Part shown: positions 1 through 52,949 of the stretch, piece by piece | How the letters are laid out: each line of letters opens with the position of its first letter | How positions within the stretch are numbered: position 1 is the first letter of the stretch | Sequence record: PX651718.1 | DNA: 52,949 bases | Source of the DNA: a phage | Reading direction: 5' to 3' (one strand) | Notes under the pieces: model-generated | Database searches by the model: none | Told to the model about the DNA's origin: nothing | Seen by the model: the letters and a program-made list of their open reading frames with translations, nothing else | Program-made: the position numbers and the translations under genes

Positions 1-54
1 AGAGCAATCTGTTCGACAGATGTGTCGTTGGTTCGAATCCAACCTCGTCCGCCA
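1..54 (+). tRNA. 3' portion of a tRNA (anticodon arm, variable loop, T-arm, acceptor 3' strand, CCA); anticodon tentatively UCG (Arg)
   Basis: T-stem GTTGG (27-31), loop TTCGAAT, CCAAC (39-43); acceptor 3' strand CTCGTCC (44-50), discriminator G, CCA (52-54); D-stem 3' strand GAGC at 2-5. Anticodon arm is non-canonical (ATCTG/CAGAT with 5-nt loop, or 4-bp stem with loop GTTCGAC). Confidence 0.6.
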
Positions 55-82
55 CTTTAATAACAGCAATACTGGAGTCCTC

Positions 83-223
83 ATGGATTTTGACGCACTT
101 GATAATTTAGACTTCGGTGCTGCCGAAGAAGCAATTGAAGAATTGAAGAAGAAGCAGGACGAAGAAGCAATCGTCCCTGGCGAAGGCGATAACGACTGTA
201 CAAGTGGTGCATGCGCCATCTAA
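83..223 (+). CDS. small acidic protein (46 aa), hypothetical
   Basis: ATG at 83 with GGAG 5 nt upstream; in frame with track ORF 20..223, whose 5' part overlaps the tRNA; product rich in D/E. Confidence 0.35.
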   Translation: MDFDALDNLDFGAAEEAIEELKKKQDEEAIVPGEGDNDCTSGACAI

Positions 224-231
224 GGTGATTT

Positions 232-468
232 ATGCAGCAGCTTAAATCAATAATTCTTGGCGTCCTGACTGCATTTGGTATTATCATTGCAGTGTTCCTC
301 AAAGGCAAAAGCTCAGGCAAAGCCGAGGAGCGTCAGGAAGCCACAGAGAAGCAACTGGATTCATTAAAAGAATCTATCGAGATTAAATCGCATGTTCAGA
401 AAGAAGTGTCTAGCAGTTCTGATAGCAATGTCGATAGTGAGTTGCTCTCAAAGTGGGTTCGTAAGTGA
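232..468 (+). CDS. membrane protein with N-terminal TM helix and charged C-terminal domain; i-spanin-like (putative)
   Basis: Track ORF; RBS AAGGTGA upstream; hydrophobic segment IILGVLTAFGIIIAVFL then K/E/S-rich region; overlaps a lipoprotein ORF in another frame. Confidence 0.5.
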   Translation: MQQLKSIILGVLTAFGIIIAVFLKGKSSGKAEERQEATEKQLDSLKESIEIKSHVQKEVSSSSDSNVDSELLSKWVRK

Positions 469-601
469 TTATTGCTTAATTGCACAACCAATATATTTGG
501 ATGTTGCAGAAGTGAAAATACTATCACGCGAAACCAAAACACAGATTTTAGTCCACAACGAAACGTGGGCACAAAAGTGTTCTAAACTTACCCGACAGTG
601 A
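392..601 (+). CDS. outer-membrane lipoprotein, o-spanin-like (putative), overlapping the preceding gene in the +1 frame
   Basis: Track ORF; signal peptide with lipobox-like IVSC followed by Cys (MFRKKCLAVLIAMSIVSCSQ); Rz/Rz1-type overlap. Confidence 0.45.
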   Translation: MFRKKCLAVLIAMSIVSCSQSGFVSDYCLIAQPIYLDVAEVKILSRETKTQILVHNETWAQKCSKLTRQ

Positions 602-1559
602 GTGAACAAATGCTCGCCATCGCATTTCATTTGGCAGTCCGGTACGGGACTTTAAACACACGTATATCATAGTCGAGGGAGTGCGCGACTTTAAATAACG
701 AGACTCTAGCTACTTGTAGCATAGTAGGTGTAATTCTTGGTGCTCTGGGCATAACACATAATAAATTGCTGCCTCCTAGGATTGGAACGTCCCGTAATGA
801 ACGCGAGAAGTTCAGGTGGTCACTTCCTAAAACAGTGTCCGAGAACACCCTCGCCAAAGTGCTTGAGAACGTTAGCTCTGTCTTGCCAGCATTAATGGCA
901 CGTTGGCCGCGTAAAGGCCACAACGTCTGACCAACGTATCGGTCGCCAAATTCAATGGGATTTTCGTATGTACGGGCTTGACCGTGGTGAAACGACCTGA
1001 CTGGTTCGATTCCAGTGAATCCCCCGAACAATGGATTCGTAGAGTTAATTAAACCTGCACGATGGGATAGGGATGAAGCATCCGAGGCCGACTGTGTAAT
1101 TGCTGGCTTACTATAAACCAGCCGAATCCACCAATCGGGAGAAAGTGCTGTGGACGATATTGTATCGTAGGTGGTCGCATTCCACCCTCCCAACTTCTAC
1201 CAAACAGTTATGCCTCTGTTCAAAAGGCTCAAGAGAGCGTCTGGCATACCGTAGCGATACGGCTTAGTTGCGCTGATTGTGTTGTGCAGAAAGAAAGTTC
1301 AGGCTTTCGTTTGGGTTACTCCTCATCCCGAAGTTAGCTGGATTCAAAATCCAGACTATGTTCCTATACACATGAAATATGCAAGTCGAGGGTTCTTAAT
1401 GTTCAAACATGATGCGAGCATTAAGCGGGTTTATACTTTTCCCCGATGGTCCCCATAAACAAGGCTGATTCACTTGGGCGGTTCGAATCAAATTTAATAA
1501 GTGTTTTGTAATGTTCGTAATAGTCAGGGCACTTACTTAAATTTTAACTGGAGAGAAAC

Positions 1560-1790
1560 ATGAAAACTGCTGAAATTGCCGAAGAGATTTATAAGGCCGT
1601 AATAGCCAGCCAAATCACAAGTGAAGTCCTGTACATGGATATTGAAGAAGTTCGCAATGCCTTTGGAGGTTTTGCAATCTTGTCAATAGAAGCTGCGGAA
1701 GCACTGACAAACACGTACAATCAACGCGAATATGAAAAGCGTTCTGTACTAAATGCGTCTATGAAAGAAATTCAGGCGTCATTAAAATAA
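1560..1790 (+). CDS. hypothetical protein
   Basis: Track ORF with GGAGAG RBS immediately upstream. Confidence 0.55.
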   Translation: MKTAEIAEEIYKAVIASQITSEVLYMDIEEVRNAFGGFAILSIEAAEALTNTYNQREYEKRSVLNASMKEIQASLK

Positions 1791-1846
1791 TACCATTATC
1801 ATGGTGCGGAGCTAATTAATCTCCCACCATATGAACCGGAGAGCAA

Positions 1847-2497
1847 ATGATTACTGCAACACTCGTTGACCACATGGGCAGCGACCTTACAACTGTTAAT
1901 GCTGCACGAGTTTCTTATGGTGCAGAGTCGCATGAAATATCTTTACGTGACGAGAAGCTGATTGAGTTTCTTGCAAAGCATAAACACATTACGCCGTTTC
2001 GCCACGCACAGGTAACATTGCGTTGCAAAGCTCCAATCTTCATTGCACGTCAGCTTGGCAAACATCAAACTGGCTTTAGTTGGAATGAGGTTAGCCGTCG
2101 TTACAAAGATGGTGAAGCAATCTCTATTGAATGCTTTGTACCAGATGTTGTATTTGGTCGTCCTGAAAAGTTGATGACTCAGACTGCACAACCGTTGCCA
2201 CAAGATTTTGCTGACGATATTCATTATCGCATGGAAAGCCATAACAAGGCTTGCATCGCAGAGTATGAAACGTTAATTGGTTTGGGGATTGCCCCAGAGC
2301 AAGCTCGCATGGTTCTTCCACAATCCATGATGACTGAATGAATTTGGACTGGCTCACTTTATGGCTAGGCATCTATGTATAATCAACGTTCCTCCGAACA
2401 TGCGCAATACGAAGTTCGCTTGTTTGCGGAAGAAGTGAATAAAATCATGTCAGAACTATTCCCAATTTGTTGGAAGGCTCTGACCAACCAGGAATAA
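1847..2497 (+). pseudogene. thyX: flavin-dependent thymidylate synthase (ThyX)-like reading frame with two in-frame stops (TGA 2339-2341, TAG 2366-2368) and altered catalytic motif
   Basis: N-terminal 164 aa (track ORF 1847..2341) align with ThyX (AARVSY, PFRHAQ, KAPIFIARQ, SRRY); the same frame continues after the TGA as IWTGSLYG, then TAG, then ASMYNQRSSEHAQYEVR... to TAA at 2495-2497, matching the ThyX C-terminus with no frameshift; the RHR motif is replaced by KHQ. Confidence 0.7.
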
Positions 2498-2501
2498 ATA
2501 A

Positions 2502-4265
2502 ATGAACGTCAAGCAATGTGTGGCTAAGATTAAGCACGATGTACCAGACTGTAAATCCACATCTGGCAAGTCTTTACAGGTTTGGTTGAATGTCGATGAA
2601 GCTGGTAATAAGAACTTCTCTGGTTACTGCTTTGCGTGTGGCGTTCTGGTACCAAATCCTTATGGCAATAATCCGGAGAACATTCCAGAGATTAAAGTCA
2701 AAACTCCAGAAGAGATTCAGGAAGAAGTTGATGAAATCACTGCTTGTCCTCCGTTTGATTTAACCCATCGCAGCATTGAGCCGGAGTTCTGGAAGGCTGC
2801 TGGTGTTCGACTTCTGTATTCAGAGTATGATGGGAAGACTCCAAATGCTCTGGCGCATGGCTACACCAAAAATGGTAAACTTGTTCGTTGGAAGATTAAA
2901 CTTCTGAACAAGAAAGTTATGTGGTCGGTTGGTGACACTCAGGGTAACGACCCTTACAACTGGATGGCTGCAAAAGCAATTGGCGGTAAGACACTGTTCA
3001 TCACAGAAGGTGAAGAAGACTGCATCGCATTGCGTCAAATCCTCAAGACTATGAACCGTGGTGGTGCATACGAAGATTTGGATTTTGCTGTAATTAGTTT
3101 GAGTGACGGGAGTGATTCCGTACACAAATGTTTGTCACCAGTTGCAGAAGAAATTAAGCAACGTTGGGAGCAGGTTGTTATCGTATTTGATGATGATGAA
3201 CCTGGACGTAAAGCTGCAAAAGAAGCGTGCCGATTGTTGCCTGGTGCAATGATTGCAACACTTCCAGCTAACGATGCCAACGATTGTTTGAAGCGTGGCT
3301 TGCTAAAAGCTACTCAATCAGCTGTTGTATTCCGTGCTGCTCGTCCTCTTCCTACAGCACTTGTCAACAAAGAACTTCTTATGGAAGAGCTTGATGACGA
3401 GGTTGAACAGGGTGTGGATTATCCTTGGCCCAAGTTAACCGACTTAATGTTTGGTCAACGTCGAGCCGAAGTTATTACAATCGGTGGTGCAGAAGGTGGT
3501 GGTAAAACTACCTTGTCCCGTCAGATTGTGCATCACAACATCACCAAGCACGATTGGGGAGTGTTTACTGCATACATGGAGGAAACTCCTACAGAAACAC
3601 TGCGCCGAATGGCTGGCCTTAATGACAACTTGCCATATTGGGAGCCTGCGTTTACTCGTGAAGACCCTCGATATGATGAAGCTAAGTTCCGTCAAACTGC
3701 TGCGAAGATGCTTCGTAACATGGAGATTTGGGACCGCAAGCAAGCTGGAGAAGACCCTTATGAAACCTGGGATGGGTTAAAGACGATTCTTCGTCAGATT
3801 GGACCAGACATTGATATGTTTGTCCTTGATAACTTAACCTACTTATCGGAAGGGATTTCTGCCTCAGAGAAGAACGACTTCTTAGGTAAGCTGTATGCAG
3901 ATATTACTAAGCTGGCAGACCAATACCAGTTCCATGTGAATATTCTGTCGCACCTTAACCCTGTGGCAAAAGGCCAACGACCTCATGAAGATGGTGGACG
4001 TATTAAGAAGTCAGACTTTACTGGCTCCCGTGCTGCTGCCAAATATTCTCATGGTATGTTCGGCTTTGAGCGTAATAGCCAGGCAGTTGACCCAAACTGT
4101 TCTATTATTCGTTCCATCAAAGCTCGTAAGAGTGGTAAAACAGAAGGCTTCAAGACGTATTATGACACCGAATCTGGTCGAATTATTCAACGTTCTTGGG
4201 ATGACTCTCTGTTCGAAACTAAAGAGATTGTTCAACTTACTAAGAAGAACGGTCCACACCAATAA
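2502..4265 (+). CDS. bifunctional DNA primase/helicase (T7 gp4-like)
   Basis: N-terminal Cys-rich zinc-binding segment; TOPRIM motifs (ITEGEED, VIVFDDDEPG); DnaB-type Walker A (GGAEGGGKTT) and Walker B (MFVLDNL). Confidence 0.9.
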   Translation: MNVKQCVAKIKHDVPDCKSTSGKSLQVWLNVDEAGNKNFSGYCFACGVLVPNPYGNNPENIPEIKVKTPEEIQEEVDEITACPPFDLTHRSIEPEFWKAAGVRLLYSEYDGKTPNALAHGYTKNGKLVRWKIKLLNKKVMWSVGDTQGNDPYNWMAAKAIGGKTLFITEGEEDCIALRQILKTMNRGGAYEDLDFAVISLSDGSDSVHKCLSPVAEEIKQRWEQVVIVFDDDEPGRKAAKEACRLLPGAMIATLPANDANDCLKRGLLKATQSAVVFRAARPLPTALVNKELLMEELDDEVEQGVDYPWPKLTDLMFGQRRAEVITIGGAEGGGKTTLSRQIVHHNITKHDWGVFTAYMEETPTETLRRMAGLNDNLPYWEPAFTREDPRYDEAKFRQTAAKMLRNMEIWDRKQAGEDPYETWDGLKTILRQIGPDIDMFVLDNLTYLSEGISASEKNDFLGKLYADITKLADQYQFHVNILSHLNPVAKGQRPHEDGGRIKKSDFTGSRAAAKYSHGMFGFERNSQAVDPNCSIIRSIKARKSGKTEGFKTYYDTESGRIIQRSWDDSLFETKEIVQLTKKNGPHQ

Positions 4266-4330
4266 CAGAGCTGCTACGCTGCATGGTTCGCCCACCAGCG
4301 TAGCCCTCACCAATCCATTGGAGCCATACT

Positions 4331-6265
4331 GTGTTGTATCCTTGGGAAAATATGTATGCCAGTGACATTGAAACAACTGGTTTGTTGGAGCAAATGCGTA
4401 AGCAAGCTGCACCACGTCTTCACAACATCGGATATATTGATGTTCTAACCCGTGAAGAAACTGTAATAGAGTGGACCGACAGAAAGTCTATCCAGGCATT
4501 TCTGGATACAGGCCCAACATTAATCATGCACAACGGCGCAACCTTTGACTTTGAAGCACTGAGGTTCCTGGGCTACGACGTTTCAAAATGTACACTAATT
4601 GATACTTTGTTTATCAGTTGGTATCTGCAACCTCGTCGTGTTAAGCACGGCTTAGAAGGTTACGGCGAAGAGTTTGGTGTGCCAAAACCAGTCATTGAAG
4701 ATTGGGAAAATCAAACTCAAGAAGAGTACAACCATCGTGTGATGGAAGACTGCAAGATTCAGTTGAAGCTGTGGGAACAGCAATACATTCAACTATTGAA
4801 GACTTATAAATCTCCTAGCGAAGTTAAGCGCTTCGTTGAATATCTGATGACAAAAGCTCGTCAACAAGTTATTCAACAACGTACTCGCTGGAAGTTAAAC
4901 ATTGAGAAGGCATTGGCATTTAAGGCCAAGCTGGAGCCAATGATTAAAGAGAAGACGGACGCATTGGAAGCATCAATGCCACGTATTCCAGAATATGTTA
5001 TCAAAACCCGTCCAGCTAAATGCCACAAGTTGAACGGACAATTGTCTTCCGCTGGCATAAAGTGGAAAGCTATTTGTGATGCAAACGGCTTGGACTGGAA
5101 AGACCCAGACCTGGCTATCAAGGTTCTTAAAGGTTACAAGAATCCTAACGCTGGTTCTCATGTGCAAATTAAAGATTGGTTGTTCAGCCTGGGCTGGGAA
5201 CCGGAAACCTTTAAGTTTGACCGTAACAAGGAAACAGGTGAAACTCGCCAGATTCCACAAATCACTGTGAAGGATGAAGATGGCAATCCTGAAATATGTC
5301 CGAGCTTGCATAAGCTGGCGGAAAGAAACCCCGACTCTGGTATTCAACATCTTATTGGGATGGGCGTGTATAAACACCGTCTGTCTGTTGTTAATGGCTT
5401 CCTTCGCGACGTCGATGAAGATGGGTTCCTTACTGCACGATGCGGTGGCCTTACCAATACTTTACGCCTTAAACATCGCGAACTTGTTAACCTCCCTTCT
5501 ATTCGTGTATTTGGCGGTGAAGAACTGCGTTCAATGCTGGAAGCGTGGCGTGAAGACTACGAACAGTTAGGCTCTGACTTGTGCTCACTGGAAGACCGTT
5601 GTAAACACCACTTCCAGTGGATGTATGACCCTGAATACGTTAAGAAGCAGTTGGCACCAGACTATGATGCCCACCTTGCAATCGGCGTAATTGGTGGATT
5701 TATTACAGAACAGGAATCTCAGGACCACAAGGACGGGATTAAGAAGTGTAAACAACGTCCAATGTTTAAGACCACAAACTATGCTTGTCAGTATGGTGCT
5801 GGTGTGCCAACTGTAGCTCGTTCTGCTGGCTGTGACCAGACTACTGCTGCACGACTGCATAAAGCATATTGGGACTTGAACTGGTCTATTAAAGAGATTG
5901 CTGCGAACACCAAAGTTATCACAGTTGATGGTCAGATGTGGCAACAGAATCCAGTAAACAAATTCTGGTATTCGTTGCGTACAGAGAAAGACCGATTCTC
6001 CACATTGTGTCAGGGTACTGGTGCATATGTGTTTGATATCTGGTGTAACAACATCATTGCAATTTGTAATGAACGTTGGGGCTGTGACCCGCTTCTGTCT
6101 GGACAATTCCATGATGAATTGATTCTCCAAGTTAAGAAAGGTTTCCGTGATTTGTGGACGGACTTGCTTAATGAAGCAATGGACCGGACCAACAAAGAAC
6201 TTAAACTTAACCGTGATTGTGCATGTGATGTACAGTTCGGTGATAATTATGCGGAGATTCACTAA
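4331..6265 (+). CDS. DNA polymerase, family A (T7 gp5-like) with 3'-5' exonuclease domain
   Basis: Exo I motif DIETTG; pol motif B (KQRPMFKTTNYACQYGAG); motif C (QFHDELIL); GTG start at 4331 with GGAG 8 nt upstream. Confidence 0.9.
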   Translation: MLYPWENMYASDIETTGLLEQMRKQAAPRLHNIGYIDVLTREETVIEWTDRKSIQAFLDTGPTLIMHNGATFDFEALRFLGYDVSKCTLIDTLFISWYLQPRRVKHGLEGYGEEFGVPKPVIEDWENQTQEEYNHRVMEDCKIQLKLWEQQYIQLLKTYKSPSEVKRFVEYLMTKARQQVIQQRTRWKLNIEKALAFKAKLEPMIKEKTDALEASMPRIPEYVIKTRPAKCHKLNGQLSSAGIKWKAICDANGLDWKDPDLAIKVLKGYKNPNAGSHVQIKDWLFSLGWEPETFKFDRNKETGETRQIPQITVKDEDGNPEICPSLHKLAERNPDSGIQHLIGMGVYKHRLSVVNGFLRDVDEDGFLTARCGGLTNTLRLKHRELVNLPSIRVFGGEELRSMLEAWREDYEQLGSDLCSLEDRCKHHFQWMYDPEYVKKQLAPDYDAHLAIGVIGGFITEQESQDHKDGIKKCKQRPMFKTTNYACQYGAGVPTVARSAGCDQTTAARLHKAYWDLNWSIKEIAANTKVITVDGQMWQQNPVNKFWYSLRTEKDRFSTLCQGTGAYVFDIWCNNIIAICNERWGCDPLLSGQFHDELILQVKKGFRDLWTDLLNEAMDRTNKELKLNRDCACDVQFGDNYAEIH

Positions 6266-6510
6266 TGCGTGTTTTAGCTCTGTACGACCGACACGAACAA
6301 AAGATTCACCAAGCTGCTGGCGATGTGCCAGCTGCACAACTGGCGCTGTCTGCAATTGAGATGAACGCCTTGGCATTATTTGGAAGTGGTTTTGAGGACA
6401 ACGAAGTCTACAAAACTGCAATCGCTGCTCTGAAAGAATCGAAAGATTTCTCAGACACACAATCTATCCTGTCCGATTTGGACATTGACTCTCACATTAT
6501 TGAAATTTAA
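6265..6510 (+). CDS. hypothetical protein
   Basis: Track ORF; ATG overlaps the polymerase stop (TAATG). Confidence 0.5.
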   Translation: MRVLALYDRHEQKIHQAAGDVPAAQLALSAIEMNALALFGSGFEDNEVYKTAIAALKESKDFSDTQSILSDLDIDSHIIEI

Positions 6511-6521
6511 AGGTACTCAAA

Positions 6522-7388
6522 ATGGCATTTGCTGCTCCTACACTGGCCTCGAACAAGACTCCTTCTGCTGCACCATTACTGGAAGCGGGTGGTTATCCTG
6601 CTCGTGTTTGCCGTATTATCGACCTGGGCTTACAGCCTGGTTCTGCTAAATATCCTACTCCGTCCTTGAAACTTCTGGTGACTTTCGAACTGCTCGACGA
6701 GTACATGAAAGAGGTTGACAGTGAAGGTAAAATGGTCATGGTCCAAGACCCAGACGAAGATGACGGCATCATGATGGCGAAGAATCTTGAAGACAAGCCG
6801 CGTTGGTTTGACTTTGAGTTTACCTATAATGCTGACGGCTTCATGGGTGAGAACTCCCACATCTACAAATTCGCTAAGGCGATTGATGCACTGGAAGTTA
6901 AGCCTAATCTGGAACAAGGTATTCAGGGCCATCCTGCCAAGAACCTGCCGGATTGGTTGGGCGAACCTCTGATTGTTGGCATTGTTCAGTATACCAAGCA
7001 GTCAGGTAAGAATGTGGGTCAGGTTGCGAACAAAGTTGCTACCTTCTCTCCGATGAAATCCAAAGAGAAGAAGGAAGCTAAAGCTCTGGTTAACCCGACT
7101 GTCTTCTTCGACATGTCTGAGCCGGACCTTGAAGTATTCAACAAACTGCCTGGTGGCGAATCTCCGTATGCAATCAAGAACCGTATTACTTCCGGTGTTG
7201 ATTTCTACAAGACCAAGCTGTCTGCACTGTTAGGCGGTAAACCTGCCGATGAAGGTGCTGTACCGAATCAGGCTTCTGATGAAGAAGTTGATGCAGCTAT
7301 GAAAGCTGAACTGGAAGCACAGGCTGCTGCAAAAGCACAGCGTGAAGCGGAAGGTGGTGCTGCTGGCGGTACGGGTATGCCGTTCTAA
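6522..7388 (+). CDS. hypothetical protein (position and C-terminal aromatic residue compatible with an ssDNA-binding or annealing protein; unproven)
   Basis: Track ORF (288 aa) with RBS; sits between polymerase and exonuclease; ends in GMPF. Confidence 0.55.
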   Translation: MAFAAPTLASNKTPSAAPLLEAGGYPARVCRIIDLGLQPGSAKYPTPSLKLLVTFELLDEYMKEVDSEGKMVMVQDPDEDDGIMMAKNLEDKPRWFDFEFTYNADGFMGENSHIYKFAKAIDALEVKPNLEQGIQGHPAKNLPDWLGEPLIVGIVQYTKQSGKNVGQVANKVATFSPMKSKEKKEAKALVNPTVFFDMSEPDLEVFNKLPGGESPYAIKNRITSGVDFYKTKLSALLGGKPADEGAVPNQASDEEVDAAMKAELEAQAAAKAQREAEGGAAGGTGMPF

Positions 7389-7398
7389 TTATAAATAT

Positions 7399-7423
7399 GG
7401 CTCCTTCGGGAGCCTTTAATTTT
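7399..7423 (+). terminator. rho-independent terminator
   Basis: Perfect hairpin GGCTCC-TTCG-GGAGCC followed by TTTAATTTT, just after the stop at 7388. Confidence 0.6.
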
Positions 7424-7436
7424 GGAGCTTACCAAA

Positions 7437-8459
7437 GTGAGTAAGAAACGAGTTTTGTTGCTGGTTGACGGCGACATGGTTGCATTCAGTCACTGTGCTG
7501 CTGAGGAATACGGCAAAGATTCAGAAGATATTAACTTTGCTAAGATTCAAATGTCAATGGATTCCAAGATGGAATTCCTTGCGAAACGTGTAGGAGCTAC
7601 AGAAGTAGTTACCTGCATTTCACCATCCAAAACATTCCGCAACGTTCTTGCCGAGAATTACAAAGGCAATCGTGATGATGTTTGGCGACCAGAAAACTTG
7701 AAGAATGCGAAAGCACATCTTATGGTTGCCTGGAATGGCGTATGGATGAAAGGTCTGGAAGCAGATGACCTCCTTGCCGTATTCGCACGTCATGAATACG
7801 AAATGACAATGGGCAAACGTAATGAGATTAAGAGCCTCAAGCGCATTGGTCCTTGCACATATGATGAAGTCTGGATTGCGTCGCTGGACAAAGACTTGCG
7901 ACAAATCGGGCAGAATGGTGGTGCTGGTCCAGTAATTAAACATTACCAATGGGAACGAGAAACCCAAGGTATTGGTGAGAAGATTGTAACTCCTCAGGAT
8001 TACGGCGAACTCAAGTTAATCATCAAGGACAATGGCAAATCGAAGAAGAAAGAAGTTAAAGGCAATGGTCCCAAATTCTTCTTACATCAATTGCTTATTG
8101 GCGACTCAACGGATAACGTTATGGGTTGCGGAGTTCTTGAAGAAAGAATCTACAAAACTGGTGCCAAAGCCGGAGAAACTTATTTCCGTCGTGACGGCAT
8201 TGGTGCAGTTGCTTCATTCGAAATGCTGGATGGTACAACCTCCTATGCAGAAGGTTTGAAGAAAGTTATTGGTGCATATATTGTGCGCTTCGGAGATGGT
8301 TGGGAACAAGAGCTGCTCAAAGTAGGTCGCCTTGTTTACATGCACCATCAAATTGAAAAAGGTAATTGTGTTCGCTTGTGGCATTACAAGAACATTAACG
8401 AATACTTTGACCTTAAAGAGAATCGTATCCTCACTCAAGAAGAGTACCTCCAGAAATAA
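7437..8459 (+). CDS. 5'-3' exonuclease / flap endonuclease
   Basis: N-terminal motif RVLLLVDGDMVAF typical of the 5'-3' exonuclease family; GTG at 7437 with GGAG about 9 nt upstream (track ORF begins at an upstream TTG, 7422). Confidence 0.8.
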   Translation: MSKKRVLLLVDGDMVAFSHCAAEEYGKDSEDINFAKIQMSMDSKMEFLAKRVGATEVVTCISPSKTFRNVLAENYKGNRDDVWRPENLKNAKAHLMVAWNGVWMKGLEADDLLAVFARHEYEMTMGKRNEIKSLKRIGPCTYDEVWIASLDKDLRQIGQNGGAGPVIKHYQWERETQGIGEKIVTPQDYGELKLIIKDNGKSKKKEVKGNGPKFFLHQLLIGDSTDNVMGCGVLEERIYKTGAKAGETYFRRDGIGAVASFEMLDGTTSYAEGLKKVIGAYIVRFGDGWEQELLKVGRLVYMHHQIEKGNCVRLWHYKNINEYFDLKENRILTQEEYLQK

Positions 8460-8470
8460 TTGGAGTTGGA

Positions 8471-8995
8471 ATGGCTTACGGTTATTGTGGAACGGAAGCC
8501 AAGTTTGTATCTTGGCTCCAATCTGCTATTCGAAGTGTTTGGTCTAAACACCCAAGCAAACTTGCGCTGATACAATCTCGACGCATTGCATTGAAGGTCG
8601 GTGACTCAAAGAAACCAATCTTCCACATTCAATGCTACCATTGCAAGAAGTTGTATAAGCTCAAAGAGATTGAAGTAAACCATAAAGTTCAAGTTGGTGG
8701 CCTCCTTAAATTGGAAGACCTGCACCGCTTTGTGGACAACCTTCTACTGGTTCAGCCAGAAGATTTGGAATTGCTGTGTAAAGATTGTCACGGCATTATT
8801 ACATACATGGAACGATATGGTGTGTCCCGTCGTGATGCAGTCATTGAGAAGAAGTGTATTGCGTTTGCCAAATTGTCTGACGAAGAGCAAATTGCTAAGT
8901 GCAATCTTGCTAAAATAGAGCCAGTTCCTAAAACCAAAATCGGACGTAAGAATGCTGTCCGAGAATACCTGAGAAAGAATCTTAATGTCTATTAA
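8471..8995 (+). CDS. HNH endonuclease
   Basis: CYHCKK ... EVNHK ... CKDCHG, an HNH motif bracketed by Cys pairs. Confidence 0.7.
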   Translation: MAYGYCGTEAKFVSWLQSAIRSVWSKHPSKLALIQSRRIALKVGDSKKPIFHIQCYHCKKLYKLKEIEVNHKVQVGGLLKLEDLHRFVDNLLLVQPEDLELLCKDCHGIITYMERYGVSRRDAVIEKKCIAFAKLSDEEQIAKCNLAKIEPVPKTKIGRKNAVREYLRKNLNVY

Positions 8996-9740
8996 GCTCC
9001 TCGCTGATGGTACAAGATATACAAAGGCTCACGCACATGATTGGGAAGACCCAGATTGCCGTATCAAAGGGCGCTGTGAACTCTTCATCAAGATTGACGG
9101 AATTCGAGCTATCCGTAATAAATCAGGTAGTGTCTGGAGTCGTAATTCCAAACCCCTACCTCATTTGGACCACTTACAGTTCAGAGATGCTGAGATATTC
9201 CGTAATAGTTGGAATGAGACTTCTAGCATCCTCGGACGTATTGACCCGCCAAGCGTCCCTCTAACCCAGGACAATGTGTATGAGTTGAGCGATGGTGCTG
9301 TTGACCCACGCTTGTACATCGGCTGGTGCAAAGACCCAAGCAATGAAAACCTTAAGGCATTGATGGATAAATATCTGGCGCTTGGTCATGAAGGTATTAT
9401 TGTCCGTGATGCAAAAGGTAAATGGTGGAAGATTGTACCATATAAATATGCCGATGTGAAGATTACTGGTATGAAAGAAGGTACTGGTGCTCTCAAAGGT
9501 ATGTGTGGTTCTATCTCCTCGAACTACGGCAGTGCTGGCTCAATGGTGAAAGATTGTCTGGCAGACCACGGTATTCCAGAATCTAACACATTGATTCGTA
9601 AGTGGTTGTGGGAACATCGCCACGAGCTAATTGGTTCGATTATGCAAGTTCGGTATCGTGAGAAGACAGAAGCTGGTAAGTTCCGGTTCCCGTCACTCGT
9701 TCGTTTACGTGCAGACAAAAGTGAGGAAAGTTTTGATTAA
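8985..9740 (+). CDS. ATP-dependent DNA (or RNA) ligase, minimal nucleotidyltransferase type
   Basis: Motif I KIDGIR (FIKIDGIRAI); motif IV-like EGIIVRD; motif V-like KWWKIVP. Confidence 0.65.
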   Translation: MSIKLLADGTRYTKAHAHDWEDPDCRIKGRCELFIKIDGIRAIRNKSGSVWSRNSKPLPHLDHLQFRDAEIFRNSWNETSSILGRIDPPSVPLTQDNVYELSDGAVDPRLYIGWCKDPSNENLKALMDKYLALGHEGIIVRDAKGKWWKIVPYKYADVKITGMKEGTGALKGMCGSISSNYGSAGSMVKDCLADHGIPESNTLIRKWLWEHRHELIGSIMQVRYREKTEAGKFRFPSLVRLRADKSEESFD

Positions 9741-10359
9741 GCGACTAGCTGTTATCCTCAATGGACCTCCAGGCTGCGGTAAAGACACCATCGCAAATAA
9801 GATTGTTGCTGCCGAGGAACCATACTTTCTTGGCAGACGCAAATTCATTAAACACCAGTTTAAGGATGCACTGTATGAGCACACTGCCAAACACTTTCAA
9901 GTTGATGTGGACAAGTTTATTCACTACGCTTCGGACCGTGACCTCAAAGACTCTATCTCCCTTGCAGGTCTTGGTGGCAGAACACCTCGTCAGGCTCTTA
10001 TTCACGTTAGCGAAGATGTGTATAAACCTCGCCACGGACAAGACTACTTCGGTAAGGTTGAAGCTGCTCGTGTTGAAGAACTCGCGGGGCGTATGGGTGG
10101 CATTATTAATGTCATTTACCCCGATGGCGGTTTTGGTGATGAAGTCGTTGCCATTGAGTCTGCTTATGATTTTGTCCTCATTGTGCGTTTGCATCGTGAT
10201 GGTTTTGATTTCACGGGCGATTCTCGCAGATACATCAACCTCCCAGACACACCTACCCGCGTAACAGTGGACGAACATTTAGTTGATGGTAAAGTGGGTG
10301 ATTCTGTATTCAAAGTGTTCAACTGGATTGAACGCGTAACCTATCAAGTAGAGAAATAA
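9733..10359 (+). CDS. P-loop kinase (dNMP kinase-like)
   Basis: Walker A GPPGCGKDT; likely TTG start at 9733 with GAGGAAAG RBS (track ORF extends upstream into the ligase). Confidence 0.55.
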   Translation: MIKRLAVILNGPPGCGKDTIANKIVAAEEPYFLGRRKFIKHQFKDALYEHTAKHFQVDVDKFIHYASDRDLKDSISLAGLGGRTPRQALIHVSEDVYKPRHGQDYFGKVEAARVEELAGRMGGIINVIYPDGGFGDEVVAIESAYDFVLIVRLHRDGFDFTGDSRRYINLPDTPTRVTVDEHLVDGKVGDSVFKVFNWIERVTYQVEK

Positions 10360-10361
10360 TC

Positions 10362-10883
10362 ATGTCTTGTATGACCCAAGTTGTTGCAGTTAAGCGAGTG
10401 CATCCTAATGCGAAATTACCTGTGTACGCTACTGTTGGCGCTGCTGCTGCTGACGTTTGCACTATCTCCGATAGCACTGTTGTTATCAATCCCGGCTGCT
10501 CTGCTGTTTTCGATACTGGCCTCCAGTTCGAGGTTCCAGTTGGATACGAACTCAAAGTATATAGCCGTTCTGGTCATGGCTTTAAGTCTGGCATTCGCCT
10601 GGCAAACTGCACAGGAATTCTGGACTCCGATTATCGTGGCAATCTTATGGTTAAGCTGCACAATGACTCGGACACAGCCTTTGTGGTTCAGCCAGGTGAA
10701 CGTATTTGTCAGGTGCAAGTTAGTAAAGCTACTCAACACCATTTCGTCGAAGTTGACCGCCTGAATGCAACTGGTCGTGGCGAAGGTGGCTTTGGCTCAA
10801 CTGGTCGTGTGGAACTCGGTCAACACGAAAGACCGCATATTCCAGAAGGCTTGACAGTCCACAATCACAGCATTACCAAGTAA
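10362..10883 (+). CDS. dut: dUTP pyrophosphatase (dUTPase)
   Basis: All five trimeric dUTPase motifs: AAADV, SRSG, GILDSDYRG, GERICQ, RGEGGFGSTG. Confidence 0.9.
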   Translation: MSCMTQVVAVKRVHPNAKLPVYATVGAAAADVCTISDSTVVINPGCSAVFDTGLQFEVPVGYELKVYSRSGHGFKSGIRLANCTGILDSDYRGNLMVKLHNDSDTAFVVQPGERICQVQVSKATQHHFVEVDRLNATGRGEGGFGSTGRVELGQHERPHIPEGLTVHNHSITK

Positions 10884-10922
10884 TATTCGACATTCTCAGT
10901 AACCAATTGGAACCTATCTGAA

Positions 10923-11252
10923 ATGAAACTGTCCTCACCTGTTGTAGTAAATAACCGCAAAGTTAACTTTGCATATCTAAAGTCTAATGTCACCTCAACT
11001 GGTGGCGGGACTTATCTCACCCGTGCACTTGCAGTTCGCAACGAAACAGGTGCGGATGTTATCGTTTTCATGCTTCCTCATGGTGAAAACACAATCAAGA
11101 ACGTCGAACGTATCAAGCGTGGGCGCGAAGATTTAATGTCGGCTGTTAAGCCGCTGATACTGCCATTTAAGATTGTGGTGGTTGTTGGTTCTACCCAAGC
11201 ATATCTTGAAGATTTCTATAAAGATATGGCCTGGAGCGATATTAAATATTAA
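10923..11252 (+). CDS. hypothetical protein
   Basis: Track ORF. Confidence 0.5.
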   Translation: MKLSSPVVVNNRKVNFAYLKSNVTSTGGGTYLTRALAVRNETGADVIVFMLPHGENTIKNVERIKRGREDLMSAVKPLILPFKIVVVVGSTQAYLEDFYKDMAWSDIKY

Positions 11253-11268
11253 GCGACACGCGTAACTA

Positions 11269-11297
11269 GGGAGGCTATCTGGCCTCCTATCTTATTC
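11269..11297 (+). terminator. putative terminator hairpin
   Basis: GGGAGGC-TATCTG-GCCTCCT stem-loop followed by a T-rich stretch. Confidence 0.4.
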
Positions 11298-11307
11298 GGA
11301 GTCGCTT

Positions 11308-11493
11308 ATGCGCACAATACAATGTCCTAACTGCCATTATGAAATTGCAGAAGATGATTTCATAACGCAGCAATGTCCTATCTGTGATTCATACATGCCA
11401 CTAAACCGCCTATATTTAAAGGCCGATTCTGGTTTAGGCAGCATCATTCGCATCAATCCCGTGCAAACTCAGCCATTAGTGGATTGTGATTAA
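11308..11493 (+). CDS. small zinc-ribbon protein
   Basis: CPNCHYE ... CPICDS (two CxxC pairs); RBS CGGAG. Confidence 0.5.
   Translation: MRTIQCPNCHYEIAEDDFITQQCPICDSYMPLNRLYLKADSGLGSIIRINPVQTQPLVDCD
11475..11490 (+). promoter_or_regulatory. variant copy of the conserved promoter-like motif (ATTAGTGGATTGTGAT)
   Basis: Matches ATTAGTTGGATGTGAA with small changes; lies just upstream of the terminase start. Confidence 0.3.
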
Positions 11494-11512
11494 AAACAAA
11501 GAGAACGAATCA

Positions 11513-13531
11513 ATGTCAAAGACTGGTGACCTCGGACCGGAGTTTAATGATACAGTAGCCTCGTATCTTGCCAAGCACTACGGTGACGTATTAAAAGTCT
11601 CAAGAGAAAGATTCTGTATTCTATCTTTGCCATTGCTCCGTCGATATATTTCAGAAAATACTGCAATAGTTGACAGCTATGAAGAACAAATTCAAGCAGA
11701 GTTAGAAGGCCAGGGTCTTGAAAACGATGCTGTACTGCGTTCCGTTTTCAGAGCACAACTTGAGCGTCTTCGCTCTGGCGACAAGAAAGACTCGACTGCC
11801 TATGCAGATGAGTTGAAGAAAGGTATTCAAGCAGGTGTTACTGACCGTGTTGCAGGTTCCACATTAGAGGAGCCAAACTCGGAGCATGATAACACCGACG
11901 AACTCGTAGACAAGATTCTGCATGACCCACATAACGTGGACCCAACTGTAATCCCTGCCAAGGTTGCAGAACGTGTTCGCAAAATCTTGATGAAAAGTTT
12001 CGAAGCCTTTGGTAAATGGCAGTTCCATATTCAGATGGGATTTCCATTTCAAGCACAAGACTTTCACGATGTAATATTCAGTGTTGGTCAGAAGGTTGTT
12101 GATGGTGAGATTGACCGCTTAATAGTGACCATTCCTCCACGACACTCTAAGACTCAGCTTATGAGTATTGCATTACCCTTGTATTCATTTTGCCACAATG
12201 AATCAAGCCATAACATTATCACTTCGTATGCAGAAGACGTTGTTCTTGAATCGAGTGGTTACATCCGTGCTGTAATGATGGACCCACTATTCCAACGCAT
12301 ATTCCCGAAGGTGAGAATCGACCCCAACAAACGTTCTCTTGAACGATGGGGTACAACCAAAGCTGGAGTTATGCACGCAGTACCTACTGGTGGTAAGCTA
12401 ACTGGTAAAGGTGCTGGACTTCTTGTTGCAAAGTATTCCGGCTGTTTCGTGGTGGATGACGTTATCAAGCCGAAAGATGCCTACTCTGACACAGTTCGAG
12501 CAGAAATCAACGACCGATTTGATAACACCTTTATGTCACGTCTTGCCAACGATGGTTGCATAACTGATTCGTACGGAAACCAAATTAAATGTGCCCGTAC
12601 ACCAATGGTTATCATCATGCAGCGAGTTCACGACCAAGATTTAGTTGGTTATATACTCCGTGGTGGCTCTTCTGACAAATATCACTATCTCAATATCCCA
12701 GCGATTATTGAGAAAGGCGTTGGGAGTGCCGAATGGTATGATAAGTTAATCAAGAAGCAGAACTACACTCATGCTATTCCCATTCTGTATAATTTGAACA
12801 GGAAGGAAGAGAAGTCTGCATTGTGGCCTTCACGTAAGAGCTTAGAATCTCTGGAGGCAATGAAAGAGTCTAACCCATACACATACAATTCACAGTATGC
12901 TGGCGACCCATCTGCACAAGGCCACGGCCTTATCAAAGAAGATTGGTGGCAAGAGTATGAGCCAGACGTTTTCGACAGAAGTCGCATAGTCAGAAGTTTT
13001 ATTACAGCGGATACGGCATCAACTGCCAAATCCTATTCTGATTATTCGGTCCTTAAGCATTGGGGCGTGACTAAAGAGCGTGATGTTTATTGTTTAGATA
13101 TTATGCTCGGTAAGTTTGAAACTCCAGAACTCAAGACTGCTATCATCGACTTCTGGAACAAATGCAACAAGTTGGACTTGAAATGTGTAGGTTGTATTCC
13201 TCGTGCACTGTACATGGAAGACAAGTCTGCCGGACAATTCTTGAACCAACAATTTATCAGAGATGGGAGTGTCCGAGTTTTGCCATTGCCTCGTGATGGG
13301 ATTAATGGTAATGACAAGGTAACTCGATTCCTTAACGCAATCCCATATTTCTCGCAAAAGAGAATATTCTTCCCTGCTGGTCATGAGCACATCGACCACG
13401 TTAGACGTGAAATACTTGGATTCACTTCTTTGGGCAGTGGTACTGGACACGACGATTGTGTCGATAACGTTTCAGATATGGTTGCAATCGAATTCTCAGG
13501 CCCAAGTGCCAACTACTCCGCATGGATGTAA
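11513..13531 (+). CDS. terminase large subunit
   Basis: ATPase segment IVTIPPRHSKTQ (Walker A-like); VVDDVIKP Walker B-like; position immediately upstream of the portal gene; ATG at 11513 preferred over the track's GTG at 11486. Confidence 0.75.
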   Translation: MSKTGDLGPEFNDTVASYLAKHYGDVLKVSRERFCILSLPLLRRYISENTAIVDSYEEQIQAELEGQGLENDAVLRSVFRAQLERLRSGDKKDSTAYADELKKGIQAGVTDRVAGSTLEEPNSEHDNTDELVDKILHDPHNVDPTVIPAKVAERVRKILMKSFEAFGKWQFHIQMGFPFQAQDFHDVIFSVGQKVVDGEIDRLIVTIPPRHSKTQLMSIALPLYSFCHNESSHNIITSYAEDVVLESSGYIRAVMMDPLFQRIFPKVRIDPNKRSLERWGTTKAGVMHAVPTGGKLTGKGAGLLVAKYSGCFVVDDVIKPKDAYSDTVRAEINDRFDNTFMSRLANDGCITDSYGNQIKCARTPMVIIMQRVHDQDLVGYILRGGSSDKYHYLNIPAIIEKGVGSAEWYDKLIKKQNYTHAIPILYNLNRKEEKSALWPSRKSLESLEAMKESNPYTYNSQYAGDPSAQGHGLIKEDWWQEYEPDVFDRSRIVRSFITADTASTAKSYSDYSVLKHWGVTKERDVYCLDIMLGKFETPELKTAIIDFWNKCNKLDLKCVGCIPRALYMEDKSAGQFLNQQFIRDGSVRVLPLPRDGINGNDKVTRFLNAIPYFSQKRIFFPAGHEHIDHVRREILGFTSLGSGTGHDDCVDNVSDMVAIEFSGPSANYSAWM

Positions 13532-13533
13532 AT

Positions 13534-13746
13534 ATGGCGGTTATCACTCGTTTAGATGCCCGCTCACGCAAGAACAACTCCTTCCAGATTCAAGATTTGG
13601 AAGGAAACATTTTATGTGTGATTGAGGCAGTTTCTACCACAGAGAGCGACTGTGTTAAATTAAAGCACGAGTCAAATCTGCGACTCCACACCTCCGACAA
13701 CATTCAAATTGTTAAGGGTAATGGAACTATTCTAAGGAAGAAATAA
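13534..13746 (+). CDS. hypothetical protein
   Basis: ATG at 13534 with GGATG upstream; in frame with track ORF 13522..13746. Confidence 0.4.
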   Translation: MAVITRLDARSRKNNSFQIQDLEGNILCVIEAVSTTESDCVKLKHESNLRLHTSDNIQIVKGNGTILRKK

Positions 13747-15062
13747 TGACTTCCAAGAAGAAAAACAATCTTTCTGTTAAAGTTGCAGATGGGTTAGAAA
13801 ACCTTGTAACGGGGTTGGGCGGTCAGGCAGATAAGTCCACTTTTAACCAGTGGACTTTCTCAAACAAGAACGCGAACTATCGCGAACTTATGAACCGCTT
13901 CCGTGAGGATTGGGTTGCACAGAAAGTGTGTACCGTCATTCCTCAAGACATGACGCGTAAGTGGCGACATATTGATAGTGAAGAAGGACGCAAAGCGGAT
14001 AAGAAACTTCGTATTCGTAAGCTGTTCCGTGAGGCATATCAATGGGCCAGATTGTATGGTACTTCATTTGTTCTGCTCGACCTGAAAGGTACGGGCAAAC
14101 TTGATACACCATTGCGACTGGATAACTTGAAGACTGGATGTATTAAATCCATGAGAGTTATTGACCGCTCACGCTTATTTGCCGCAGGGACTATGGTTCT
14201 GGACCCTTTGAGTCCTCACTATGGTTTGCCAGAGTATTATACTTTGGCTGGGTATCCCGGCTATATCCACTACACTCGTTTCCTTCGGTTCGAGGGTACT
14301 GAACTACCGCTGTTCGAATTCCAACGCAACATGTGGTATTCCGATTCGGTACTTATTCCACTGCTGAAAACGATTGACCAATTCTACACAACTGCTGCTG
14401 CTGCCGCCAGCCTCGCCCAAGAAGCCACCATTGATGTGGTAACTGTCGAAGGCTTACAATCTCTGCTTACATCACCGGAAGGTGAAGCTGCTGTGATGAA
14501 GCGCTTCAAACTTATGAAGCTGGCAAAGAGTATTTATAACGTCTTAATTCTCGACAACACTGAGAAGTATGACACCAAGTCAATTGCACTATCTGGTGTG
14601 AAAGATTTGATTTGGGAATACTTGAAGATAGTTGCTGCCGCAGTTGGTATTCCGGCTACACGTTTCCTTTCTGCATCTCCAGACGGTATGAATGCTACGG
14701 GCGAATCTGACCTCGTAAACTATATCGACTTGTTGACTGGCTTGCAGACTTCTGTGTTCGACCCTCGTTTAGATGTGGTAGACAAGATTGTCCAAGCGCA
14801 CTTTGGCATCGAAGAGTATAGCTACGAATGGCTAGATATCTTCCCTGAATCCAACGTTGAGAAAGCGAAGCGAGCTAAAGATTTGGCATTTGCTGTTGAC
14901 CTGCTGGTTAACAACGGCACTATTACTACCGAAGTTGCAAACGAAGTCATGTTCCATTCGGGCGTGTTCGGAACTTGTGACCTTGGCAAGCCAAATCCTA
15001 ATCCTCCTAACATCCAAAAGGGTAACGCAAGTGAAGCAAAACCAAAACCTGGTTCAGCTTAA
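13746..15062 (+). CDS. portal protein (putative)
   Basis: 438-aa ORF with RBS AAGGAAG, directly downstream of terminase and upstream of scaffold/capsid genes; assigned by synteny. Confidence 0.6.
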   Translation: MTSKKKNNLSVKVADGLENLVTGLGGQADKSTFNQWTFSNKNANYRELMNRFREDWVAQKVCTVIPQDMTRKWRHIDSEEGRKADKKLRIRKLFREAYQWARLYGTSFVLLDLKGTGKLDTPLRLDNLKTGCIKSMRVIDRSRLFAAGTMVLDPLSPHYGLPEYYTLAGYPGYIHYTRFLRFEGTELPLFEFQRNMWYSDSVLIPLLKTIDQFYTTAAAAASLAQEATIDVVTVEGLQSLLTSPEGEAAVMKRFKLMKLAKSIYNVLILDNTEKYDTKSIALSGVKDLIWEYLKIVAAAVGIPATRFLSASPDGMNATGESDLVNYIDLLTGLQTSVFDPRLDVVDKIVQAHFGIEEYSYEWLDIFPESNVEKAKRAKDLAFAVDLLVNNGTITTEVANEVMFHSGVFGTCDLGKPNPNPPNIQKGNASEAKPKPGSA

Positions 15063-16095
15063 CGACGAAGATACCGTGAATGAAGTAGTTTTGTTGAACG
15101 ACAAGGCTACTTTGACGACCCGTCGTTTACGTGACTCTGGCGAAATGATTGCAGAATGCACCATCGCTCGTACTGGCATCATGCTGTACAAAGCAAAAGA
15201 GCTTGGTGAAATCGCAAAACATCTGGACCCAGAATCTATTTGCCGTGTTCGTACCAAGCCGGAAGTATTATTTGATGAAGCAACCATTGAAGGTTGTCGC
15301 TCAATTCCGGTTACTATCGGCCATCCGAAAAATGATGTTAACATCAAGAACAACAAAGAACTCCAGAAAGGGTTCATCGAAGGGCGTCCAGTTGCAGACG
15401 GCTCTTTCTTGGCTGCATCAATCGTTTTGAATGACGAGCAAGCTATTCGATTAGTTGATTCTGGTGTTGACCAAATCTCCTTGGGCCATAATGCTGAACT
15501 GGCTGTATCAGAAGATGATGAAGCCGACTTCGATAAAGTTCGCATTATCCCTAACCATGCTGCAATTGTTGTTCGTGGTCGTGCTCAGACTACCCGCATT
15601 GGTGACTCTGGTGAAGAGATTGCCATTGTTGATAAGGCAACCTTTGATGTTGTTGAAGCAGAGCGTGATGCAGCGCTTGACAAGATTAGTGCCCTTGAAC
15701 AGAAACTTGCTGATGCGGAAACTGCACGACTATCCGATGAAGCTATTCAGGCTGAGGTAGACAAACGTGTAGTTGCTCGTACAGCATTGCTTGTTGATGT
15801 GGCCCGTCTTGGCGACGAGTTCTCCAACCTCGATTTCTCCGGCAAGACCGATGCAGAAATTAAGTTGGCTGTAGTTAATAAATTGCATGACAAGGATTTC
15901 AGCGATAAGAGCGAAGACTATATCTCCGCCCGTTTCGATGCAGCTCTTGAAGATTGCGATTCCATTACTTTGGGAGATGCCCTGAATCAGTCTATGCAAT
16001 TCTCTGCTAAGAAAGATTCAGAAGCTCGTAAACCTAAAGTTTCTATTTCCGAAGAAGCTAACAAACGTCGTTTAGAACGCTTCAACTCTTTATAA
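15031..16095 (+). CDS. capsid scaffolding / prohead core protein (putative)
   Basis: Coiled-coil-like C-terminal region; sits between portal and capsid genes; GTG at 15031 with AAAAGGG upstream (track ORF begins earlier, at 14857). Confidence 0.45.
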   Translation: MKQNQNLVQLNDEDTVNEVVLLNDKATLTTRRLRDSGEMIAECTIARTGIMLYKAKELGEIAKHLDPESICRVRTKPEVLFDEATIEGCRSIPVTIGHPKNDVNIKNNKELQKGFIEGRPVADGSFLAASIVLNDEQAIRLVDSGVDQISLGHNAELAVSEDDEADFDKVRIIPNHAAIVVRGRAQTTRIGDSGEEIAIVDKATFDVVEAERDAALDKISALEQKLADAETARLSDEAIQAEVDKRVVARTALLVDVARLGDEFSNLDFSGKTDAEIKLAVVNKLHDKDFSDKSEDYISARFDAALEDCDSITLGDALNQSMQFSAKKDSEARKPKVSISEEANKRRLERFNSL

Positions 16096-16104
16096 GGTAA
16101 GACA

Positions 16105-16578
16105 ATGCCAAAGCAAGATTGGTCTATTAATACTGGTGAAGCATATGCAGGTGAACAATATGGCCTGGCTACCACCAACTCCCAGCGCCTGACCTACGTT
16201 GCCGAAGAAGAAATGGCAAACTTTGGTCTGGCTGTTGTTCAAGGCACAGCTTCTAATCAGGTTAAACCTGGTATTGGTTCTGATGGCACTGTTCTGGGCA
16301 TTACTATGCGCCAGATTAACATTGAATCCGCCACCCGTCCTGGTGACGGTACTGTTGCAATCAAAGTTGGCTGGCCTCTGGGTGTTATGCTGTCTGGCCC
16401 AATCATGGTCAAACTGAAAACTGCAATCACCGACAAGAACATTGGCGTATCCACTAAAGGCGAATTTGGCGGTGTTGGTGCTGGGTATACTAAAGCAACC
16501 AACCTGACTGCCCTGCGTTATCCGGCTTCCGCTGGCGATGTTGTCCCGGTCATGATTAACGTAGTCCCAAAGCCGTAA
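16105..16578 (+). CDS. small capsid-associated protein (decoration-like), zero-frame product
   Basis: Track ORF with AAGG RBS; directly upstream of the major capsid gene; 3' end carries a slippery heptamer. Confidence 0.6.
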   Translation: MPKQDWSINTGEAYAGEQYGLATTNSQRLTYVAEEEMANFGLAVVQGTASNQVKPGIGSDGTVLGITMRQINIESATRPGDGTVAIKVGWPLGVMLSGPIMVKLKTAITDKNIGVSTKGEFGGVGAGYTKATNLTALRYPASAGDVVPVMINVVPKP

Positions 16579-16871
16579 CGCCACCTCCAGCCCCTACAGT
16601 ATCTGCTGTAGCTGGAGTTGTAACGGCTGATGCGTCTTCTACTGATGCCACTGTAACTGTAGACAAGCTGTTCAAGTTTGAGAACTCTACAGCAACAGAT
16701 TATAACTTCGCTGTTACACCTCCTGTGACTGGTGTTTCTGTGGCGGCAAACGGCACTGTGACTGTCTTGAATGAGACGACTACAGAGACTTCTGCTACAA
16801 TTAAGGCAACAAACAAAACAACCTCTAGCGTAACTGCGACCAAAGAAATTACCATTACGCCGAAGGCTTAA
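16566..16871 (+). other. programmed -1 frameshift site (CCCAAAG, 16566-16572) and -1 frame extension of the 16105 gene encoding an Ig-like (T/S/V-rich) domain
   Basis: Heptamer C CCA AAG three codons before the zero-frame stop; the -1 frame is closed by TAA at 16557-16559 and then open for 101 codons to TAA at 16869-16871 with no ATG; hairpin CTCCAG...CTACAG/CTGTAG...CTGGAG starts about 12 nt downstream. Confidence 0.65.
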
Positions 16872-16926
16872 GTTGCAATGGCGCAATTAATGGTTGCGCC
16901 TCATCAAACAAAACGGATTAATTTAC

Positions 16927-17934
16927 ATGCCTAAGATGATTAAACTGGCGGACGGTTCTGAATTCGAACTGAACGACGCTATCACCCGTATTCAGGATTC
17001 TGGCACTGTTGTCCTGAATGACGACGATGCAGTATTCTTTCAACGCCAGCTTGAGTTCATTGAAGCTCAAACTTATGACACCCTGTATCCAGAACTGGAA
17101 GCGCGTGCTGCTTTCGGTGTGGACACCACTGGTGGTGCTGGCGTAAACACTCTGACCTACCGTTCCTACAACCATGTAGGTAAAGCTCAGGTAATTAATG
17201 CCCGTGCAACCGACCTGCCGAAGTCCAGCATTTCTGGTAAAGAATACAGCATCCCTGTTAAATCAGTTGGTACTGCATTCGACTACGATATTGACGAAGT
17301 AGCGTCTGCTGCTGTTACTGGCCTCCCGCTGGAAACTCGTAAAGCGAATGCTGCTATTCGTGGTTACGAGCAGTATGTTAACTCTGCTGCATGGTACGGC
17401 GATAAAGCTAACGGCTTTGTTGGCTTCTTCGAAAACCCAGACATTACCAAAGCAACTGTTGCTCAGGGTGCTGGTGGCTCTACCAAGTGGGCCGAGAAGA
17501 CTCCGACCGAAGTTATTGCTGACCTGACTGCTGCTGTGTCTGCAATGTATGCTTCTACTCTGAAAATTATGCGCCCGGATGAAATCTGGATGCCTGTTGA
17601 GCATGAGCAGTACATCTTCAACACTGCACGTTCTGAACAGTCTGATAAGACGATTGGTCAGTTCTTCATTGACAACAACCAGTTCATCAACTCCCGCGAT
17701 AAAATCAAGGGTCTGAACGCAATCAAGGGTCACGGCGATTCTGGCTCCGATTGCTTCGTTGTTGTTTGCCGCAATGCAATGGGCAACCGTACTTTCCGTC
17801 TGCGTGAGCCTCTGCCACTGACCTGGCAACCGGTACAGCTTCATGGTCTGGTTTATGAAGTTCCTGGCCGTGGTCGTTTCGCTGGCTTCCAAGCGATGTA
17901 TCCGGCAGCAATCTCCATCAACTCCGGCATCTGA
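16927..17934 (+). CDS. major capsid protein (putative)
   Basis: About 340-aa ORF downstream of scaffold and small capsid protein; high-expression-like codon usage; tandem stops TGA TAA; followed by a hairpin. Confidence 0.6.
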   Translation: MPKMIKLADGSEFELNDAITRIQDSGTVVLNDDDAVFFQRQLEFIEAQTYDTLYPELEARAAFGVDTTGGAGVNTLTYRSYNHVGKAQVINARATDLPKSSISGKEYSIPVKSVGTAFDYDIDEVASAAVTGLPLETRKANAAIRGYEQYVNSAAWYGDKANGFVGFFENPDITKATVAQGAGGSTKWAEKTPTEVIADLTAAVSAMYASTLKIMRPDEIWMPVEHEQYIFNTARSEQSDKTIGQFFIDNNQFINSRDKIKGLNAIKGHGDSGSDCFVVVCRNAMGNRTFRLREPLPLTWQPVQLHGLVYEVPGRGRFAGFQAMYPAAISINSGI

Positions 17935-17940
17935 TAAATA

Positions 17941-17960
17941 GGGCGGGACTGTTCTCGCCC
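17941..17960 (+). terminator. GC-rich hairpin after the capsid gene (possible partial terminator or processing site)
   Basis: GGGCGGG-ACTGTT-CTCGCCC stem-loop; no clear T-tract. Confidence 0.3.
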
Positions 17961-17980
17961 ATAACTTAAGAGAAATAGTA

Positions 17981-18421
17981 ATGCAGATTAAGAACAACGA
18001 ATCACGCAACCTTCAATTCTTCTTCTATAAGAAGGGAAAGTCTGGCAAATCTGAGCTAGACTTTGTTCACATTCCTGGTGGCGCAACTGTAGAAATCGAT
18101 GACGAAATCTACAAATCTCTTACGGCATCTCTGACGGAAGTTGAAGAACTGCGCGAAGAAGTGGTTCCGCTTGATGACGAGAATATCGGTGCTTCTGTTA
18201 AGACTGGTAAAGAAGCTCTTGTCATTAAAGAGTATTACAGCACTGGCAAAACTCGCAAAGTCAACCTGGTTAAAGAAGCAATCAAAGCTGGTTCTCTTAC
18301 CATTGTTGAACGTGTGAAAGTTGGTATGCCTGACATTGATGCTATTCTGACTAAGAATGGTATTGATATTAAAGGTATGCCGGAAGACGTTAAACTGGCA
18401 CTCTACGATAAGTTGGCGTAA
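17981..18421 (+). CDS. hypothetical structural protein
   Basis: Track ORF with RBS, in the head-tail joining region. Confidence 0.55.
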   Translation: MQIKNNESRNLQFFFYKKGKSGKSELDFVHIPGGATVEIDDEIYKSLTASLTEVEELREEVVPLDDENIGASVKTGKEALVIKEYYSTGKTRKVNLVKEAIKAGSLTIVERVKVGMPDIDAILTKNGIDIKGMPEDVKLALYDKLA

Positions 18422-18811
18422 ATGATAACACTAACCGATTTGGTGAAACGTTATCCGGCTATGGCTGACATGACCCAAGCACGTTTTGACATTTTAGTTG
18501 AAGATGCAAAACTTGTGATGGGAACAATCGAATCGCGTTGGTGTGGGTTTTATGACCCAGCTATGGCATCACTTGTCGCGCACTGGTCTTCAACAATTGA
18601 TGACTTAATGCCTGGTGATGCCGCAATGCCAGCTATGCCTGTAAGTCGTACTGATGTGGACGATGTGCAGGTAGAGTTCAGCGACCGAATCATTTCGACT
18701 ATCCCATATATCGAAGCTGATTTCATGTCAACCGTGTACGGTCAACGTTATTTACAATGGCGGCGCATGGCATTTGCTGGGCCGAGGGTAAGCCCTGGGT
18801 CACAGTTTTGA
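18422..18811 (+). CDS. hypothetical structural protein
   Basis: Track ORF abutting the previous gene. Confidence 0.5.
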   Translation: MITLTDLVKRYPAMADMTQARFDILVEDAKLVMGTIESRWCGFYDPAMASLVAHWSSTIDDLMPGDAAMPAMPVSRTDVDDVQVEFSDRIISTIPYIEADFMSTVYGQRYLQWRRMAFAGPRVSPGSQF

Positions 18812-19173
18812 TTAATCAACGCCTAGCTTTCAACAGGTACACGACCACGGGTCGTCCTACTCTTGCAGTATATGTAGAGGGTCACTACGACAATCTTAAC
18901 AATTGGGTGGAAGATTCTTGGGAACCTCCAAAGAAATTCCGCTGTACTCCTATTGCATATGGGGACAGGGATTCTGGCGTAGCTGGCCAACAGCTTAAAG
19001 CAACGGATGTTGGTGAGCGTCAACCAGCATTCATGAAGATTCATAGTCGTACTGAGATGCCGATGAAATCAATCATCACTGTTTATGGCATTCAGTATAA
19101 AGTTATAGCAATAAACGATTATGAAGATGCCGGATTCTTCTCTGTAATTGCTGCACGCGTACTGGAGAAGTGA
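18757..19173 (+). CDS. hypothetical structural protein (start uncertain; TTG at 18808 also possible)
   Basis: Track ORF overlapping the previous gene; no slippery heptamer in the overlap. Confidence 0.45.
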   Translation: MAAHGICWAEGKPWVTVLINQRLAFNRYTTTGRPTLAVYVEGHYDNLNNWVEDSWEPPKKFRCTPIAYGDRDSGVAGQQLKATDVGERQPAFMKIHSRTEMPMKSIITVYGIQYKVIAINDYEDAGFFSVIAARVLEK

Positions 19174-19688
19174 TGGATATTCGACTCGAAGAACTACAAT
19201 CCATGAAGGAGATTGTAGATGTGTGTGTAGGTATTCCAAAGTTTACCTACAACATGCAAATTAATGCTCCCAGACCTCATGGTGAGTATGCCGCAATCAA
19301 ATGTCTATCAAGCACCAATCCGGGCTTTGACGAAAACAGAATAGTAACCATTAACGGTGAAGAGATGTTTCGTACCCGTGGCGTGCGCATCCTGACGTTT
19401 GCAATAATGTTTTCTCGTGAGGGTGATGAATTTATCAAGTTTGATAATTCGTTTTACCGTCCCGATGTTCAAGCCAAATTGAAGCAGGAGAAGTTTGCTG
19501 CTCTTGGTAAAGAACCTTTAAATCTTGCCACCATACAAATGGAAACCAATTGGGAAGTTCGCCAAGCGGTTAAAATGCAATTCAATATTATACGTGAAGA
19601 TTTGAGTCCTATTGGGGTCATGTCTGGCGCATATGTTGGTGGCAACTTCTATGATGGTAATTCACTCATCACAACCAAAAAGGTTTAA
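19170..19688 (+). CDS. hypothetical structural protein
   Basis: Track ORF; start overlaps the previous stop (GTGATGG). Confidence 0.55.
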   Translation: MMDIRLEELQSMKEIVDVCVGIPKFTYNMQINAPRPHGEYAAIKCLSSTNPGFDENRIVTINGEEMFRTRGVRILTFAIMFSREGDEFIKFDNSFYRPDVQAKLKQEKFAALGKEPLNLATIQMETNWEVRQAVKMQFNIIREDLSPIGVMSGAYVGGNFYDGNSLITTKKV

Positions 19689-19690
19689 TA

Positions 19691-21139
19691 ATGTCAATCC
19701 CAATTTCTGACTTAGTTCAGGTTGATATCGCAATCTCCCCGAACGCCATTGCGACTGATGGTTTTGGGCCATTGCTCTTCATGAGCAAAGAGTTTGTACC
19801 ATCTGTTGATATATATCCAGTTCGTTCTTACACCAGTTTGAAAGAAGTTCTGGCAGATTTCCCTGGTGGCGAGATTGCCAAAGCTGCTACTACTTGGTAC
19901 TCGCAGAAACCGACTCCGAAGACTTTCCTGGTCGGCGCTATCAAGAATGATACAATGACTCCAGCAACTCCTGCCACTGTTACTGCTGCATCTGCTGGTG
20001 TACTGTCAACGATTAAGCTGGAAACTGCTGCAACCCTACAGCTGAGTGTTAGTGGTGTTCAGTATGTCACTGACCCGATTAACTTCTCCTCTGCTGGAGA
20101 CTTTGAAGAAGTTGCAACCCTTGTAACTACTGCACTGTCTTCTGTTGGTGCTGGCGTAACTGTTACTCAAGATGCTGGCAAGTTTAAGCTGACTACTTCT
20201 GCAACTGGCGCTAATGCAACTATCAGCAACGTTGGTGGTAAAGTTGGGGAAGTGTTGAAGCTGCAATCTTCCGACAATGCAGTCACTGTTGATGGCAAGA
20301 ACGAGTTGTCTATTTCCTCCGACCTGGCTGCTATTGCAGATGCTCCATTTAACTTCTTCTATGTAGGTCTTGACCGCAAATACCGTGGCAAGTCTACTCC
20401 GGTAGACAACCAAATGTCTGTGGCGAAGTGGTGTGAAGCATCCAGCAAAGTATTTGGCTGGGGCGACAGCGACAAGAATATTCTTATCAACGGTACTAAC
20501 AACAGCTTCCGCCGTGCTAAGAACCAGAACCTGCGTAACACTTTGTGTGTTTACGATGCTTCTACAAATGGTGACGAATATCCGGAAATTTCTATTCTGG
20601 GTCGTGCATCAACTGTCAACTTTAATGTTGCAAACTCTGTCCTCACTCTGGCATACAAGAAAGGTCCAGGTGTTGCCACTGCTGACTTATCTTCTGGTCA
20701 GTTGAGCGCACTACTTTCTTGTGGTGGTAACGCATTCATCTCAGTTGCTGGCAACGTAATGTTCTACAACGGTCGCATGGCTGACGGTACGTGGTTCGAC
20801 TCCGTACAAGGTGTTGAATGGCTTACCCAGAAAGTTCGACTGAATGTGTTCAACTTGTTCTACACCTCCAATACCAAGATTCCTTGGACAGACACTGGTG
20901 TAGCGATGGTTAACCAACAAGTAACCCTGGCGCTCGAACTCGCCAAGACTAACGGCCTCATTGCCCCCGGCTACGATAACGAAGGCGTCTTCTACCCAGA
21001 AGGCTACAAAGTTATCTCCACTCCGTTAGAACTCTTGCAGTCGCAGAAGGGTGAACGTATTTGGGAAGGTACTTCCTTTATTGCTATCGGTTCCGGTGCA
21101 ATCCAGGGTGCTGTAATCTCTGGCAACTTCATTCAGTAA
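19691..21139 (+). CDS. major tail structural protein (sheath- or tube-like)
   Basis: 482-aa ORF with AAAAGG RBS, upstream of a small tube-like gene, chaperone and tape measure. Confidence 0.5.
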   Translation: MSIPISDLVQVDIAISPNAIATDGFGPLLFMSKEFVPSVDIYPVRSYTSLKEVLADFPGGEIAKAATTWYSQKPTPKTFLVGAIKNDTMTPATPATVTAASAGVLSTIKLETAATLQLSVSGVQYVTDPINFSSAGDFEEVATLVTTALSSVGAGVTVTQDAGKFKLTTSATGANATISNVGGKVGEVLKLQSSDNAVTVDGKNELSISSDLAAIADAPFNFFYVGLDRKYRGKSTPVDNQMSVAKWCEASSKVFGWGDSDKNILINGTNNSFRRAKNQNLRNTLCVYDASTNGDEYPEISILGRASTVNFNVANSVLTLAYKKGPGVATADLSSGQLSALLSCGGNAFISVAGNVMFYNGRMADGTWFDSVQGVEWLTQKVRLNVFNLFYTSNTKIPWTDTGVAMVNQQVTLALELAKTNGLIAPGYDNEGVFYPEGYKVISTPLELLQSQKGERIWEGTSFIAIGSGAIQGAVISGNFIQ

Positions 21140-21148
21140 GGGTGAACA

Positions 21149-21604
21149 GTGAAGCAATATTCGTTTTATAATACAGACCTCCTGATTGACGGTGCTCGTG
21201 TAGACGGTTTTCAGGCAGGGCAATCTGTAATTACGGCACGCTACAACGTGCCACAACATGTTCCTGTAATGGATGCTTACGGTAAACTTGCTGTAGCAAC
21301 CACTGCTGACCAGTCGGGGGTTATTACTTTCCCTCTGCTGCAAACGGCAGACTGGAACGAAATTCTGTATCAACGTGCACAGCTTACTCGTGCAACTGGC
21401 CTGTCTGGTAACAAATCCCTGTGGGAACCTTTGCAGATTCAGTTGGTGGATAAGATGGGCGACGTTCTGGTTAACGGTGTTAACGGTGCAATCCTGCAAC
21501 AGCCTGCTATTGTTCGTGGTGTAACCTTTACATCCAACATGTGGGCTATCTTTGTAGAGCGCCTCACCATCGTAACTGGCCAGTATCCAGAAATCGGCGT
21601 ATAA
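21149..21604 (+). CDS. tail tube protein (putative)
   Basis: 151-aa ORF between the major tail gene and the chaperone; GTG start with AAGGG RBS. Confidence 0.45.
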   Translation: MKQYSFYNTDLLIDGARVDGFQAGQSVITARYNVPQHVPVMDAYGKLAVATTADQSGVITFPLLQTADWNEILYQRAQLTRATGLSGNKSLWEPLQIQLVDKMGDVLVNGVNGAILQQPAIVRGVTFTSNMWAIFVERLTIVTGQYPEIGV

Positions 21605-21619
21605 CATTAAGGTAAGAGC

Positions 21620-22078
21620 ATGGCTTGTGAACTTCGTCAACGCGAGTTACAAGCCGACTCTGGTGATGTAGTCTTGGTTGGTACTCGTCAATTGAGTGCC
21701 AGCCAAGCTCTTGACCTACAAGTCGAGCTTGTTCAGAAACTTGGAACTTCAATCTTCCCATTCGTTGAGAATAAATATAACTTTGCAGACATTATTTATT
21801 TAATGCAGCAAGGTGGGACGAGTAACGAAGTAACAGAATTAATTAAACGTGTAGTGTGCATGGCAACCATTGATGGTGTCGAAGTTACTCCACGCACTAT
21901 GCAAATGAAATACAACGGCAACTTGATGCTTATGCACCATGTGTTTGCATTTGTTTTGGAATCGAACTTCCTTGATTTTTTCAAGCAAGGGCTCGAACTC
22001 AACGAACGCAGACGATTGGAGGCGGTGGAAGCATCCAAGATGGCCGAGCAGAAGAATTCGAGTCCGGAAACGATTTAA
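21620..22078 (+). CDS. tail assembly chaperone, zero-frame product (G-like)
   Basis: Position immediately upstream of the tape measure gene; contains a slippery heptamer and an open -1 frame downstream. Confidence 0.6.
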   Translation: MACELRQRELQADSGDVVLVGTRQLSASQALDLQVELVQKLGTSIFPFVENKYNFADIIYLMQQGGTSNEVTELIKRVVCMATIDGVEVTPRTMQMKYNGNLMLMHHVFAFVLESNFLDFFKQGLELNERRRLEAVEASKMAEQKNSSPETI

Positions 22079-22254
22079 CTGCAAAGTTCCCGGAAATAAA
22101 ATACTTCTTGCACCGTCCTGTAATAGAGGACAGTTCACTCTGTTCTCTTAAAGAGTTACAAGATGGGACCTACTCTATTATGGATTTGTTGACCTTCCAC
22201 GCAATACTCGATTTGCGTAACGAATTAAAACCTAAAGAAGAAGACAATGGCTAA
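21976..22254 (+). other. programmed -1 frameshift site (TTTTTTC, 21976-21982) and -1 frame extension (GT-like chaperone product)
   Basis: Heptamer T TTT TTC in the zero frame; the -1 frame has TGA at 21973-21975 then stays open for 92 codons to TAA at 22252-22254, ending where the tape measure gene begins. Confidence 0.6.
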
Positions 22255-25200
22255 TAACATAAAAGATTTGATGAGAATGTCCGAAGCCGAATTGATTGGC
22301 TTAGGCGCTCAATATGGTCTGTCGTTCAATCCAGGTATGCGCAAACGAGATATGGCACAGCAACTTGAATCAAGTGCTGCATCTGGTTGGATGGAAACAA
22401 ATTCGCAGCTCATGGAAGAAACCCATACAGAAGATGATGGCATCTCTTATGGCACTTCCGACATGATTTCAGACTCAGCCCACATTGCACAGATGATTTC
22501 TGGCGCTGGGCTGACTGAAACATTCCATGCTGCAATGAACGGTCCAAGTCACCATGTAGAAGCTATTCATGCCTACATGGAGAAATTAGGTGTATCCGCC
22601 GATGATGTGTGGATGCACATGCCCAAAGCAAACCCGAACAAACCGGAAGGTCATTGGGGAATGCTTAATGCGTACATGCGTGATACGCTGACAGGCCATC
22701 AAGATATAATGCCGGAGCTTCCTGGACATTATACAGGCGACATTATGGGCGAGTACTCCACAAACCGTGGAGATATTGCCAAGTCGTTCGGCTATCTTGC
22801 CCACATGTATGTTGACCGTGAACGATACGACAACCCAGACCGCTATGCACGAGATGTTTATCGTGTAGCCAAACGTTTAGAGTCAGAATTGCCGCAAAAC
22901 TTCCGAGAAGTTGCTGCTGTATCTGCAATGAATGTAGGAAATAAGTCGGGGCCAAAACTTTCATACATGGATTCATTGCCTAAACTTGGCTCTGAATCAA
23001 TTGTTAGTGGTATCCAACACCCTCGACAGCCACTTAACGCATCTGGTTTACCACTTGGCTCATTTGGCAGCGGTATTAATGCTGAATACTCATTATCTGC
23101 ATCCTTATCTGGCTCGCCAGGCTGGTCTGATGTAAGTAGGACTCTGTACCAAGATGTTTCTAGCGTAGTTAAGTCTGCGGCAAAGGTCTATTCTGGTGAT
23201 TCTGAAAGAGGAATGAACGCGTACCGCACTCAATCTTCTGACAGAGATTTGATTCTTGATTCTGCTTCCCGCTATGCAGACATTACAGATGTTCGTTCTG
23301 GGTATGAGAATCTTAAGAAAGATATTGGCGACGACCCTCGCTACTCTGGTGCATCCATCCGTGGTGTTCTTGAGAATGCTCACCAATATAATGAGGCAGA
23401 AGTAAGCAAGACATTTGACCCTGCTGAACGCTTAAGAAATACTGAACCTGCCGAACTAAGTCCTTCAACAGAGTTTATTACGCAACTCGATTCACCAACG
23501 AGTTGGAACTCTGCTCGCGCTCGTCGTGAGAGTATTGCTATATCTAACTTGGACTCTGCTCCACAACCAGCTCCGAAAGAAGGCCCAATCCATTATCACA
23601 ACATGGAACAGGGAACTCAGGAATGGTTGGACTTCCGCAAACAATACGACATTACTGGCTCCACTGTTGGTTCGTTTCTTGGTAACAATGAATACACCCG
23701 ACCTTGGGCTGCAATGATTGATAAAATTGGCCTACAACGCGGAAAGGGGCCAAGTGAATTTACTAAAAGAATGTTCGAAGCAGGTCATCGGACGGAAGAA
23801 ATTGCTCGTAACCGTGTCGCCAAAGAGTTTGGATTCGATATCGAGCAAGCTGGCGCAATAACAAATGACAATTATCCGTCGTTCATGTATTCTCCAGATG
23901 GCCTTATCGGTGATGACGCGATTTGGGAACACAAGAATCCTGAAAGGGCTAAAAAGTTTTCTAATCTCTCTGCTGGCGAGCATAAGGACTATTTCGACCA
24001 AATTCAATTTGGCTTGCTTGTATCTGGCCGTAGTCGTGCACTGTTCTCTCAGACAATCGGAGACAAGACGGTATCTGAGTGGATTGAGAAAGACGAGGGA
24101 TGGTACGAGCGCAACAAAGATAAGATTGATTCTACTATTGGGCGTCTCAATGCTGGTCGAAAGTTTGTTGAAGATAATCCAGACCTACCTAATGATGAAT
24201 TAATCAAGGGTGCTCGTGCTGCAATGACTGGCGATGGCATCTGGAAAGATGTTAAGCAAAGGTCAACTCGTGGATATTCTGCCGCAGCTGGAACACCTGA
24301 TGACCCATTCATAGGCAACCGCACTGATGCTGGAATTGGTGAGGCCACGACTTCTGCCGTAGGCTCTGACAGCACGACTGGCAATGACTCGATGGCAATA
24401 TCTGTCAAGAAAGGTATTCTTGCTGCACAGGAAGAAAACAAACTGCGTGGACAAGATGCCGACTTTGGTGGAAATGATGGTCGTGGTGGCGGTGGTGGCT
24501 TCTGGGATACATTTGATGCCAGCAGTTATGGTATCAGCGGAGGCGGTTCTGGTGGCGGCGGTCGTGGTGGTTGGAGGGTTGGCGGTAGCTTCTCAGATGA
24601 CTTCGGTCGTGCTGGTGGAGCATTGGCTGCTGGCGTAGCTGGTGGCAGCATTGGTTCATTATCCAATGGCGCAATGAATGCCCTCATGATGACTCCTTGG
24701 GGTCGTGTAGCTGGCATGGCTATTGGTGCTGCCCAGATTGGTAATGAAGCTCTGGAAGGTCTGAACGACTTCTACGGCAATTCTTTGGATGCTGGTGTTA
24801 ATAATCCTAACGAATATTCTTCCATGACTCAGGGCATGGAAATGTTGGGACTTAACTCACAACAAGCCAATCGACTCAATCAAACCACACATAGTGCCTA
24901 TAACACCCTCCTAAATGGCGACCCCAGCGGCGCTGTGAACATCGTTCAGGGAACCCGTGGTCTTATCACAATTGGCGACATTCGTGCGGCACAGGGCGAC
25001 CCTGTGGCCCTAGCGCGGATAATGCGTGAGCGTGGTCAGGAACGGGGTTGGAGTCAGGCCCGTATTGCTGGTGCAATGCAAATGGCTGGTCTGGATGGCA
25101 TGGCCCGTGCCTATGACCGCACAGAATACAGCATGGGCGAGGCTGAGGCGAACGTTAAGCGTGGAGCCGACTCAAACTACGCCGAAGGCGTTGCACAGCT

Positions 25201-25918
25201 GGGAATCGCGCAGACGGAGCGTGCTGGGGTATTGCCTGGATACGCCGTTCCGCAAGCTGCAATCTCATACGGCAGCACCTTTATTGAGGCAGGTGGCGAT
25301 GCCGCTAGAACGATGCGTGTGGCCTCCAACGGTACAGCCGATGCAGCACGTAATGTTTATGACTTTATCGCAGGAGAAGAGTCAGGGAACCGCGATTTTA
25401 ACGCAGATGGTTCGGTAGTTACATCGCCAACTGGTGCTAAAGGTCGTATGCAAGTTCTTGATTCAACTTCTCGTGACCCTGGCTTTGGTGTTCGTCCTGC
25501 CAAAGATAACTCACTTGAAGAACGTGCCCGTGTTGGTCGTGACTATTACGATGCAATGCTTAAGCGATATAATGGTGACGCTGAGAAGGCTATGGCGGCG
25601 TACACAGATGGTGCCGGAACTGTTGATGATGCTATCAACAAACATGGGACCGACTGGCTGAACGCTGTTCCACTACAGGCACAGAACCGTGTCAAGAAGT
25701 ACCGCGAATGGGCTTCTCAGGGAGATTCTATTGCAGAAGGTGCAACCGGATTCACCAGAAACGGACTGTCCTATGGTCAGACACAGCCCACCATAGTTAA
25801 CGTTGAAGTCAAAGCTACCGTGAACAACAAACAAGCGTCTGCAACCGTGTCAACTCCGAACGGTCAAACTGTTACCCAAACAATCAACATGGGTAATGGT
25901 GCAATGGAACGCAGATAA
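22247..25918 (+). CDS. tail tape measure protein with lytic transglycosylase (SLT-like) region and Gly-rich low-complexity segment
   Basis: 1223-aa ORF after the chaperone pair; SLT-like motif EESGNRD ... GAKGRMQV; Gly-rich block around residues 740-800. Confidence 0.7.
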   Translation: MANNIKDLMRMSEAELIGLGAQYGLSFNPGMRKRDMAQQLESSAASGWMETNSQLMEETHTEDDGISYGTSDMISDSAHIAQMISGAGLTETFHAAMNGPSHHVEAIHAYMEKLGVSADDVWMHMPKANPNKPEGHWGMLNAYMRDTLTGHQDIMPELPGHYTGDIMGEYSTNRGDIAKSFGYLAHMYVDRERYDNPDRYARDVYRVAKRLESELPQNFREVAAVSAMNVGNKSGPKLSYMDSLPKLGSESIVSGIQHPRQPLNASGLPLGSFGSGINAEYSLSASLSGSPGWSDVSRTLYQDVSSVVKSAAKVYSGDSERGMNAYRTQSSDRDLILDSASRYADITDVRSGYENLKKDIGDDPRYSGASIRGVLENAHQYNEAEVSKTFDPAERLRNTEPAELSPSTEFITQLDSPTSWNSARARRESIAISNLDSAPQPAPKEGPIHYHNMEQGTQEWLDFRKQYDITGSTVGSFLGNNEYTRPWAAMIDKIGLQRGKGPSEFTKRMFEAGHRTEEIARNRVAKEFGFDIEQAGAITNDNYPSFMYSPDGLIGDDAIWEHKNPERAKKFSNLSAGEHKDYFDQIQFGLLVSGRSRALFSQTIGDKTVSEWIEKDEGWYERNKDKIDSTIGRLNAGRKFVEDNPDLPNDELIKGARAAMTGDGIWKDVKQRSTRGYSAAAGTPDDPFIGNRTDAGIGEATTSAVGSDSTTGNDSMAISVKKGILAAQEENKLRGQDADFGGNDGRGGGGGFWDTFDASSYGISGGGSGGGGRGGWRVGGSFSDDFGRAGGALAAGVAGGSIGSLSNGAMNALMMTPWGRVAGMAIGAAQIGNEALEGLNDFYGNSLDAGVNNPNEYSSMTQGMEMLGLNSQQANRLNQTTHSAYNTLLNGDPSGAVNIVQGTRGLITIGDIRAAQGDPVALARIMRERGQERGWSQARIAGAMQMAGLDGMARAYDRTEYSMGEAEANVKRGADSNYAEGVAQLGIAQTERAGVLPGYAVPQAAISYGSTFIEAGGDAARTMRVASNGTADAARNVYDFIAGEESGNRDFNADGSVVTSPTGAKGRMQVLDSTSRDPGFGVRPAKDNSLEERARVGRDYYDAMLKRYNGDAEKAMAAYTDGAGTVDDAINKHGTDWLNAVPLQAQNRVKKYREWASQGDSIAEGATGFTRNGLSYGQTQPTIVNVEVKATVNNKQASATVSTPNGQTVTQTINMGNGAMERR

Positions 25919-25923
25919 GAAAG

Positions 25924-25952
25924 TGCCGGGATTAATCTCGGCATTCTTCTTT
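25924..25952 (+). terminator. putative rho-independent terminator
   Basis: TGCCGGG-ATTAAT-CTCGGCA stem-loop followed by TTCTTCTTT. Confidence 0.5.
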
Positions 25953-25993
25953 AACATTATTTGAATATGTATTAATTTCAATAGGTGTATAAC

Positions 25994-27091
25994 ATGCCGT
26001 GGATGCGTGGTATAGAGATAGTTGTCTCAAGAAAGGATGACCCAGAAACCAAGTCTGTGTTTAAAGCACACAAGATTGATTTCACCATCCGGTCAACTGT
26101 TGGTTGGCCAGCAGATACTGCCGATATTACTCTATACAACCTGGGCGTCGATGAAGTTAAATTCCTTCAAGACAAGTCCTATGGTGATATGTATATTGAA
26201 ATTCGTGCAGGATATTACGAAGACGAGCGTGTCGTTAATGCTGGTCATAATAAGTATCAAAGCCCAGGTCAGATGGATTCGGAAGTAAGGGTTGAGATTG
26301 GTCAAGTCCTTCCAACAATCTTCTCTGGCATCGTAACAAACGCAGTGGGATTCAGACGCCCTCCAGAACACATAACACAATTGTTTTGTATCTCCAAAGC
26401 CTATGGTGCATCTACTGAATTTACTCAGATGAGGGACATTCCAAATGGGGCAACCTTGGAAGATGCCATTCGTTCTATGTGTGCTGACTACGGCTTCTCA
26501 ACCATTTCATCTTTTGGTGTTGAAGAATCTGTATTCAAAACCAAGTTGAAGTTAGGTCGAGTATTCCATGACACATTCTTGGAAGAATTTCGTGCCTTGC
26601 TTGGGGAATACAATTTACTATTCTCAGTAACAACTGGTGAGATTCAAATCTTCCCAGACACCTACGGCAATAAAGATGCTGTAGACAGAATGTCAAAAGA
26701 CCGTGAGCCAATCAAGCTGGATGCCAATCAGGTTATTGGGAACCCTATTGCCGGAATTGCAACATACTCCTTGAATACATTTCTTAACGCCAGCTATCAG
26801 CCAGGAATGATTCTGGATGTATCTCCTCTGTTGGGAGAGCAATTGCTGGCTAATGGCGTTACTTCGGTAAATGGAAAAGGTGTTGTATTAAACACAGACC
26901 AAAGCGTGTTCCGTTGGGCGATGGAAGATAAATACTTCATCACAGAAGTTGTCCATCATGGCTCAACCCATGAAACTGTTTTCCAAACATCCATCACTGC
27001 AATGCTTGGTGGCAATACTGCAATGGGCGGTAAAGAAGCGGCTTGGCAGCAAGCCTACTTAAACAGTGGAATGGCTATGGAGTCTTTCTAA
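25994..27091 (+). CDS. tail protein (distal tail / baseplate region)
   Basis: ATG at 25994 with TAGGTG upstream; in frame with track ORF 25985..27091. Confidence 0.55.
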   Translation: MPWMRGIEIVVSRKDDPETKSVFKAHKIDFTIRSTVGWPADTADITLYNLGVDEVKFLQDKSYGDMYIEIRAGYYEDERVVNAGHNKYQSPGQMDSEVRVEIGQVLPTIFSGIVTNAVGFRRPPEHITQLFCISKAYGASTEFTQMRDIPNGATLEDAIRSMCADYGFSTISSFGVEESVFKTKLKLGRVFHDTFLEEFRALLGEYNLLFSVTTGEIQIFPDTYGNKDAVDRMSKDREPIKLDANQVIGNPIAGIATYSLNTFLNASYQPGMILDVSPLLGEQLLANGVTSVNGKGVVLNTDQSVFRWAMEDKYFITEVVHHGSTHETVFQTSITAMLGGNTAMGGKEAAWQQAYLNSGMAMESF

Positions 27092-27993
27092 TGGCATTAA
27101 TTGATACAAGTCTTATCGGGGATGGATTATCATCCCTATCGAAAGCATTTAGTTATGGGCATAATCCGTCTGTGATTATGTGGTCTAATGGCCCATCGGT
27201 CCAGAAAGAGGACGAAGGATTGTTTGGTAAAGCCTTTGGTGGCATTGCCAAGACAATGGAGCCTCTTGTTACATCTTCGGCCCCAGAGAGTTTCAACTCT
27301 TTTAAGTTCGATGCAATTGTTAGTGAAGAGCACGATGCTCAGTCGGTTGTTACCAAGTTTCCTGTGAGTTCTGGCTTCATGGTCAGTGACCACATTATCA
27401 AACAAAACCGAATCTTAAAACTAACTGCTGTTGCAACAAACATGCAGAACGCTGCAATGTGGACTGCTTCTGTTCAGGGTTTATCTGTTGCCACTGGTGC
27501 AATCTTTAACAACCCAATCATTCCCATCATCGGTGCTGCTGCTGGTGCTGTTGCCTCTGCATTTGAAACGAGCAATCGAATCCAATCTACTTATGATTTG
27601 TTCAACAACTTCCGCTCGACCGGAACCAAGCTGTACATCTCCACTATCATCGGCCCTTATTTGAATTGTGTAGTAACTGGCATTCGAACTAAGACTGACA
27701 AAATGACTTCTGCAATTCTGGCTGTTGAAATTACACTGGAAGAGTTGCAAGTCATTGGTGAAGATGTTCTGGCAATCGAAGCTCGTAAAGCAATGCAGTC
27801 TATGACAGACTATTCAGAATTTGGGAAGATTGCCCAAAGTGCTGGTATAGGTGCTCTTGGCGGTGCTGGCGTAACTCTCCCAGGTCTGGGTGCAGTTGGC
27901 GCTACGGCAGTGAGCCAGCTTGGTACGTTAAAAGATAAACTTGCCAAACTGGAATCTCCTCTGTCCTCGGTTAAAGGGAAGCTGTTCAAATGA
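27091..27993 (+). CDS. tail / baseplate protein
   Basis: ATG at 27091 overlapping the previous stop (TAATG); in frame with track ORF 27043..27993. Confidence 0.5.
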   Translation: MALIDTSLIGDGLSSLSKAFSYGHNPSVIMWSNGPSVQKEDEGLFGKAFGGIAKTMEPLVTSSAPESFNSFKFDAIVSEEHDAQSVVTKFPVSSGFMVSDHIIKQNRILKLTAVATNMQNAAMWTASVQGLSVATGAIFNNPIIPIIGAAAGAVASAFETSNRIQSTYDLFNNFRSTGTKLYISTIIGPYLNCVVTGIRTKTDKMTSAILAVEITLEELQVIGEDVLAIEARKAMQSMTDYSEFGKIAQSAGIGALGGAGVTLPGLGAVGATAVSQLGTLKDKLAKLESPLSSVKGKLFK

Positions 27994-28352
27994 CAGAACA
28001 ACAAGCTATGCAAGAGATATTATCACTACTCCCACCAGGGTATGTGAAGACTGTCCCATACGATACCTCAAAGGATGTATCTTTTGAGTTTCGTGGTGTC
28101 ACAGTCAAAATGTCTGCATTGTATTTAAACGAGTATTTAAACTGCTACATGTTTGACCTTGCTTGGGGTTCATCTGAAAAGATTTATGGAATCCCTATTC
28201 GCGGCGGTGTTGATATTCTTAAGCAATACAGCACACCACTGCCAAACATGTACGTTACGAATACTGTAAGTCCAGGAGAAGAGGTCTACACTTGGCGACA
28301 AATGTTCCTCTTCATTGTAGATGCGAGTGTACTTGAACGTGGCGAGTCATAA
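27990..28352 (+). CDS. hypothetical tail protein
   Basis: Track ORF; ATGA overlap with the previous stop. Confidence 0.5.
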   Translation: MTEQQAMQEILSLLPPGYVKTVPYDTSKDVSFEFRGVTVKMSALYLNEYLNCYMFDLAWGSSEKIYGIPIRGGVDILKQYSTPLPNMYVTNTVSPGEEVYTWRQMFLFIVDASVLERGES

Positions 28353-29112
28353 CAACGATGTAAGGTCTGCAACTGTTAATACAGGATACCCAGGCCATAT
28401 TTATAACTTCGATGCTGTAACTCAAACCTGTGAGGTGCAGCTTGCAATCGAAAACCTATTTACAGGTTACACCAATGCCTACACCTTAGAAAAGAAGAGG
28501 CGGCTCAGAAATGTTCCTGTGCAGTTCATCCAAGGTGGCGGCTGGAGTCTAACACATCCAGTTCCAGATGGTACTCCTTGCTATGTTCATTTTGCTCAGC
28601 GCGGGATTGAACATTGGTTGGCAGAGAATAAAGACTATGCTGGCATGATTGGTGGAAGACCTGCCCCAGCATTCAGTCAGTTGTTCTCTCACAACTCTGC
28701 TGTGTGTATTATTGGGATACAACCAATTCCAGGTGCAATACCAGGATTTAATGCAGGAGTTACTGAACTCCGAAATGCAAGTCGTGACCAACGTCTGACT
28801 CTTCATGGTGACGGAAAGGTAGAACTTATTACTGGTGCTGCAAAGATTACAATCACGAAAGATTCGGAGATAGTAATTGAAGCGACAGAAAAAGCGTCTG
28901 TTATCTCGCCGCAAATCCTTTTGGATGGCGACACCACAGTTACAAAATCGCTCACCGTTCTCGGAGGAATGTCAGTGTCAGGTGGCAGTGGTGGAACAAT
29001 GTCAATTACGGGCGATATGGTTCAACAGGGTACGTTCACCATTAACGGAGTCACGGTTAACGAACACACCCACACTAACCCAGAAGGCGGCGATGTAGGG
29101 CCGATGAAATAA
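28321..29112 (+). CDS. baseplate spike / assembly protein V-like
   Basis: Gly-rich beta-type C-terminal region ending NEHTHTNPEGG, as in gpV/gp45-like spikes; start uncertain. Confidence 0.5.
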   Translation: MRVYLNVASHNNDVRSATVNTGYPGHIYNFDAVTQTCEVQLAIENLFTGYTNAYTLEKKRRLRNVPVQFIQGGGWSLTHPVPDGTPCYVHFAQRGIEHWLAENKDYAGMIGGRPAPAFSQLFSHNSAVCIIGIQPIPGAIPGFNAGVTELRNASRDQRLTLHGDGKVELITGAAKITITKDSEIVIEATEKASVISPQILLDGDTTVTKSLTVLGGMSVSGGSGGTMSITGDMVQQGTFTINGVTVNEHTHTNPEGGDVGPMK

Positions 29113-29483
29113 TGGCTGGAAACTTACTGTTAGATTCTAACCACGATATTATTATTGGTCGTGGTGCAACCAGGGTCGGTGGTGTAGAAGAGGTTGCTCA
29201 AATAGTTAAGTGCAGATTATTAACAGTGTTCGGAGAATGGAAACATGACACGACCACTGGCCTCCCTTGGTTCGAGGGAATCTTCACTAAGACTGTCAGA
29301 ACTGCTGATATTGAAGCAGCCATCGCCAACGTCATTCGAAGCACCCCAGGTGTTCAACAACTTATCTCTATAAATATTGATGCTGACTTCCGTGAGCGTG
29401 AAGTAAGAGTTTCATTCATTGCTATCTCAGATTATGGAAGTCTTGAGGATTACTTAACATGGCAACAATCCAGTACGGCGTGA
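29112..29483 (+). CDS. baseplate wedge protein (gp25/W-like)
   Basis: 123-aa ORF directly between spike-like and J-like genes; assigned by size and synteny. Confidence 0.45.
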   Translation: MAGNLLLDSNHDIIIGRGATRVGGVEEVAQIVKCRLLTVFGEWKHDTTTGLPWFEGIFTKTVRTADIEAAIANVIRSTPGVQQLISINIDADFREREVRVSFIAISDYGSLEDYLTWQQSSTA

Positions 29484-30613
29484 CTGAAAACGGGTTCGTA
29501 CAGAAGCCTGTTCAAGAAATCGTGTCGCACATTAATAGCAGATTCCGTAGCGTGTTCGGTGCCAACTTCGACATTAGTCCAGAAGGCCCAGATGGACAGG
29601 TTATTGGAATTATTTCAGAAGAAATTTCTAAGTGCTGGCAACAGGCTGAAATGGTATTCAATGCCTATCGTCCTGGTGCAATGCAGAAGGTTGGTCTGGA
29701 CAACATCTGCGAACTAACCTTCACAAAGCGATTAGTCAATTGGCCATCTCGTGTTGGTGTTCGCTGTGCTGGTCAGGCTGGCACCCTTGTCCCTGCTGGC
29801 TCTATTGTTAGTGACGGGACGATGAACTTCAAAACACAGTATGATTGTATTATTCCAGGAACTGTTACGGCAGTAGCAACTGAGTCTGGCGAATATTACA
29901 TTGCTGCTAACACTGTTAATAAAATTGTCACCACAGTCGCAGGTTGGGAATCAGTTAACAACCCAGAGATTGGGCAAACAGGTGTGGATTATGAGTCTGA
30001 CCCAGCACTTCGTATCCGCCGTGACAGAACTACTGCGCACAGCGGTTCAGCATTTGTTGAAGCTATTTACGCTGCACTCGCTGACCTTAATCTTTCTTAC
30101 ATTCGTATTCGTGATAATGATACCGGCGCTCCTATTGGGACTCAGCCTCCGGGTACAGTATTTGTTGTCGTAGAGGGTGGAACAGAGGACGAAATTGCTC
30201 GTCGAATTTACTCCTCCAAAACAGGCGGTGTTCCTACCCATGGTACTACATCCGTATCTATCTACGATAGTAAAGGCTATCCGCACGAAATTAAGTTCAG
30301 TCGTCCAGAAGATGCAACCATTTATGTAACTGGTACATTCAAGCGTCGTCCTGGTTCTAATATTAGTTCCAACGATGCGGCACGCCAGTTGCAAACGGCT
30401 ATGATGGAGTATATCAACTCCCTGAACCCAGGTGATTCTGTTATCTGGTCAGAATGTTTCAAGCCTATCATGGACGCTACTAACGGTGTTCAGGTTGATT
30501 CATTATTCATTGGTACTTCTGCGAGTCCAACTGGAATTGCTACAATCGAACTGGACATTGACAAGAAGGCTGTAGCCACATCTGCGTCTGTAGTTTTCAC
30601 TGAAACACCATAA
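29459..30613 (+). CDS. baseplate J-like protein
   Basis: 384-aa ORF following the W-like gene; assigned by synteny. Confidence 0.5.
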   Translation: MATIQYGVTENGFVQKPVQEIVSHINSRFRSVFGANFDISPEGPDGQVIGIISEEISKCWQQAEMVFNAYRPGAMQKVGLDNICELTFTKRLVNWPSRVGVRCAGQAGTLVPAGSIVSDGTMNFKTQYDCIIPGTVTAVATESGEYYIAANTVNKIVTTVAGWESVNNPEIGQTGVDYESDPALRIRRDRTTAHSGSAFVEAIYAALADLNLSYIRIRDNDTGAPIGTQPPGTVFVVVEGGTEDEIARRIYSSKTGGVPTHGTTSVSIYDSKGYPHEIKFSRPEDATIYVTGTFKRRPGSNISSNDAARQLQTAMMEYINSLNPGDSVIWSECFKPIMDATNGVQVDSLFIGTSASPTGIATIELDIDKKAVATSASVVFTETP

Positions 30614-30621
30614 GGTTAATA

Positions 30622-31266
30622 ATGGCTGGTAAATCTGGTTTAGATATGCTGCTAATGCAGTATAGCGATTCTCCAAACTTACGGGCGTACATTCAGATTT
30701 TCTTGGACGAGTTAAAGCTCGTCCAGAATGCTCAAGAAGAGTCTGTTAAATACCGATACCTTGCCGATTCATTTGGCGTCATGGTTGATGATATTGCATA
30801 CCTCGTTGGTGCCAGCCGTACTATCTATGGTGCAGCACCACTTGGGTACTTCGGTTTCTATTCTGACCCAAGCGCATTCCCTGCCGGAGATGATAATAAT
30901 CCTGGCGTTGGTGGCATTTTGAAGTCAGATGGCGACCGGGACTCTGGTGACTTTGTTCGTACCGATACTCAACTTAAGGATGCAATACGTGCACGTATCC
31001 GCAAGGTTGTAGGAAGCTGCACAATCGAAGAACTGATTGTTTATGTGGACCTTGTTCTTGGTCGTAGTCTGAATCTTGAAATCATTGAAGGATTCCAGAC
31101 TCTACATTACCAAGTGCATAACACACTGTCGGTTGCAGAGAAAGTGTTGTTGGCTTACATGCTTCCAGACTTTAAGCCTGTTGGCATCTCCATAACTCTT
31201 TCGGACAATGGTGGTGCTATTGAACTCCCATATGTTTCTAAAGTTTATCCACCGGAGAACAGATGA
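30622..31266 (+). CDS. tail protein (gpI-like)
   Basis: 214-aa ORF after the J-like gene and before the fibre genes. Confidence 0.4.
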   Translation: MAGKSGLDMLLMQYSDSPNLRAYIQIFLDELKLVQNAQEESVKYRYLADSFGVMVDDIAYLVGASRTIYGAAPLGYFGFYSDPSAFPAGDDNNPGVGGILKSDGDRDSGDFVRTDTQLKDAIRARIRKVVGSCTIEELIVYVDLVLGRSLNLEIIEGFQTLHYQVHNTLSVAEKVLLAYMLPDFKPVGISITLSDNGGAIELPYVSKVYPPENR

Positions 31267-32462
31267 CAAATCGTTTGAATTACCCAGAATATTGGGCGCA
31301 GGATGGCGAAGCACTTGACCCCGATTTGGATACGACTGCACCATCCTATATCCCAGACCGATACGAAAATGTCGGCTGGGAAGCTGAAAAGCCTCCCGAA
31401 CAATGGCAGAACTTCTTAACTCAAATCACTGACGTTAAGATTCGAGATATGTTGGTTGGTGGGATATTGCAATGGTGTGATACCGTAACATATTCGCTTG
31501 GCGCTTTTGCAATAGTTGATGGTAAGATTTATCAGAAGCGGGAAGAAGTTCCTGGCAATATAAGTCCTCCAACCTCCGGAAGTGGTTGGCAAGAGGTTCT
31601 TGAGACAAACCTTATTAAGTTTAATGAGAAGGTTCAATATCTCAAGAATGTGTTCAATGCTCATATGGCAGAACAGAACCCTCACAAAGATACTGTGGAC
31701 ACAATTGTTGATGGAACGTACCTTCAAGAATATGTGTACGACAGATTCGCCAGTGACGAACGAGTTACAACAATCCCATACCACATATCCAGAACCGGCG
31801 CATCTGTCCACAGGGTAACTCCAGAACAGCTTGGAACACTTCCAACATCTGGTGGGACTTTCACAGGACCGATAACTTTCACCGAAGAAGCGTATGCTGG
31901 TAGTGGTGTTTCACAATATGTGCACCGGAATGATTCGACTGGCATATTCGAATTGGTTAATGGGACCACTGCAATTGGTGTGGACAGTAGTGGTCATGCG
32001 TGGTTCATTAACTCTGCTGGTGCTTTTGAAATCATTACAGAAGCAAACTACAACAAGTTCAACATTAAGTATGGAAACCAGTTTGCACTCCCTGTGCCAA
32101 TGCTTCGTGCCGACTTTCATGAAGACATTAATGATGCGGAGTCTGTTGGTTTATGGACTGTTGAGACAACCGCTGCCCCAGAATTTTGGTATGGCGGATT
32201 TAATATCTCCAACAATGGGTTGAAGTTCTTTGGACCAACCTTTAATATCCCAACCACAGTTGTTGTTGTAGTTACTACCGATGAAGTTGATGTAGTTATG
32301 CGAACTTCTAATGAAGATTCTTTCAGCTTTCCAGACGGACTTGACCTGAAAGACTACATTGATAACAAACTCTTTGCAGATAAGAATGTAATGGCTCTAA
32401 GATTCTTTGAGGTATATCCAAGACTTTCTGCTAACCAAATCTCTATGCTTGCGAGACGATAA
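31263..32462 (+). CDS. tail fibre protein
   Basis: Track ORF; segment GGTFTGPITFTEE also present in the next gene (GGTYTGPVTFQQG). Confidence 0.55.
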   Translation: MTNRLNYPEYWAQDGEALDPDLDTTAPSYIPDRYENVGWEAEKPPEQWQNFLTQITDVKIRDMLVGGILQWCDTVTYSLGAFAIVDGKIYQKREEVPGNISPPTSGSGWQEVLETNLIKFNEKVQYLKNVFNAHMAEQNPHKDTVDTIVDGTYLQEYVYDRFASDERVTTIPYHISRTGASVHRVTPEQLGTLPTSGGTFTGPITFTEEAYAGSGVSQYVHRNDSTGIFELVNGTTAIGVDSSGHAWFINSAGAFEIITEANYNKFNIKYGNQFALPVPMLRADFHEDINDAESVGLWTVETTAAPEFWYGGFNISNNGLKFFGPTFNIPTTVVVVVTTDEVDVVMRTSNEDSFSFPDGLDLKDYIDNKLFADKNVMALRFFEVYPRLSANQISMLARR

Positions 32463-33853
32463 TGTTAAGACCAAAACTTAATAGAGTCTGGACTTCAAAC
32501 AATGCCAACCTACGGCGTGACCCTGGGGATGCCAAGTATCTTCAAGGGTGGATTGCAGAAATCCCAACCTTCCAGGTTCTTAACTATTTGCAGTATAAGG
32601 TTGACACTACTCTCCTAGCACTGGCTGAGCGTGGTGTCTTCGAATGGGGAACCGATGTTCAGTATGGACTTGGTTCCCTCGTGTGGGATGATGCGACTCG
32701 AACTGTTTATGTTGCAACTGTTGGTTCCCCTAGCCGTACTTTACGTCCTAGTGAGAACTTGGGGCAGTGGGCTGCAAGTGCTATTCAAGTATCTCGTTAC
32801 GACTACGATGATATTGTTAGTAAGATTTCTGCACACATCGCAGATACTACCTCCAACCCACATCGACTGACAGCCAACATGATTGGTGCGTACAACAAAG
32901 CACAAATCGATTCGCTGATTTCTCAATACAATGCCCTTGTTGCTAGTCATGCCAATGACCGGAACAATCCTCACAAAGTAACTGCTGCCCAGGCAGGTGC
33001 TGTTCCTGTCGCTGGAGGTACTTACACCGGACCTGTTACATTCCAGCAAGGTATGCTGTTCGATGTAAGCGGGACTTCTAAGTTGTCGTTTGGTCCTGCT
33101 GGCCTTTATATGCAGTCAGGTGACGAACGTATTGGGCTGGATGCCAGTGGTGTCCCGGTTGTTGGCAAGGCATCAACAAACACCAACTCTCGAATTATCA
33201 CTGATGCAACATTTGCAGAAGTTAAGGCGCGAGAAGAGCCAAAGTATGCAGTACCTACACCAAATTTCTGTCAGCACTTGATTGGTGATTTTAATATCAA
33301 CTCTGGCAAGGGTGCAATCAATGCCTCCGACAGTCTGTATTTTAACAACAATTATGGTGGCGCTCTGTACAGAACTGCCGGGCAGGATGTTCGAGAAACT
33401 CTTTACGAAGGTGCGGGATACGGATTTACAGACTGCACAATCTGTGTGGATGTTCTTTCCAACTCGCCTCGTGCGCCGAGCAGTGACGACTCTGTTGGCG
33501 TATTCTTCTCCTTAAATGGGTTGAATAGTGAGAACATAGACTTCTATTTGCAGAACAAGGGGCAGCTTAACCTTAACCGAAATGCCTCTGGTGCTAGTGA
33601 CTGGATTTACTATAATCTCCCTAACCGAGTGAATCGCTGGTATCGTATTGCTGCAACCCTAAGTACGACCACTGGACTTGAAATATATGTTGATGGTGTT
33701 CGTGTAGCTGCCGATGCCTCACAAAATGGTGCGGCTGCATGTGTTGGCAGGTATCCTCAGATTCATTTCCAGCCAACATCAAGAAACTATGCTGTTCGCA
33801 ACTTCCGAGTTTGGGATTTCAAAATGACACCAAACCAAATCTCTACTTTATAA
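32462..33853 (+). CDS. tail fibre protein
   Basis: Track ORF; shares the conserved fibre segment with the preceding gene. Confidence 0.55.
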   Translation: MLRPKLNRVWTSNNANLRRDPGDAKYLQGWIAEIPTFQVLNYLQYKVDTTLLALAERGVFEWGTDVQYGLGSLVWDDATRTVYVATVGSPSRTLRPSENLGQWAASAIQVSRYDYDDIVSKISAHIADTTSNPHRLTANMIGAYNKAQIDSLISQYNALVASHANDRNNPHKVTAAQAGAVPVAGGTYTGPVTFQQGMLFDVSGTSKLSFGPAGLYMQSGDERIGLDASGVPVVGKASTNTNSRIITDATFAEVKAREEPKYAVPTPNFCQHLIGDFNINSGKGAINASDSLYFNNNYGGALYRTAGQDVRETLYEGAGYGFTDCTICVDVLSNSPRAPSSDDSVGVFFSLNGLNSENIDFYLQNKGQLNLNRNASGASDWIYYNLPNRVNRWYRIAATLSTTTGLEIYVDGVRVAADASQNGAAACVGRYPQIHFQPTSRNYAVRNFRVWDFKMTPNQISTL

Positions 33854-33862
33854 GGTAATGTA

Positions 33863-35215
33863 ATGGCTAAAGGTTGGTCATTTGGCGGCTTAATTGCCGC
33901 CTTAAAGTCTGCTGCATTCTTAAATGCAGGTACTGCTCGTGGTGAAGTAATCACTGTTGGACAAAAGAATGCCCAGATTCCAACCACAGCATTTGTAACA
34001 AACTTTAATTTCAATACATACACATTCACCAATGGTGAAGTTCTATATGTTGAGATGAACTCTGCTGTAAACGTTCCACCAGAGTTACAGAAGTGGGACC
34101 TTGGGAAGTTCAGTGGGGCATATGTAATTATAACTGTGCTTGGAATTTCTGATAACAGCAATGCCTCCATCCTCGTAACACATGGTGAGGCAGCACGACC
34201 TCCAATCATGTACTACTCTCGCGGACCGTCTGGCAGCAGGTCGTATACAGCGCAACCCCTAATGTCTTGCAAGGATGCCGGAAGCGCGAACATTAACCTG
34301 TTTACAGGTGCGTCAGATGTTGGTGTTTATTATCAAGAGTCTGATGCTGTTGCTGGCTCTGCTGGTGGCTATCCAGCAGCACATGCTGGCACACTGGAGG
34401 TTTTGCCAACTGCATATGGTGTACAGCAACGCTATACATCCATATATGGTAACGTTTGGGTTCGTAGTCGTACGCTTGATTCCTCGCAGAATTGGGCCGA
34501 TTGGAGGGAGCTTGCACGAGTAAATCAGCGCGACCGCATCACAGAAGTTGGTGCAATAGAGTTGTATAACGATATTCCATACATCGACTTCCACTATGCA
34601 AACTCTGGTTTAGACTGCACTGCACGTATCATCGCAGAAGGATACAATCAGTTAGCTTTACGTGGAACTGGTCAAGACTTCAAGCTGTTCCTGAATGGGC
34701 AGTATCGCGGCGTAACTTGGGGCCGTGGTTGGGGTCAAGAGGCAGATGGGCACGTCCCTTATGGAGTGTACAACTGTGAAGTTGGTCCAGATGCCTGGGT
34801 CCCAATCTTGACACTCCAAACTGTAACATCTGGTCAAGGGTATGGAACTCATATTTCGTTTGGTGCGTACAGCAGAAATAATGATTTCTCAAATCCTGTA
34901 ATCTCACGACGTGGTGATAATGGTGCTGTACATAACTGGACATTCCAGAATGACGGCAACATTGACTACACTGGCAATGGTGGTCCATTCCGTTTTGCAC
35001 GGGAGAATTGGGTAAACTCTTCTTTCATGAGCGATATTCGCCTGGCCTCCTACCAAGAGACTACAACATGGCGTGGCTACGGGTATCGAGATGAATCTGG
35101 TTGGGTAATCACTGCTGTAATCAACCAAACTGCTGACGAATTCATCGACTACGTTGGTCGTCGTAAACTCCAGAAATATATGAATGGAACATGGTATGAC
35201 AGCTATTCTGTGTAA
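33863..35215 (+). CDS. tail fibre / receptor-binding protein
   Basis: 450-aa ORF with AAGG RBS, last large gene of the tail block. Confidence 0.5.
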   Translation: MAKGWSFGGLIAALKSAAFLNAGTARGEVITVGQKNAQIPTTAFVTNFNFNTYTFTNGEVLYVEMNSAVNVPPELQKWDLGKFSGAYVIITVLGISDNSNASILVTHGEAARPPIMYYSRGPSGSRSYTAQPLMSCKDAGSANINLFTGASDVGVYYQESDAVAGSAGGYPAAHAGTLEVLPTAYGVQQRYTSIYGNVWVRSRTLDSSQNWADWRELARVNQRDRITEVGAIELYNDIPYIDFHYANSGLDCTARIIAEGYNQLALRGTGQDFKLFLNGQYRGVTWGRGWGQEADGHVPYGVYNCEVGPDAWVPILTLQTVTSGQGYGTHISFGAYSRNNDFSNPVISRRGDNGAVHNWTFQNDGNIDYTGNGGPFRFARENWVNSSFMSDIRLASYQETTTWRGYGYRDESGWVITAVINQTADEFIDYVGRRKLQKYMNGTWYDSYSV

Positions 35216-35726
35216 GTATGAAGGGTTTGTTGAGAATACGAACCTGACTGAAAGCCAACAAGTGCTCAGGGACGAGCACAAGATTCTATTCGGATGCGAT
35301 AAGAATGGGACATGTTGGTATAAAATTCGTGAGTCTTTAAAGGACGGTACAGCCAAAGTTGTATACGAAAATGATGGAACTATTCGACACATCGACTTTG
35401 GTCCTGGTGATACTGTGGCTACACCGCTGGGTGGAAACATAGTTGAGCTGGAGTCGCTGCCAGAGGGTGTTGAAGAAAACAGACACTTTTGGAAGTTTGA
35501 TGGTGAGAAGTTTGTCGAGCATAAAGAAAACCGTGTGAAATATAACGAGTTTATGCGTAAGAAGAAACTTGCACCATTGACGGAAGAAATTGGCATTCTC
35601 ACTGACATGGTTGAGCTTGGTATGGCCAAGGAGTCTGACAACGAACTGCTTATTAAACTTAAGAAGAAGCGTATCAAACTGTCTCAACTCGACCTAACCG
35701 AAACAATCGACTGGAATGAACTCTAA
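35184..35726 (+). CDS. hypothetical protein (possible tail fibre assembly chaperone)
   Basis: Track ORF directly after the fibre genes; start uncertain. Confidence 0.45.
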   Translation: MEHGMTAILCKYEGFVENTNLTESQQVLRDEHKILFGCDKNGTCWYKIRESLKDGTAKVVYENDGTIRHIDFGPGDTVATPLGGNIVELESLPEGVEENRHFWKFDGEKFVEHKENRVKYNEFMRKKKLAPLTEEIGILTDMVELGMAKESDNELLIKLKKKRIKLSQLDLTETIDWNEL

Positions 35727-36067
35727 TGGATAGACAAACTTTCCAGATGATTTGGGAAGCAATGCACCAATACGGCGTTTGGCATGGACTGTTGGCTGGA
35801 CTGACAGCCTTAATCCGTGGTGCATATGAGAGTGAGGGTTTAAGCAAAGCGTTGCTGGATGCGACGCTATGCAGCTTAATCGGCCTGTTTGCATTTCAGG
35901 TCGCAGGTACATTTGAAACTTTCACAACTAACGTTACTATGCAGTTGGTGTTAGCTATTGTGATTGGTGTCATTGGTGCCAACCTCATTATCACAACTGT
36001 CAGGGAAAGTTTCTCTGGCGCAATCAAACAATTTAATCCTTTGACGTGGTTCAAGAAGGCACGATGA
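35726..36067 (+). CDS. holin (putative, three predicted TM segments)
   Basis: 113-aa ORF with three hydrophobic stretches, immediately upstream of a cell-wall hydrolase gene. Confidence 0.55.
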   Translation: MDRQTFQMIWEAMHQYGVWHGLLAGLTALIRGAYESEGLSKALLDATLCSLIGLFAFQVAGTFETFTTNVTMQLVLAIVIGVIGANLIITTVRESFSGAIKQFNPLTWFKKAR

Positions 36068-36084
36068 AATGGTAAGGAACTCGA

Positions 36085-36639
36085 ATGTTATCATTCAAAG
36101 TCCTTGCACTTCTGGCAGCTTTAGTTCACATCAACGCCCCAGCTTCGGTTGGGGCAGTGAATTCTGCTATTACAGATTTTGCAAGTCACTCTTATTTAAA
36201 TGGAAGTCTGAAACTATCTTCTTCACAACGCAAAGAGCTAGAATGCTATACTAAAGTTATCTGGTATGAAGCTCGCGGAGAAGACAAACATGGAAAGATT
36301 CTGGTAGCTAATGTCGTCCGTAATAGAACTAAGTTCGGGAAGCCATTCGCTAACACCGTTTGTGATGTTGTCTATCAACGCAATCAATTTGCATGGACAC
36401 GAGAAGCAAAGAAGAAGAATGCTCAATGGAAGCATGTAGCAAAGATTAATTATGCCACAGAACAACAACAAGTTCTGGACACTATTAATGTTGCAATCTC
36501 TTTTGTACTATTTAATCAACCCTCTGTCACCAAAGCAACCCACTTTTGTACAGCATCGGAGAAGTGCAACTTCAAGAATGTTAAAGGCTTGGGACGTTAT
36601 GGTGGCCATAAATTCTATGAGTATCTAGGAAATCTGTAA
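36085..36639 (+). CDS. cell wall hydrolase (SleB / Hydrolase_2-like) with N-terminal signal or SAR sequence; candidate endolysin
   Basis: N-terminus [24 protein letters not shown]; core [12 protein letters not shown] ... NVVRNR ... [14 protein letters not shown] typical of the SleB family; RBS AAGGA. Confidence 0.75.
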
Positions 36640-37739
36640 TGGCTTACACTACCTTTTCACAAACCAAGAATAACCAACTACTAGAGCCAATGTTCTTTGG
36701 TCAGAACGTTAACGTTGCCCGATATGACCAACAGAAGTACAGCATCTTCGAGAAGTTAATCGAGAAGCAGTTATCTTTCTTTTGGCGACCTGAGGAGGTT
36801 GATGTTAGCCAGGACCGAATTGACTATGCTGGTCTGCCTGAATGCGAGAAGCACATCTTCACCAGCAATTTACGATACCAAATCCTGCTCGATTCCATTC
36901 AGGGGCGTGGACCAACCACAGTTTTGCTGCCAATTGTGAGCATTCCTGAGCTGGAAACTTGGATTGAAACTTGGTCATTCTCAGAGACAATCCACTCTCG
37001 TTCTTACACGCACATTATTCGTAATATCGTGACAGACCCAAGTGTAATTTTCGATGAAATTGTGGAAAATGAGCACATTAAAATGCGTGCAATTGGCATC
37101 TCCCAATATTATGACGAGCTTCAACATCTGACTTCCATGTGGCATTTGCATGAAGATAAAGTTTCTCTTCGTGAGCTTAAGAAGAAGCTGTATTTATGCC
37201 TCATGTCCATTAATGCACTGGAAGCAATTCGCTTTTATGTCAGTTTTGCTTGCTCATTTGCCTTCGCTGAACGCAAGTTAATGGAAGGAAATGCCAAGAT
37301 TATTCGCTTAATTGCTCGTGATGAAGCACTCCATTTGACCGGAACTCAACACATGCTGAACCTTCTTGCAAGCGGTGTTGATGACCCAGAAATGGCAGAA
37401 ATTGCTAAAGAATGCCGTCAAGAATGTCAAGAAATGTTCGAAAATGTGGCCCAACAAGAGAAAGATTGGGCTGATTATTTGTTCAAAGATGGCTCAATGA
37501 TTGGCTTAAATAAGCAAATTCTGTGCGGATATGTGGAATATATCACGAATATTCGTATGCAAGCAGTTGGATTGGATGCTCCATTCAAAGGTGCTACTAA
37601 CCCGATTCCTTGGATTAGCTCATGGTTGAATTCGGATGCCGTACAAGTTGCTCCACAGGAAACGGAGATTAGTTCGTACCTTGTTGGGCAGATTGACTCC
37701 GAAGTTGACACCAATGCTCTGGGCGGATTTGAGCTTTAA
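36639..37739 (+). CDS. nrdB: ribonucleotide reductase class Ia small subunit (NrdB)
   Basis: By recall very similar to E. coli NrdB ([11 protein letters not shown] ..., [21 protein letters not shown]); iron ligands and tyrosyl radical residue conserved ([10 protein letters not shown]). Confidence 0.9.
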
Positions 37740-37750
37740 CGATTATATGC

Positions 37751-37788
37751 GAGAAGAGATTCGATGCGTTAGCGTCGTTTCTCTTTGA
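37751..37788 (+). terminator. rho-independent terminator
   Basis: Hairpin CGATGCG-TTA-GCGTCG followed by TTTCTCTTT directly after the nrdB stop. Confidence 0.5.
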
Positions 37789-37828
37789 GCTAGAATAAAA
37801 CAAGTAAATTAAATATTTATTTATTCCC

Positions 37829-37845
37829 AATATTGCTACAATATT
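37829..37845 (+). promoter_or_regulatory. perfect 17-bp palindrome AATATTG-CTA-CAATATT (candidate operator or promoter element)
   Basis: Exact inverted repeat; related copies at 38025, 40374 and 41075. Confidence 0.4.
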
Positions 37846-37884
37846 AAGAGTAATATTAGGAATGCGTAAAGTTAAAACCAAATG

Positions 37885-37947
37885 GTACATGGTCGGTCAA
37901 CTGTACCTGGACATAGATTCGTTCACGGTCGGTCAGCTGTATCTCGC
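37885..37947 (+). repeat. two direct repeats GTACATGGTCGGTCAACTGTACCTGG / CGGTCGGTCAGCTGTATCTCG
   Basis: Near-identical 20-26 nt units about 40 nt apart; a third copy at 41129. Confidence 0.5.
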
Positions 37948-38024
37948 CAAAATTTGTTCGAATGGAAGACCGACTATTAAATAATTTTTTTTTTATAATT
38001 TTTTTTTTAATTTAAATATTGCTA

Positions 38025-38041
38025 CAGAATTAATGAGACTA
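38025..38041 (+). promoter_or_regulatory. imperfect copy of the AATATTG palindrome (AATATTGCTACAGAATT) in an A/T-tract region
   Basis: Flanked by long poly-T/poly-A tracts (37975-38000, 38081-38100). Confidence 0.3.
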
Positions 38042-38268
38042 GAATTCGTAACAAAGCTACGAGACTCAAATTGCGGCAATATTATAATTTTTTATTTTTT
38101 GGGCCAGCGGGGAGGGGAAGCCCAACGTCCTATCGGACTTAAATACGGTCCCTACTCCAACTTTTTCCTACAGCCTATCGGCTTAATGATAACACCAAGT
38201 TAGGCGCTTCGCTTATGAGTCAAGGTCAAAGTCTTCGTGCTGTTGTAACAGTGGCACAGGTTTGTGAT

Positions 38269-38284
38269 ATTAGTTGGTTGTGAA
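38269..38284 (+). promoter_or_regulatory. conserved promoter-like motif, variant ATTAGTTGGTTGTGAA
   Basis: Member of the ATTAGTTGGATGTGAA family; 67 nt upstream of the RNA polymerase start. Confidence 0.4.
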
Positions 38285-38350
38285 TTGTGTAATGGCTACG
38301 CTATTATAATCCGTTTCAGTTAAATCATACACAATCTTGGAGACTTACAA

Positions 38351-40291
38351 ATGACTACTATCACCACTCAAACTATCAAATCCGTTGTTCCTGCTATCAC
38401 TGCTCTGGTATACCGTGCCAAAGAGAAGCAGAACTATATGCAGCCTCAGACTTGTGCTATTGCTGCCTTAGCCATATTCAAGATGATGACGTCTTTCACA
38501 CGTGATGACGTTGTTCCTGCCATTGCGATGGTTGAGCTGGCTTCTGCTTCTATTGCTGATGCCAACCGTTACAACAACGATTTGAAAGCAATGCACTATG
38601 TTGACCCAGCTATCAACCTCATTGGTCTGGCTAAGCACTTTGGCTTCATCACCATGAACGAAGACAAGTCATTCCAACAAACTGATACATGGGTTGAACT
38701 GGTTACAACCAAAGACACCGCAGTGCCATTCACCGAGCGTGTTACATCTGAATCTCGTCGCAAGCCTTTCGTTAAAGGTGGCAAAGTTAAGCCATCCAAA
38801 ACTCTGAAAGCTGCAATCGAATTCCTGCAAGATACTGAGTACCATGTGGAGACTGAGATGGTTCGCATCATTCAGTCCATGCTTGAGCAACGTACTTATG
38901 GTGGCTTGCAGATGCCAGAAGCAATCCAGACTGAACTCCATGTTTGGAACAATGCTGTAGCAATGATGAATCAAGACACTCTGTACTCTGACTACTTTGC
39001 TGATAACCGTGGTCGTTTGTATCACGTAGCATGTGCTGGTCCTAACCCACAATCCTCTGACTTTGCTCGTTGCTTGTATTCTCACAATGTTGAGAACATC
39101 GTTAAGAAGTTTAACGAAGATGGTTCTACTACCATTGCATACAACATGTTCATGGCAGAGCTGGAAGATATTTCCGGTGGTGAATGGTGCAGTGCTAAGC
39201 GTTTAACTTATGTTGCACAGAATCCTGCTGGTTCTTTGGCCCGTATGCTGAACATGCCTAAAGCTGAACGTCCTTCTAAGCCATTCACTTATGTTCGTCT
39301 GGCTCTGGATTGGTTCAAGTTTGAGACTACAGGTGAGTGTGATTCTCGTGTAGGCTTTGGCTTAGATGCTAAATGCTCTGGTACTCAATATCTGGCATTC
39401 ATTGCAGGTAACATGGAAATGGCTCGTGCAACAGGTCTGGTTGATTCTGAGACTAAAGCATCTGACCCATACCAGTTATCTCTTCGTGAACTGTTGAAAT
39501 TACTCGACCGTTCTTCAATGAAACCTTCTGTTGAAATCATGGAAGAGTTCTTGAACCCTAAAGCTGGTCGTAAGTTTATCAAAACTCCATACATGGCTAT
39601 TCAATACGGTGGTGGTAAAGCTGCTTTAACTGGTTCATCTGACTTTATCTCCTACATGACAGAAGCTCTCCAGATTCCTATGGAGAAAGTTGAGGCATTT
39701 GCTGAACTGTGTGTAGAAGCAATCCATAACGCATTGGGTGCTAAGATTAACATGTTCATTGAGAAAGCTGCTGATGCTGCATACAACCGTTGTGTTGAAC
39801 TTGGTAAAGAGTACATCACATATCGTCACACTGATGGTCAGGTTGTAATGAAGCCTTGCTTCCCATCTCGTGAAATCTGTGAGGCATTCAGCATTCGTGT
39901 TGATTCTCAAACTCGTGTTATCTTTGGCCAGATTCAGGAGAATAAGCCTTGGACCATTCGTGAATCCAATCCAACTAAAGAAGAATTCAAGCGTACTTTC
40001 GTTGTTAACTACATTCAAGGTATTGACGCACTTGTTGCTCGTACTGTTGCAGTTAAAGCTAAAGAAGCTGGTCTTCGTGGTTTTACTTCAATCCATGATT
40101 GTTTCCGTTGCTGTTTGGCAGATGCTCCACGTATGATGGAAGTTATTCGTGCAGCATATGTTGAAATCTTTGTAACCAACAATCAATTCGAGAATCTGTC
40201 TAAGCAACTCGGTGGCATTCAGATGTATCATGAGAACATCGTAACCGAAGAGCTTCTGATGAGCGAACACGCTTACTACTTCTGTCAATAA
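38351..40291 (+). CDS. single-subunit DNA-dependent RNA polymerase (T7-like, compact 646 aa)
   Basis: Motif A-like LDAKCSGTQY (compare T7 DGSCSGIQH); motif B RKFIKTPYMAIQYGG; motif C SIHDCF; RBS GGAG. Confidence 0.85.
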   Translation: MTTITTQTIKSVVPAITALVYRAKEKQNYMQPQTCAIAALAIFKMMTSFTRDDVVPAIAMVELASASIADANRYNNDLKAMHYVDPAINLIGLAKHFGFITMNEDKSFQQTDTWVELVTTKDTAVPFTERVTSESRRKPFVKGGKVKPSKTLKAAIEFLQDTEYHVETEMVRIIQSMLEQRTYGGLQMPEAIQTELHVWNNAVAMMNQDTLYSDYFADNRGRLYHVACAGPNPQSSDFARCLYSHNVENIVKKFNEDGSTTIAYNMFMAELEDISGGEWCSAKRLTYVAQNPAGSLARMLNMPKAERPSKPFTYVRLALDWFKFETTGECDSRVGFGLDAKCSGTQYLAFIAGNMEMARATGLVDSETKASDPYQLSLRELLKLLDRSSMKPSVEIMEEFLNPKAGRKFIKTPYMAIQYGGGKAALTGSSDFISYMTEALQIPMEKVEAFAELCVEAIHNALGAKINMFIEKAADAAYNRCVELGKEYITYRHTDGQVVMKPCFPSREICEAFSIRVDSQTRVIFGQIQENKPWTIRESNPTKEEFKRTFVVNYIQGIDALVARTVAVKAKEAGLRGFTSIHDCFRCCLADAPRMMEVIRAAYVEIFVTNNQFENLSKQLGGIQMYHENIVTEELLMSEHAYYFCQ

Positions 40292-40299
40292 GAGAAACA

Positions 40300-40340
40300 G
40301 GGCTGTCATCGAAAGGTGATGGCCCTTTCTTTATTCTTTA
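40300..40340 (+). terminator. rho-independent terminator after the RNA polymerase gene
   Basis: GGGC ... CATC-GAAAGGT-GATG ... GCCC stem-loop followed by TTTCTTTATTCTTTA. Confidence 0.55.
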
Positions 40341-40373
40341 TTAATTAAATCCTTTAATTCCCAATATTCAAGC

Positions 40374-40405
40374 AATATTGCTGCATGTAATATTGTTTCA
40401 ATATT
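40374..40405 (+). promoter_or_regulatory. cluster of CAATATT / AATATTG half-sites
   Basis: CAATATTCAAGCAATATTGCTGCATGTAATATTGTTTCAATATTCG: four half-sites within about 45 nt. Confidence 0.35.
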
Positions 40406-40409
40406 CGAC

Positions 40410-40425
40410 ATTAGTTGGATGTGAA
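40410..40425 (+). promoter_or_regulatory. conserved promoter-like motif ATTAGTTGGATGTGAA (consensus copy)
   Basis: Exact consensus. Confidence 0.45.
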
Positions 40426-41074
40426 GTAAAAGAATACGGAGAAATATTACTCACTTCGTTCGTGAGTTACCGCATGTCATGTTGAATCATTCTAGAAACA
40501 TTTAGCATGTCAGCTTTGAGTTACAGCGTTGTAATGATGTGGCAATCATTGAACTCCCTGGGTTGGCCACCTACAGTTCCAGCAACCATGACTTAGAGTA
40601 GGGATATCTATCCGAAACTTGTACTTCACCTATAGCATGTTCAATTGCGACAATATTGCTCCATCTCCTATTATAAAGGCCCACCCACAAGCCGGGAGAT
40701 AACTTTGGTAATATTGGAACTTTTGGACATGCTTCTTTCTTTCTTTCTACAAGAAATCGAAAGAAGAGAAGAGTCGGAGCAAAGCCTCTCGTTTACACGA
40801 AGAAGCCGCCCGATTTTGAGCAACAAATATTGTGACAATTGCGTCGCAGTATGGCATGTAAATATTGCTACAAATTGGCATGTTGGAATGTGGCAGAATT
40901 GTTAGAGGACTAATCACCTCGAAGATACAATCGTCTACCAATCTGGCATGTTAATTTTGTAACAGTATTTGTGCCAATTTCGCATGTAATAGCTGTATCA
41001 GTATTGACCCAATATTCTTGCAACCCGCATGAATACTGGCTTCCAGCCAAGCGAAGGCTTTATCATCGCATGTA

Positions 41075-41091
41075 AATATTGTGACAATATT
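41075..41091 (+). promoter_or_regulatory. perfect 17-bp palindrome AATATTG-TGA-CAATATT preceded by GCATGTA
   Basis: Exact inverted repeat; GCATGT(A/T)AAT...TTG..ACAA units recur at 40853, 40945, 40981 and 41217. Confidence 0.4.
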
Positions 41092-41128
41092 GGGATAAAA
41101 CCCTTTATTTAATTAGTTTTATTATGCT

Positions 41129-41153
41129 GTACATGGTCGGTTTTCCGTACCTG
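41129..41153 (+). repeat. third copy of the GTACATGGTCGG...GTACCTG direct repeat
   Basis: GTACATGGTCGG is identical to 37885-37896. Confidence 0.5.
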
Positions 41154-41285
41154 CTTGCTCCAATCTTAATGTGCCAAATACGTTAAGTATGGGAGTAAAC
41201 CTGTAATTAATGGTGCATGTTTAATTGTGACAAAATTCGTCTATTTGGCAGATGAGTTAGTTGCAATTAAGCATGTTCATTTATC

Positions 41286-41301
41286 ATTAGTTGCATGTGA
41301 A
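41286..41301 (+). promoter_or_regulatory. conserved promoter-like motif ATTAGTTGCATGTGAA
   Basis: 15 of 16 match to consensus. Confidence 0.4.
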
Positions 41302-41399
41302 TAAGACCAAATCTCTGTAAATTCTGCTGAAATTGTGTGACAGATTTTAGAGAGATTATGTCTCCAAGCTAATCATTGTAGTTTTTCGACACTTTGTGT

Positions 41400-41440
41400 G
41401 TCACATATATAGCCTGTGAAAAACGTGTGGTATATTGCTG
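41400..41440 (+). promoter_or_regulatory. possible host sigma70-type promoter with extended -10 (TGGTATATT)
   Basis: TGnTATATT at 41428-41436 about 150 nt upstream of the first early ORF; weak -35. Confidence 0.25.
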
Positions 41441-41591
41441 GATTGCAACGCGCCCACCAGACTAGGAAGTCACTGATGGCGGCACACACAGGAATACTAT
41501 ATAACTCCCTACAACTTTAAGGTGGATTGAGGTAAGACAAGACCTCCACAATCGTTCTGTAGGGAGTTTTCCTTTAACTTTGGAGAATAAA

Positions 41592-41843
41592 ATGGATACC
41601 ATCAACAAACGTGCAAAATTTGCTGACCTATCAGAAGGTCAAATCTTCACTTACAACTCTATCAAATGTATTAAGGTAGAGGGTGAGTGTGGCCTATACA
41701 ACACTGTAAGATTCTATGACTCAAGCCGTGCATGTAAACTTAAAGACAGTGATGTTGTTGAAATCGAAATCGAATTAGAGCCAGATGGTTCAAATGATGA
41801 AATCATTCTGCGTAAAACTGTTGGATACACTAAAGGATTCTGA
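41592..41843 (+). CDS. hypothetical early protein
   Basis: ATG at 41592 with GGAG 6 nt upstream (track ORF starts at an upstream TTG). Confidence 0.55.
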   Translation: MDTINKRAKFADLSEGQIFTYNSIKCIKVEGECGLYNTVRFYDSSRACKLKDSDVVEIEIELEPDGSNDEIILRKTVGYTKGF

Positions 41844-41844
41844 A

Positions 41845-42087
41845 ATGAATTATGCACTGTATCAATATATCAATCGTGATGGTGTTGTTTCTCATGCTTT
41901 GGTCAATACCAAGACCAGAGCAATAATGTTGGCAGACCTAATGTCTGGTTCGTCAATTTACGAAAACAAGCTAGTGTGGAAGAATGCAGCGTATCCTGAA
42001 TACGTTTGGCAAGCAATCCAGAATGACAAACATCACAAAGTTGTGGCAACTGCCGCACATCCAGATTTCCTGAAAGTGAGAGGTTAA
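41845..42087 (+). CDS. hypothetical early protein
   Basis: ATG overlapping the previous stop (TGAAATG). Confidence 0.5.
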   Translation: MNYALYQYINRDGVVSHALVNTKTRAIMLADLMSGSSIYENKLVWKNAAYPEYVWQAIQNDKHHKVVATAAHPDFLKVRG

Positions 42088-42088
42088 C

Positions 42089-42277
42089 ATGGACTTCATC
42101 GTCTACTTTAAGTTAAATGGTGTAGAGCAAAGTTTGTACTTCAATTCTTTACTTCGTTTGCAACAGTGGGCGGAGAAGTTTGTTGGTTATGATTTTGACT
42201 ACATCAACGCATGTACACCTGACGAACATGAGGAAATCGTGTTCAGTTCTTTAAATCAAATTCTGGAGGCCAAGTGA
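42089..42277 (+). CDS. hypothetical early protein
   Basis: Track ORF with GAGAGG RBS. Confidence 0.5.
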   Translation: MDFIVYFKLNGVEQSLYFNSLLRLQQWAEKFVGYDFDYINACTPDEHEEIVFSSLNQILEAK

Positions 42278-42438
42278 AGAAGCTCAAGTACATGACTAAA
42301 ACGGTTACATACATGGCTATGTACGGTGCTTCAAAGCGTAAGGCTAAGAAATTAGCAAGAGCTGCAAATCCTCGTATGCCAGCACGTAAAGTGGCTAAAA
42401 TCGTTAACCTAGTATTTGGGAATTGGAGTGCAAAATGA
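42274..42438 (+). CDS. small basic protein (K/R-rich, 54 aa), hypothetical
   Basis: GTG at 42274 after GGAGG; below the track's 60-aa cutoff. Confidence 0.35.
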   Translation: MKKLKYMTKTVTYMAMYGASKRKAKKLARAANPRMPARKVAKIVNLVFGNWSAK

Positions 42439-42608
42439 ACGACCAGCAATTCAACACATTCATGCAGCAGATTAATCATCAAGAATTGATGGACACTCTC
42501 AAAGGCAAGAAGCCAGTCGAACGTCAATATCGTAAAATTGATAATTATATGCCAACCATTATTGCATGTGTTGGATTTCTAATTGTTCTCTACTTCCTGG
42601 TGAAATAA
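42435..42608 (+). CDS. small protein with C-terminal TM segment
   Basis: ATG at 42435 with GGAG upstream; C-terminal TIIACVGFLIVLYFLV. Confidence 0.45.
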   Translation: MNDQQFNTFMQQINHQELMDTLKGKKPVERQYRKIDNYMPTIIACVGFLIVLYFLVK

Positions 42609-42705
42609 ATGGATATTGTAAAGAAACTCGTATTCTGTATTATGATGTTCCCACTTGTGCTACTTGTTGTTGGCGCATTCATGTACTTTTAATGCCGGAG
42701 TTATT

Positions 42706-42966
42706 ATGGCTACCAGAACAGGCATGATGATTGTCCCAAGCCGTAATAACTCTTTAAGCGGCTTTACACCATATAAAATCTATGAAGTGATTTCTGGCAC
42801 TGGTGAAGCAAACCTGTCAGAAGTTGCTTTGAAGTTGGGCCGTATGGTCCACTCCGAAATCTCCTGTAACGTAGTTGATGATGAAGGCAAAATCCGTTTT
42901 GTAACAATGGATTTCTTTCGTGAATTTAACCTCAAATCTGAATTAGGAGTTCTATACCATGAATGA
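42706..42966 (+). CDS. hypothetical early protein
   Basis: ATG at 42706 with GGAG 5 nt upstream; in frame with track ORF 42655..42966. Confidence 0.5.
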   Translation: MATRTGMMIVPSRNNSLSGFTPYKIYEVISGTGEANLSEVALKLGRMVHSEISCNVVDDEGKIRFVTMDFFREFNLKSELGVLYHE

Positions 42967-43141
42967 TGATGATGTTGTCTGCCCAAGGTGTGGCAGCAAT
43001 AACGTAGACCATGTAGCACACGAAGCAGTGGGAATGTATGGTCCAGTAGTTCTGGATAGTGCATTCTGTATAGATTGTGGTTTAAACATTTATCGTGGAA
43101 AACTTATAGACAATAGTGGGAATATCCCGCCAAAAGGATAA
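42959..43141 (+). CDS. small zinc-ribbon protein
   Basis: CPRCGS ... CIDCG. Confidence 0.5.
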   Translation: MNDDDVVCPRCGSNNVDHVAHEAVGMYGPVVLDSAFCIDCGLNIYRGKLIDNSGNIPPKG

Positions 43142-43143
43142 TC

Positions 43144-43371
43144 ATGAAATTTAAATGTGTTGCTTCAACCAAAGACTATGTTCCAGTTGGCTTCATCGTT
43201 GAAGGTGAAGCTATTTCGCCTTTGGAATTTAAAGTAACAAAATCGGCTGAGAGTGTTTCTCCAGCATTTCGTAAAGGTGCTGTAGTACCTATGAATGGGA
43301 CATTCTGGACATGGCAGCGTGACCATGAAGCAGAATTTGCAGATATTTGTGAACAAGGTTTATTGCAATGA
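43144..43371 (+). CDS. small protein, paralog A (begins MKFKCVASTK)
   Basis: Track ORF with AAAGGA RBS; related to the next gene. Confidence 0.55.
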   Translation: MKFKCVASTKDYVPVGFIVEGEAISPLEFKVTKSAESVSPAFRKGAVVPMNGTFWTWQRDHEAEFADICEQGLLQ

Positions 43372-43598
43372 CAAAGTTTAAATGTGTGAAATCAACCTCC
43401 TCATCTGAACATACTCCGAAAGTTGGGGATGTGATTGAGGGAGAACTTATCCACATACAGAGAAGACACGGAACAGACACTCGAATAGTTATTTCGAATG
43501 TTGGAAACCGAATGGCTGCAAACGGAAGGCCATATTGGAACATTGGTGAAAAGGTTCCGCTAAAAGGTAGTGTCTGGTCCTGGGAAGAAGTCAAATAA
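43368..43598 (+). CDS. small protein, paralog B (begins MTKFKCVKST)
   Basis: Track ORF; ATGA overlap; same N-terminal motif and a shared W-x-W/E pattern near the C-terminus. Confidence 0.55.
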   Translation: MTKFKCVKSTSSSEHTPKVGDVIEGELIHIQRRHGTDTRIVISNVGNRMAANGRPYWNIGEKVPLKGSVWSWEEVK

Positions 43599-43628
43599 TT
43601 TCCTCAACCACTTTTGTGATGAGAGTGG

Positions 43629-43952
43629 TTGCTGAATATTATTAATCAACTTGAAGCATTTATGAAACAACGTACTCGTTTACAACGTGACCCAGCCACA
43701 GGTCGCTTGTTGCCAGCATATTTGAAAGTTGGTGACTTAGTTTACACCCGTGACTTTGCTTTTGACATTTGCCCAAGCAAAGCGTATGAAGTTCTTGCCA
43801 CCAGCTTGTCTGGTCCTAAAGTGATATTCGGTGCACTTGAGCCAATTCAGTTAACTGGAACTCAGTTTGTCATTAAAGACGAATCTGGTTGCAACCGCAT
43901 CTTCAATCTCGAAGGCGGCTTATCCAAATGGGAGAAGGTGAAGCGTGGGTAA
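43629..43952 (+). CDS. hypothetical early protein (start uncertain; ATG at 43662 possible)
   Basis: Track ORF. Confidence 0.45.
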   Translation: MLNIINQLEAFMKQRTRLQRDPATGRLLPAYLKVGDLVYTRDFAFDICPSKAYEVLATSLSGPKVIFGALEPIQLTGTQFVIKDESGCNRIFNLEGGLSKWEKVKRG

Positions 43953-44178
43953 GAATTATATCGAAATGTTTAAACGACTGCCCATTAATGGGCAGGAGTT
44001 CTTACTAAACGATGCAAGACAAGATGTGGAGCTGTCTGATAAATACAGCTTCTCGTATCAGAGGACTATTGTAAAATGGACGTTCTCTTACATATCCTAC
44101 AATCTTCCAGGAGAAACGCTTGTGATTAGTGGTTCTGGAGATTCCGTATTATCCGCTTTGGAGAAACTAAAGCAATGA
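43945..44178 (+). CDS. hypothetical early protein
   Basis: Track ORF with GTG start and AAGGTGA RBS. Confidence 0.45.
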   Translation: MGKNYIEMFKRLPINGQEFLLNDARQDVELSDKYSFSYQRTIVKWTFSYISYNLPGETLVISGSGDSVLSALEKLKQ

Positions 44179-44462
44179 ACAAGAATTCAGTCTTACGTTA
44201 TGTTGGTAAAACAAACTACAACTTTACCAACGGTAAGAAATACAAAATCGTCGCAGGTCGTGGTGACGGGGTTCCTCGCAACAACGGTACACTCGGTGCG
44301 TATATTCAATCTCCTTTGGGTTTTGTCGTTAATGACGATAACCGCAATTTATGTTATCGTACATTCTCCGATAATTGGGAACTTGTGAAAGATTCTGGTG
44401 AAGTTAGTTGGTATAAGCCTGAATCAAACATGGACCCAATTCCAATCTCAAAGGTAATGTAA
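44175..44462 (+). CDS. hypothetical early protein
   Basis: Track ORF. Confidence 0.5.
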   Translation: MNKNSVLRYVGKTNYNFTNGKKYKIVAGRGDGVPRNNGTLGAYIQSPLGFVVNDDNRNLCYRTFSDNWELVKDSGEVSWYKPESNMDPIPISKVM

Positions 44463-44704
44463 TGAAGGAAGATATTAAGGAAATATTTGCAGGATTGGTT
44501 CTTCCTATCATTGTTTGTGTTGTTGCAATTGCATTTGTGATTGTGTTGCCTACATACTTTGTTTACAAATATGAATGCAAAACCTTTGCAGAATTGCAGC
44601 AAACTGAGTTCAAATACACAATCAATGGTACGTGCTACATTGAATCACCAAGCGGTGAATGGATTACCAAAGATATGTGGTACTTTGACAAACTGACTCG
44701 TTAA
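44462..44704 (+). CDS. small membrane protein (one TM segment)
   Basis: Track ORF; hydrophobic LVLPIIVCVVAIAFVIVLPTYFVY. Confidence 0.5.
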   Translation: MKEDIKEIFAGLVLPIIVCVVAIAFVIVLPTYFVYKYECKTFAELQQTEFKYTINGTCYIESPSGEWITKDMWYFDKLTR

Positions 44705-44746
44705 ATTAACAAGGAGCATTCATTGAGTGTTCCTGATTAATCTAAC

Positions 44747-44762
44747 ATTAGTTGAATGTGAA
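44747..44762 (+). promoter_or_regulatory. conserved promoter-like motif ATTAGTTGAATGTGAA
   Basis: 15 of 16 match; about 20 nt upstream of the RBS of the next gene. Confidence 0.45.
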
Positions 44763-44783
44763 TAACAACTTTTGGAGGTATTT

Positions 44784-45305
44784 ATGTTTTACACTGGTGT
44801 GGGAAGTCGTGAAACTCCTGAGCATATTTGCGAACTGCTGACTAGAGTAGCTTCCAAACTGGCCAGACTTGGTTGGGTAGTTCGCACAGGAGGTGCTCAA
44901 GGTGCTGACGAAGCATTTCTGGCTGGCTGCAACGGAAGGACAGAGAACTTTATACCTTGGAATGGTTTTGGAAGTTATGGTGGCGTAGTACCGGACCTGA
45001 ATCGAAATTGGGAATACCTGCAAAGTGTTGAAAACGTAAACCCACTAATCCACAGGAAAGAGACAAGAAACCTTGACAAATATAGAGGATTTTGGAAACT
45101 ACAGGCACGAAATGTTAGTCAGGTGCTTGGACTTAATTTAGACACTCCATCCAAGTTTTGTATCTTATACGCTCCGACAACATCAACTGGTGTGAGTGGC
45201 GGCACCAACACTGCATATCAGGTTGCAGTTCAGTCCGGGATACCTTGTTTTAACCTGTTTGACCCTGCTATAGTGGCAAGGTTTGAGAAATTTGTATCTG
45301 AGTGA
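44784..45305 (+). CDS. Rossmann-fold DprA/SLOG-superfamily-like protein
   Basis: YTGVGSRETP ... RTGGAQGADEAF resembles the DprA/Smf-type GSR ... SG.A.G.D..A signature; ATG at 44784 with GGAGG upstream. Confidence 0.45.
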   Translation: MFYTGVGSRETPEHICELLTRVASKLARLGWVVRTGGAQGADEAFLAGCNGRTENFIPWNGFGSYGGVVPDLNRNWEYLQSVENVNPLIHRKETRNLDKYRGFWKLQARNVSQVLGLNLDTPSKFCILYAPTTSTGVSGGTNTAYQVAVQSGIPCFNLFDPAIVARFEKFVSE

Positions 45306-45342
45306 TTATCAGGGTGCATTTACGAGTGTACCCGAATAATCC

Positions 45343-45358
45343 AAATAGTTGGATTTGA
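45343..45358 (+). promoter_or_regulatory. weaker copy of the promoter-like motif (AATAGTTGGATTTGAA)
   Basis: 14 of 16 match. Confidence 0.3.
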
Positions 45359-45433
45359 AGAGGGACAAAGCTATTCCGTGGTTAGCAATGTCACTGAAAC
45401 TTAAACTGTAATTAACTTAAGAGAATCTTAATC

Positions 45434-45811
45434 ATGGCACAATATTCAGATGTAAACACTGGCATCATCGGTCCTAACGGCTTCAAGAAAGACCCAAAAC
45501 ATCCCGACATTCGTGGGCGTATTAACGTTGACGGAATCTGGTATTGGGTGTCTGGTTGGAACAAGCAAGCAAATGGTAATGAGTTTACCTCACTTGCATT
45601 AACCATCATGACCCAAGAACAGGTCGATGAAATGATGCGTAAGCGTGAAGAGAAAGCTAAAGCCAAAGCTCAACCTCAAGCTGCCGCTCAACAGCAACAG
45701 CAACGTCAGCAACCTTCTGCACAACAGCAAGCACCTGCTCAGCAACAGACGCAGAACAGTAACTACAATCCGAACGAGCCGAAAGACTTCGACGACGACA
45801 TTCCGTTCTAA
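45434..45811 (+). CDS. compact ssDNA-binding-like protein carrying the E. coli SSB C-terminal tip DFDDDIPF
   Basis: C-terminal ...PKDFDDDIPF; Q/A/P-rich linker; short N-terminal beta-rich domain with GIWYWVSGW. Confidence 0.6.
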   Translation: MAQYSDVNTGIIGPNGFKKDPKHPDIRGRINVDGIWYWVSGWNKQANGNEFTSLALTIMTQEQVDEMMRKREEKAKAKAQPQAAAQQQQQRQQPSAQQQAPAQQQTQNSNYNPNEPKDFDDDIPF

Positions 45812-45821
45812 TGGAGATGCC

Positions 45822-45850
45822 CTATGAAAATTCTATGTTTTATAGGGCTA
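45822..45850 (+). terminator. possible terminator hairpin
   Basis: CCCTAT ... ATAGGG stem with T-rich loop after the stop at 45811. Confidence 0.3.
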
Positions 45851-45920
45851 CATAATTGGGAGATTTCTCATACAAACGATTATGTAACCTTTTGGGTGTG
45901 TAAGAACTGTTCAGCAATGC

Positions 45921-46811
45921 GTGAGGAATATCGTGGGAACTAAGGCTATCAAAATTCCGGTAAATTTGGTATCGAAAGGTGATATATACCTGCACGATTG
46001 CAAAGAGTACCTAATAGAAAGGATACTCCATTTTGCCAACATTGTACAACTGCAATATAATGGAGGATATTTCAACTTGGACGCATACAAGATTGTGGAA
46101 ATTGTCGATAAGCATGAAAATGCGCCAAAGGTTACTCCAGTCAAAGCTGGGATGGTTGTAGCAGGTGAAACACTTAGCTATGGTGTAAACTTCTTCTACA
46201 TTACTCGCGTAGAAGATTATGGTTCAGATGTTCGACTGCATCACTCGAAAGGGTACTTCGACTTTGTGAAGAGTAGGGTTGTCTACGTTGTTAACCCAGG
46301 CCCAATGGCAAGCTCACCAACAATTGAGTTCCCAAACCAAATAAATCCAATATTCCTTCCTGTGGAGGAGTTCAAGAAGCAGGAAATATCCGATGAAGAA
46401 GATGTTCTCGGAAAAGATGTAGAAGTTGGCGATGTTATTTGGGTAAATGGAAATTGGGCAACTGTAACAAACGTGTACAAACATCCACATTCGCCAGCCA
46501 ATAAAGTGAATGTAGACTATGGAAACATTAAAGGTTTACAAGTACGGCTGGCATTAACTGGAACATTCTCAAGAAAGGTAAGAGCAGTAATGGAAACATT
46601 AAATATTCAAAATGCAATCGAAGCACAACGCATTCTTCTGCAAAAGCTGGAGCAAATGTTGGAGTTAACTCAGCTTCCGCCAACAGAAGATGGCAAGATT
46701 GCAGTTGGTAACTGTAATATTCGCGTGGACAAGGCATCAATCTCTAAAGCCGCGCGCGATGAAATGAAAGCTGCTGCGAGCAAATCCGCAGAGCTTATCA
46801 AGAAGCTGTAA
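45921..46811 (+). CDS. hypothetical protein (296 aa)
   Basis: Track ORF with GTG start. Confidence 0.5.
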   Translation: MRNIVGTKAIKIPVNLVSKGDIYLHDCKEYLIERILHFANIVQLQYNGGYFNLDAYKIVEIVDKHENAPKVTPVKAGMVVAGETLSYGVNFFYITRVEDYGSDVRLHHSKGYFDFVKSRVVYVVNPGPMASSPTIEFPNQINPIFLPVEEFKKQEISDEEDVLGKDVEVGDVIWVNGNWATVTNVYKHPHSPANKVNVDYGNIKGLQVRLALTGTFSRKVRAVMETLNIQNAIEAQRILLQKLEQMLELTQLPPTEDGKIAVGNCNIRVDKASISKAARDEMKAAASKSAELIKKL

Positions 46812-46863
46812 TTAACAGAGGTCATTCCACTTCGAGTGGCCTCGATTAATTATTGGAGGAATT

Positions 46864-47223
46864 ATGAAACTTAAATACATCATTATTTATACTCTGGCAT
46901 TAATTGTTTTGGCGTTCTTTAGCTTTGAGTCTAAAGCGTCAACAAAGAACTTTAAATGTGGAGCATATACTCTTGTAGTTGATAACATCGGAGACAGCCA
47001 ACCTCTGATTGCGTCAATAATTCCTGAATCTGGTGTTTGGATAGAAGTCCCAAGTGATGAGCCAAATCCTGCAACAGTTTTATTTTACAACATTAAAGAT
47101 AGCAGGTTTGCTGCACTGTTTATAAATCATGAAGATAAACTTGTGCTACAGATTTTCCGTGATGGGGATTTCCTCAAAGCAAACTATCCTGTCTTATCCA
47201 CCAGCTGTACGGAGAAGAAATGA
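46864..47223 (+). CDS. secreted/periplasmic protein with N-terminal signal peptide
   Basis: MKLKYIIIYTLALIVLAFFSFESKAS; RBS GGAGG. Confidence 0.55.
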   Translation: MKLKYIIIYTLALIVLAFFSFESKASTKNFKCGAYTLVVDNIGDSQPLIASIIPESGVWIEVPSDEPNPATVLFYNIKDSRFAALFINHEDKLVLQIFRDGDFLKANYPVLSTSCTEKK

Positions 47224-47453
47224 CTTCAACAGAATTTATTATTGATGGGGTTCAATACCTGCTGGAATCCAATTGCGAGTATCGCCATTGGGCAGTAATT
47301 CACGACCGAGTTGTAAAATACTTGGAACGTGTAGGGAAGGAAACTGCTAAATCTATGTTGTTTGAGGCAACAGTTCTTGGAACAACCTCAATCAATAAAG
47401 AATTAGTGTCTTTCAAATTAACCATTCACCCTAGTGGGAATAGCTTTCAATGA
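47220..47453 (+). CDS. hypothetical protein
   Basis: Track ORF; ATGA overlap. Confidence 0.5.
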   Translation: MTSTEFIIDGVQYLLESNCEYRHWAVIHDRVVKYLERVGKETAKSMLFEATVLGTTSINKELVSFKLTIHPSGNSFQ

Positions 47454-47725
47454 TTTCAATAGACCAAGTTCCAGTTGAACTAAGTAAGGCAAAAGGTAAG
47501 CTAGACGATGCCAAATCTGACTTATCTACCTTTGATTTAAATGCTCCGGCCGATAAAGTTAGGGTTTTCATCGGCTGTATTGATGGATGGGTGCTTATTG
47601 AGCATGGAGTCCTTCGAGCATTACTTGTTGATGAAGTTGCCAAGGCTCAGAAAGCATTTGACGAGATTGATAACCTCAACACACTGTTAAACAATACTTT
47701 AAGCGATGCGCTAAAGGATAAGTAA
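47450..47725 (+). CDS. hypothetical protein
   Basis: Track ORF. Confidence 0.5.
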   Translation: MISIDQVPVELSKAKGKLDDAKSDLSTFDLNAPADKVRVFIGCIDGWVLIEHGVLRALLVDEVAKAQKAFDEIDNLNTLLNNTLSDALKDK

Positions 47726-48138
47726 TGAATGTTAAGCTCGGTCAACGTTCTTTGGACCGACTTAAGGGAGTAAATCCTTCATTAGTTGCAGTTTTCAAAC
47801 GTGCATGTGAAACAATGCCTTTTGATGTGACTGTTTTGGAAGGTTTACGCTCTTATGAACGTCAACAAGAACTGTTAAAACAGGGTGCAACCAAAGTTTC
47901 AGTTAGCCGACACATGTCAGGCAACGCTTTAGACATTGCACCATATCCAATTGACTGGAATGACCTCGAACGATTCAAAGTTTTAGCTCATCATATGTTC
48001 AAAGCTGCAAAAGAGCTTGGAATTACCATTCGTTGGGGTGGGAACTGGAGCCGTATTGATGAAAATCAGCCGTATCCACCACTTGCGCCAGGTAAGAAGA
48101 AGCTGATTGATATGCCGCACTTCGAACTTCCAGCATAA
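47725..48138 (+). CDS. peptidase M15-family peptidoglycan hydrolase
   Basis: SRHMSGNALDIAP (His...Asp zinc ligands) and C-terminal PHFELP, as in M15 phage endolysins. Confidence 0.7.
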   Translation: MNVKLGQRSLDRLKGVNPSLVAVFKRACETMPFDVTVLEGLRSYERQQELLKQGATKVSVSRHMSGNALDIAPYPIDWNDLERFKVLAHHMFKAAKELGITIRWGGNWSRIDENQPYPPLAPGKKKLIDMPHFELPA

Positions 48139-48146
48139 CTTCATCA

Positions 48147-48437
48147 ATGGAGCATCCGATGGAATATCAGGAAATACCGAAAGAGTTAGAGCGTATGCAA
48201 TCTCGCACATCTCGTGCAGAGGCAGAACTCCACCAGCATTTGTCAAACTATGTGTATGATTCTCGAAATCTCAGATACGAAATTTCGGTAGATGGTTGTT
48301 GCTATCCGGTAACATACGATGAGAAGACCGCCATCTTAGACATATTAGTGAAGGGTGGAAAAGAGCGGATTGAACAGCTCAAAATCCTTAATGCGGAACT
48401 TCAAGGTATGTGGGAGAAACTAAATGCAAAACGATAG
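48147..48437 (+). CDS. hypothetical protein
   Basis: Track ORF. Confidence 0.45.
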   Translation: MEHPMEYQEIPKELERMQSRTSRAEAELHQHLSNYVYDSRNLRYEISVDGCCYPVTYDEKTAILDILVKGGKERIEQLKILNAELQGMWEKLNAKR

Positions 48438-48972
48438 CATTGCTCAAGCAGTAGAACAGCTAAAGTCCTGGCGTAGAGATGAAACCTTATTGGTTCGTTT
48501 CTACACAGGCGAAACTAATTCTGAATTTGTAGATGCGTGGATTGATGGCCTGTCTTGGCGTCATTATGACTTCAACATGCGAGACTATTTGCATGAAGAA
48601 TACGGCATTGAATATCCAGAAGACGGTACATATGACGTAATTGAGTCAAATGAAGAAGATGTTACCGAAGTTTGCTTTGTTGACGGGCTGTTCAGCATTC
48701 GTAAATACGACAAGTTCAACGAACTGCTTGTTGATACTGATTTGGATGTAATTCTTGCAGCATTCCGTAGTGGTGATATTGATATTTTCACTGTGGATGA
48801 TTTGAACGACATGTTCATCACACGTTGCGACTCAATTACAGAATATTTGAAGCAAAGTGAGGCACTGGATATTCCAGACCGCCTTGCACCATATATTGAT
48901 TGGGATGCAATCACCAGAGATTATGGAAGTGACTACATTTTCTCTGAGGGAATATTATTCTTAAATGCGTGA
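48424..48972 (+). CDS. hypothetical acidic protein
   Basis: Track ORF. Confidence 0.5.
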   Translation: MQNDSIAQAVEQLKSWRRDETLLVRFYTGETNSEFVDAWIDGLSWRHYDFNMRDYLHEEYGIEYPEDGTYDVIESNEEDVTEVCFVDGLFSIRKYDKFNELLVDTDLDVILAAFRSGDIDIFTVDDLNDMFITRCDSITEYLKQSEALDIPDRLAPYIDWDAITRDYGSDYIFSEGILFLNA

Positions 48973-49276
48973 TTTAAATATTGCTGAACTTGAGGCTGGA
49001 TTGATTGTTCACCACCAGCCTCGAAACACTTTCTATCGTATTCTTGGGCCTACAAAGATTAAAACTCACTGCGGAAGTTGGGTGGATGGGTTTGCTTACC
49101 AAGAAGTGAAGAAGTACGGGGGACCATACTTTCTTAAGTATTGATTCTTCTACCATCTACACACGACCGAAAGAGCTATTTGACTCAGACTGGAAAACAC
49201 TATAGTTCCAGGCGGGTTTCTTCGAAGTGCCAAGCGGGTTTTGTGCTCGCATTGGCCTTCGGCTTTAGTCTGAAAC

Positions 49277-49292
49277 ATTAGTGGGATTTGAT
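49277..49292 (+). promoter_or_regulatory. promoter-like motif variant ATTAGTGGGATTTGAT preceded by TCTGAAAC
   Basis: Upstream TCTGAAAC is shared with the copies at 49417 and 51572. Confidence 0.35.
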
Positions 49293-49416
49293 TCTGACCA
49301 CTTAGGGAAGAAAGGCATTATACACTTATCGCCAAATGGGTGTCAAGCACTTTCTTCATTTATTTAATTTATTCTTATTATTCTTTTTGTTTGGAATATT
49401 GGAATAATTCTGAAAC

Positions 49417-49432
49417 ATTAGTTGGAGATGAA
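49417..49432 (+). promoter_or_regulatory. promoter-like motif ATTAGTTGGAGATGAA preceded by TCTGAAAC
   Basis: Immediately upstream of the ATG at 49433; the motif's GGAG doubles as RBS. Confidence 0.45.
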
Positions 49433-49609
49433 ATGATTAAAGTTCTGGAAAAAGATACAGTAACTTTCACACGCCAATGTCGGTTATGTGCTTCTGTTGT
49501 GTCTTATGAATTCTCGGACTTAAAGATATACACAGGGAAGAATGACCGAGGATATTTCGCATATAGATTTATCACTTGTCCTGTTTGCAAGAAAGACATT
49601 CGACATTAG
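49433..49609 (+). CDS. small zinc-ribbon protein (58 aa)
   Basis: CRLCAS ... CPVCKK; ATG at 49433, in frame with track ORF 49340..49609. Confidence 0.5.
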   Translation: MIKVLEKDTVTFTRQCRLCASVVSYEFSDLKIYTGKNDRGYFAYRFITCPVCKKDIRH

Positions 49610-49620
49610 TTGGAATTGAA
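49605..49620 (+). promoter_or_regulatory. promoter-like motif ATTAGTTGGAATTGAA
   Basis: 14 of 16 match; followed by about 640 nt without a convincing ORF. Confidence 0.4.
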
Positions 49621-50255
49621 ACAACATCAGATAAGAACTTTGTAACTAGGTAGTCCGTCTGGTACCAAGGCGTGTGAGAACGTTCGATTCGTTCTACAAA
49701 GTTCTTTTCGATGGAATGTTTCCATCATATTACATTTATCTTTTAACATAGGCCATAGGGCCGGAATACTTCTTCGCAGAAAAGCTATTCACTTGTTATA
49801 GGCGATGTATTGGGATGAATTGGAACTAAATAAGCAAGCTGTTAGGGCTGAATAATTAGAGGGTTATGCCTCATGCTTATGTTAGTCATTCGAAAATAGG
49901 TTTGTGCCACAAGCTGCTGGTGCTCTGAGGAAGTCGGACAAACAGGGCTTAGAGTGGCATAATCCGCACAAAACCGCGCCACCAGCTATGCCAAAGCGGG
50001 TGGATTGGGTGAATGTATTGGGAAGGGTTGCAAAGCCTCTGTGACACGCCTGAGCCGCAAGGCGACGACACTCATGTGATTAGCGTATCGCACCCTAACG
50101 GGAGTAACCCTTCACCAATGCAGTTATCCAGAATTGACACAAACGGTAGGCAGCGGCCCGATTTTCGGCCTTCCTGCGCTACCCTGTGGCCTGTTCATGG
50201 GCCAAAAGATGAGAAGAGAAGTCACAAACACTGAATCGAAAATTGGAGAGTTCCT
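49621..50255 (+). ncRNA. candidate structured non-coding RNA region (unclassified) downstream of a promoter-like motif
   Basis: No credible ORF on either strand; several stable hairpins including tRNA T-arm-like GAGAACG-TTCGATT-CGTTCTA with acceptor-like pairing CTTTGTA/TACAAAG (49638-49702). Confidence 0.3.
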
Positions 50256-50576
50256 ATGATTCGCAAGCATTCTGCTAAAGTTTTGACGTTGAGAAATGTA
50301 CTAATGTTCCCTTCAAGTGGGGAAGGAGAGGAAGAAACAATCCACTTCGTTCTCGTTGGTGGGCGTTGGTACTATAACGGCACCAATTCTTTCCACGTAA
50401 GTCTGTCGGAGAAAGATGGATTCTGGAAGCACACCTTTAAGGAGTTGCTTGAAAGCAGTGCCAACTACACCCTTGCCGAAGTTAAGAAATATTTCTACTA
50501 CGGCCCAAACAAGTCCATGCAAATCGCAACTCGCAATTGGACAACAAACCAACCGATTTACGGAGTTCCATTTTGA
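50256..50576 (+). CDS. hypothetical protein
   Basis: Track ORF with GGAGAG RBS. Confidence 0.55.
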   Translation: MIRKHSAKVLTLRNVLMFPSSGEGEEETIHFVLVGGRWYYNGTNSFHVSLSEKDGFWKHTFKELLESSANYTLAEVKKYFYYGPNKSMQIATRNWTTNQPIYGVPF

Positions 50577-50863
50577 ACTTACAAGACAAATCTAAAGAAG
50601 AGTTGATTGAGATTATCCAGAAAGAGCACGAACTCGCTGGCATCACAATTAACTTTGAACTCCAGGCAATGCAAGCTGTTGCTTTGGGTCATGGTCTAAT
50701 GGCTACACTCATTCATGCCAAGAATGTGTTAGGCGTTGACAACGAAAAATACCAAATTCTGGAGAAAGCTGCGCAAGAGCGGATTTCGCAGTGCTTGGTG
50801 ACATTAGTTGATTTGGGAATCGACGCAGAAACTGCGAACAAACGTATCCTACAAGGCCACTAA
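50573..50863 (+). CDS. hypothetical protein (TTG start overlapping the previous stop)
   Basis: TTG at 50573 with GGAG 7 nt upstream; in frame with track ORF 50537..50863. Confidence 0.45.
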   Translation: MNLQDKSKEELIEIIQKEHELAGITINFELQAMQAVALGHGLMATLIHAKNVLGVDNEKYQILEKAAQERISQCLVTLVDLGIDAETANKRILQGH

Positions 50864-50865
50864 AA

Positions 50866-51540
50866 ATGTCTTATCATGATGATGACAAAGAGATTGCACT
50901 ATCAACGTGTAAGCAATGGCTCAATGATAATGATGCCGTCTATCTTGCCAAGGAAGATGTTATCATTATGTGGGTCCATTTTAATCCAGAATCGAAGCGC
51001 GGTGAGTGGCAACGCTACAAGATGAAAGAGGCTTGTCGCATAATTAAAGCCACACGCGCTGGCTTCTCCGCCATGAAATATATTAAGCCGGAGATGCTGA
51101 TGCTTGCTGCACAGGAAGAAGAACGTGCATATAAGCAGGCTGTTAAATCTCGTTCAACTGTTCCTCCAGAGTTCTTTAATTTGGAGCGCGCTGGACACTT
51201 CAACAATTTAGAAATGTTGACACTGTGCCTGTTGCAAGAATTAGTTGGAAGAGGACAAAACATTGAAGCTGTTTGTCTTGGAGAACTTATGAAAGAGTTG
51301 TTCTCGGCAAAGGGCTTTGCTGTGCCAAATCGAACTTTACGCTGGAAATTGTTGCGAGCAGTCGCGCAAGAAGCTGGTGTAGTTGTTCGTGACAGAACAA
51401 ACCGACTCACTGTAACTGGAGTTGGGCGTTTTGTAGCAATCCAGATTGAGGGTTATGACGAATCAATCATCACTGAACTCACTGTCGCTGAGACAAAGGA
51501 TTTAGTAAATAAAACACTAGAACGATTCAACAGATACTGA
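50866..51540 (+). CDS. hypothetical protein (224 aa)
   Basis: Track ORF. Confidence 0.55.
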   Translation: MSYHDDDKEIALSTCKQWLNDNDAVYLAKEDVIIMWVHFNPESKRGEWQRYKMKEACRIIKATRAGFSAMKYIKPEMLMLAAQEEERAYKQAVKSRSTVPPEFFNLERAGHFNNLEMLTLCLLQELVGRGQNIEAVCLGELMKELFSAKGFAVPNRTLRWKLLRAVAQEAGVVVRDRTNRLTVTGVGRFVAIQIEGYDESIITELTVAETKDLVNKTLERFNRY

Positions 51541-51571
51541 GTCGTTTGACGAATCAGAGCAGTTCTGAAAC

Positions 51572-51587
51572 ATTAGTTGGATGTGGA
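51572..51587 (+). promoter_or_regulatory. promoter-like motif ATTAGTTGGATGTGGA preceded by TCTGAAAC
   Basis: 15 of 16 match; about 75 nt upstream of the next ATG. Confidence 0.45.
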
Positions 51588-51663
51588 AAGAGAAAGGCTC
51601 TTTAATTTTATCTAAGTCACGTCACCGTGGCGTGCAAAACTATTCAATATAAGGTATATACAA

Positions 51664-52002
51664 ATGGCTAAGATTGTAACCGTAACTCAGTACGAAGCTA
51701 ACGATGGTTCCCTGTTCCTGACCGAAGCAGAGTGTAATGCACATGACTTCAAACTGGAAAACGGTGCTAAAATTGAGAAAGCTGCCGAAGCGTACCTGAA
51801 CACCGTTGGCGCTATCGACCGTTCTCGCTCCATGCAGAAGAACACCATCGAGCAGTTCCTGGCATTCTACCTGCCGTGGGTTGAAGCTGGTGAGCCGGAA
51901 GTTGAGCGTACTAAGTTCGATACTCCGAAAGAAGCTAAAGTTGCTGACGCAGTTGTCGCAGAAGCTGCCGAAGCTGCTGTAGAAGAAGCTCCGGTATTCT
52001 AA
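51664..52002 (+). CDS. hypothetical protein with acidic Ala/Glu-rich C-terminus ending in F
   Basis: Track ORF with AAGGTATA RBS; codon usage resembles highly expressed E. coli genes; ends AEAAVEEAPVF. Confidence 0.55.
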   Translation: MAKIVTVTQYEANDGSLFLTEAECNAHDFKLENGAKIEKAAEAYLNTVGAIDRSRSMQKNTIEQFLAFYLPWVEAGEPEVERTKFDTPKEAKVADAVVAEAAEAAVEEAPVF

Positions 52003-52908
52003 GTTGCCGATGGCAAACTTGAGAGACTAAGCTAAATCGATCTGGCATGCACTGGAAGTTTTCCGGTGCTGCCTTGAACCCACTCTGAAAGGAAGAGTGG
52101 GCTTCAATGAGCATTCTTGTGATTAGAGTTGGGAGGAAGGCCGATGCCCAAGCTCATGGCCCAGACGAGAGTGTTCATTGAAGTAGTTTTCTGAGTCTTA
52201 CGACGGGCCTAAACTGCCTGGAGTTATTGCGACTGTTTTATTCATTTAAAATAAATGCAAATGATTCTGAAATGCGAGTTGCGGCTTAATTAAATTTAAG
52301 TCCTCTCCGTGGTCTTCCAATCCCACGTAACCAAATTTGGCGCATTGTGGCTTCGAGATGTGATTAATAAATCGGAGCAATAATTAATTTGTATTCTGCG
52401 ATGCAATGCAGGCTTAAGTCCCTCAGTGCGCGTGGGGATGTGACAGAGTACAAACTTAATTATGCAGTTGGATATTTCTAGAGGACGGACGAGCACACTG
52501 GAATGTCTTCAATTGGTTTAGTGTGAGAAGCTATGCCAATATGAAACGTAACTCCTTGGGGAAGTGCTCCTCTGGATTTCCCTCCACACAGGAATCTCAA
52601 GCCTGTGGCAGCGACTTCGAAGCTGCACTGCGTAACCTAAATTCACCCTAAAGTGAGTTGCCCTGAGTATGGAAATAAACTGCTCATAACCGATGGTATC
52701 TACAAAGGTAGATTAAATCAGGTTGCCTGTTGGTACTTGGGGGTTCAACACCTGCTTGCACTCGCAAAGTAGTGCCTTGTACCTGAGATGAAGTGAGTCG
52801 GGACCATCAATCCCACGTTATGTCAAAACACAGTAGGCGGCTCACAGATTCTACAAGCCTCGCAGTTCGGGGAAAACCTGCGTTATCAAAACCCCCCCCT
52901 CATTATTT

Positions 52909-52949
52909 GGACGAGTAGCTCAGAAGGTTTGCATTGTGCTCAGTCAGGT
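52909..52949 (+). tRNA. 5' portion of the same tRNA (acceptor 5' strand GGACGAG, D-arm) interrupted by about 20 nt of extra sequence
   Basis: GGACGAG at 52909-52915 is the exact complement of CTCGTCC at 44-50; GCTCAG occurs twice (52918-52923 and 52938-52943) around a 14-nt insert; joining 52923 to 52944 and on to position 1 gives a standard 75-nt cloverleaf. Confidence 0.5.

Follow-up and report, generated by a model that had tools for sequence, protein, structure and literature searches.

Large, intricately folded RNAs are rare in bacteria and phages, and most of those known are ribozymes or major machines. The giant, ornate GOLLD and ROOL RNAs of phages and prophages still have no known function, although cryo-EM structures of both have recently become available. 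The tRNA region of phage T4 gives rise to further stable RNAs, i.e., species 1 and 2 (rnaC/rnaD), which are small non-tRNA RNAs from within the tRNA cluster that are matured by host tRNA-processing enzymes, again with no known function. In terms of genomic setting, GOLLD is encoded by phages next to tRNA islands and includes a variable region in which tRNAs may occur, and much the same applies to ROOL; the function of neither is known (PMC12286853, PMC5737381).

Our study concerns positions 602–1559 of PX651718.1, a 52,949-nt stretch of phage DNA (herein "the window," to which all positions refer). As judged by comparison with related phages, this interval is a previously undescribed, ornate non-coding RNA (ncRNA) locus with tRNA-mimic cassettes, best read as a new phage ncRNA with several domains and without a match among described RNA families. 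Like GOLLD and ROOL, it is large (~0.9 kb overall), multi-domain, pseudoknot-rich, phage-encoded, and situated beside tRNA genes, with conserved domains between which a variable linker holds units of tRNA type. It differs from them in its occurrence in lytic myoviruses of Gammaproteobacteria with a T7-like RNA polymerase, as well as in a linker that holds non-decoding tRNA mimics instead of real tRNAs; moreover, only the 3' region is conserved in GOLLD, whereas both flanking domains are conserved here. A further property of GOLLD and ROOL is assembly into homo-oligomeric nanocages. The GOLLD-type layout (phage-encoded, near a tRNA gene, tRNA-like units between structured domains) is found here, with mimics as the units, and by analogy it suggests a comparable role in the infected cell. 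Since the covariance models of both families, i.e., that for the conserved 3' domain of GOLLD (E ≤ 10 in 1–2600) and that for ROOL, failed to match, we claim analogy to GOLLD/ROOL and not membership. With T4 species 1 and 2, the locus would share the location of non-tRNA RNAs in a phage tRNA region and, as proposed below, processing by the host; the RNAs here would be larger and more numerous.

The window represents the genome of a phiEcoM-GJ1-like myovirus (Chaseviridae, Cleopatravirinae) in circularly permuted form; among sequence records, Escherichia phage PO103-1 comes closest, with 98% identity across the first 2.6 kb. Permutation has split a tRNA-Arg(UCG) gene into a 5' part at 52910–52949 and a 3' part at 1–54 (+ strand; partial match to the Rfam tRNA model, 22.4 bits); the GJ1 copy is annotated as tRNA-Arg and scores 41.8 bits against this model. 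Gene order is tRNA-Arg, a small ORF, the spanin pair, the gap at 602–1559, a 76-aa ORF, thyX, and primase/helicase, with the tRNA gene located ~550 nt upstream of the gap. The original prediction had the gap end at the first replication gene. However, the protein encoded by the ORF at 1560 (phrog_32967) has no assigned function, and thyX and primase/helicase only follow it; the ORF is thus not itself a known replication gene, although known ones do come next. Its Shine-Dalgarno sequence (GGAGAG) lies at 1550–1555. No GJ1-type phage promoter motif falls within the gap, versus eight elsewhere in the 52,949-nt sequence, and no + strand terminator-like site was detected in 1–2000; a phage promoter-like site is located upstream, at 51570.

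No credible ORF is present in 602–1559 on either strand. The claim that no + strand ORF exceeds about 30 codons holds when only ATG starts are allowed (longest, 32 codons) and fails with GTG/TTG starts, for which mechanical ORFs of 54–59 codons are found at 766–930, 1100–1267, and 1279–1458. These + strand ORFs have no Pfam or PHROGs match and none is conserved in relatives. A protein-coding gene on either strand was rejected, as no frame is conserved in relatives and no family match was obtained.

A gap of 0.8–1.3 kb from the spanins to the small ORF/thyX, either unannotated or sporadically annotated, is present in at least five genera. Syntenic copies occur in GJ1, PO103-1, Mangalitsa, Pel53, Bp10, and Yersinia phages, in Faunus (Faunusvirus), Aioli and SSEM1 (Loessnervirus), 4HA13 (Sabourvirus), and Aeromonas phage phiA050, as well as in several viral metagenome contigs. 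Over the first 2 kb, blastn-detectable conservation between genera resides mostly in blocks of the gap and less in the genes; two gap blocks are 97% identical to Erwinia phage Aioli, for which the best thyX segment reaches 78%. Comparison with related phages, as originally proposed, uncovered a conserved gap with two covarying domains and swappable cassettes. The locus was not found in Myduc or in Nefertitivirinae, the latter having tightly packed ORFs where the gap would be. In IMG/VR, the exact 15-mer GTTGCGCTGATTGTG gave ~100 chance matches and was uninformative, with two more specific patterns returning only Chaseviridae-type contigs plus one chance match. A metagenome scan (JGI) yielded three true and five chance matches, while a pattern scan of 185,579 bacterial and archaeal reference genomes yielded none. 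As the pattern scans return only Chaseviridae-type contigs, the RNA family appears to be confined to Cleopatravirinae. Regarding an E. coli origin, blastn found no match to the gap in 5,426 E. coli genomes. We found no mention of the gap region in the literature consulted on these phages.

Domain 1 (668–872, + strand) is a conserved structured RNA of ~205 nt. Alignment A6 and covariance model R2 comprise seven sequences from other genera and metagenomes, none of them from the phage group of PX651718.1, and R2 still matches 668–872 over its full length (95.6 bits, E = 4e-27). The model has one match in most related loci, two overlapping-model matches in Bp10, and none in Myduc or Nefertitivirinae. 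The domain contains the hairpins GUCG/CGAC, GCUAC/GUAGC (covarying), UGAAC/GUUCA, and CGAG/CUCG, in addition to a pseudoknot module and a helix that encloses the invariant loop UCCUAAAAC. Blocks A (668–706) and C (811–872) are nearly contiguous in other genera, where they form an RNA of ~190 nt with several hairpins, an H-type pseudoknot, and extensive compensatory change. Block B (739–777, + strand; GGUGCUCUGGGCAUAACAC..AUUGCUGCCUCC), identified from blastn block order and alignments, is a pseudoknot-type module that lies inside domain 1 in the group of PX651718.1, where it stands in for the pseudoknot module with the same topology; in Faunus, 4HA13, L017, and L149, it is found upstream of domain 1. 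Folding predicts a + strand extension of domain 1 (872–949) with hairpins GCCA/UGGC, GGCC-GCGUAAA-GGCC, and GACC/GGUC; it ends in GCCA here and in ACCA in GJ1, and the last hairpin carries a compensatory GGCC/GGCC in flopper.

Domain 2 (1200–1503, + strand), delineated with RNAalifold, alignment A2, and covariance model R1, is a conserved structured RNA of ~300 nt. It begins with a 5' H-type pseudoknot (1203–1228) in which AACAG/CUGUU is crossed by GCCU/AGGC, and long-range helices CGUC/GGCG and GCAUA/UAUGC close a multi-helix core. Single strands invariant across five genera (GCGUCUGG.AUA, GUUGCGCUGAUUGUG, CUCCUC, CACAUGAAAUAU.CAAG, and AGGGUU) are separated by hairpins that differ in sequence while pairing is kept. 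The 7-bp stem with a 3-nt loop reported earlier in this interval does exist, one base from its previous position, at 1338–1354 (CTGGATT-CAA-AATCCAG, z-score of -4.2), and constitutes a variable, covarying helix of domain 2. Model R1 finds full-length copies on which it was not trained in L018 (62 bits), SSEM1 (45 bits), Aioli (39 bits), and L019 (39 bits). At the 3' side, a terminal hairpin (1498–1535, + strand; UAAGUGU../..GCACUUA) is positioned 15 nt upstream of the Shine-Dalgarno sequence. PX651718.1 and PO103-1 have lost both arms of its inner helix GUGGA/UCCAC, which relatives keep, with GUCGG/CCGAC and GUCUG/CAGAC as compensatory variants.

Both domains were scored against slid controls (for domain 2, using a curated structure of 59 pairs in which the 3' partners were moved by 1–3 columns). 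In alignment A2, 93.5% of cells in domain 2 are paired, compared to 32–48% in the controls, and 21 pairs display compensatory double changes, compared to 3–7; these counts are unchanged or better on the covariance-model alignment A3, which includes the untrained sequences. For domain 1 (alignment A6), the respective values are 95.8% compared to 28–41%, with 10 double-change pairs compared to 0–3. For neither domain did any of 500 shuffles do as well, a statistic inflated by the relatedness of the compared sequences, all of which come from one phage subfamily; the slid controls and untrained matches mitigate this effect but do not remove it. Paired cells contain far more G-U than A-C combinations (40 versus 8 in domain 2, 12 versus 5 in domain 1), as would be expected if the RNA is read from the + strand. 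Folded as single sequences, the two domains do no better in energy than shuffles (z-scores of -0.45 and +0.15), and the z-score of the tRNA-like element at 957–1023 is likewise not significant; the case thus rests entirely on comparative evidence. On that evidence, conserved structure is abundant in 602–1559, contrary to the lack of any such structure that the original prediction had named as a refutation. Beyond the tRNA-like element, the interval is not featureless, its bulk being made up of two large, conserved, and strongly covarying RNA domains. No convincing pairing between domains 1 and 2 was seen when conserved pairs were sought by eye; domain 1 is present in L149 with domain 2 not detected, and any functional link between the two domains is conjectural.

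The element from which this analysis departed (957–1023, + strand) was described well by the original prediction at the level of pairing. The acceptor-like strand GGGATTT (957–963) pairs with GAATCCC (1017–1023) at all seven positions, the hairpin ACTGG-TTCGATT-CCAGT is located at 1000–1016, and the top half is indeed tRNA-like with neither a D arm nor an anticodon arm, the middle being irregular. RNAfold returns exactly this acceptor-like stem and T-arm fold for 957–1024 (-21.8 kcal/mol), with a z-score of only -1.5, such that the fold alone is not beyond chance. The UUCGAUU loop and its closing G-C pair agree with the tRNA T-loop consensus (UUCRANY), and the 7-bp acceptor would be coaxial with the 5-bp T stem, as in tRNA. 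The same loop does recur in a hairpin at 49678–49694 (GAACG-TTCGATT-CGTTC), correctly placed to within ~1 base. E. coli tRNA genes encode their 3' CCA. Here, however, a tail of discriminator base plus 3' CCA is missing, and the sequence CCGA follows the element. Neither suggested check identified a tRNA: ARAGORN found zero tRNA genes across the sequence, leaving 957–1023 uncalled, and Infernal with Rfam produced no tRNA match to the element, with tRNA-Sec as the only match (17.4 bits, E = 5). A canonical tRNA was consequently rejected for 957–1023, which lacks a full cloverleaf and is negative with both ARAGORN and RF00005. The element is an optional unit bounded by the repeat CAATGG(G)ATT, present only in PX651718.1, PO103-1, Ecp_YSF, and flopper (in which it takes the place of the neighbouring cassette), and missing from GJ1, Mangalitsa, Pel53, Bp10, and ST32. 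Of the two descriptions given to it previously, i.e., a decayed tRNA or a tRNA-like structure, "tRNA-like" is apt; it is nevertheless one optional unit among interchangeable cassettes. For this element alone, decay or neutrality is plausible, and the cassette may well be neutral in PX651718.1.

An alignment of eight close relatives resolves 950–1200 into a string of such units, each bounded by CCAAAU(U/C)AAUGG, and demonstrates at the sequence level that the linker cassettes swap by recombination at this repeated junction. The "D RNA" cassette (1033–1133, + strand), recognized from folds and alignment, resembles a cloverleaf: its acceptor, GGAUUCG/CGAAUCC, has ACCA directly after it, the middle arm is long, and a non-canonical analogue stands in place of the T arm. 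The GJ1 group, Faunus, and L018 all retain this cassette (fold z-scores of -3.05 for the GJ1 copy and -2.76 for that of Faunus); among relatives, its middle arm displays a compensatory C-G to U-A change, and the sequence of its T-arm hairpin has been replaced with pairing kept. Cassette 4' (1137–1191, + strand; alignment and folds), with a GGGAG/CUCCC stem, a hairpin, and a T-arm-like GGUGG-UCGCAUU-CCACC, is common to PX651718.1 and ST32. At its position, GJ1, Mangalitsa, Pel53, Bp10, and flopper carry another cassette (GGGC..GCCC followed by ACCA), while PO103-1 carries none. Other genera have their own units at varying positions, often directly 5' of domain 2 (phiA050, L158, Aioli, L018), ~150 nt upstream of it in L019, and 3' of its core in L017. 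All 13 tabulated cassettes possess terminal acceptor-like stems of 4–8 bp, and most have an AU-rich leader and a GG start (AAUNAAU|GG). An encoded NCCA tail follows eight of the 13 across phages, 1033–1133 among them; the nominal binomial P of 4e-12 is indicative only, as cassettes were partly chosen by eye and some units were noticed because of their CCA. In relatives, ARAGORN called none of the cassettes, and the Rfam tRNA model matched none at E ≤ 1. As a separate observation, related phages have several odd, long tRNA-like genes nearby.

Across described RNA families more broadly, Rfam returned no family for the domains at gathering thresholds or even at E = 10 in 1–2600, and none at E ≤ 1 in five related loci. 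With tRNA, tmRNA, Y RNA (YrlA), and viral tRNA-like structures, the gap shares a 7-bp acceptor stacked on a T arm of 5 bp that carries the loop UUCGAUU, along with sibling cassettes that have a discriminator base and CCA; the element at 957–1023 departs from tRNA, tmRNA, and YrlA in having no D arm, no anticodon arm or loop, and a CCG end. The Rfam models for tRNA, tmRNA, and YrlA, as well as ARAGORN, were all negative on the gap. Standard or permuted tmRNA was rejected, with ARAGORN and Rfam negative and no tag ORF; a short candidate frame after the pseudoknot is not conserved. Group I/II introns, RNase P RNA, 6S, and other large known RNAs were dismissed for want of an Rfam model match, as were the riboswitch families.

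Cross-genus conservation, covariation (in both domains and the D cassette), encoded NCCA tails, and lack of a coding signal are established as properties of the aligned sequences. We consider it probable that 602–1559 is a + strand, multi-domain ncRNA locus of Cleopatravirinae that is cut by host tRNA enzymes and in which the domains act as RNAs. As to mechanism, the upstream promoter-like site (51570) would drive + strand transcription that reads through the tRNA-Arg and spanin genes into the locus. RNase P would recognise the cassettes at AAU|GG junctions, with 3' trimming back to CCA. The cassettes, as proposed substrates of RNase P and 3' maturation, would thus punctuate the transcript into discrete stable RNAs, freeing domains 1 and 2 to act as RNAs in their own right and leaving lysis and replication on separate messages. 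More tentatively, the locus could be a new giant modular phage RNA akin to GOLLD/ROOL, in which the domains form a particle or scaffold that displays CCA-tailed tRNA mimics, e.g., as decoys or sponges for host factors acting on the acceptor ends of tRNAs, such as the CCA-adding enzyme, RNase P, or defence toxins by which tRNA 3' ends are modified or cleaved.

The main rival holds that domain 2, and perhaps the whole gap, is not a free RNA but works in cis as the leader of the operon formed by the small ORF, thyX, and primase, where it would act as a sensor in the manner of a riboswitch, regulate translation, or stabilise the mRNA as a 5' structure. Such a role would suit the constant location of domain 2 directly upstream of the phrog_32967 ORF and thyX, as well as a terminal hairpin that ends 15 nt before the Shine-Dalgarno sequence. 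The two relatives without thyX (L149 and Myduc) also lack a detectable domain 2, even with filters off; however, with n = 2, this co-occurrence may reflect phylogeny. Set against a leader, no expression platform is visible, given that there is no terminator-like site and that the Shine-Dalgarno sequence at 1550–1555 lies outside every conserved helix, with no helix sequestering it. At 300 nt, with a pseudoknot and ~12 helices, domain 2 would also be large for an aptamer and matches no known riboswitch family, while domain 1 and the CCA-tailed cassettes would be left unexplained; we thus regard this reading as rather unlikely. Another reading takes the gap for the replication origin, with a structured transcript serving as a primer or R-loop former as for ColE1 RNA II. 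The location just before the primase/helicase and DNA polymerase genes would be in keeping with such a site, as would a long, structured RNA that codes for nothing, but the gap contains neither iterons nor long inverted repeats, has no AT-rich stretch (its G+C content being above that of its flanks), and displays no skew shift, making an origin very improbable.

The cassettes themselves invite the proposal that decayed tRNA genes have accumulated in the gap as non-functional remnants of a former tRNA array. They retain only acceptor and T-arm geometry and are freely gained and lost between close relatives, the 957–1023 unit has no CCA tail and is called by neither ARAGORN nor Rfam, and odd, long tRNA-like genes lie nearby in related phages. 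Decay would not, however, be expected to preserve the D cassette in phages of both Escherichia and Erwinia, with compensatory changes in the cassette and a T-arm hairpin that was replaced yet still pairs, nor to maintain the NCCA tails and leader motif; furthermore, neither domain 1 nor domain 2 has the shape of a tRNA, and covariation is strong in both. We deem this account improbable for the gap as a whole. A protein encoded on the minus strand is less credible than any of these, to the point of being negligible. The antisense ORF at 627–1193, noted earlier, does exist with its TTG start (188 aa) and is judged not to be a gene. Its frame is open in PX651718.1 (188 codons) and PO103-1 (185 codons) only, with the longest antisense ORF of other GJ1-group relatives reaching 41–88 aa; cassette indels not divisible by three fall within it and break the frame. 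It has no match in Pfam or PHROGs, and it lies on the strand opposite to every annotated GJ1 gene (50 kb inspected).

The preferred reading, that of a + strand ncRNA locus punctuated by tRNA-mimic cassettes, would place a GOLLD/ROOL-like genomic logic in phages of E. coli, Yersinia, and Erwinia that are culturable and genetically tractable, rendering deletion, swapping, and expression experiments straightforward. Were the scaffold possibility to hold true, the role of such phage RNAs would be directly testable by genetics, since the locus occurs in E. coli phages that are lytic and possess a T7-like RNA polymerase. For genome annotation, an entire set of tRNA mimics with CCA tails goes undetected by standard tRNA and Rfam scans in this Cleopatravirinae phage group. 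Several deposited genomes also annotate small "hypothetical proteins" that overlie these RNA domains, an annotation that is herein corrected.

As first noted from the sequence, the TTCGATT loop of the tRNA-like cassette recurs in a second hairpin of the window. This hairpin forms the T arm in a further tRNA top-half (49638-49701), together with a perfect acceptor-like stem of 7 bp (CTTTGTA/TACAAAG). The stem can be extended to 49633-49706, and a compensatory A-U to G-C change is found in this extended stem in the related phage GJ1; the fold has a z-score of -2.5. A phage-promoter-like site (49603-49619) precedes the element, which starts 18 nt downstream, and UUUU follows it. This top-half may act as an attenuator or represent a small RNA made close to the promoter.

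The tRNA-Arg(UCG) of the phage family, divided by the window ends (52910-52949 plus 1-54), is 95 nt long because of an insertion or duplication of ~20 nt (GCTCAG...GCTCAG) in its D region. It was missed by ARAGORN in PO103-1, Mangalitsa, Pel53, flopper, the related genome L015, and the Yersinia phages, and was called as tRNA-Leu(cag) in GJ1, Bp10, and ST32. Upstream of the spanins, Erwinia phage Faunus (L004) carries four tRNA-like genes of 83-105 nt (413-495, 775-871, 878-980, and 1058-1162) with perfect 7-bp acceptor stems, canonical T arms, and the tails ACCA, TCCA, ACCT, and CGCA. None of the four was called by ARAGORN, and only the first (413-495) reached the threshold of the Rfam tRNA model.

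In Proteus phage Myduc (L165), neither RNA domain 1 nor domain 2 is present; the gap holds a normal tRNA-Arg(CCT) (2951-3026), and the slot of thyX in other phages is occupied by a 189-aa nucleotidyltransferase (3928-4497). The latter was annotated by its depositors as a CCA-adding enzyme and matches DUF6932 (30 bits), as well as the poly(A)-polymerase/CCA-adding head domain below the cut-off (20 bits). In the Chaseviridae-like IMG/VR contig 2816332609_000005 (L149, 7550-9250), the pseudoknot-type block B and domain 1 are followed by ~1 kb more of ORF-poor sequence, with domain 2 not detectable and thyX absent; this stretch may be the site of a different 3' RNA domain.

In several deposited genomes, small "hypothetical protein" CDSs overlie either the two RNA domains or the cassettes, e.g., in Pantoea phage SSEM1 (L164, 2276-2890) and Mangalitsa (L003, 2304-2498, minus strand), and also in PYps3T, DE15, and 2KOFFS; these CDSs are probably over-annotations. 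GJ1-type genomes contain several further long stretches without ORFs, some with predicted phage promoters. In the GJ1 record (NC_010106), these lie at 2848-4046, 10429-11029, and 13557-14095, equivalent in order to about 40300-41500, 49200-49850, and 51900-52500 of the window.

Finally, thyX of the window (start 1847) is interrupted by two in-frame stops, TGA and TAG, at 2339-2341 and 2366-2368. Both are G-to-A changes, and both positions are Trp TGG in PO103-1, GJ1, and Mangalitsa; this reflects either inactivation of the gene in this isolate, or errors in sequencing, or nonsense mutations requiring suppression. No HNH homing-endonuclease genes are found around thyX in the window. In relatives, such genes lie in the thyX/primase neighbourhood (L002, 3990-4433; L008, 2457-2909; and the 3' ends of L009 and L010), with insertion points around thyX that vary by relative.

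Follow-up and report, generated by a model that had tools for sequence, protein, structure and literature searches.

Two in-frame nonsense codons private to the thyX gene of a Carltongylesvirus phage: a probable recent loss-of-function allele

The DNA analyzed here (PX651718.1), referred to below as the window, is a stretch of 52,949 nucleotides from a phage, read on one strand. It represents a complete ~53 kb Carltongylesvirus (Chaseviridae, Cleopatravirinae) of the ST32/phiEcoM-GJ1 group of E. coli myophages and is of the ST32/PO103-1 type, its nearest relative overall being PO103-1, with 97.1% identity over 51 kb. On the plus strand, at 1847..2497, it carries a thyX reading frame of 216 codons plus TAA that is interrupted by two in-frame stops. 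The frame opens with an ATG at 1847, runs through 164 sense codons to a TGA (opal) at codon 165 (2339..2341, plus strand, next base A), continues for eight sense codons (IWTGSLYG) to a TAG (amber) at codon 174 (2366..2368, plus strand, next base G), and then extends over 42 sense codons (ASMYNQRSSEHAQYEVR...) to the TAA at 2495-2497, all in one frame and with zero indels. An earlier inspection of the letters alone, hereafter the sequence-only reading, had described this same layout, and its coordinates are confirmed. Under standard decoding, the 5′ fragment (1847..2341, plus strand) encodes 164 amino acids and ends at the TGA, and the 3′ remainder of the frame (2369..2497, plus strand) is left untranslated. 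A 40-aa ORF can be called mechanically from an ATG at 2375 within this remainder, with only a weak AGG in front of it. An antisense ORF at 2124-2372 and other overlapping frames are also merely mechanical, every conserved gene being on the plus strand.

The thyX frame lies in a neighborhood of nucleotide-metabolism and replication genes, encoding dUTPase, dNMP kinase, RNR beta, primase, and DNA polymerase. Directly downstream lies a primase/helicase gene whose protein product is the same in ST32, SKA49, and flopper; an AGGA Shine-Dalgarno motif (2490-2493) precedes its ATG at 2502 (2490..2504, plus strand).

When the two stops are masked, the conceptual 216-aa product aligns with the Pfam Thy1 profile (PF02511) from end to end, amino acids 5-206 covering profile positions 1-190 of 191 with 139.5 bits (E=1.5e-40), far above the curated cut-off of 24.8 bits; this is the profile alignment that the sequence-only reading had proposed as a check. 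The same product matches the solved ThyX structures from Thermus and Thermotoga (E=3e-29 and 1.4e-28), and with tryptophan placed at both stops it shows 100% protein identity to the ThyX proteins of ST32 and PO103-1. Taken together, this identity and the domain and structure matches leave no room for chance in the homology beyond both stops. The conceptual product shares with the T. maritima (TM0449, PDB 1kq4) and T. thermophilus (6j61) enzymes not only the full-length domain match but also the catalytic residues, as it keeps Q69, S83, R85, Y86, R154, R181, H185, Q187, and E189. In the alignment with T. maritima ThyX, S83, R85, and Y86 correspond to S88, R90, and Y91, R154 to R147, and R181 to R174, so that all three substrate-binding arginines (R90, R147, and R174 in T. 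maritima) have a counterpart.

In contrast to canonical ThyX, only 164 of the 216 residues can be made from the interrupted frame. The 164-aa fragment alone still scores 100.5 bits against Thy1 (profile positions 1-148) and retains K72-H73-Q74, S83, R85, Y86, and R154. It lacks H185, Q187, and E189 as well as R181, which is encoded 3′ of both stops within the conserved NQRSSEHAQYE segment. Arg199 of the M. tuberculosis ThyX and Arg174 of the H. pylori enzyme, which match R181, are among the residues that hold dUMP (PMC6514825). Given the loss of R181 and of the segment bearing H185, Q187, and E189, the fragment should be inactive.

The sequence-only reading had also pointed out that the RHR motif, which it labeled as dUMP-binding, is replaced by KHQ, and had suggested that the product may not be a canonical thymidylate synthase. 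The replacement itself is real. In the ThyX motif RHRxxSxxxxSxRY, the S-x-R-Y half is present (S83, R85, and Y86), and K72-H73-Q74 (AAA CAT CAA, 2060..2068, plus strand) aligns with R78-H79-R80, the FAD-binding motif of T. maritima ThyX, with one extra residue before the S-x-R-Y half. The label needs correction, as RHR mainly binds the phosphates and ribityl of FAD and only its first arginine also contacts the flavin and dUMP (PMC6514825), and the other catalytic residues are all found in the conceptual product. The suggestion drawn from the motif is weak, because KHQ is conserved across a whole subfamily. It was found in 118 of 120 close cluster representatives, and all 80 ThyX loci from IMG/VR carry KHQ or a close variant (67 KHQ, 11 KHK, 1 KHT, and 1 KHM). 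KH(Q/K/T) is also more frequent than any other state in the 150 nearest representatives at 50% identity, about 65 of which have KHQ itself. As judged from these alignments (proteins P0136-P0285 and loci L028-L107 for the KH(Q/K/T) subfamily set), KHQ is a conserved subfamily trait under selection rather than a sign of degeneration or a peculiarity of this genome. Together with the one-residue insertion, it distinguishes the phage subfamily from the T. maritima and T. thermophilus enzymes and marks a large, conserved, mostly viral group of ThyX proteins whose cofactor binding may be slightly different. It does not cast doubt on the intact protein of the relatives as a predicted thymidylate synthase, and it is irrelevant to the two stops. 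The combination of KH(Q/K/T) and the insertion in a very large viral subfamily is of somewhat wider interest for the enzymology of flavin-dependent thymidylate synthases. Several members of the subfamily, of 350-600 aa (P0136, P0205, P0241, P0258, and P0265), contain an apparent intein whose ...VVHN end abuts the conserved S/C of the SWNE segment.

Both stops arose from tryptophan codons by single G>A transitions, G2341A turning TGG into TGA at Trp165 and G2367A turning TGG into TAG at Trp174. In the DNA alignment with the thyX genes of ST32 (ASD54011.1), PO103-1 (UTQ80247.1), SKA49, and flopper, which have the same length, position, and neighbors and are 99% identical over 651 ungapped columns, all four have TGG at both codons where this phage has TGA and TAG. 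The same was true of every related DNA sequence examined, 19 of 19, with nucleotide identities down to 77%: TGG at both sites and no internal stop. In ten further contigs whose primase/helicase protein is identical to that of this phage, an intact 216-aa Thy1 gene lies directly upstream (10/10). At the protein level, W165 is present in 120/120 and W174 in 119/120 (F in the remaining one) of the best 120 protein-cluster representatives, which are 66-97% identical. The comparison with related phages that the sequence-only reading had called for therefore gives a clear result, in that neither stop is conserved and all relatives have TGG.

No second public copy of either stop was found in IMG/VR, JGI metagenomes, GTDB, or E. 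coli genomes. A 38-nt stretch across both stops, with R in place of each changed base, was matched only by sequences with G at both, namely one metagenome contig and, in IMG/VR, ST32 and flopper; GTDB genomes gave no match, nor did complete E. coli genomes for the whole thyX gene. The 164-aa and 40-aa products and eight other proteins specific to this phage had no exact match in a collection of 15 billion proteins, and a literature search found no paper describing such a strain or allele. None of the 80 ThyX loci from IMG/VR, which were compared as DNA so that gene calling could not mask pseudogenes, has the two stops. Two of these 80 loci contain one in-frame stop in a gene that is otherwise full-length (TAA at codon 29 in L036 and TGA at codon 42 in L055). 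Isolated stops in this family are thus a rare but recurrent finding in public assemblies, be they errors or real variants.

The frame is perfectly kept across both stops and the conserved C-terminus is intact, as would be expected if a programmed recoding (readthrough, selenocysteine insertion at UGA, a suppressor tRNA, or an altered code) made both stops be read as sense and gave full-length ThyX at a regulated level. The readthrough of the Q-beta A1 protein and the TAG- or TGA-recoded genes of gut phages share with this locus an in-frame stop followed by homologous coding sequence. However, programmed readthrough implies conserved stops, and here they are missing from every relative, all of which have TGG. 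Moreover, both stops serve as normal terminators in this genome, where TGA and TAG end 26 and 7 of the 83 other plus-strand ORFs (33/83), so no genome-wide stop avoidance is seen. ARAGORN found no tRNA gene in the genome, and an Rfam search of it gave zero matches. Stop-codon reassignment and a phage suppressor tRNA are rejected on account of this lack of tRNA genes and of the ordinary use of both terminators. A SECIS element or a readthrough-stimulating RNA structure is also rejected, as nothing stable or SECIS-like was found 3′ of the UGA and shuffled sequence folds at least as stably as 2339-2390 and 2320-2420 (z = 0.0 and +1.3). In a sup0 host, two readthrough events in series would also be expected, from known readthrough frequencies, to give a negligible yield. 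With no recoding device and no conservation of the stops, reassignment, a phage suppressor tRNA, selenocysteine insertion, and stimulated readthrough are all unsupported, and we regard recoding as extremely improbable. Of the three alternatives offered by the sequence-only reading, readthrough thus falls, whereas a recent double nonsense inactivation and a sequencing error are both favored by the uninterrupted 216-codon gene of every relative examined.

The thyX gene is under strong constraint in the clade. In pairwise comparisons of ST32 with its relatives, at dS up to 1.0, the dN/dS ratio of thyX is 0.07-0.18, which indicates from the sequences that the gene is likely functional and maintained. 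Compared with ST32, the thyX of this phage has four synonymous, no nonsynonymous, and two nonsense changes, and no indels. The absence of missense changes and the otherwise identical protein in ST32 and PO103-1 point to a very recent event, and no relaxation of constraint beyond the stops, in the form of missense changes or frameshifts, is visible. Hence the lesion either arose very recently or is an artefact. The remark of the sequence-only reading that a decaying pseudogene should usually show frameshifts as well was fair, but here it speaks for the very young age of the lesion. The locus has the marks of a young pseudogene: the stops stand at sense codons of the orthologs, they occur in one lineage, and the gene is constrained elsewhere. 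In all relatives, the whole domain is encoded by an uninterrupted ORF, and thyX is the sole gene of this phage that is truncated relative to all five complete relatives.

Set against these five complete relatives, the window has 211 private differences, comprising 204 substitutions and 7 single-base insertions. Of the substitutions, 155 are synonymous, 38 nonsynonymous, 9 intergenic, and 2 nonsense, the latter two being the thyX stops. Since random errors are expected to be ~70% nonsynonymous, the ratio of 155 to 38 is what real divergence under purifying selection produces, and not random base-calling error, and the base calls must overwhelmingly reflect evolutionary differences. The spectrum of the private changes is ordinary (T>C 59, A>G 48, C>T 36, and G>A 30), with no excess of G>A or C>T. 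A genome-wide G>A hypermutation by a deaminase, hydroxylamine, or DNA damage is rejected for this reason, and the nonsynonymous fraction is not raised for G:C>A:T changes either. Templated mutation from a quasi-palindrome or an ectopic repeat was also discarded, as no repeat partner accounts for either change; an 8-nt inverted repeat links 2237-2244 and 2359-2366, but the mutation does not extend it.

Two stops in one gene are not easily obtained by chance. Only 3.4% of the possible transitions in the ancestral thyX create a stop, or 6.7% of the G>A transitions, all of them in five TGG codons, and the probability of two nonsense changes among 3-6 neutral transitions is about 0.003-0.016. The proximity of the stops alone is unremarkable, as private substitutions are clustered throughout the genome (56 pairs within 30 nt where 22 are expected), in line with mosaic recombination with unsampled relatives. 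In addition, the 30-nt stretch 2339-2368 is unusually rich in tryptophan, its three TGG codons containing 6 of its 10 G's, so that a single local event with two G>A changes would often make two stops there.

The main rival to a recent loss of thyX is a localized sequencing, assembly, or consensus artefact, in which TGG is the true codon at both sites and two G's were miscalled as A. We consider it unlikely, yet clearly ahead of the other alternatives. Such an artefact could come from low coverage of this stretch, from a consensus built on damaged reads or on a minority variant, or from cytosine deamination on the complementary strand. The otherwise pristine gene, with no missense change, would be explained at once, as would the shared G>A direction of two changes that are only 26 nt apart and the absence of these stops from any other sequence. 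The window also has at least one other suspicious lesion, a +1 G frameshift in a conserved 79-aa gene (48965-49205), and a few private 1-2 nt indels in homopolymers, and single in-frame stops are present in 2/80 of the ThyX loci in IMG/VR assemblies. However, random error as a general property of this sequence is excluded by the private changes, 155 synonymous against 38 nonsynonymous, and neither G>A nor C>T is in excess genome-wide. Neither site is in a homopolymer, and the two share no Dam or Dcm motif; a basecalling error at methylation motifs can be dismissed, as neither stop site is within GATC or CCWGG. Finally, errors are no likelier than mutations to strike two Trp codons.

The stops could also have been made or selected in the laboratory, the phage being an amber and opal double mutant obtained by mutagenesis or engineering and grown on a suppressor or permissive host. 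Amber and opal mutants classically arise by G:C>A:T transitions at TGG, to TAG or TGA, and two close stops in an otherwise perfect gene do look designed or selected. However, heavy chemical mutagenesis would leave a genome-wide excess of G:C>A:T changes, and none is seen; restriction-site or scar signatures around the changes and a templating repeat are absent as well; and elsewhere the genome, which is ~3% divergent from its nearest relative, shows a natural pattern in which synonymous changes predominate. In a thyA+ E. coli, thyX is unlikely to be essential and would be an odd target for a conditional-lethal mutation, and the literature search brought up no paper on such a strain. We judge a laboratory allele improbable. 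A further reading supposes that ThyX is costly, or is sensed, for instance by an abortive-infection or other defense system, in the isolation host, so that selection for the amber would have sealed a first, leaky opal. Neutral mutation is unlikely to give two nonsense hits, and readthrough of UGA by tRNA-Trp would reinsert the native residue. Against this, the literature search revealed no known defense system triggered by ThyX, and strong conservation of thyX extends to every relative, among them phages of many E. coli hosts. An adaptive loss of this kind is very improbable in our view, and the fuller scenario of an amber reinforcing a leaky opal a little more so. Under that scenario, Chaseviridae would have in thyX a core gene that is conditionally counter-selected. 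Both the laboratory allele and the adaptive loss are thus conceivable but unsupported.

We therefore favor a very recent, lineage-specific loss-of-function allele of thyX in a phage that relies on the host ThyA, to which we assign a probability of roughly 0.6. Two G>A transitions that would be real in the phage stock may have struck the Trp-rich stretch, at Trp165 (TGG>TGA) and Trp174 (TGG>TAG). Translation would stop at the UGA at 2339 and yield the 164-aa fragment without the C-terminal 52 residues; lacking R181 (R174 in T. maritima) and the HAQxE segment, this fragment is expected to be an inactive enzyme. Low-level readthrough of UGA by the E. coli tRNA-Trp would restore the wild-type residue at codon 165, and would then be halted at the UAG nine codons on. 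The dTMP of the phage would come from the host ThyA and from salvage, and the dUTPase, dNMP kinase, and RNR beta genes are retained. Because the primase gene has its own ribosome-binding site (AGGA-N8-ATG) and would start independently, the thyX stops are not expected to be polar. By analogy with other phage thymidylate synthases that are not essential, the loss would probably be tolerated on a thyA+ E. coli.

Several observations run against a recent loss. Two nonsense changes among only 3-6 differences are unlikely if they were independent and neutral (the probability given above), missense changes are usual in a pseudogene and there are none here, and, since thyX is conserved and constrained family-wide, its loss should cost something. 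In addition, no second public sequence has either stop. As with classical amber and opal alleles and young unitary pseudogenes of phages, each stop comes from a single G:C>A:T change in TGG, the gene is otherwise unchanged, and one lineage is affected. Unlike the classical alleles, the locus combines two stop types nine codons apart in a gene that is probably non-essential, with no sign of a suppressor host or of mutagenesis. The feature is of an ordinary kind, confined to a single genome and attributable to a consensus error at this locus or to a young nonsense pseudogene, with no new mechanism involved.

The value of this case lies in annotation and quality control, as thyX should be annotated here as a pseudogene or flagged, and neither as a readthrough gene nor as two small ORFs. 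Provided that the stops are real, a phage on a thyA+ host can survive the loss of thyX, a core gene on which purifying selection acts throughout Carltongylesvirus. The gene would then mark a dispensable locus, a small but practical point for phage engineering.

In three relatives, a gene of ~150 aa for an HNH homing endonuclease lies directly upstream of thyX and overlaps its displaced start. It adjoins thyX at 25942-26244 on the minus strand in BSBP01 (L012), at 645-1097 in SA91KD (L108), and at 640-1092 in Pel53 (L109). The sole changes specific to the alleles with this gene are in the first 24 nt of thyX (1847-1870 in the window, including H9S), which, from the sequence comparison, are likely to be its target or immunity site. 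Escape from this endonuclease was considered as an origin of the two stops and rejected, as alleles with and without the gene are identical over 2320-2390 and differ consistently only in thyX nt 1-24. The Pel53 record (PP952070.1) is entitled 'Staphylococcus phage Pel53' and carries an S. hyicus label; its sequence is Carltongylesvirus-like and about 87% identical to E. coli phages over the thyX-primase region, so this host assignment looks doubtful.

The second disrupted gene of the window, at 48965-49205, encodes a conserved 79-aa hypothetical protein and is frameshifted by the extra G, which extends GGGG to GGGGG (run 49118-49122). It is a homolog of ST32 gp27, located just downstream of the antirestriction gene, and is intact in ST32, PO103-1, and Ecp_YSF. 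An indel in a homopolymer is a typical sequencing error but could also be real. The private substitutions are strongly clustered, with 20 in kb 39-40 (38000-40000 being the region of the RNA polymerase gene) and 8 in the first 240 nt; private short indels are found near the genome end, at 52086, 52639, 52739, and 52869. These clusters and end indels could stem from mosaic recombination with unsampled relatives, or else the sequence may be less reliable near the assembly ends.

Regarding tRNA genes in the group, ARAGORN detected a tRNA-Leu(CAG) of 95 nt in ST32 only (L013, 15909-16003), and none in this phage, PO103-1, 2KOFFS, Ecp_YSF, or BSBP01; a tRNA-Arg annotated in Ecp_YSF (51606-51676 of the record) is not reproduced by ARAGORN. 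Upstream of thyX, about 930 nt at ~620-1560, between small Rz-like genes and a gp37-like gene, contain no plausible ORF. A structured RNA was considered for this stretch and rejected, as it contains neither a tRNA nor an Rfam match (even at E<=1) and its fold z-score is -0.76. Its GC content is slightly raised, at 0.49-0.52 over 800-1300. The corresponding region is unannotated in most relatives and 85-97% identical, with modular indels around 959-1029 and 1133-1203, and in 2KOFFS it harbors an HNH gene.

Follow-up and report, generated by a model that had tools for sequence, protein, structure and literature searches.

A programmed -1 frameshift very probably puts an Ig-like domain on a fraction of the capsid cement protein in the phage of sequence record PX651718.1, the long and the short form of this protein presumably co-assembling. 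That such a shift appends an Ig-like domain was first proposed from the nucleotide sequence alone (the original prediction), and it is now supported because comparative, selection and structure-prediction evidence agree. The window, i.e. the whole stretch of DNA analysed (52,949 nt), derives from a phiEcoM-GJ1-like E. coli myophage (Chaseviridae, Cleopatravirinae, Carltongylesvirus). Over the cement-gene region, sequence comparison gives 99% identity to Escherichia phage Ecp_YSF and 83-98% identity to phiEcoM-GJ1, ST32, flopper, Mangalitsa and the Yersinia PYps phages. The local gene order starts with the large terminase (11486-13531), the portal (13746-15062; Phage_portal_3) and a DUF2213 protease/scaffold (about 15070-16095). 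After the cement gene (16105..16578, + strand) there is a gap of 348 nt without any called gene, and the next called gene encodes the major capsid protein (16927..17934; PF09950, E 1.5e-48), on the 3' side of which head-tail genes and then the DUF3383 sheath are located.

The 0-frame product of the cement gene comprises 157 aa (16.3 kDa) and ends in the C-terminal peptide YPASAGDVVPVMINVVPKP. It matches Pfam Phage_cement PF22758 over residues 4-152 of 157 (E 2.5e-17, 63.8 bits against a cutoff of 27) and is assigned to PHROG 563, virion structural protein. The cement part and the extension were modelled as two separate halves, and the AF2 model of the former (pLDDT 80) finds its best Foldseek match in the Pam3 cement protein (8hdt_G, E 2.5e-6, TM 0.63), with further matches to decoration proteins of T1, HFTV1, FCWL1, TW1 and XM1 and to the N-terminal base of the phi29 head fibre gp8.5. 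Because of the PF22758 match and these cement-protein folds, the product is assigned as a beta-tulip capsid cement or decoration protein, presumably trimeric by family and distinct from the major capsid protein; the description of the carrier as a small capsid protein in the original prediction had to be abandoned, as the PF22758 assignment and the Pam3 gp6 fold match indicate a cement rather than a shell component. In phage E217, the beta-tulip protein gp24 forms trimers on the threefold and quasi-threefold axes of the capsid (PMC10329688).

The cement gene ends with the 0-frame codons GTC CCA AAG CCG TAA, so that the sequence CCCAAAG at 16566..16572 (+ strand) is read in the phase C_CCA_AAG, and both the position and the phase of this heptamer agree with what had been proposed. 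In E. coli, C_CC.A_AA.G is the most efficient of 64 heptamers, reaching 54% with the IS3 pseudoknot, and it is among the motifs that exceed 0.1% without any stimulator (PMC4066793); Atkins 2016 (PMC5009743) is a further source for its efficiency in this host. Most ribosomes would terminate at the 0-frame TAA (16576..16578, + strand), one codon past the heptamer, and release the 157-aa cement form. A minority would slip back one base by tandem slippage, the peptidyl-tRNA-Pro re-pairing from CCA to CCC and the aminoacyl-tRNA-Lys from AAG to AAA, and decoding would resume in the -1 frame with GCC GTA ACG to yield a predicted trans-frame protein of 255 aa (26.1 kDa). The long form would thereby consist of the cement domain, a Pro-rich linker (AVTPPPAP, 16572..16595, + strand) with which the -1 frame extension opens, and a single Ig-like domain of the BIG2 type, predicted as a beta-sandwich at 16596..16871 (+ strand, -1 frame, terminal TAA included). 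The -1 frame peptides expected of it are AVTPPPAPTVSAVAGVVTADASSTDATVTVDK and YPASAGDVVPVMINVVPK.

The -1 frame is closed by a TAA at 16557..16559 (+ strand), two codons upstream of the slip site, and is then open for 101 codons, counting from 16566, up to a TAA at 16869-71 (+ strand). No ATG was found among these 101 codons, which confirms the earlier reading of this frame, and the translation given for it matches. The chance of meeting such an arrangement was approached by scanning the window's stop-to-stop ORFs of 100 codons or more, 112 in number, for -1 overlaps of 40 codons or more. Inside such an overlap, 4 of the 112 ORFs contain an in-frame X_XXY_YYZ heptamer, the C_CCA_AAG site included, and another of the four is the T_TTT_TTC of the tail chaperone at 21976. 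As a rough estimate, an XXXAAAG within the last five codons combined with 97 stop-free codons would arise by chance with a genome-wide probability below 1e-3, and the conservation of the heptamer among relatives places the C_CCA_AAG site far beyond chance. A second CCCAAAG, located at 22622 within a gene encoding 1223 aa, was rejected as a slip site as it is read in the phase CCC_AAA.

Conservation was assessed in relatives' loci encoding cement-protein homologues, 26 retrieved from IMG/VR and 13 from metagenomes. In every relative at 58-99% protein identity the CCCAAA is kept in frame, and it is invariant in all 17 aligned loci, whose flanks vary. The heptamer is CCCAAAG except in one relative, which carries CCCAAAA. 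In all heptamer-bearing relatives a stop codon follows after 0-1 codons, the heptamer sitting 2-3 codons ahead of TAA or TAG, a conservation that is also forced by the linker Val codon, and most of them, too, have the -1 frame shut by a stop 2-4 codons upstream. The -1 ORF spans about 92-110 codons in the heptamer-bearing loci and 191 where the domain is duplicated, with the exception of L036. Two tandem copies of the domain are found in flopper-type phages and a duplication is also seen in L032. The codons ahead of the heptamer differ (GTAGTC, GTATCC, GTCGGC, GCAGGC and GCCGCC, encoding Val-Val, Val-Ser, Val-Gly, Ala-Gly and Ala-Ala), but the base before CCA is always C whatever the amino acid, and the constraint therefore acts on the nucleotide and not on the residue.

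The extension and the heptamer tend to come and go together. No -1 extension was found in ten relatives lacking the heptamer (L021-L027 at 27-40% identity and L041-L043 at 54-61%), the sole long -1 ORF among the ten being one of 376 codons in L023, apparently the following gene, which overlaps in this frame. In some of the relatives without the heptamer, short in-frame tails are found in place of the extension. In L020 the site reads G_GCA_AAG_TAA, followed by a -1 ORF of 110 codons; it contains the tetramer A_AAG, the best -1 tetramer in E. coli (PMC4066793). In L036 both the heptamer and the linker are kept while the -1 ORF ends after 11 codons, so that the heptamer can persist without the domain.

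The -1 frame is a real coding sequence under strong purifying selection. Among nine loci sharing the same domain type, dN/dS in this frame ranges from 0.08 to 0.28 in 36 pairwise comparisons, and the differences pile up at third codon positions, e.g. 16/17/58 at positions 1/2/3. An unexpressed and decaying remnant of a once in-frame Ig domain, with the heptamer retained merely as Pro-Lys codons, is therefore a highly improbable explanation of the locus. Such decay would be in line with the truncated slot of L036, in which the heptamer persists, and with the fact that relatives at 27-61% identity manage without any extension. Against it, the low dN/dS is maintained across lineages up to about 70% synonymous divergence, which is incompatible with a pseudogene, and in more than 20 loci the -1 frame runs on without a stop. 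In addition, flopper and L032 carry a duplicated domain and other relatives an Ig domain of another type, in each case in frame with the slip site, and the base before CCA stays C regardless of the amino acid encoded.

The same constraint bears on the way in which the -1 frame is entered. Protein-level conservation (PKAVTPPPAP...) sets in right at the slip site, ahead of all candidate start codons. In database records the -1 ORF has nevertheless been treated as an independent small gene, which would use a GTG, TTG or CTG start of its own and give rise to a free Ig-like protein. Separate CDS features exist for ST32 (gp56), BSBP01 ('Ig protein'), Mangalitsa (Mangalitsa_059), flopper (flopper_48) and Ecp_YSF, under labels such as 'Ig domain containing protein' or 'hypothetical protein', and the protein database contains ORF calls of 70-90 aa over the extension region; a homologue search with the extension only retrieved just this same locus, called as such ORFs. 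These calls disagree with each other. The CDS sizes in GenBank are 43, 48, 70, 90 and 142 aa (in Mangalitsa, Ecp_YSF, ST32, BSBP01 and flopper), the gene-caller starts of 11 database ORFs fall at six different alignment positions, and neither a conserved start position nor an SD sequence for a separate -1 ORF was found. For ORF56 of ST32, the SD column shows 'TGTAACTGTG', a non-SD sequence (PMC6266442). In the absence of an ATG, the earliest GTG of the -1 frame (16725) would leave 48 aa, with loss of about half of the nine-strand sandwich, and 67 aa would remain from a CTG at 16668. Nor is any part known by which a free Ig domain could be anchored to the virion. With the constraint starting ahead of all candidate starts, a separate gene appears very improbable, and frameshifting within the cement gene remains the preferred explanation.

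Comparisons of genomes would look alike for any route by which a -1 extension is made, and the 0-frame stop lies only one codon from the heptamer. This leaves a very slight probability for another recoding event at the same place, either transcriptional slippage by RNA polymerase or termination at the TAA followed by reinitiation. Known transcriptional slippage needs runs of about 8-9 A or T, and the only homopolymer runs at this site are CCC and AAA, while reinitiation is disfavoured by the lack of any start-like codon near the 0-frame stop. What is conserved is a phased X_XXY_YYZ heptamer, of the type most prone to shifting on E. coli ribosomes, and this argues for ribosomal frameshifting over both of these routes.

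A downstream RNA structure had also been proposed, starting about 12 nt past the slip site. Fold prediction does recover it as a three-tier stem-loop at 16573..16625 (+ strand; -18.7 kcal/mol, z = -3.8, none of 200 shuffles being as stable), with a main stem at 16585-16617 that begins 12 nt past the slip site. A stimulatory element would be expected as a hairpin or pseudoknot about 5-9 nt downstream or as an SD-like sequence upstream. Compensatory changes affect a single inner-stem pair, in 4 of the 11 genus-level relatives compared; over half of these 11 sequences have a disrupted outer stem, and heptamer-bearing relatives outside the genus showed no comparable structure. Neither was an SD-like element seen upstream of the slip site, nor an Rfam match on 16400-17000. 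The hairpin is thus a possible, putative stimulator that would be genus-specific at best, and as a conserved stimulator it is unsupported beyond the genus.

The extension was modelled with AF2 from a 12-sequence alignment at pLDDT 91 as a fold of nine beta strands, the first ten residues, which form the linker, being less confident (pLDDT 75). The best Foldseek match against the PDB is the Ig-like domain at the C terminus of pb6, the tail tube protein of T5 (E 1e-4), and the phi29 gp8 BIG2 domain, Rib and invasin were also matched. Against BFVD, the matches are phage 'Bacterial Ig-like domain' and BIG2 proteins (28-35% identity) together with large capsid and tail proteins, at 25-35% identity overall, and PHROG 13745, 'Ig domain containing protein', matches the extension at E 8e-8. 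The Ig-like nature anticipated from the sequence is accordingly borne out at the level of the fold, but not by a Big_2 profile match: no significant Pfam match, Big_2 included, was obtained for the extension, which gave only a sub-threshold Rpf1_C match (E 0.025), and a PDB sequence search with the 255-aa trans-frame product returned no matches. On account of the predicted fold and of relatives whose extension matches Ig_2, the extension is predicted with high confidence to be an Ig-like beta-sandwich of the BIG2 type.

The slot behind the linker does not hold the same domain throughout the family. The linker PK(A/V)VTPP is kept even in relatives with an unrelated domain downstream. In L008, L009, L013 and L014 the slot carries a domain of the Ig_2/Ig_3/I-set type, which in L008 matches Ig_2 at 28.2 bits (cutoff 27), and this type matches, down to E 1e-23, PHROG families annotated as Hoc-like head decoration or major tail protein. 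The extensions of L015 and L020 are weakly Ig_3-like, and those of L010 and L016 represent a third type, weakly Big_2-like (L016, E 0.047). The identities of base and extension are discordant: in L018 and L019 (Erwinia/Pantoea lineage) the base is 58% identical and the extension 72-73% (73% in L018), while in L008 the base is 71% identical and the extension, at 19%, unrelated. This is the pattern of mobile Ig cassettes as described for phages (Fraser 2006, as summarised in PMC5009743). An in-frame fusion of cement protein and Ig domain was found neither among 87 close homologues, all of about 157 aa, nor among 75 family representatives. The sole long one of the 75 profile matches, P0164 (248 aa), was set aside as a fusion candidate, its extra residues being an internal insertion without any Ig signal.

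A more far-reaching reading, which we regard as rather unlikely, is that the slip site and the Pro-rich linker constitute a fixed 'docking port' in Chaseviridae, into which unrelated Ig-like cassettes are swapped by recombination and at which frameshifting is obligatory. Frameshifting would be obligatory because three Ig domains per cement trimer would block assembly of the lattice, and this would explain the absence of an in-frame fusion among the 75 representatives. The cassettes would include BIG2-like and I-set-like domains, single or in tandem, and if the reading is true the locus would be a natural, tunable, low-copy display site.

The long form may co-assemble with the short form, so that sub-stoichiometric Ig-like domains would be displayed on the capsid, where they presumably would make weak contacts with glycans of the cell surface or of mucus. 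We infer the occurrence and the efficiency of the shift as well as the joint assembly of both forms and an adhesive function, the two latter on the basis of T3/T7 10B, of Hoc and of the literature on phage adherence to mucus (BAM model). Virion proteomics or gel results for this phage group did not turn up in the accessible literature. Like 10A/10B of T7 and T3, the cement gene would use a -1 frameshift near the stop of a head gene to make, next to the main product, a longer and less abundant one that is built in alongside it. The parallel to T7 10A/10B that had been drawn is apt in this respect, but it does not extend to the carrier, which is an HK97-fold major capsid protein in T7 and T3 and a beta-tulip cement protein here. 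The slip site of T7 is U-rich and differs from the C_CCA_AAG of the cement gene. T3 10B is the closer counterpart: according to Atkins 2016 (PMC5009743), the 10B extension is Ig-like in T3 and not in T7.

Ig-like domains added C-terminally to phage structural proteins by frameshifting are an established class (PMC5009743, summarising Fraser et al. 2006), and the examples named there include major capsid and major tail proteins of T3, Lactobacillus A2 and Listeria A118, A500 and PSA. The cement locus resembles the cases treated in that review in the apparent movement of the domains by non-homologous recombination and in the occurrence of different Ig families in equivalent positions, and differs in that its carrier is a PF22758 cement protein instead of a major capsid or tail protein. 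No description of a frameshifted Ig domain on a PF22758 cement protein or in Chaseviridae was found in the literature accessible to us, the ST32 paper included. The probable frameshift in the cement gene thus apparently represents an unreported and unannotated addition to the described class, conserved across a phage family, and extends the range of proteins that receive an Ig-like domain by frameshifting to a capsid cement protein. To a specialist it is a solid and useful finding, yet an unsurprising one.

Other systems share single elements with this locus. Pam3 gp6 and E217 gp24 (211 aa) have a base domain of the same fold family as the 157-aa cement protein but no Ig domain, and the likeness to phi29 gp8.5 lies in the fold of the N-terminal base of this head fibre; we know of no frameshifting in any of the three. 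The lambda G/GT chaperone has a conserved, phased -1 heptamer that generates a short and a long product at a constant ratio. The long product serves in assembly and is missing from virions, in contrast to the cement long form, which is predicted to be a component of the virion surface. T4 Hoc and T5 pb6 likewise expose Ig-like domains on the phage head or tail, and it is Hoc-like PHROGs that the extensions of some relatives match, but in Hoc and pb6 the Ig domains are read in frame and no copy of the protein lacks them.

The extension slot is an obvious low-copy display site for engineering, and the same port fitted with different cassettes in 0, 1 or 2 copies offers a natural series for studies of the movement and binding of Ig domains. 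The cement locus likely gives rise to two products from one gene, which corrects how this locus is annotated across an entire phage family, several of whose members are under study as agents of therapy and biocontrol (E. coli, Yersinia, Erwinia, Pantoea and Pectobacterium). No joined CDS for the cement gene and the extension is present in the GenBank records examined, and the RefSeq record of phiEcoM-GJ1 lists no feature under the extension match. What these records contain is a 157-aa 'hypothetical' or 'virion structural' protein, followed by an arbitrary small ORF or an empty gap of 350 nt.

The cement gene (16105..16578), with its proposed slip site C_CCA_AAG at 16566-16572, would not be the only recoded gene in the window. 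The tail assembly chaperone gene at 21620..22078 (phrog_11820, E 3e-58) carries an in-frame T_TTT_TTC heptamer at 21976-21982, and its -1 frame, which is shut by a TGA at 21973-75, is open exactly from this heptamer. This frame continues for 58 codons beyond the 0-frame stop, bringing the whole chaperone region to 21620-22254, and its end adjoins the start, at 22247, of a 1223-aa tape-measure-like gene. T_TTT_TTC at 21976-21982 is a classical -1 frameshift site of the G/GT type, and constitutes the second recoding site of the window. The 1223-aa product (22247-25918), labelled ‘virion structural protein’ and encoded where a tape-measure gene would be expected, contains two internal stretches that match PHROG families: residues of about 440-630 match RecE-like exonucleases, and residues of about 1025-1150 match transglycosylases/endolysins. 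A further heptamer, C_CCA_AAC at 50504, lies in frame within an ORF at 50256..50576, which overlaps a TTG-initiated ORF in the -1 frame (50537..50863). The arrangement at 50256-50863 is probably a mere gene overlap, and C_CCA_AAC is outside the set of heptamers reported to be efficient in E. coli.

The Ig-like cassette encoded in the -1 frame behind the cement gene varies among relatives. It is tandemly duplicated in phage flopper (locus L007, 2962-3549), in locus L032 and in a further relative, P0010, through a 282-nt insertion that renders the extension two-domain, the PPAPTVSAV linker being repeated to connect the second Ig copy. A metagenome contig (OGVK01000246.1, about 1360-1420), of which the cement protein is 68% identical, retains C_CCA_AAG and a PKAVTPPAPAP linker, and its -1 ORF is only 11 codons long; either the cassette is naturally truncated there or the contig is misassembled. 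Between the extension stop and the start of the major capsid gene, a stem-loop (GGCGCAAUU-AAU-GGUUGCGCC, 16880-16900) is kept in relatives with compensatory changes in its arms, which read, for example, GGTGCGAC/GTCGCACC in locus L012 and AGCGTAAC/GTTGCGCT in locus L017. It has no U-tract and is not among the called terminators; it may serve in processing or stabilising the mRNA ahead of the capsid gene. GenBank PP952070.1, recorded as ‘Staphylococcus phage Pel53’ with Staphylococcus hyicus as the stated host, is 88.8% identical to this region of the E. coli Carltongylesvirus across the entire 1-kb query; its Staphylococcus hyicus host label looks doubtful.

What the first reader, a model, noticed from the sequence alone, without database searches (positions are those of the whole stretch)
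21976..22254. Second -1 frameshift: tail assembly chaperone G/GT-type arrangement upstream of the tape measure gene
The gene at 21620..22078 contains T TTT TTC (21976-21982). The -1 frame has a stop immediately before the heptamer (TGA 21973-21975) and is then open for 92 codons, ending at 22252-22254 exactly where the tape measure gene starts. This is the conserved chaperone frameshift of long-tailed phages and supports the tail-module assignment.
Basis: partly seen in the sequence, partly recalled or inferred. Interest (0 to 1): 0.5.

Follow-up and report, generated by a model that had tools for sequence, protein, structure and literature searches.

The report
Tail chaperone -1 frameshift site
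This is the ordinary "G/GT" ribosomal frameshift that long-tailed phages use to make two versions of a tail-assembly chaperone; here it sits in a Chaseviridae coliphage, is conserved across the family, and is missing from every database annotation I examined.

Summary
Gene 21620..22078 (152 aa, Pfam Phage_TAC_15) carries T TTT TTC at 21976-21982 in the X XXY YYZ register. The -1 frame is closed by TGA at 21973-75. It is then open to TAA at 22252-54, which overlaps the ATG (22247) of the 1223-aa gene in tape-measure position.

The window is a Chaseviridae myophage, 99.9% identical to Escherichia phage PO103-1. Among 28 distinct relatives, down to about 29% chaperone identity, 27 keep TTTTTTC in register and one has GTTTTTC. 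All keep the -1 frame open to the next gene.

Four further results support translation by frameshift:
- The -1 product ends in a strongly conserved domain of about 50 aa.
- No conserved start codon or Shine-Dalgarno sequence precedes that domain.
- Synonymous sites are frozen in the overlap (83% versus 45% identical codons).
- One metagenomic phage encodes the chaperone and T-like domains fused in frame.

This T6 run is also the only A/T run of six or more in 44 kb of coding sequence. About 30 are expected.

Best reading: a -1 programmed ribosomal frameshift yields G (17.2 kDa) and GT (23.8 kDa), without a supported RNA stimulator. It is a new, unannotated member of a well-known kind. Interest is low to moderate.

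The parts
21149..21604 (+). Tail tube gene (151 aa, GTG start), immediately upstream of the chaperone gene. It is the inferred binding partner of the T domain.
   Evidence: phrog_280 at 1.9e-30 over residues 1-146. Annotated as tail tube protein in PO103-1, 4HA13 and PYps23T. It follows the sheath gene 19691..21139 (DUF3383, phrog_205).
21620..22078 (+). Gene G (TAC-N): zero-frame tail assembly chaperone, 152 aa, 17.2 kDa.
21973..21975 (+). TGA stop in the -1 frame directly before the heptamer. It sets the 5' limit of the window in which the shift can occur.
   Evidence: Sequence read and script. In relatives this stop lies 0-72 nt upstream of the heptamer, so its exact position is not conserved.
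21976..21982 (+). Slippery heptamer T TTT TTC (X XXY YYZ in the zero frame). It is the proposed site of tandem -1 slippage of two tRNA-Phe.
   Evidence: It is conserved in register in 27 of 28 distinct relatives, although the preceding codon changes (GAT, AGT, GCT and others). Faunus has G TTT TTC. It is the only A/T run of six or more in coding sequence of the window.
21982..22254 (+). T segment: -1 frame extension of 90 codons plus TAA. The predicted fusion GT is join(21620..21982,21982..22254), 211 aa, 23.8 kDa.
   Evidence: Translation and alignment across 20 relatives. No conserved start codon or SD precedes the conserved domain, and SSEM1 has no ATG/GTG/TTG in the whole extension. Synonymous sites are frozen in the overlap 21983-22075. 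Mass.
22087..22227 (+). Conserved C-terminal T domain (FPEIKYFLHRPVIEDSSLCSLKELQDGTYSIMDLLTFHAILDLRNEL), related to Pfam DUF6889.
   Evidence: phrog_4364 at 9.6e-18. Strongly conserved block. A profile of it finds 66 cluster representatives. One is P0070, which has Phage_TAC_15 and DUF6889 in one frame. The direct Pfam DUF6889 match of the window sequence is sub-threshold (E=0.024-0.05).
22247..25918 (+). Gene in tape-measure position (1223 aa), with a YqaJ-like nuclease domain and a C-terminal SLT lytic transglycosylase domain. Its ATG overlaps the GT stop by 8 nt.
   Evidence: Pfam YqaJ at 2.3e-12 (residues 459-595) and SLT at 1.2e-6 (1058-1134). phrog_19855 full-length match. PDB exonuclease 3syy at 2.5e-6. 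The homologue was identified in 4HA13 virions by LC-MS/MS and is called tape measure there (PMC9699118).

Best explanation
This is a -1 programmed ribosomal frameshift of the lambda G/GT and P2 E/E+E' type.

Most ribosomes translate 21620..22078 and release the 152-aa chaperone G (TAC-N). A minority slip at gaU UUU UUC. The two tRNA-Phe on UUU (P site) and UUC (A site) move back one base onto UUU UUU. Decoding then continues at CAA (21982) in the -1 frame for 90 codons to TAA 22252-54. The result is a 211-aa GT (TAC-NC) that shares residues 1-121 with G and ends in a conserved T domain of about 50 aa.

By analogy with lambda, G and the G part of GT coat the 1223-aa protein encoded next. The T domain recruits the tube protein (21149..21604). 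Neither chaperone stays in the virion.

Shown here: the sequence anatomy, its conservation, dual-coding constraint in the overlap, and the lack of an independent start. Inferred: that the shift is ribosomal, its efficiency, and the binding partners. No RNA stimulator is supported, as in lambda and P2.
For: - Anatomy is exact.
- G is a Phage_TAC_15 / phrog_11820 chaperone lying between the tube gene and the tape-measure-position gene.
- The window is a Chaseviridae phage.
- TTTTTTC is kept in register in 27 of 28 distinct relatives from both subfamilies, from metagenomes and from Hafnia alvei chromosomes, down to about 29% identity. The preceding codon varies but keeps T3.
- The -1 frame is open from the heptamer to the next gene's start in all of them.
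- The T extension aligns with a strongly conserved C-terminal domain.
- No conserved ATG/GTG/TTG or SD lies before that domain. Phage SSEM1 has none at all in the extension.
- At conserved residues, codons are identical in 83% of pairs inside the overlap against 45% upstream. Fisher p = 2e-5 versus ST32 and 1e-4 versus PP101.
- Rosetta-stone case: metagenomic protein P0070 has Phage_TAC_15 (5e-11) and DUF6889 (2.5e-12) in one frame. It sits next to a separate TAC_15-only gene.
- This is the only A/T run of six or more in 44 kb of ORFs, where about 30 are expected. In Y2 the count is 5 against 36 expected, and the chaperone site is the only T6.
- Precedents: lambda G/GT (PMC5009743); P2 TTTTTTG without a hairpin (PMC3091744); a GTTTTT motif in Vandenendeviridae and Andersonviridae chaperones (PMC12846349).
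Against: - No protein, ribosome-profiling or reporter data exist for this phage or any relative that I could find.
- No stimulatory structure is supported. The MFE z-score is 0.29 against shuffles. The alifold consensus is -0.42 kcal/mol in Cleopatravirinae and shows no pairs in Nefertitivirinae.
- Erwinia phage Faunus has G TTT TTC. This breaks P-site re-pairing at the first position.
- A U-insertion by RNA polymerase at the T6 run would give the identical protein, and the sequence cannot distinguish the two.
- The T domain alone could not be modelled (pLDDT 48), so its tube-binding role rests on analogy only.
- The window's T sequence is below the Pfam DUF6889 threshold.
Confidence: 0.85

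Rival explanations
1. Transcriptional slippage. The host RNA polymerase or the phage-encoded single-subunit RNA polymerase occasionally inserts one extra U at the T6 run. Standard translation of the edited mRNA then yields the same GT protein.
For: - The product would be identical (...DFF-QARAR...).
- Chaseviridae encode a T7-like RNA polymerase (PMC12842549).
- A/T homopolymers of six or more are almost purged from coding sequence in the window and in Y2. This would fit a strong cost of slippage on such runs.
Against: - From my own knowledge, documented programmed transcriptional slippage uses runs of roughly 8-9 or more A/T. This run is 6, and only 5 in Faunus and in the GTTTTT motif reported for related families.
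- The run is always placed in the exact X XXY YYZ register with C as Z.
- The analogous P2 TTTTTTG site is treated in the literature as a translational frameshift (PMC3091744).
Confidence: 0.08
2. There is no recoding. The 3' part of the -1 frame (22108..22254, TTG start, 48 aa) is an independent small gene, as annotated in several relatives (phrog_4364). The heptamer is then merely the way Phe-Phe is encoded.
For: - Several GenBank records annotate a separate 37-73 aa ORF here, including 2KOFFS, ST32, GJ1, PP101, Myduc, ZPAH140, BUCT696 and pAh6-C.
- phrog_4364 exists as a family of such small ORFs.
Against: - The annotated starts differ from phage to phage and mostly fall inside the conserved domain. 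None has an SD, and SSEM1 has no start codon at all in the -1 extension.
- The -1 frame is open all the way back to the heptamer in every relative.
- Synonymous sites of G are frozen exactly where the two frames overlap.
- An in-frame TAC_15 + DUF6889 fusion exists.
- 21 of the other 22 Phe-Phe pairs avoid TTT TTC.
Confidence: 0.03
3. The shift is real but happens at another position in the 100-nt overlap (21983-22075), or by a different event. One candidate is termination-reinitiation at the G stop.
For: In principle, any shift between the -1 stop (21975) and the G stop (22078) would join the frames.
Against: - T TTT TTC is the only in-register XXXYYYZ heptamer in the gene. It is also the only element invariant at nucleotide level across the family.
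- Reinitiation would need a start codon near 22078, and none is conserved.
Confidence: 0.03

Closest known systems
Phage lambda G/GT tail assembly chaperone frameshift (Levin, Hendrix, Casjens 1993; Xu, Hendrix, Duda 2004, 2013, 2014; summarised in PMC5009743)
   Same: - The gene sits between the major tail (tube) gene and the tape measure gene.
- A -1 shift occurs at an X XXY YYZ heptamer near the 3' end of G.
- The T ORF has no start of its own and ends at the next gene.
- Two products share an N-terminus.
- No stimulatory RNA structure is needed.
   Different: - The heptamer is T TTT TTC rather than G GGA AAG.
- Sequence similarity was not tested.
- The tail is contractile.
- The downstream protein carries YqaJ and SLT domains.
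- The efficiency (about 1:30 in lambda) is unknown here.
Phage P2 E / E+E' frameshift (Christie et al. 2002; described in PMC3091744)
   Same: - It is a contractile-tailed phage.
- It uses a T-rich heptamer, TTTTTTG, that differs from this one only in the last base.
- The shift is -1 and occurs just upstream of the tape measure gene.
- No downstream hairpin is present.
   Different: - The proteins are smaller (91 and 142 aa against 152 and 211 aa).
- Homology between the proteins was not tested.
- The Z base is C, so the A-site tRNA is tRNA-Phe on UUC rather than tRNA-Leu on UUG.
TAC-N / TAC-NC -1 frameshift with a conserved GTTTTT motif in Vandenendeviridae (Pakpunavirus, E217-like) and Andersonviridae (PMC12846349, 2025)
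   Same: - These are myoviruses, and the window's structural proteins match Pfam families named after phage E217 (cement protein, sheath).
- The downstream piece is routinely mis-annotated as a hypothetical protein.
- The -1 frame is uninterrupted in all genomes.
- A poly-T slippery motif lies at the 3' end of TAC-N. The Faunus variant GTTTTTC matches that motif.
   Different: - The virus family is different.
- The motif here is T6C in 27 of 28 lineages.
- I did not compare the proteins directly.
- That paper does not treat the Chaseviridae chaperone locus. Its only mention of Chaseviridae concerns a tail fibre.
Separate TAC-N and in-frame TAC-NC genes (metagenomic contig L044: 171-aa TAC_15 gene followed by 194-aa TAC_15 + DUF6889 gene P0070)
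   Same: It has the same two domain families (Phage_TAC_15 and a T-like DUF6889 domain) in the same order. The junction lies after a ...ENFGVFF motif that corresponds to ...ESNFLDFF here.
   Different: - There are two genes and no frameshift.
- The paralogues are only about 31% identical over 84 residues.
- The next gene is Dit-like rather than a long tape-measure-like gene.

Membership tests
G/GT-type tail assembly chaperone -1 programmed frameshift | The gene pair lies between the major tail/tube gene and the tape measure gene. | tested here: met
   Gene order is sheath 19691..21139, tube 21149..21604, G 21620..22078, T to 22254, then the 1223-aa gene from 22247. The order is the same in all relatives.
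G/GT-type tail assembly chaperone -1 programmed frameshift | The downstream ORF is in the -1 frame, overlaps the 3' end of G, and has no translation start of its own. | tested here: met
   The -1 frame is open 21976..22251. No conserved start or SD precedes the conserved domain in 20 relatives, and SSEM1 has none at all.
G/GT-type tail assembly chaperone -1 programmed frameshift | A canonical slippery heptamer X XXY YYZ lies in zero-frame register within the overlap. | tested here: met
   gaT TTT TTC at 21976-21982. It is the only such heptamer in the gene.
G/GT-type tail assembly chaperone -1 programmed frameshift | The heptamer and the open -1 frame are conserved in divergent relatives. | tested here: met
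   27 of 28 distinct lineages have TTTTTTC and one has GTTTTTC. All have an open -1 frame ending at the next gene. Synonymous-site suppression in the overlap is shown.
G/GT-type tail assembly chaperone -1 programmed frameshift | Both G and a minor GT fusion protein are actually made, in a fixed ratio. | not testable with these tools
   No proteomic or reporter data were found. No fused protein is present in the 5.8-billion-protein collection.
G/GT-type tail assembly chaperone -1 programmed frameshift | The chaperones are required for tail assembly but absent from virions. G binds the tape measure protein and T binds the tube protein. | not testable with these tools
   There is only a weak hint. 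The G homologue is not among the twelve virion proteins named in the 4HA13 LC-MS/MS figure legend (PMC9699118).
Pfam Phage_TAC_15 (PF21822) | The whole-protein score is above the curated gathering cutoff. | tested here: met
   57 bits against a cutoff of 22, E=3.6e-15, covering residues 23-126.
Tail assembly chaperone fold (HK97 chaperone 2ob9, YqbN 3klu) | Structural similarity of the G domain to solved chaperones. | tested here: inconclusive
Pfam DUF6889 (PF21829) for the T domain | The score is above the gathering cutoff. | tested here: not met
   13.8-14.8 bits against a cutoff of 23.9. Relatedness is supported only indirectly. The profile of the window's T domain hits the DUF6889 region of P0070 at E=7.6e-6 against 1.8 billion proteins.
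Tape measure protein (downstream gene) | It is the first gene after the chaperone pair, is a virion protein, and has a length scaling with tail length. | tested here: inconclusive
   The position criterion is met. A homologue was found in virions (PMC9699118). It has 1223 aa against tails of 116-166 nm (PMC12842549). However, it contains globular YqaJ and SLT domains, and a ruler function was not tested.
Programmed transcriptional slippage site | A long A/T homopolymer, typically about 8-9 nt or more (from my own knowledge). | tested here: not met
   The run is 6 T here and 5 T in Faunus.

The most novel reading that the evidence does not exclude
The GT fusion may be made not by the ribosome but by slippage of the phage's own T7-like RNA polymerase on the single T6 run that this genome tolerates. 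Under this reading, the near-total purge of A/T runs of six or more from Chaseviridae coding sequence reflects an unusually slippage-prone transcription or translation system. The counts are 1 observed against about 30 expected here, and 5 against about 36 in Y2. The chaperone site would be the one place where that slippage is harnessed.
Probability: 0.08. Interest if true: 0.5.

Novelty: new member of a known kind. Interest (0 to 1): 0.27.

Why it matters
Practically, it corrects the annotation of a whole phage family. All 23 distinct GenBank records inspected either leave a gap of about 170 nt here or call a meaningless 37-73 aa orphan ORF (phrog_4364). No fused GT protein exists in a 5.8-billion-protein collection.

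It also links orphan small ORFs of the DUF6889 type to the C-terminal domain of tail assembly chaperones. An in-frame two-gene version (L044) provides a natural control for that link.

Conceptually it adds nothing new to the G/GT paradigm. The T6C site, unique in a genome otherwise purged of A/T runs, is a clean system for measuring frameshift efficiency without a stimulator.

Tried and rejected
1. Downstream RNA stimulator. A 9-bp long-range stem, GGGCUCGAA (21989-97) with UUCGAGUCC (22057-65) and a 6-nt spacer, is predicted. However, the MFE is no better than shuffles (z 0.29). The alignment consensus is -0.42 kcal/mol in Cleopatravirinae, and Nefertitivirinae show no pairs. The local nucleotide conservation (CAAGGGCTCGAA) is explained by dual coding. 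Rejected as unsupported.

2. Upstream SD-like stimulator. None is visible in the 30 nt before the heptamer.

3. Rfam. There were no hits in the window.

4. Independent small ORF. Rejected.

5. Structure of the T segment. AF2 gave pLDDT 48, which is unusable, so no fold search was run on it.

6. PDB sequence search with the G profile. Nothing significant was found.

7. Looking for an annotated fusion. The GT query in the 5.8-billion-protein database found only G-length hits at 58% coverage. The T query found only four small ORFs.

8. Long repetitive proteins (P0046, P0048, P0091 and others) hit by the T profile are compositionally biased or unrelated repeats, for example CBM_14. I dismissed them.

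9. Literature. No mention of a frameshift was found in the searchable Chaseviridae papers on 4HA13, ST32, Myduc, PP101, Mangalitsa or the ICTV profile. The original phiEcoM-GJ1 and Y2 papers are not held, so an earlier mention there cannot be excluded.

Full report
**1. Observation**

ORF 21620..22078 is 152 aa and starts with ATG. It reads ...ctt gaT TTT TTC aag..., so T TTT TTC at 21976-21982 is in the X XXY YYZ register of the zero frame.

The -1 frame has TGA at 21973-75. It is then open to TAA at 22252-54. That is 92 codons from 21976, or 90 new residues after a tandem slip. The next ORF (22247..25918, 1223 aa) starts with an ATG that overlaps this stop by 8 nt.

**2. Identity of the genes and the genome**

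- The ORF is a tail assembly chaperone. It scores 57 bits against Pfam Phage_TAC_15 (cutoff 22) and matches phrog_11820 at 2.7e-58.
- Upstream lie the sheath gene (DUF3383, phrog_205) and the tube gene (phrog_280).
- Downstream lies a full-length match to phrog_19855 that carries YqaJ and SLT domains, followed by a baseplate hub gene.
- The last 50 residues of the -1 frame match phrog_4364, a family of small ORFs of unknown function.
- The window is 99.9% identical over this region to Escherichia phages PO103-1 and Ecp_YSF. It belongs to Chaseviridae, subfamily Cleopatravirinae.

**3.

I fetched the locus from three sources:
- 23 distinct GenBank phages covering both subfamilies, with hosts in Escherichia, Shigella, Yersinia, Pectobacterium, Erwinia, Pantoea, Proteus, Vibrio, Aeromonas and Shewanella.
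- IMG/VR metagenomic contigs.
- Contigs carrying database homologues, including two Hafnia alvei chromosomes.

Chaperone identity to the window falls to about 29%. There are 28 distinct T peptides (27, plus pAh6-C). Of these, 27 have TTTTTTC in the same register and one (Erwinia phage Faunus) has GTTTTTC.

The codon before the run changes its amino acid (GAT, AGT, GCT and others) but keeps T in third position. In every lineage the -1 frame is open from the heptamer to a stop that overlaps or abuts the start of the large downstream gene.

The -1 products align well. They have a low-complexity Arg/Gly-rich linker followed by a strongly conserved block (FPxIxYFLHRPvIEDSSLCxLxELqDGTYSxxDLLxFHxILDLRxxL).

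**4. Is the -1 ORF reached by frameshift or by its own start?**

In the 20 relatives scanned there is no conserved ATG, GTG or TTG, and no SD-like sequence, ahead of the conserved domain. In many relatives the first possible start falls inside the domain. Phage SSEM1 has no start codon anywhere in the extension.

Synonymous sites of G show the dual-coding signature. Among Cleopatravirinae pairs, identical residues use the identical codon in 45% of cases upstream of the heptamer. In the overlap the figure is 83%. Window versus ST32 gives 28/69 against 23/26, Fisher p = 2e-5. PP101 gives p = 1e-4 and 4HA13 gives p = 4e-4.

A profile of the T domain was searched against 1.8 billion cluster representatives. 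It finds mostly orphan ORFs of 35-110 aa. It also finds P0070 (194 aa), which has Phage_TAC_15 (5e-11) and DUF6889 (2.5e-12) in one reading frame. P0070 lies next to a separate TAC_15-only gene on a 52-kb contig. This is a natural in-frame version of G plus GT.

**5. Chance and genome context**

- The -1 frame of this window's ORFs has a stop every 12 codons or so (frequency 0.081). That gives P of about 5e-4 for 90 open codons in a single sequence.
- Of 32 in-register heptamers in long + strand ORFs, only this one and C CCA AAG at 16566 have a long -1 extension that is not simply the next gene.
- The T6 run at 21976 is the only A/T homopolymer of six or more in 66 ORFs (44 kb). Synonymous shuffles give 29.5 +/- 4.6, and never fewer than 14.
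- Of 22 Phe-Phe pairs, the other 21 begin with TTC.
- Erwinia phage Y2 shows the same depletion: 5 observed against 35.8 +/- 4.7 expected. The chaperone site is its only T6.

The genome avoids slippery runs except here.

**6. Stimulators**

None is supported.
- A 9-bp stem (21989-97 with 22057-65, 6-nt spacer) appears in the MFE fold. The fold is no more stable than shuffles (z 0.29).
- The alignment consensus is negligible in Cleopatravirinae and absent in Nefertitivirinae.
- Rfam finds nothing.

This matches lambda and P2, where no structure is needed (PMC5009743; PMC3091744).

**7. Structure**

**8. Mechanism**

The best-supported reading is tandem -1 slippage of two tRNA-Phe on U UUU UUC. 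It gives G (17.2 kDa) and a minor GT (23.8 kDa). The functions are inferred by analogy with lambda: G coats the tape-measure-like protein and T recruits the tube protein (PMC5009743).

Transcriptional insertion of a U would give the same protein and cannot be excluded from sequence. The run is short, however: T6 here, and T5 in Faunus and in the GTTTTT motif of related families.

**9. What is known**

G/GT frameshifting is a textbook feature of long-tailed phages. P2 uses TTTTTTG. A 2025 paper makes the same argument for Vandenendeviridae and Andersonviridae with a GTTTTT motif (PMC12846349).

For Chaseviridae I found no description. The searchable papers on 4HA13, ST32, Myduc, PP101, Mangalitsa and the ICTV profile do not mention a frameshift. 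None of the 23 distinct records inspected annotates a joined CDS. No fused protein exists in the 5.8-billion-protein collection. The two founding papers on GJ1 and Y2 could not be read.

**10. Verdict**

This is a new, unannotated member of a well-known kind. Interest is low to moderate. It lies mainly in annotation repair, in the link between DUF6889 orphan ORFs and chaperone C-terminal domains, and in the striking uniqueness of the T6 run in the genome.

Noticed in passing
window 16566-16871 (gene 16105..16578): C CCA AAG lies in zero-frame register two codons before the stop of the cement/decoration protein gene (Pfam Phage_cement, 2.5e-17). The -1 frame is open for 99 codons and matches phrog_13745 'Ig domain containing protein' (9e-8). 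It ends just before the major capsid gene 16894..17934. In Y2 the equivalent piece is annotated as a separate 'Ig domain containing protein' (gp67).
   Followed up: partly
window 22247-25918: The 1223-aa protein in tape-measure position contains a YqaJ-like nuclease domain (residues 459-595; PDB exonuclease 3syy at 2.5e-6), Gly-rich tracts and a C-terminal SLT lytic transglycosylase domain. GenBank records call it variously tail fiber, tail tube initiator, tape measure, exonuclease or virion structural protein. A nuclease-like domain inside a tape-measure-position virion protein is unusual.
   Followed up: partly
whole window; Y2 locus L048: A/T homopolymers of six or more are almost absent from coding sequence. 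The window has 1 against 29.5 +/- 4.6 expected from synonymous shuffles. Y2 has 5 against 35.8 +/- 4.7. No A run of six or more occurs anywhere in the window on either strand's T/A count, except the T runs listed. The cause was not examined. Candidates are selection against ribosomal, RNA polymerase or DNA polymerase slippage.
   Followed up: partly
window 37740-38350: A gap of about 600 nt contains no ORF longer than 56 aa. It lies between ORFs 36639..37739 and 38351..40291. It holds two T10 runs (37985, 37999) and two T6 runs (38088, 38095), followed by a GC-rich palindromic-looking stretch (gggccagcggggaggggaagccc). It could be a regulatory or origin region, or a module boundary.
   Followed up: no
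L040 / L041 (Hafnia alvei GCA_002206365.2 contig NJFP02000002.1, 4.8 Mb; GCA_016103045.1): Two Hafnia alvei chromosomal contigs carry a Chaseviridae-like capsid-to-tail module. It runs major capsid, terminator, sheath, tube, TAC_15 with T TTT TTC and -1 ORF, then a YqaJ+SLT protein. The family is described as strictly lytic. This could be a prophage, a relic or an assembly chimera.
   Followed up: no
L044 2493-3585 (ENA ERZ25070720 contig ctg115445l): This phage contig has two adjacent chaperone genes instead of a frameshift. One is a 171-aa TAC_15-only gene. The other is a 194-aa TAC_15 + DUF6889 in-frame gene, followed directly by a Dit-like gene.
   Followed up: partly
L013 1560-1566 (Erwinia phage Faunus, NC_047978): This is the only lineage with G TTT TTC instead of T TTT TTC. 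Its -1 frame and T domain are intact. The variant equals the GTTTTT motif reported for Vandenendeviridae and Andersonviridae chaperones (PMC12846349).
   Followed up: partly
window 21149-21604; L001, L002, L004 1270-1605; L045 1550: There are start-site inconsistencies in public records. The tube gene of this lineage starts at GTG 21149 (151 aa, full phrog_280 match). PO103-1, 2KOFFS and PYps23T annotate a 111-aa version from an internal ATG. Mangalitsa annotates the large downstream gene about 390 nt after the chaperone stop, leaving the T ORF unannotated.
   Followed up: no

Follow-up and report, generated by a model that had tools for sequence, protein, structure and literature searches.

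A phage that encodes the small subunit of a class Ia RNR and no large subunit raises the question of which partner this subunit could work with, and to what benefit for the phage. We addressed this question for the nrdB gene located at positions 36,639–37,739 (plus strand) of the window, namely the whole 52,949-nucleotide stretch of sequence record PX651718.1. The window was revealed to hold the complete, circularly permuted genome of an E. coli phage, namely a Carltongylesvirus of the ST32/phiEcoM-GJ1 type, a genus belonging to the Chaseviridae. The window ends at ST32 position 15949 and starts at position 15950; since it thus reproduces a complete ST32-type genome in exact circular permutation, no genome sequence is missing.

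Identification of nrdB and its genomic context

The intact 366-residue product of nrdB was assigned as a class Ia RNR beta (R2) subunit on the basis of its open reading frame, family models, and BLASTP. It matched PF00268 in Pfam with an E value of 3.8e-49 (168 bits vs. 33.6) and, over its full length, the NCBIfam class Ia beta equivalog NF006576, for which it scored 698 bits (cut-off, 346), and the closest solved structures were chains of E. coli R2 (E ~1e-199). Meanwhile, assignments as a class Ib NrdF (TIGR04171, 100 bits vs. a cut-off of 355) and as an R2-like ligand-binding oxidase (R2lox; NF006198, 26 bits vs. a cut-off of 274) were both rejected. In the BLASTP alignment with E. coli NrdB, 299 of 376 positions were identical (80%) with a single 10-residue gap, and all of the iron ligands and Tyr122 were present, in agreement with an earlier note on this DNA that had described a host-like nrdB retaining the iron ligands and the radical tyrosine. 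The gene is already correctly labelled nrdB, and in this respect it is routine for genome annotation.

The upstream neighbor of nrdB is a SleB-type endolysin gene (36,085–36,639, plus strand; PF07486). Its TAA stop codon overlaps the ATG of nrdB in the sequence TAATG (36,637–36,641), preceded at 36,627–36,632 by the ribosome-binding site AGGAAA, so that the initiation signals together span 36,627–36,641 on the plus strand; the identical SD/ATG arrangement has been given for ST32 ORF79 (PMC6266442). As read from the sequence, the TAATG overlap implies that nrdB would be co-transcribed, and is probably translationally coupled, with the lysis genes. Coupled to the endolysin, nrdB lies at the genome's extreme late end, an odd site for a replication-supply gene. 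Directly 3′ of nrdB, at the end of the inserted segment described below, a terminator-like GC hairpin with a T-run was found (37,762–37,787, plus strand). Its assignment as a terminator is only suggestive, as promoter and terminator scans of the region did not exceed the shuffled expectation, and none of eight phage-promoter-like motifs lay near nrdB.

Absence of a large-subunit gene

In E. coli, nrdB sits in the nrdA-nrdB-yfaE operon, whereas the phage nrdB does not, and the cognate alpha that is usually encoded alongside a class Ia beta was absent from the phage genome. The best tblastn match of E. coli NrdA in the window had an E value of 1.2. Remnants of nrdA or yfaE were likewise found by tblastn nowhere in the window, the flanks of nrdB included, and the downstream flank proved to be homologous to the intergenic region of the sister genera; a remnant beside nrdB was thus rejected. 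When the 84 plus-strand ORFs were searched against Pfam, no large-subunit family appeared among the best 25 of the 60 families matched, where a genuine large-subunit match would be expected to rank. In addition, every ORF of at least 500 residues could be assigned: Pfam identified the primase-helicase, the DNA polymerase, and the RNA polymerase, and the ST32 annotation identified the terminase and the tape-measure/virion protein. These results bore out the earlier statement that no large-subunit gene is present in the window, and the ST32 15949/15950 junction leaves no missed sequence in which an nrdA could reside. As for other genes of nucleotide metabolism, the genome also encodes a dUTPase, and its thyX carries two nonsense codons, whereas ThyX is intact in relatives of this phage.

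Conservation of the cofactor site, the radical path, and the alpha interface

The diiron ligands (D84, E115, H118, E204, E238, and H241, in E. coli numbering) and the radical tyrosine Y122, the codon of which was located by alignment at 37,005–37,007 (plus strand), were identical in all aligned members of the phage clade. The radical-transfer/gating residues W48, E52, E350, and Y356 were also all present, and thus the phage protein shares with E. coli NrdB (PDB 1RIB and 1MXR; active complex 6W4X) the ligands, Y122, the PCET residues, and the alpha-binding tail.

To compare the alpha interface, we used 29 beta residues comprising the direct alpha contacts in the active E. coli alpha2beta2 complex solved by cryo-EM (PMC11551348, Tables S9/S10) together with I297. 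The phage NrdB was identical to E. coli NrdB at 26 of these 29 residues. Two of the differences, N131T and D368N, lie inside the variation seen in cellular proteins, and N343A is the only change among the compared residues that is unique to the phage NrdB. I297 was unchanged, as were N300 and E220, which form cone-domain contacts in the active complex (PMC11551348).

The C-terminal tail of E. coli NrdB (D342–L375) inserts into NrdA and bears Y356 (PMC11551348). In its phage equivalent (37,635–37,736, plus strand), delimited by the tail alignment and the contact list, the anchors L370, F373, and L375 are kept, and the final eight residues read NALGGFEL vs. DDLSNFQL in E. coli. Changes at positions invariant among the cellular sequences (n = 36) were V340N, situated just upstream of the tail (37,629–37,631), N343A, V351T, and V353I. 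Because of these tail changes, with N343A costing the side-chain hydrogen bond to alpha V642 according to the contact tables (PMC11551348), the affinity of the phage NrdB for host alpha could differ from that of E. coli beta.

Given the identity at 26 of the 29 residues compared, we favor the reading that nrdB encodes an intact, working class Ia beta2 that would pair with host NrdA to form a hybrid reductase for dNTP supply, to which we assign a probability of roughly 0.7. Pairing with host NrdA, as the earlier note had proposed, is the most economical reading, given also the conserved tail anchors. According to this reading, the phage NrdB would be made after infection from the genome's late end, where the lysis genes lie, and would assemble its own diferric-tyrosyl radical cofactor, and its C-terminal tail would dock into the alpha2 of host NrdA. 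The resulting host-alpha/phage-beta reductase may then raise or sustain NDP-to-dNDP conversion for phage DNA synthesis, acting alongside the phage dUTPase and, in relatives with the intact gene, ThyX. The benefit to the phage is inferred, and no published biochemical or genetic tests of this NrdB or its relatives were found in the literature searched. Since the assembly of the class Ia cofactor needs O2, nrdB would be useless under strictly anaerobic gut conditions.

Comparison with other viral small subunits

The same gene is found as gp75 in phiEcoM-GJ1 and as ORF79 in ST32, at the same site behind the endolysin, where the unique sequence has its right end; these proteins are 91–99% identical in amino acids, and only the residual length of the hairpin described below differs. 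A lone nrdB in this phage group is already on record, phiEcoM-GJ1 having been tabulated as nrdB-only (Dwivedi et al., 2013, Table S1). In addition, most chordopoxviruses encode R2 only and use host R1, and poxvirus R2 and host R1 form functional hybrids that depend on the R2 C-terminus (PMC2900304). The poxvirus proteins (vaccinia F4 and other chordopoxvirus R2) are likewise host-like small subunits carried alone. They differ from the present case in their eukaryotic hosts and in that the hybrid complex and its role in fitness were experimentally shown, whereas the phage case is inferred from interface conservation. In mammalian cells, R2 is the limiting subunit and is degraded in a cell-cycle-dependent manner, a rationale without an established equivalent in E. 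coli.

At least two other phage lineages also carry such a gene. The Serratia phage PCH45 encodes a host-like NrdB, with no NrdA detected in its 212.8 kb, and the Pantoea phage Survivor encodes an nrdB together with a yfaE-like ferredoxin, with no NrdA detected in its 271.6 kb. Their NrdB proteins are 79–80% identical to that of E. coli and 74–79% identical to the window protein; both are jumbo phages of unrelated lineages, the acquisitions of which were separate from that of the window nrdB. With phiEcoM-GJ1, the chordopoxviruses, and these lineages in view, the earlier characterization of the pairing strategy as unusual was overstated. The T4-type phages also provide a phage class Ia beta for dNTP supply, but carry both nrdA and nrdB; their NrdB is only 51–55% identical, ends in …SYKKYF, and differs at Q30, E220, I297, Y307, and N343.

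Should the hybrid enzyme prove real, bacterial viruses would have their first counterpart to the R2-only strategy of poxviruses, and the small subunit or its radical would be the bottleneck for DNA precursors in infected E. coli. Moreover, long-range radical transfer has its reference system in the class Ia RNR of E. coli, and the phage NrdBs, with a hairpin deletion and four tail changes, constitute natural, selection-tested variants of E. coli beta that are directly testable against wild-type NrdA.

Deletion of a beta-hairpin

The 10-residue gap relative to E. coli NrdB was found to take out a beta-hairpin, in accordance with the earlier remark that the phage protein lacks a surface-loop insertion of the host protein. 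The segment deleted in the phage comprises residues ~173–182 of E. coli NrdB, and alignments and AF2 models placed there the short loop HEDKVS (residues 171–176; 37,149–37,166, plus strand). In the model of the host-type protein, the hairpin was formed by strands 174–178 and 181–185, whereas the phage model displayed a 6-residue loop at 171–176 instead. Because the alignment was shallow, overall model quality was low (mean pLDDT of 55 and 62), and only the local secondary structure was used, the pLDDT of the hairpin region being 81–90.

The length of the hairpin was constant in all 36 cellular sequences examined. Three Carltongylesvirus subtypes lack 10, 7, or 4 of its residues, and PCH45 lacks 8. 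NrdB was 366 residues long in the window and ST32 and 369 in FXie-2024a, and GJ1 shares a length of 372 with the Yersinia phages. Meanwhile, the phages Survivor and Ea35-70, which carry a lone nrdB, have kept the full hairpin, so that PCH45 resembles the window NrdB in this respect and Survivor does not.

These features bear on an alternative in which the same hybrid forms but its advantage lies in altered regulation, the phage beta outcompeting host beta or escaping host controls, for instance alpha4beta4 inactivation driven by dATP, maintenance that depends on YfaE, or turnover. This alternative would fit a hairpin that is constant in length in cells (n = 36) and has been eroded three times in the clade and independently in PCH45, as well as the four clade-wide changes in the invariant tail segment and the 15 clade-wide changes, these four among them, at columns invariant across the 36 cellular homologues. 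However, the published beta contact in the dATP-induced alpha4beta4 ring is I297 and not the hairpin (PMC11447812). As I297, which fills the dATP-induced cone-domain pocket, and also N300 and E220 are all unchanged, the loss of the hairpin as an escape from this inhibition was rejected and is retained just as a low-probability part of this alternative. The hairpin is also not among the listed alpha contacts of the active complex (PMC11551348, Tables S9/S10), and since Survivor and Ea35-70 retain it, its loss may simply reflect a surface element that is dispensable and decays neutrally. An advantage through altered regulation thus seems unlikely. A wider proposal, namely that the capture of beta only, sometimes with the YfaE ferredoxin, is a recurrent adaptive strategy of Enterobacterales phages, whose betas, tuned by hairpin removal and V340N, N343A, V351T, and V353I, outcompete host beta or evade control, is doubtful; if true, it would mean that the dNTP supply in infected cells is limited not by alpha but by beta or its radical.

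Distribution, insertion, and selection

The nrdB gene was present and intact in 46 of 46 Carltongylesvirus-type records. Among the phage copies, dN/dS was 0.03–0.08 with dS up to 0.7–0.8, and such values at this divergence indicate that the protein, including residues needed for catalysis only, is under selection. Thus nrdB is fixed across the genus and under strong purifying selection. In contrast to these phages, the sister genera Faunusvirus, Sabourvirus, and Loessnervirus share the gene order and lack nrdB; in Faunus, 4HA13, and Berlingot, the endolysin is followed by the intergenic/terminal-repeat region and then by the RNA polymerase. The nrdB segment was accordingly delimited as a clean 1.15-kb insertion, the homology to the sisters ending near the end of the endolysin and resuming at ~37,819. 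Its presence in this lineage, its absence from the equivalent position in the sister lineages, and its clean boundaries mark nrdB as a horizontally acquired auxiliary metabolic gene, inserted in the manner of a moron.

This pattern of constraint also weighs on the idea that the protein is a non-catalytic binder, whether a decoy or dominant-negative acting through the NrdA-binding tail against host dNTP synthesis or a protein with an unrelated moonlighting role. Lone RNR subunits have indeed been repurposed in other viruses, as exemplified by the catalytically inactive R1 homologues of betaherpesviruses, and a replication gene would not usually be expected among the late genes. A decoy, however, would need neither the iron ligands nor Y122, W48, E52, E350, and Y356, all of which are kept at a dN/dS of 0.03–0.08. 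The dUTPase and the intact ThyX of relatives point instead to a dNTP-supply module, and the nrdB of Survivor is paired with a radical-maintenance ferredoxin; a non-catalytic role is therefore considered very unlikely.

The gene might otherwise be a passenger, either a moron without current benefit or the leftover of an nrdA-nrdB(-yfaE) cassette that has lost alpha. The genome-end site tolerates insertions, the sister genera do without nrdB, and nucleotide-metabolism genes can decay, as the two nonsense codons in the window thyX illustrate. Nevertheless, nrdB has stayed intact in all 46 related records across a dS of ~0.75 with dN/dS of at most 0.08, tblastn revealed no trace of nrdA or yfaE in the window, and the insertion boundaries are clean, which leaves a passenger with a marginally slimmer chance than a non-catalytic binder. 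Finally, a different large subunit, be it the NrdE of the host's class Ib system or an alpha encoded by the phage itself and too divergent to be recognised, is extremely improbable: nothing positive speaks for it beyond the formal possibility of a partner that escapes sequence searches, no unassigned ORF is long enough, no large-subunit family occurs among the best 25 Pfam families, and the tail conforms to the NrdB/NrdA type, with the NrdF model scoring 100 bits vs. 355.

Origin of the phage nrdB

The earlier suggestion of a recent capture from an enterobacterial host found no support and was rejected on several lines of evidence. Against 5,426 E. coli genomes, the DNA identity of nrdB was 69–70.5% in the sampled rows, with all matches in the 60–80% band, and dS between the phage gene and E. 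coli nrdB was saturated. The GC3 value was 0.43 in the phage nrdB vs. 0.63 in E. coli nrdB, and its codon composition is thus phage-like and not host-like. At the protein level, the phage NrdB showed 81.7% amino-acid identity to Escherichia/Klebsiella, whereas E. coli and Pasteurellaceae NrdB are ~85% identical; that is, the phage protein is more distant from E. coli NrdB than is the Pasteurellaceae NrdB. In neighbor-joining (NJ) trees, the phage clade grouped with no cellular lineage and fell outside the common ancestor of the 36 Enterobacterales and Pasteurellaceae sequences in 142 of 150 and 134 of 150 replicates, this deep placement being derived from NJ bootstrap trees only (89–95% of replicates). 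Nor did it group with the two-subunit systems of T4-like phages (53–55% identity), an arrangement that the earlier note had named as refuting its reading. The fixation of nrdB across the genus under strong purifying selection and its absence from the sister genera likewise speak against a recent capture.

A closer donor, cellular or viral, was also sought. In a scan of a 185,579-species collection, the top cellular matches, from Escherichia and Klebsiella, reached 80%, and no cellular donor above 80% identity was present among the best 80 of at least 600 matches. A search of 5.8 billion sequences yielded no protein between 78% and 90% identity, and IMG/VR contained one near-identical contig, the next best match being at most 66%. 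One candidate intermediate, P0004 (494 aa), which scored between both groups, was rejected because it is a cellular NrdB in chimeric form with adapter contamination, containing the repeated sequence ...VSYTHLDVYKRQ... As minor observations, the phage clade carried the Enterobacterales state at 10, the Pasteurellaceae state at 5, and another state at 8 of the sites diagnostic between these two groups, a weak mixed signal, and 6 of its 15 clade-specific changes matched T4-like states.

Identification of a lone class Ia nrdB

The nrdB gene is a 366-codon ORF (36639-37739, plus strand) whose ATG shares bases with the TAA that ends the preceding SleB-type endolysin gene (TAATG), an AGGAAA ribosome-binding site lying six bases 5' of it. 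Its product, phage NrdB, matched PF00268 (E 3.8e-49, Pfam) and scored 698 bits against NF006576, the NCBIfam equivalog model of the class Ia ribonucleotide reductase (RNR) beta subunit (cut-off 346), while falling far under the cut-offs of both the class Ib NrdF and R2lox models. E. coli R2 chains were its top solved-structure matches, and BLASTP against E. coli NrdB, taken from an annotated E. coli chromosome, gave 299/376 identities with one 10-residue gap. All six iron ligands were kept in the alignment, together with Y122, W48, E52, E350, and Y356 (E. coli numbering). The earlier description of a host-like protein that retains the iron ligands and the radical tyrosine and lacks a surface-loop insertion of the host was thus borne out, the gap falling at the site of a beta-hairpin of host NrdB that the phage protein has lost.

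The window was shown to be an exact circular permutation of the complete genome of an ST32/phiEcoM-GJ1-type myophage in the genus Carltongylesvirus (Chaseviridae), its last base corresponding to ST32 15949 and its first to 15950, which excluded a nrdA gene in missed sequence. tblastn with E. coli NrdA found no nrdA in the window (best E 1.2), and no RNR large-subunit family was present among the Pfam matches listed for all 84 plus-strand ORFs (25 of 60 families, among which a true large-subunit family would rank). All ORFs of at least 500 codons were assigned (primase-helicase, DNA polymerase, terminase, tape-measure/virion protein, and RNA polymerase), and a yfaE-like ferredoxin gene was undetected in the window by tblastn. 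On these grounds nrdB is truly alone, as the earlier note had held.

Conservation of nrdB within Carltongylesvirus

At the DNA level, nrdB shared 95-97.5% identity with its 22 nearest deposited phage records; of the listed records with annotation, nearly all have the gene annotated. It was present in 46/46 Carltongylesvirus-type records with amino-acid identity of at least 89.5%. One such 53.7-kb genome, PP952070.1, is deposited as 'Staphylococcus phage Pel53' with Staphylococcus hyicus as the stated host, which looks doubtful; its NrdB and RNA polymerase were 90% and 93% identical to those of this E. coli phage. Since dN/dS was 0.03-0.08 with dS within the clade reaching 0.7-0.8, nrdB is under strong purifying selection; its dN/dS was below that of the adjacent holin and endolysin genes.

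The sister genera Faunusvirus, Sabourvirus, and Loessnervirus show the order tail fibres, holin, endolysin, intergenic region, and RNA polymerase without nrdB, and comparison with them identifies the gene as a lineage-specific insertion. Homology between the window and these genera ends near the end of the endolysin gene and restarts at about 37819, bracketing a 1.15-kb insert that comprises nrdB and a terminator-like hairpin.

Proposed pairing with host NrdA

Because a beta subunit is useless without alpha and the phage encodes none, the partner should be host NrdA. The contact set comprised 29 positions: the beta residues that directly touch alpha in a 2.6-Å cryo-EM structure of the E. coli enzyme in its active state (PMC11551348, Tables S9/S10), and I297, which in the inactive alpha4beta4 ring fills the pocket that dATP induces in the cone domain (PMC11447812). 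Phage NrdB was identical to E. coli NrdB at 26 of these; N131T and D368N were within natural cellular variation, leaving N343A as the sole contact change unique to phage NrdB. In contrast, T4-like NrdB differs from the E. coli protein at many contact sites and has a different tail. T4-like NrdB is not known to work with any alpha but its own. As for the compatibility of the C-terminal NrdA-binding tail, retention of the extreme C-terminal hydrophobic anchors L370, F373, and L375 spoke for it; the unique N343A could alter the affinity for host alpha. The segment L339-Y356, which threads into the alpha active-site pocket, is invariant as LVSDNVQVAPQEVEVSSY in the cellular sequences, and the phage clade has a variant 18-residue sequence there; the V353 backbone helps keep the water network around Y356 in place.

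Fifteen changes common to the whole clade fell at columns invariant across the cellular set; these could reflect either neutral drift after release from some host constraints or tuning of a hybrid enzyme. In AF2 models that were both of low global confidence, with local pLDDT of 81-90 at the hairpin, the host-type homologue formed strands 174-178 and 181-185 between two long helices, and phage NrdB had a six-residue loop at this position. The hairpin was of constant length in 36/36 cellular sequences and shorter by 10, 7, or 4 residues in three Carltongylesvirus subtypes. The idea that its loss abolishes dATP inhibition found no support in the published alpha-beta interface.

That phage NrdB is a decoy was argued against by the retention of catalysis-only residues at dN/dS ≤0.08. 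It is plausible that the protein works with host NrdA as an orphan beta; in every step that goes past sequence conservation, we infer that phage beta2 would pair with host alpha2 into a functional hybrid RNR raising or sustaining dNDP production, the explanation we favour, at a probability of roughly 0.7. The hypothesis is of interest in that it can be put to a direct test in the best-studied RNR system, and in that the pattern recurs in phages.

Other phages with nrdB alone

A lone nrdB is already known as an annotation and a table entry. GenBank annotates nrdB throughout Carltongylesvirus, and the gene is listed with no further remark in the ST32 paper (PMC6266442). Dwivedi et al. (2013) reported two phages with nrdB only, phiEcoM-GJ1 being tabulated as such, and left open whether incomplete RNR sets work (PMC3653736). 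No discussion of the mechanism of a lone phage nrdB was found in the searchable literature. The closest functional precedent is the R2-only strategy of poxviruses: most chordopoxviruses encode R2 alone, and the F4 protein of vaccinia combines with host R1, via its C-terminus, into functional hybrids (PMC2900304).

Like the window phage, the jumbo Serratia phage PCH45 has a lone host-like NrdB (NC_091964.1, 124783-125889; 80% identical to E. coli NrdB), with a hairpin independently shortened, by 8 residues; tblastn at E up to 1 detected no NrdA across its 212.8 kb. In the jumbo Pantoea phage Survivor (PP885733.1), where NrdA was undetected in 271.6 kb, nrdB (200502-201635) is directly followed by a yfaE-like 2Fe-2S ferredoxin gene (200251-200502) whose product is 64% identical to E. 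coli YfaE. This pair resembles the 3' portion of a host nrdAB-yfaE operon that has lost alpha, and the joint carriage of beta and a radical-maintenance ferredoxin offers the best circumstantial support for the view that it is the radical-bearing subunit phages need. Erwinia phage Ea35-70 (Agricanvirus) also has a host-like nrdB (NC_023557.1, 71263-72396; 69% identity to the window protein by tblastn) with a full hairpin, and no nrdA adjoined it in the neighbourhood covered. Unlike these, Privateervirus carries host-like nrdA and nrdB together. Thus nrdB without nrdA is real, but calling it unusual was an overstatement given PCH45, Survivor, the phiEcoM-GJ1 listing, and the poxviruses.

Origin and age of the capture

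The suggestion of a recent capture from an enterobacterial host did not hold. Nucleotide identity to E. coli nrdB was 69-70.5% in the sampled rows from 5,426 complete E. coli genomes, every match falling within the 60-80% band, and synonymous sites were saturated. GC3 of phage nrdB was 0.43, like that of other phage genes, versus 0.63 for E. coli nrdB. Identity of phage NrdB was 81.7% to the Escherichia and Klebsiella proteins and 77-79% to those of other Enterobacterales and of Pasteurellaceae, compared with about 85% between E. coli NrdB and its Pasteurellaceae counterparts. The phage clade fell outside the common ancestor of the 36 Enterobacterales and Pasteurellaceae sequences in 142/150 (Kimura distances) and 134/150 (gamma distances) neighbour-joining bootstrap replicates. 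Its distance to T4-like outgroups was not greater than that of the cellular proteins, and diagnostic sites leaned weakly to Enterobacterales.

No closer cellular relative was found among the best 80 matches in a 185,579-species genome collection, nor any closer cellular or viral one in 5.8 billion proteins and IMG/VR. A 494-aa NCBI 'NrdB' (P0004) was rejected as an intermediate form: it is a cellular NrdB broken by repeated PVSYTHLDVYKRQ segments, and since these translate the Nextera transposase adapter, it is an assembly artefact. Either the donor is unsampled or substantial divergence followed capture; on both readings, the comparisons place the transfer before the radiation of Carltongylesvirus.

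Partially similar nrdB genes occurred in 203 E. coli plasmid records (e.g. NZ_CP133922.1), and in the single plasmid row listed 29% of the query aligned at about 74% nucleotide identity. With these plasmid copies the same host has a further, distinct set of mobile class Ia RNR genes; SSU5-like phages and phage-plasmids, which carry nrdA, may account for them.

Expression context and neighbouring sequence

The promoter-like motif ACATTAGTTGGATGTGAA occurred in eight plus-strand copies with at most three mismatches (38267, 40408, 41284, 44745, 49275, 49415, 49603, and 51570) against 0.1 expected by chance. All lay in the early/middle region (38.2-51.6 kb), with none near nrdB or anywhere in the structural/lysis region; they are probably promoters of the phage single-subunit RNA polymerase. 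Given its overlapping start, the lack of a near motif, and the terminator-like hairpin 3' of it, nrdB looks like the end of the late/lysis transcription unit, a location that is unexplained for a replication-supply gene and counts slightly against the simple hybrid model.

The AT-rich intergenic stretch that separates nrdB from the RNA polymerase gene, parts of which are conserved in the sister genera, contained two paired repeats, AATATTGCTACA (two copies 186 bp apart, within 37810-38033) and GGTCGGTCA(A/G)CTGTA (two copies 36 bp apart, within 37885-37945), and is probably where the early promoter for host RNAP and the boundary of the terminal repeat lie. The relative PYps23T was shown to have direct terminal repeats of 2.3 kb (PMC8762354). 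With the intergenic stretch assigned to the terminal-repeat and early-promoter region, nrdB is the last unique gene at the right end.

Elsewhere in the window, thyX (Thy1; 1847-2497), 99% identical to ST32 thyX, was the sole gene with mid-gene stops relative to ST32. Two Trp codons were changed, TGG to TGA at codon 165 (2339-2341) and TGG to TAG at codon 174 (2366-2368), which truncates the frame from 216 to 164 aa. An identical copy of this stretch was absent from all 27 related records (best 98.5%), and the stops could mark a pseudogene, a suppressible pair of mutations, or sequence errors.
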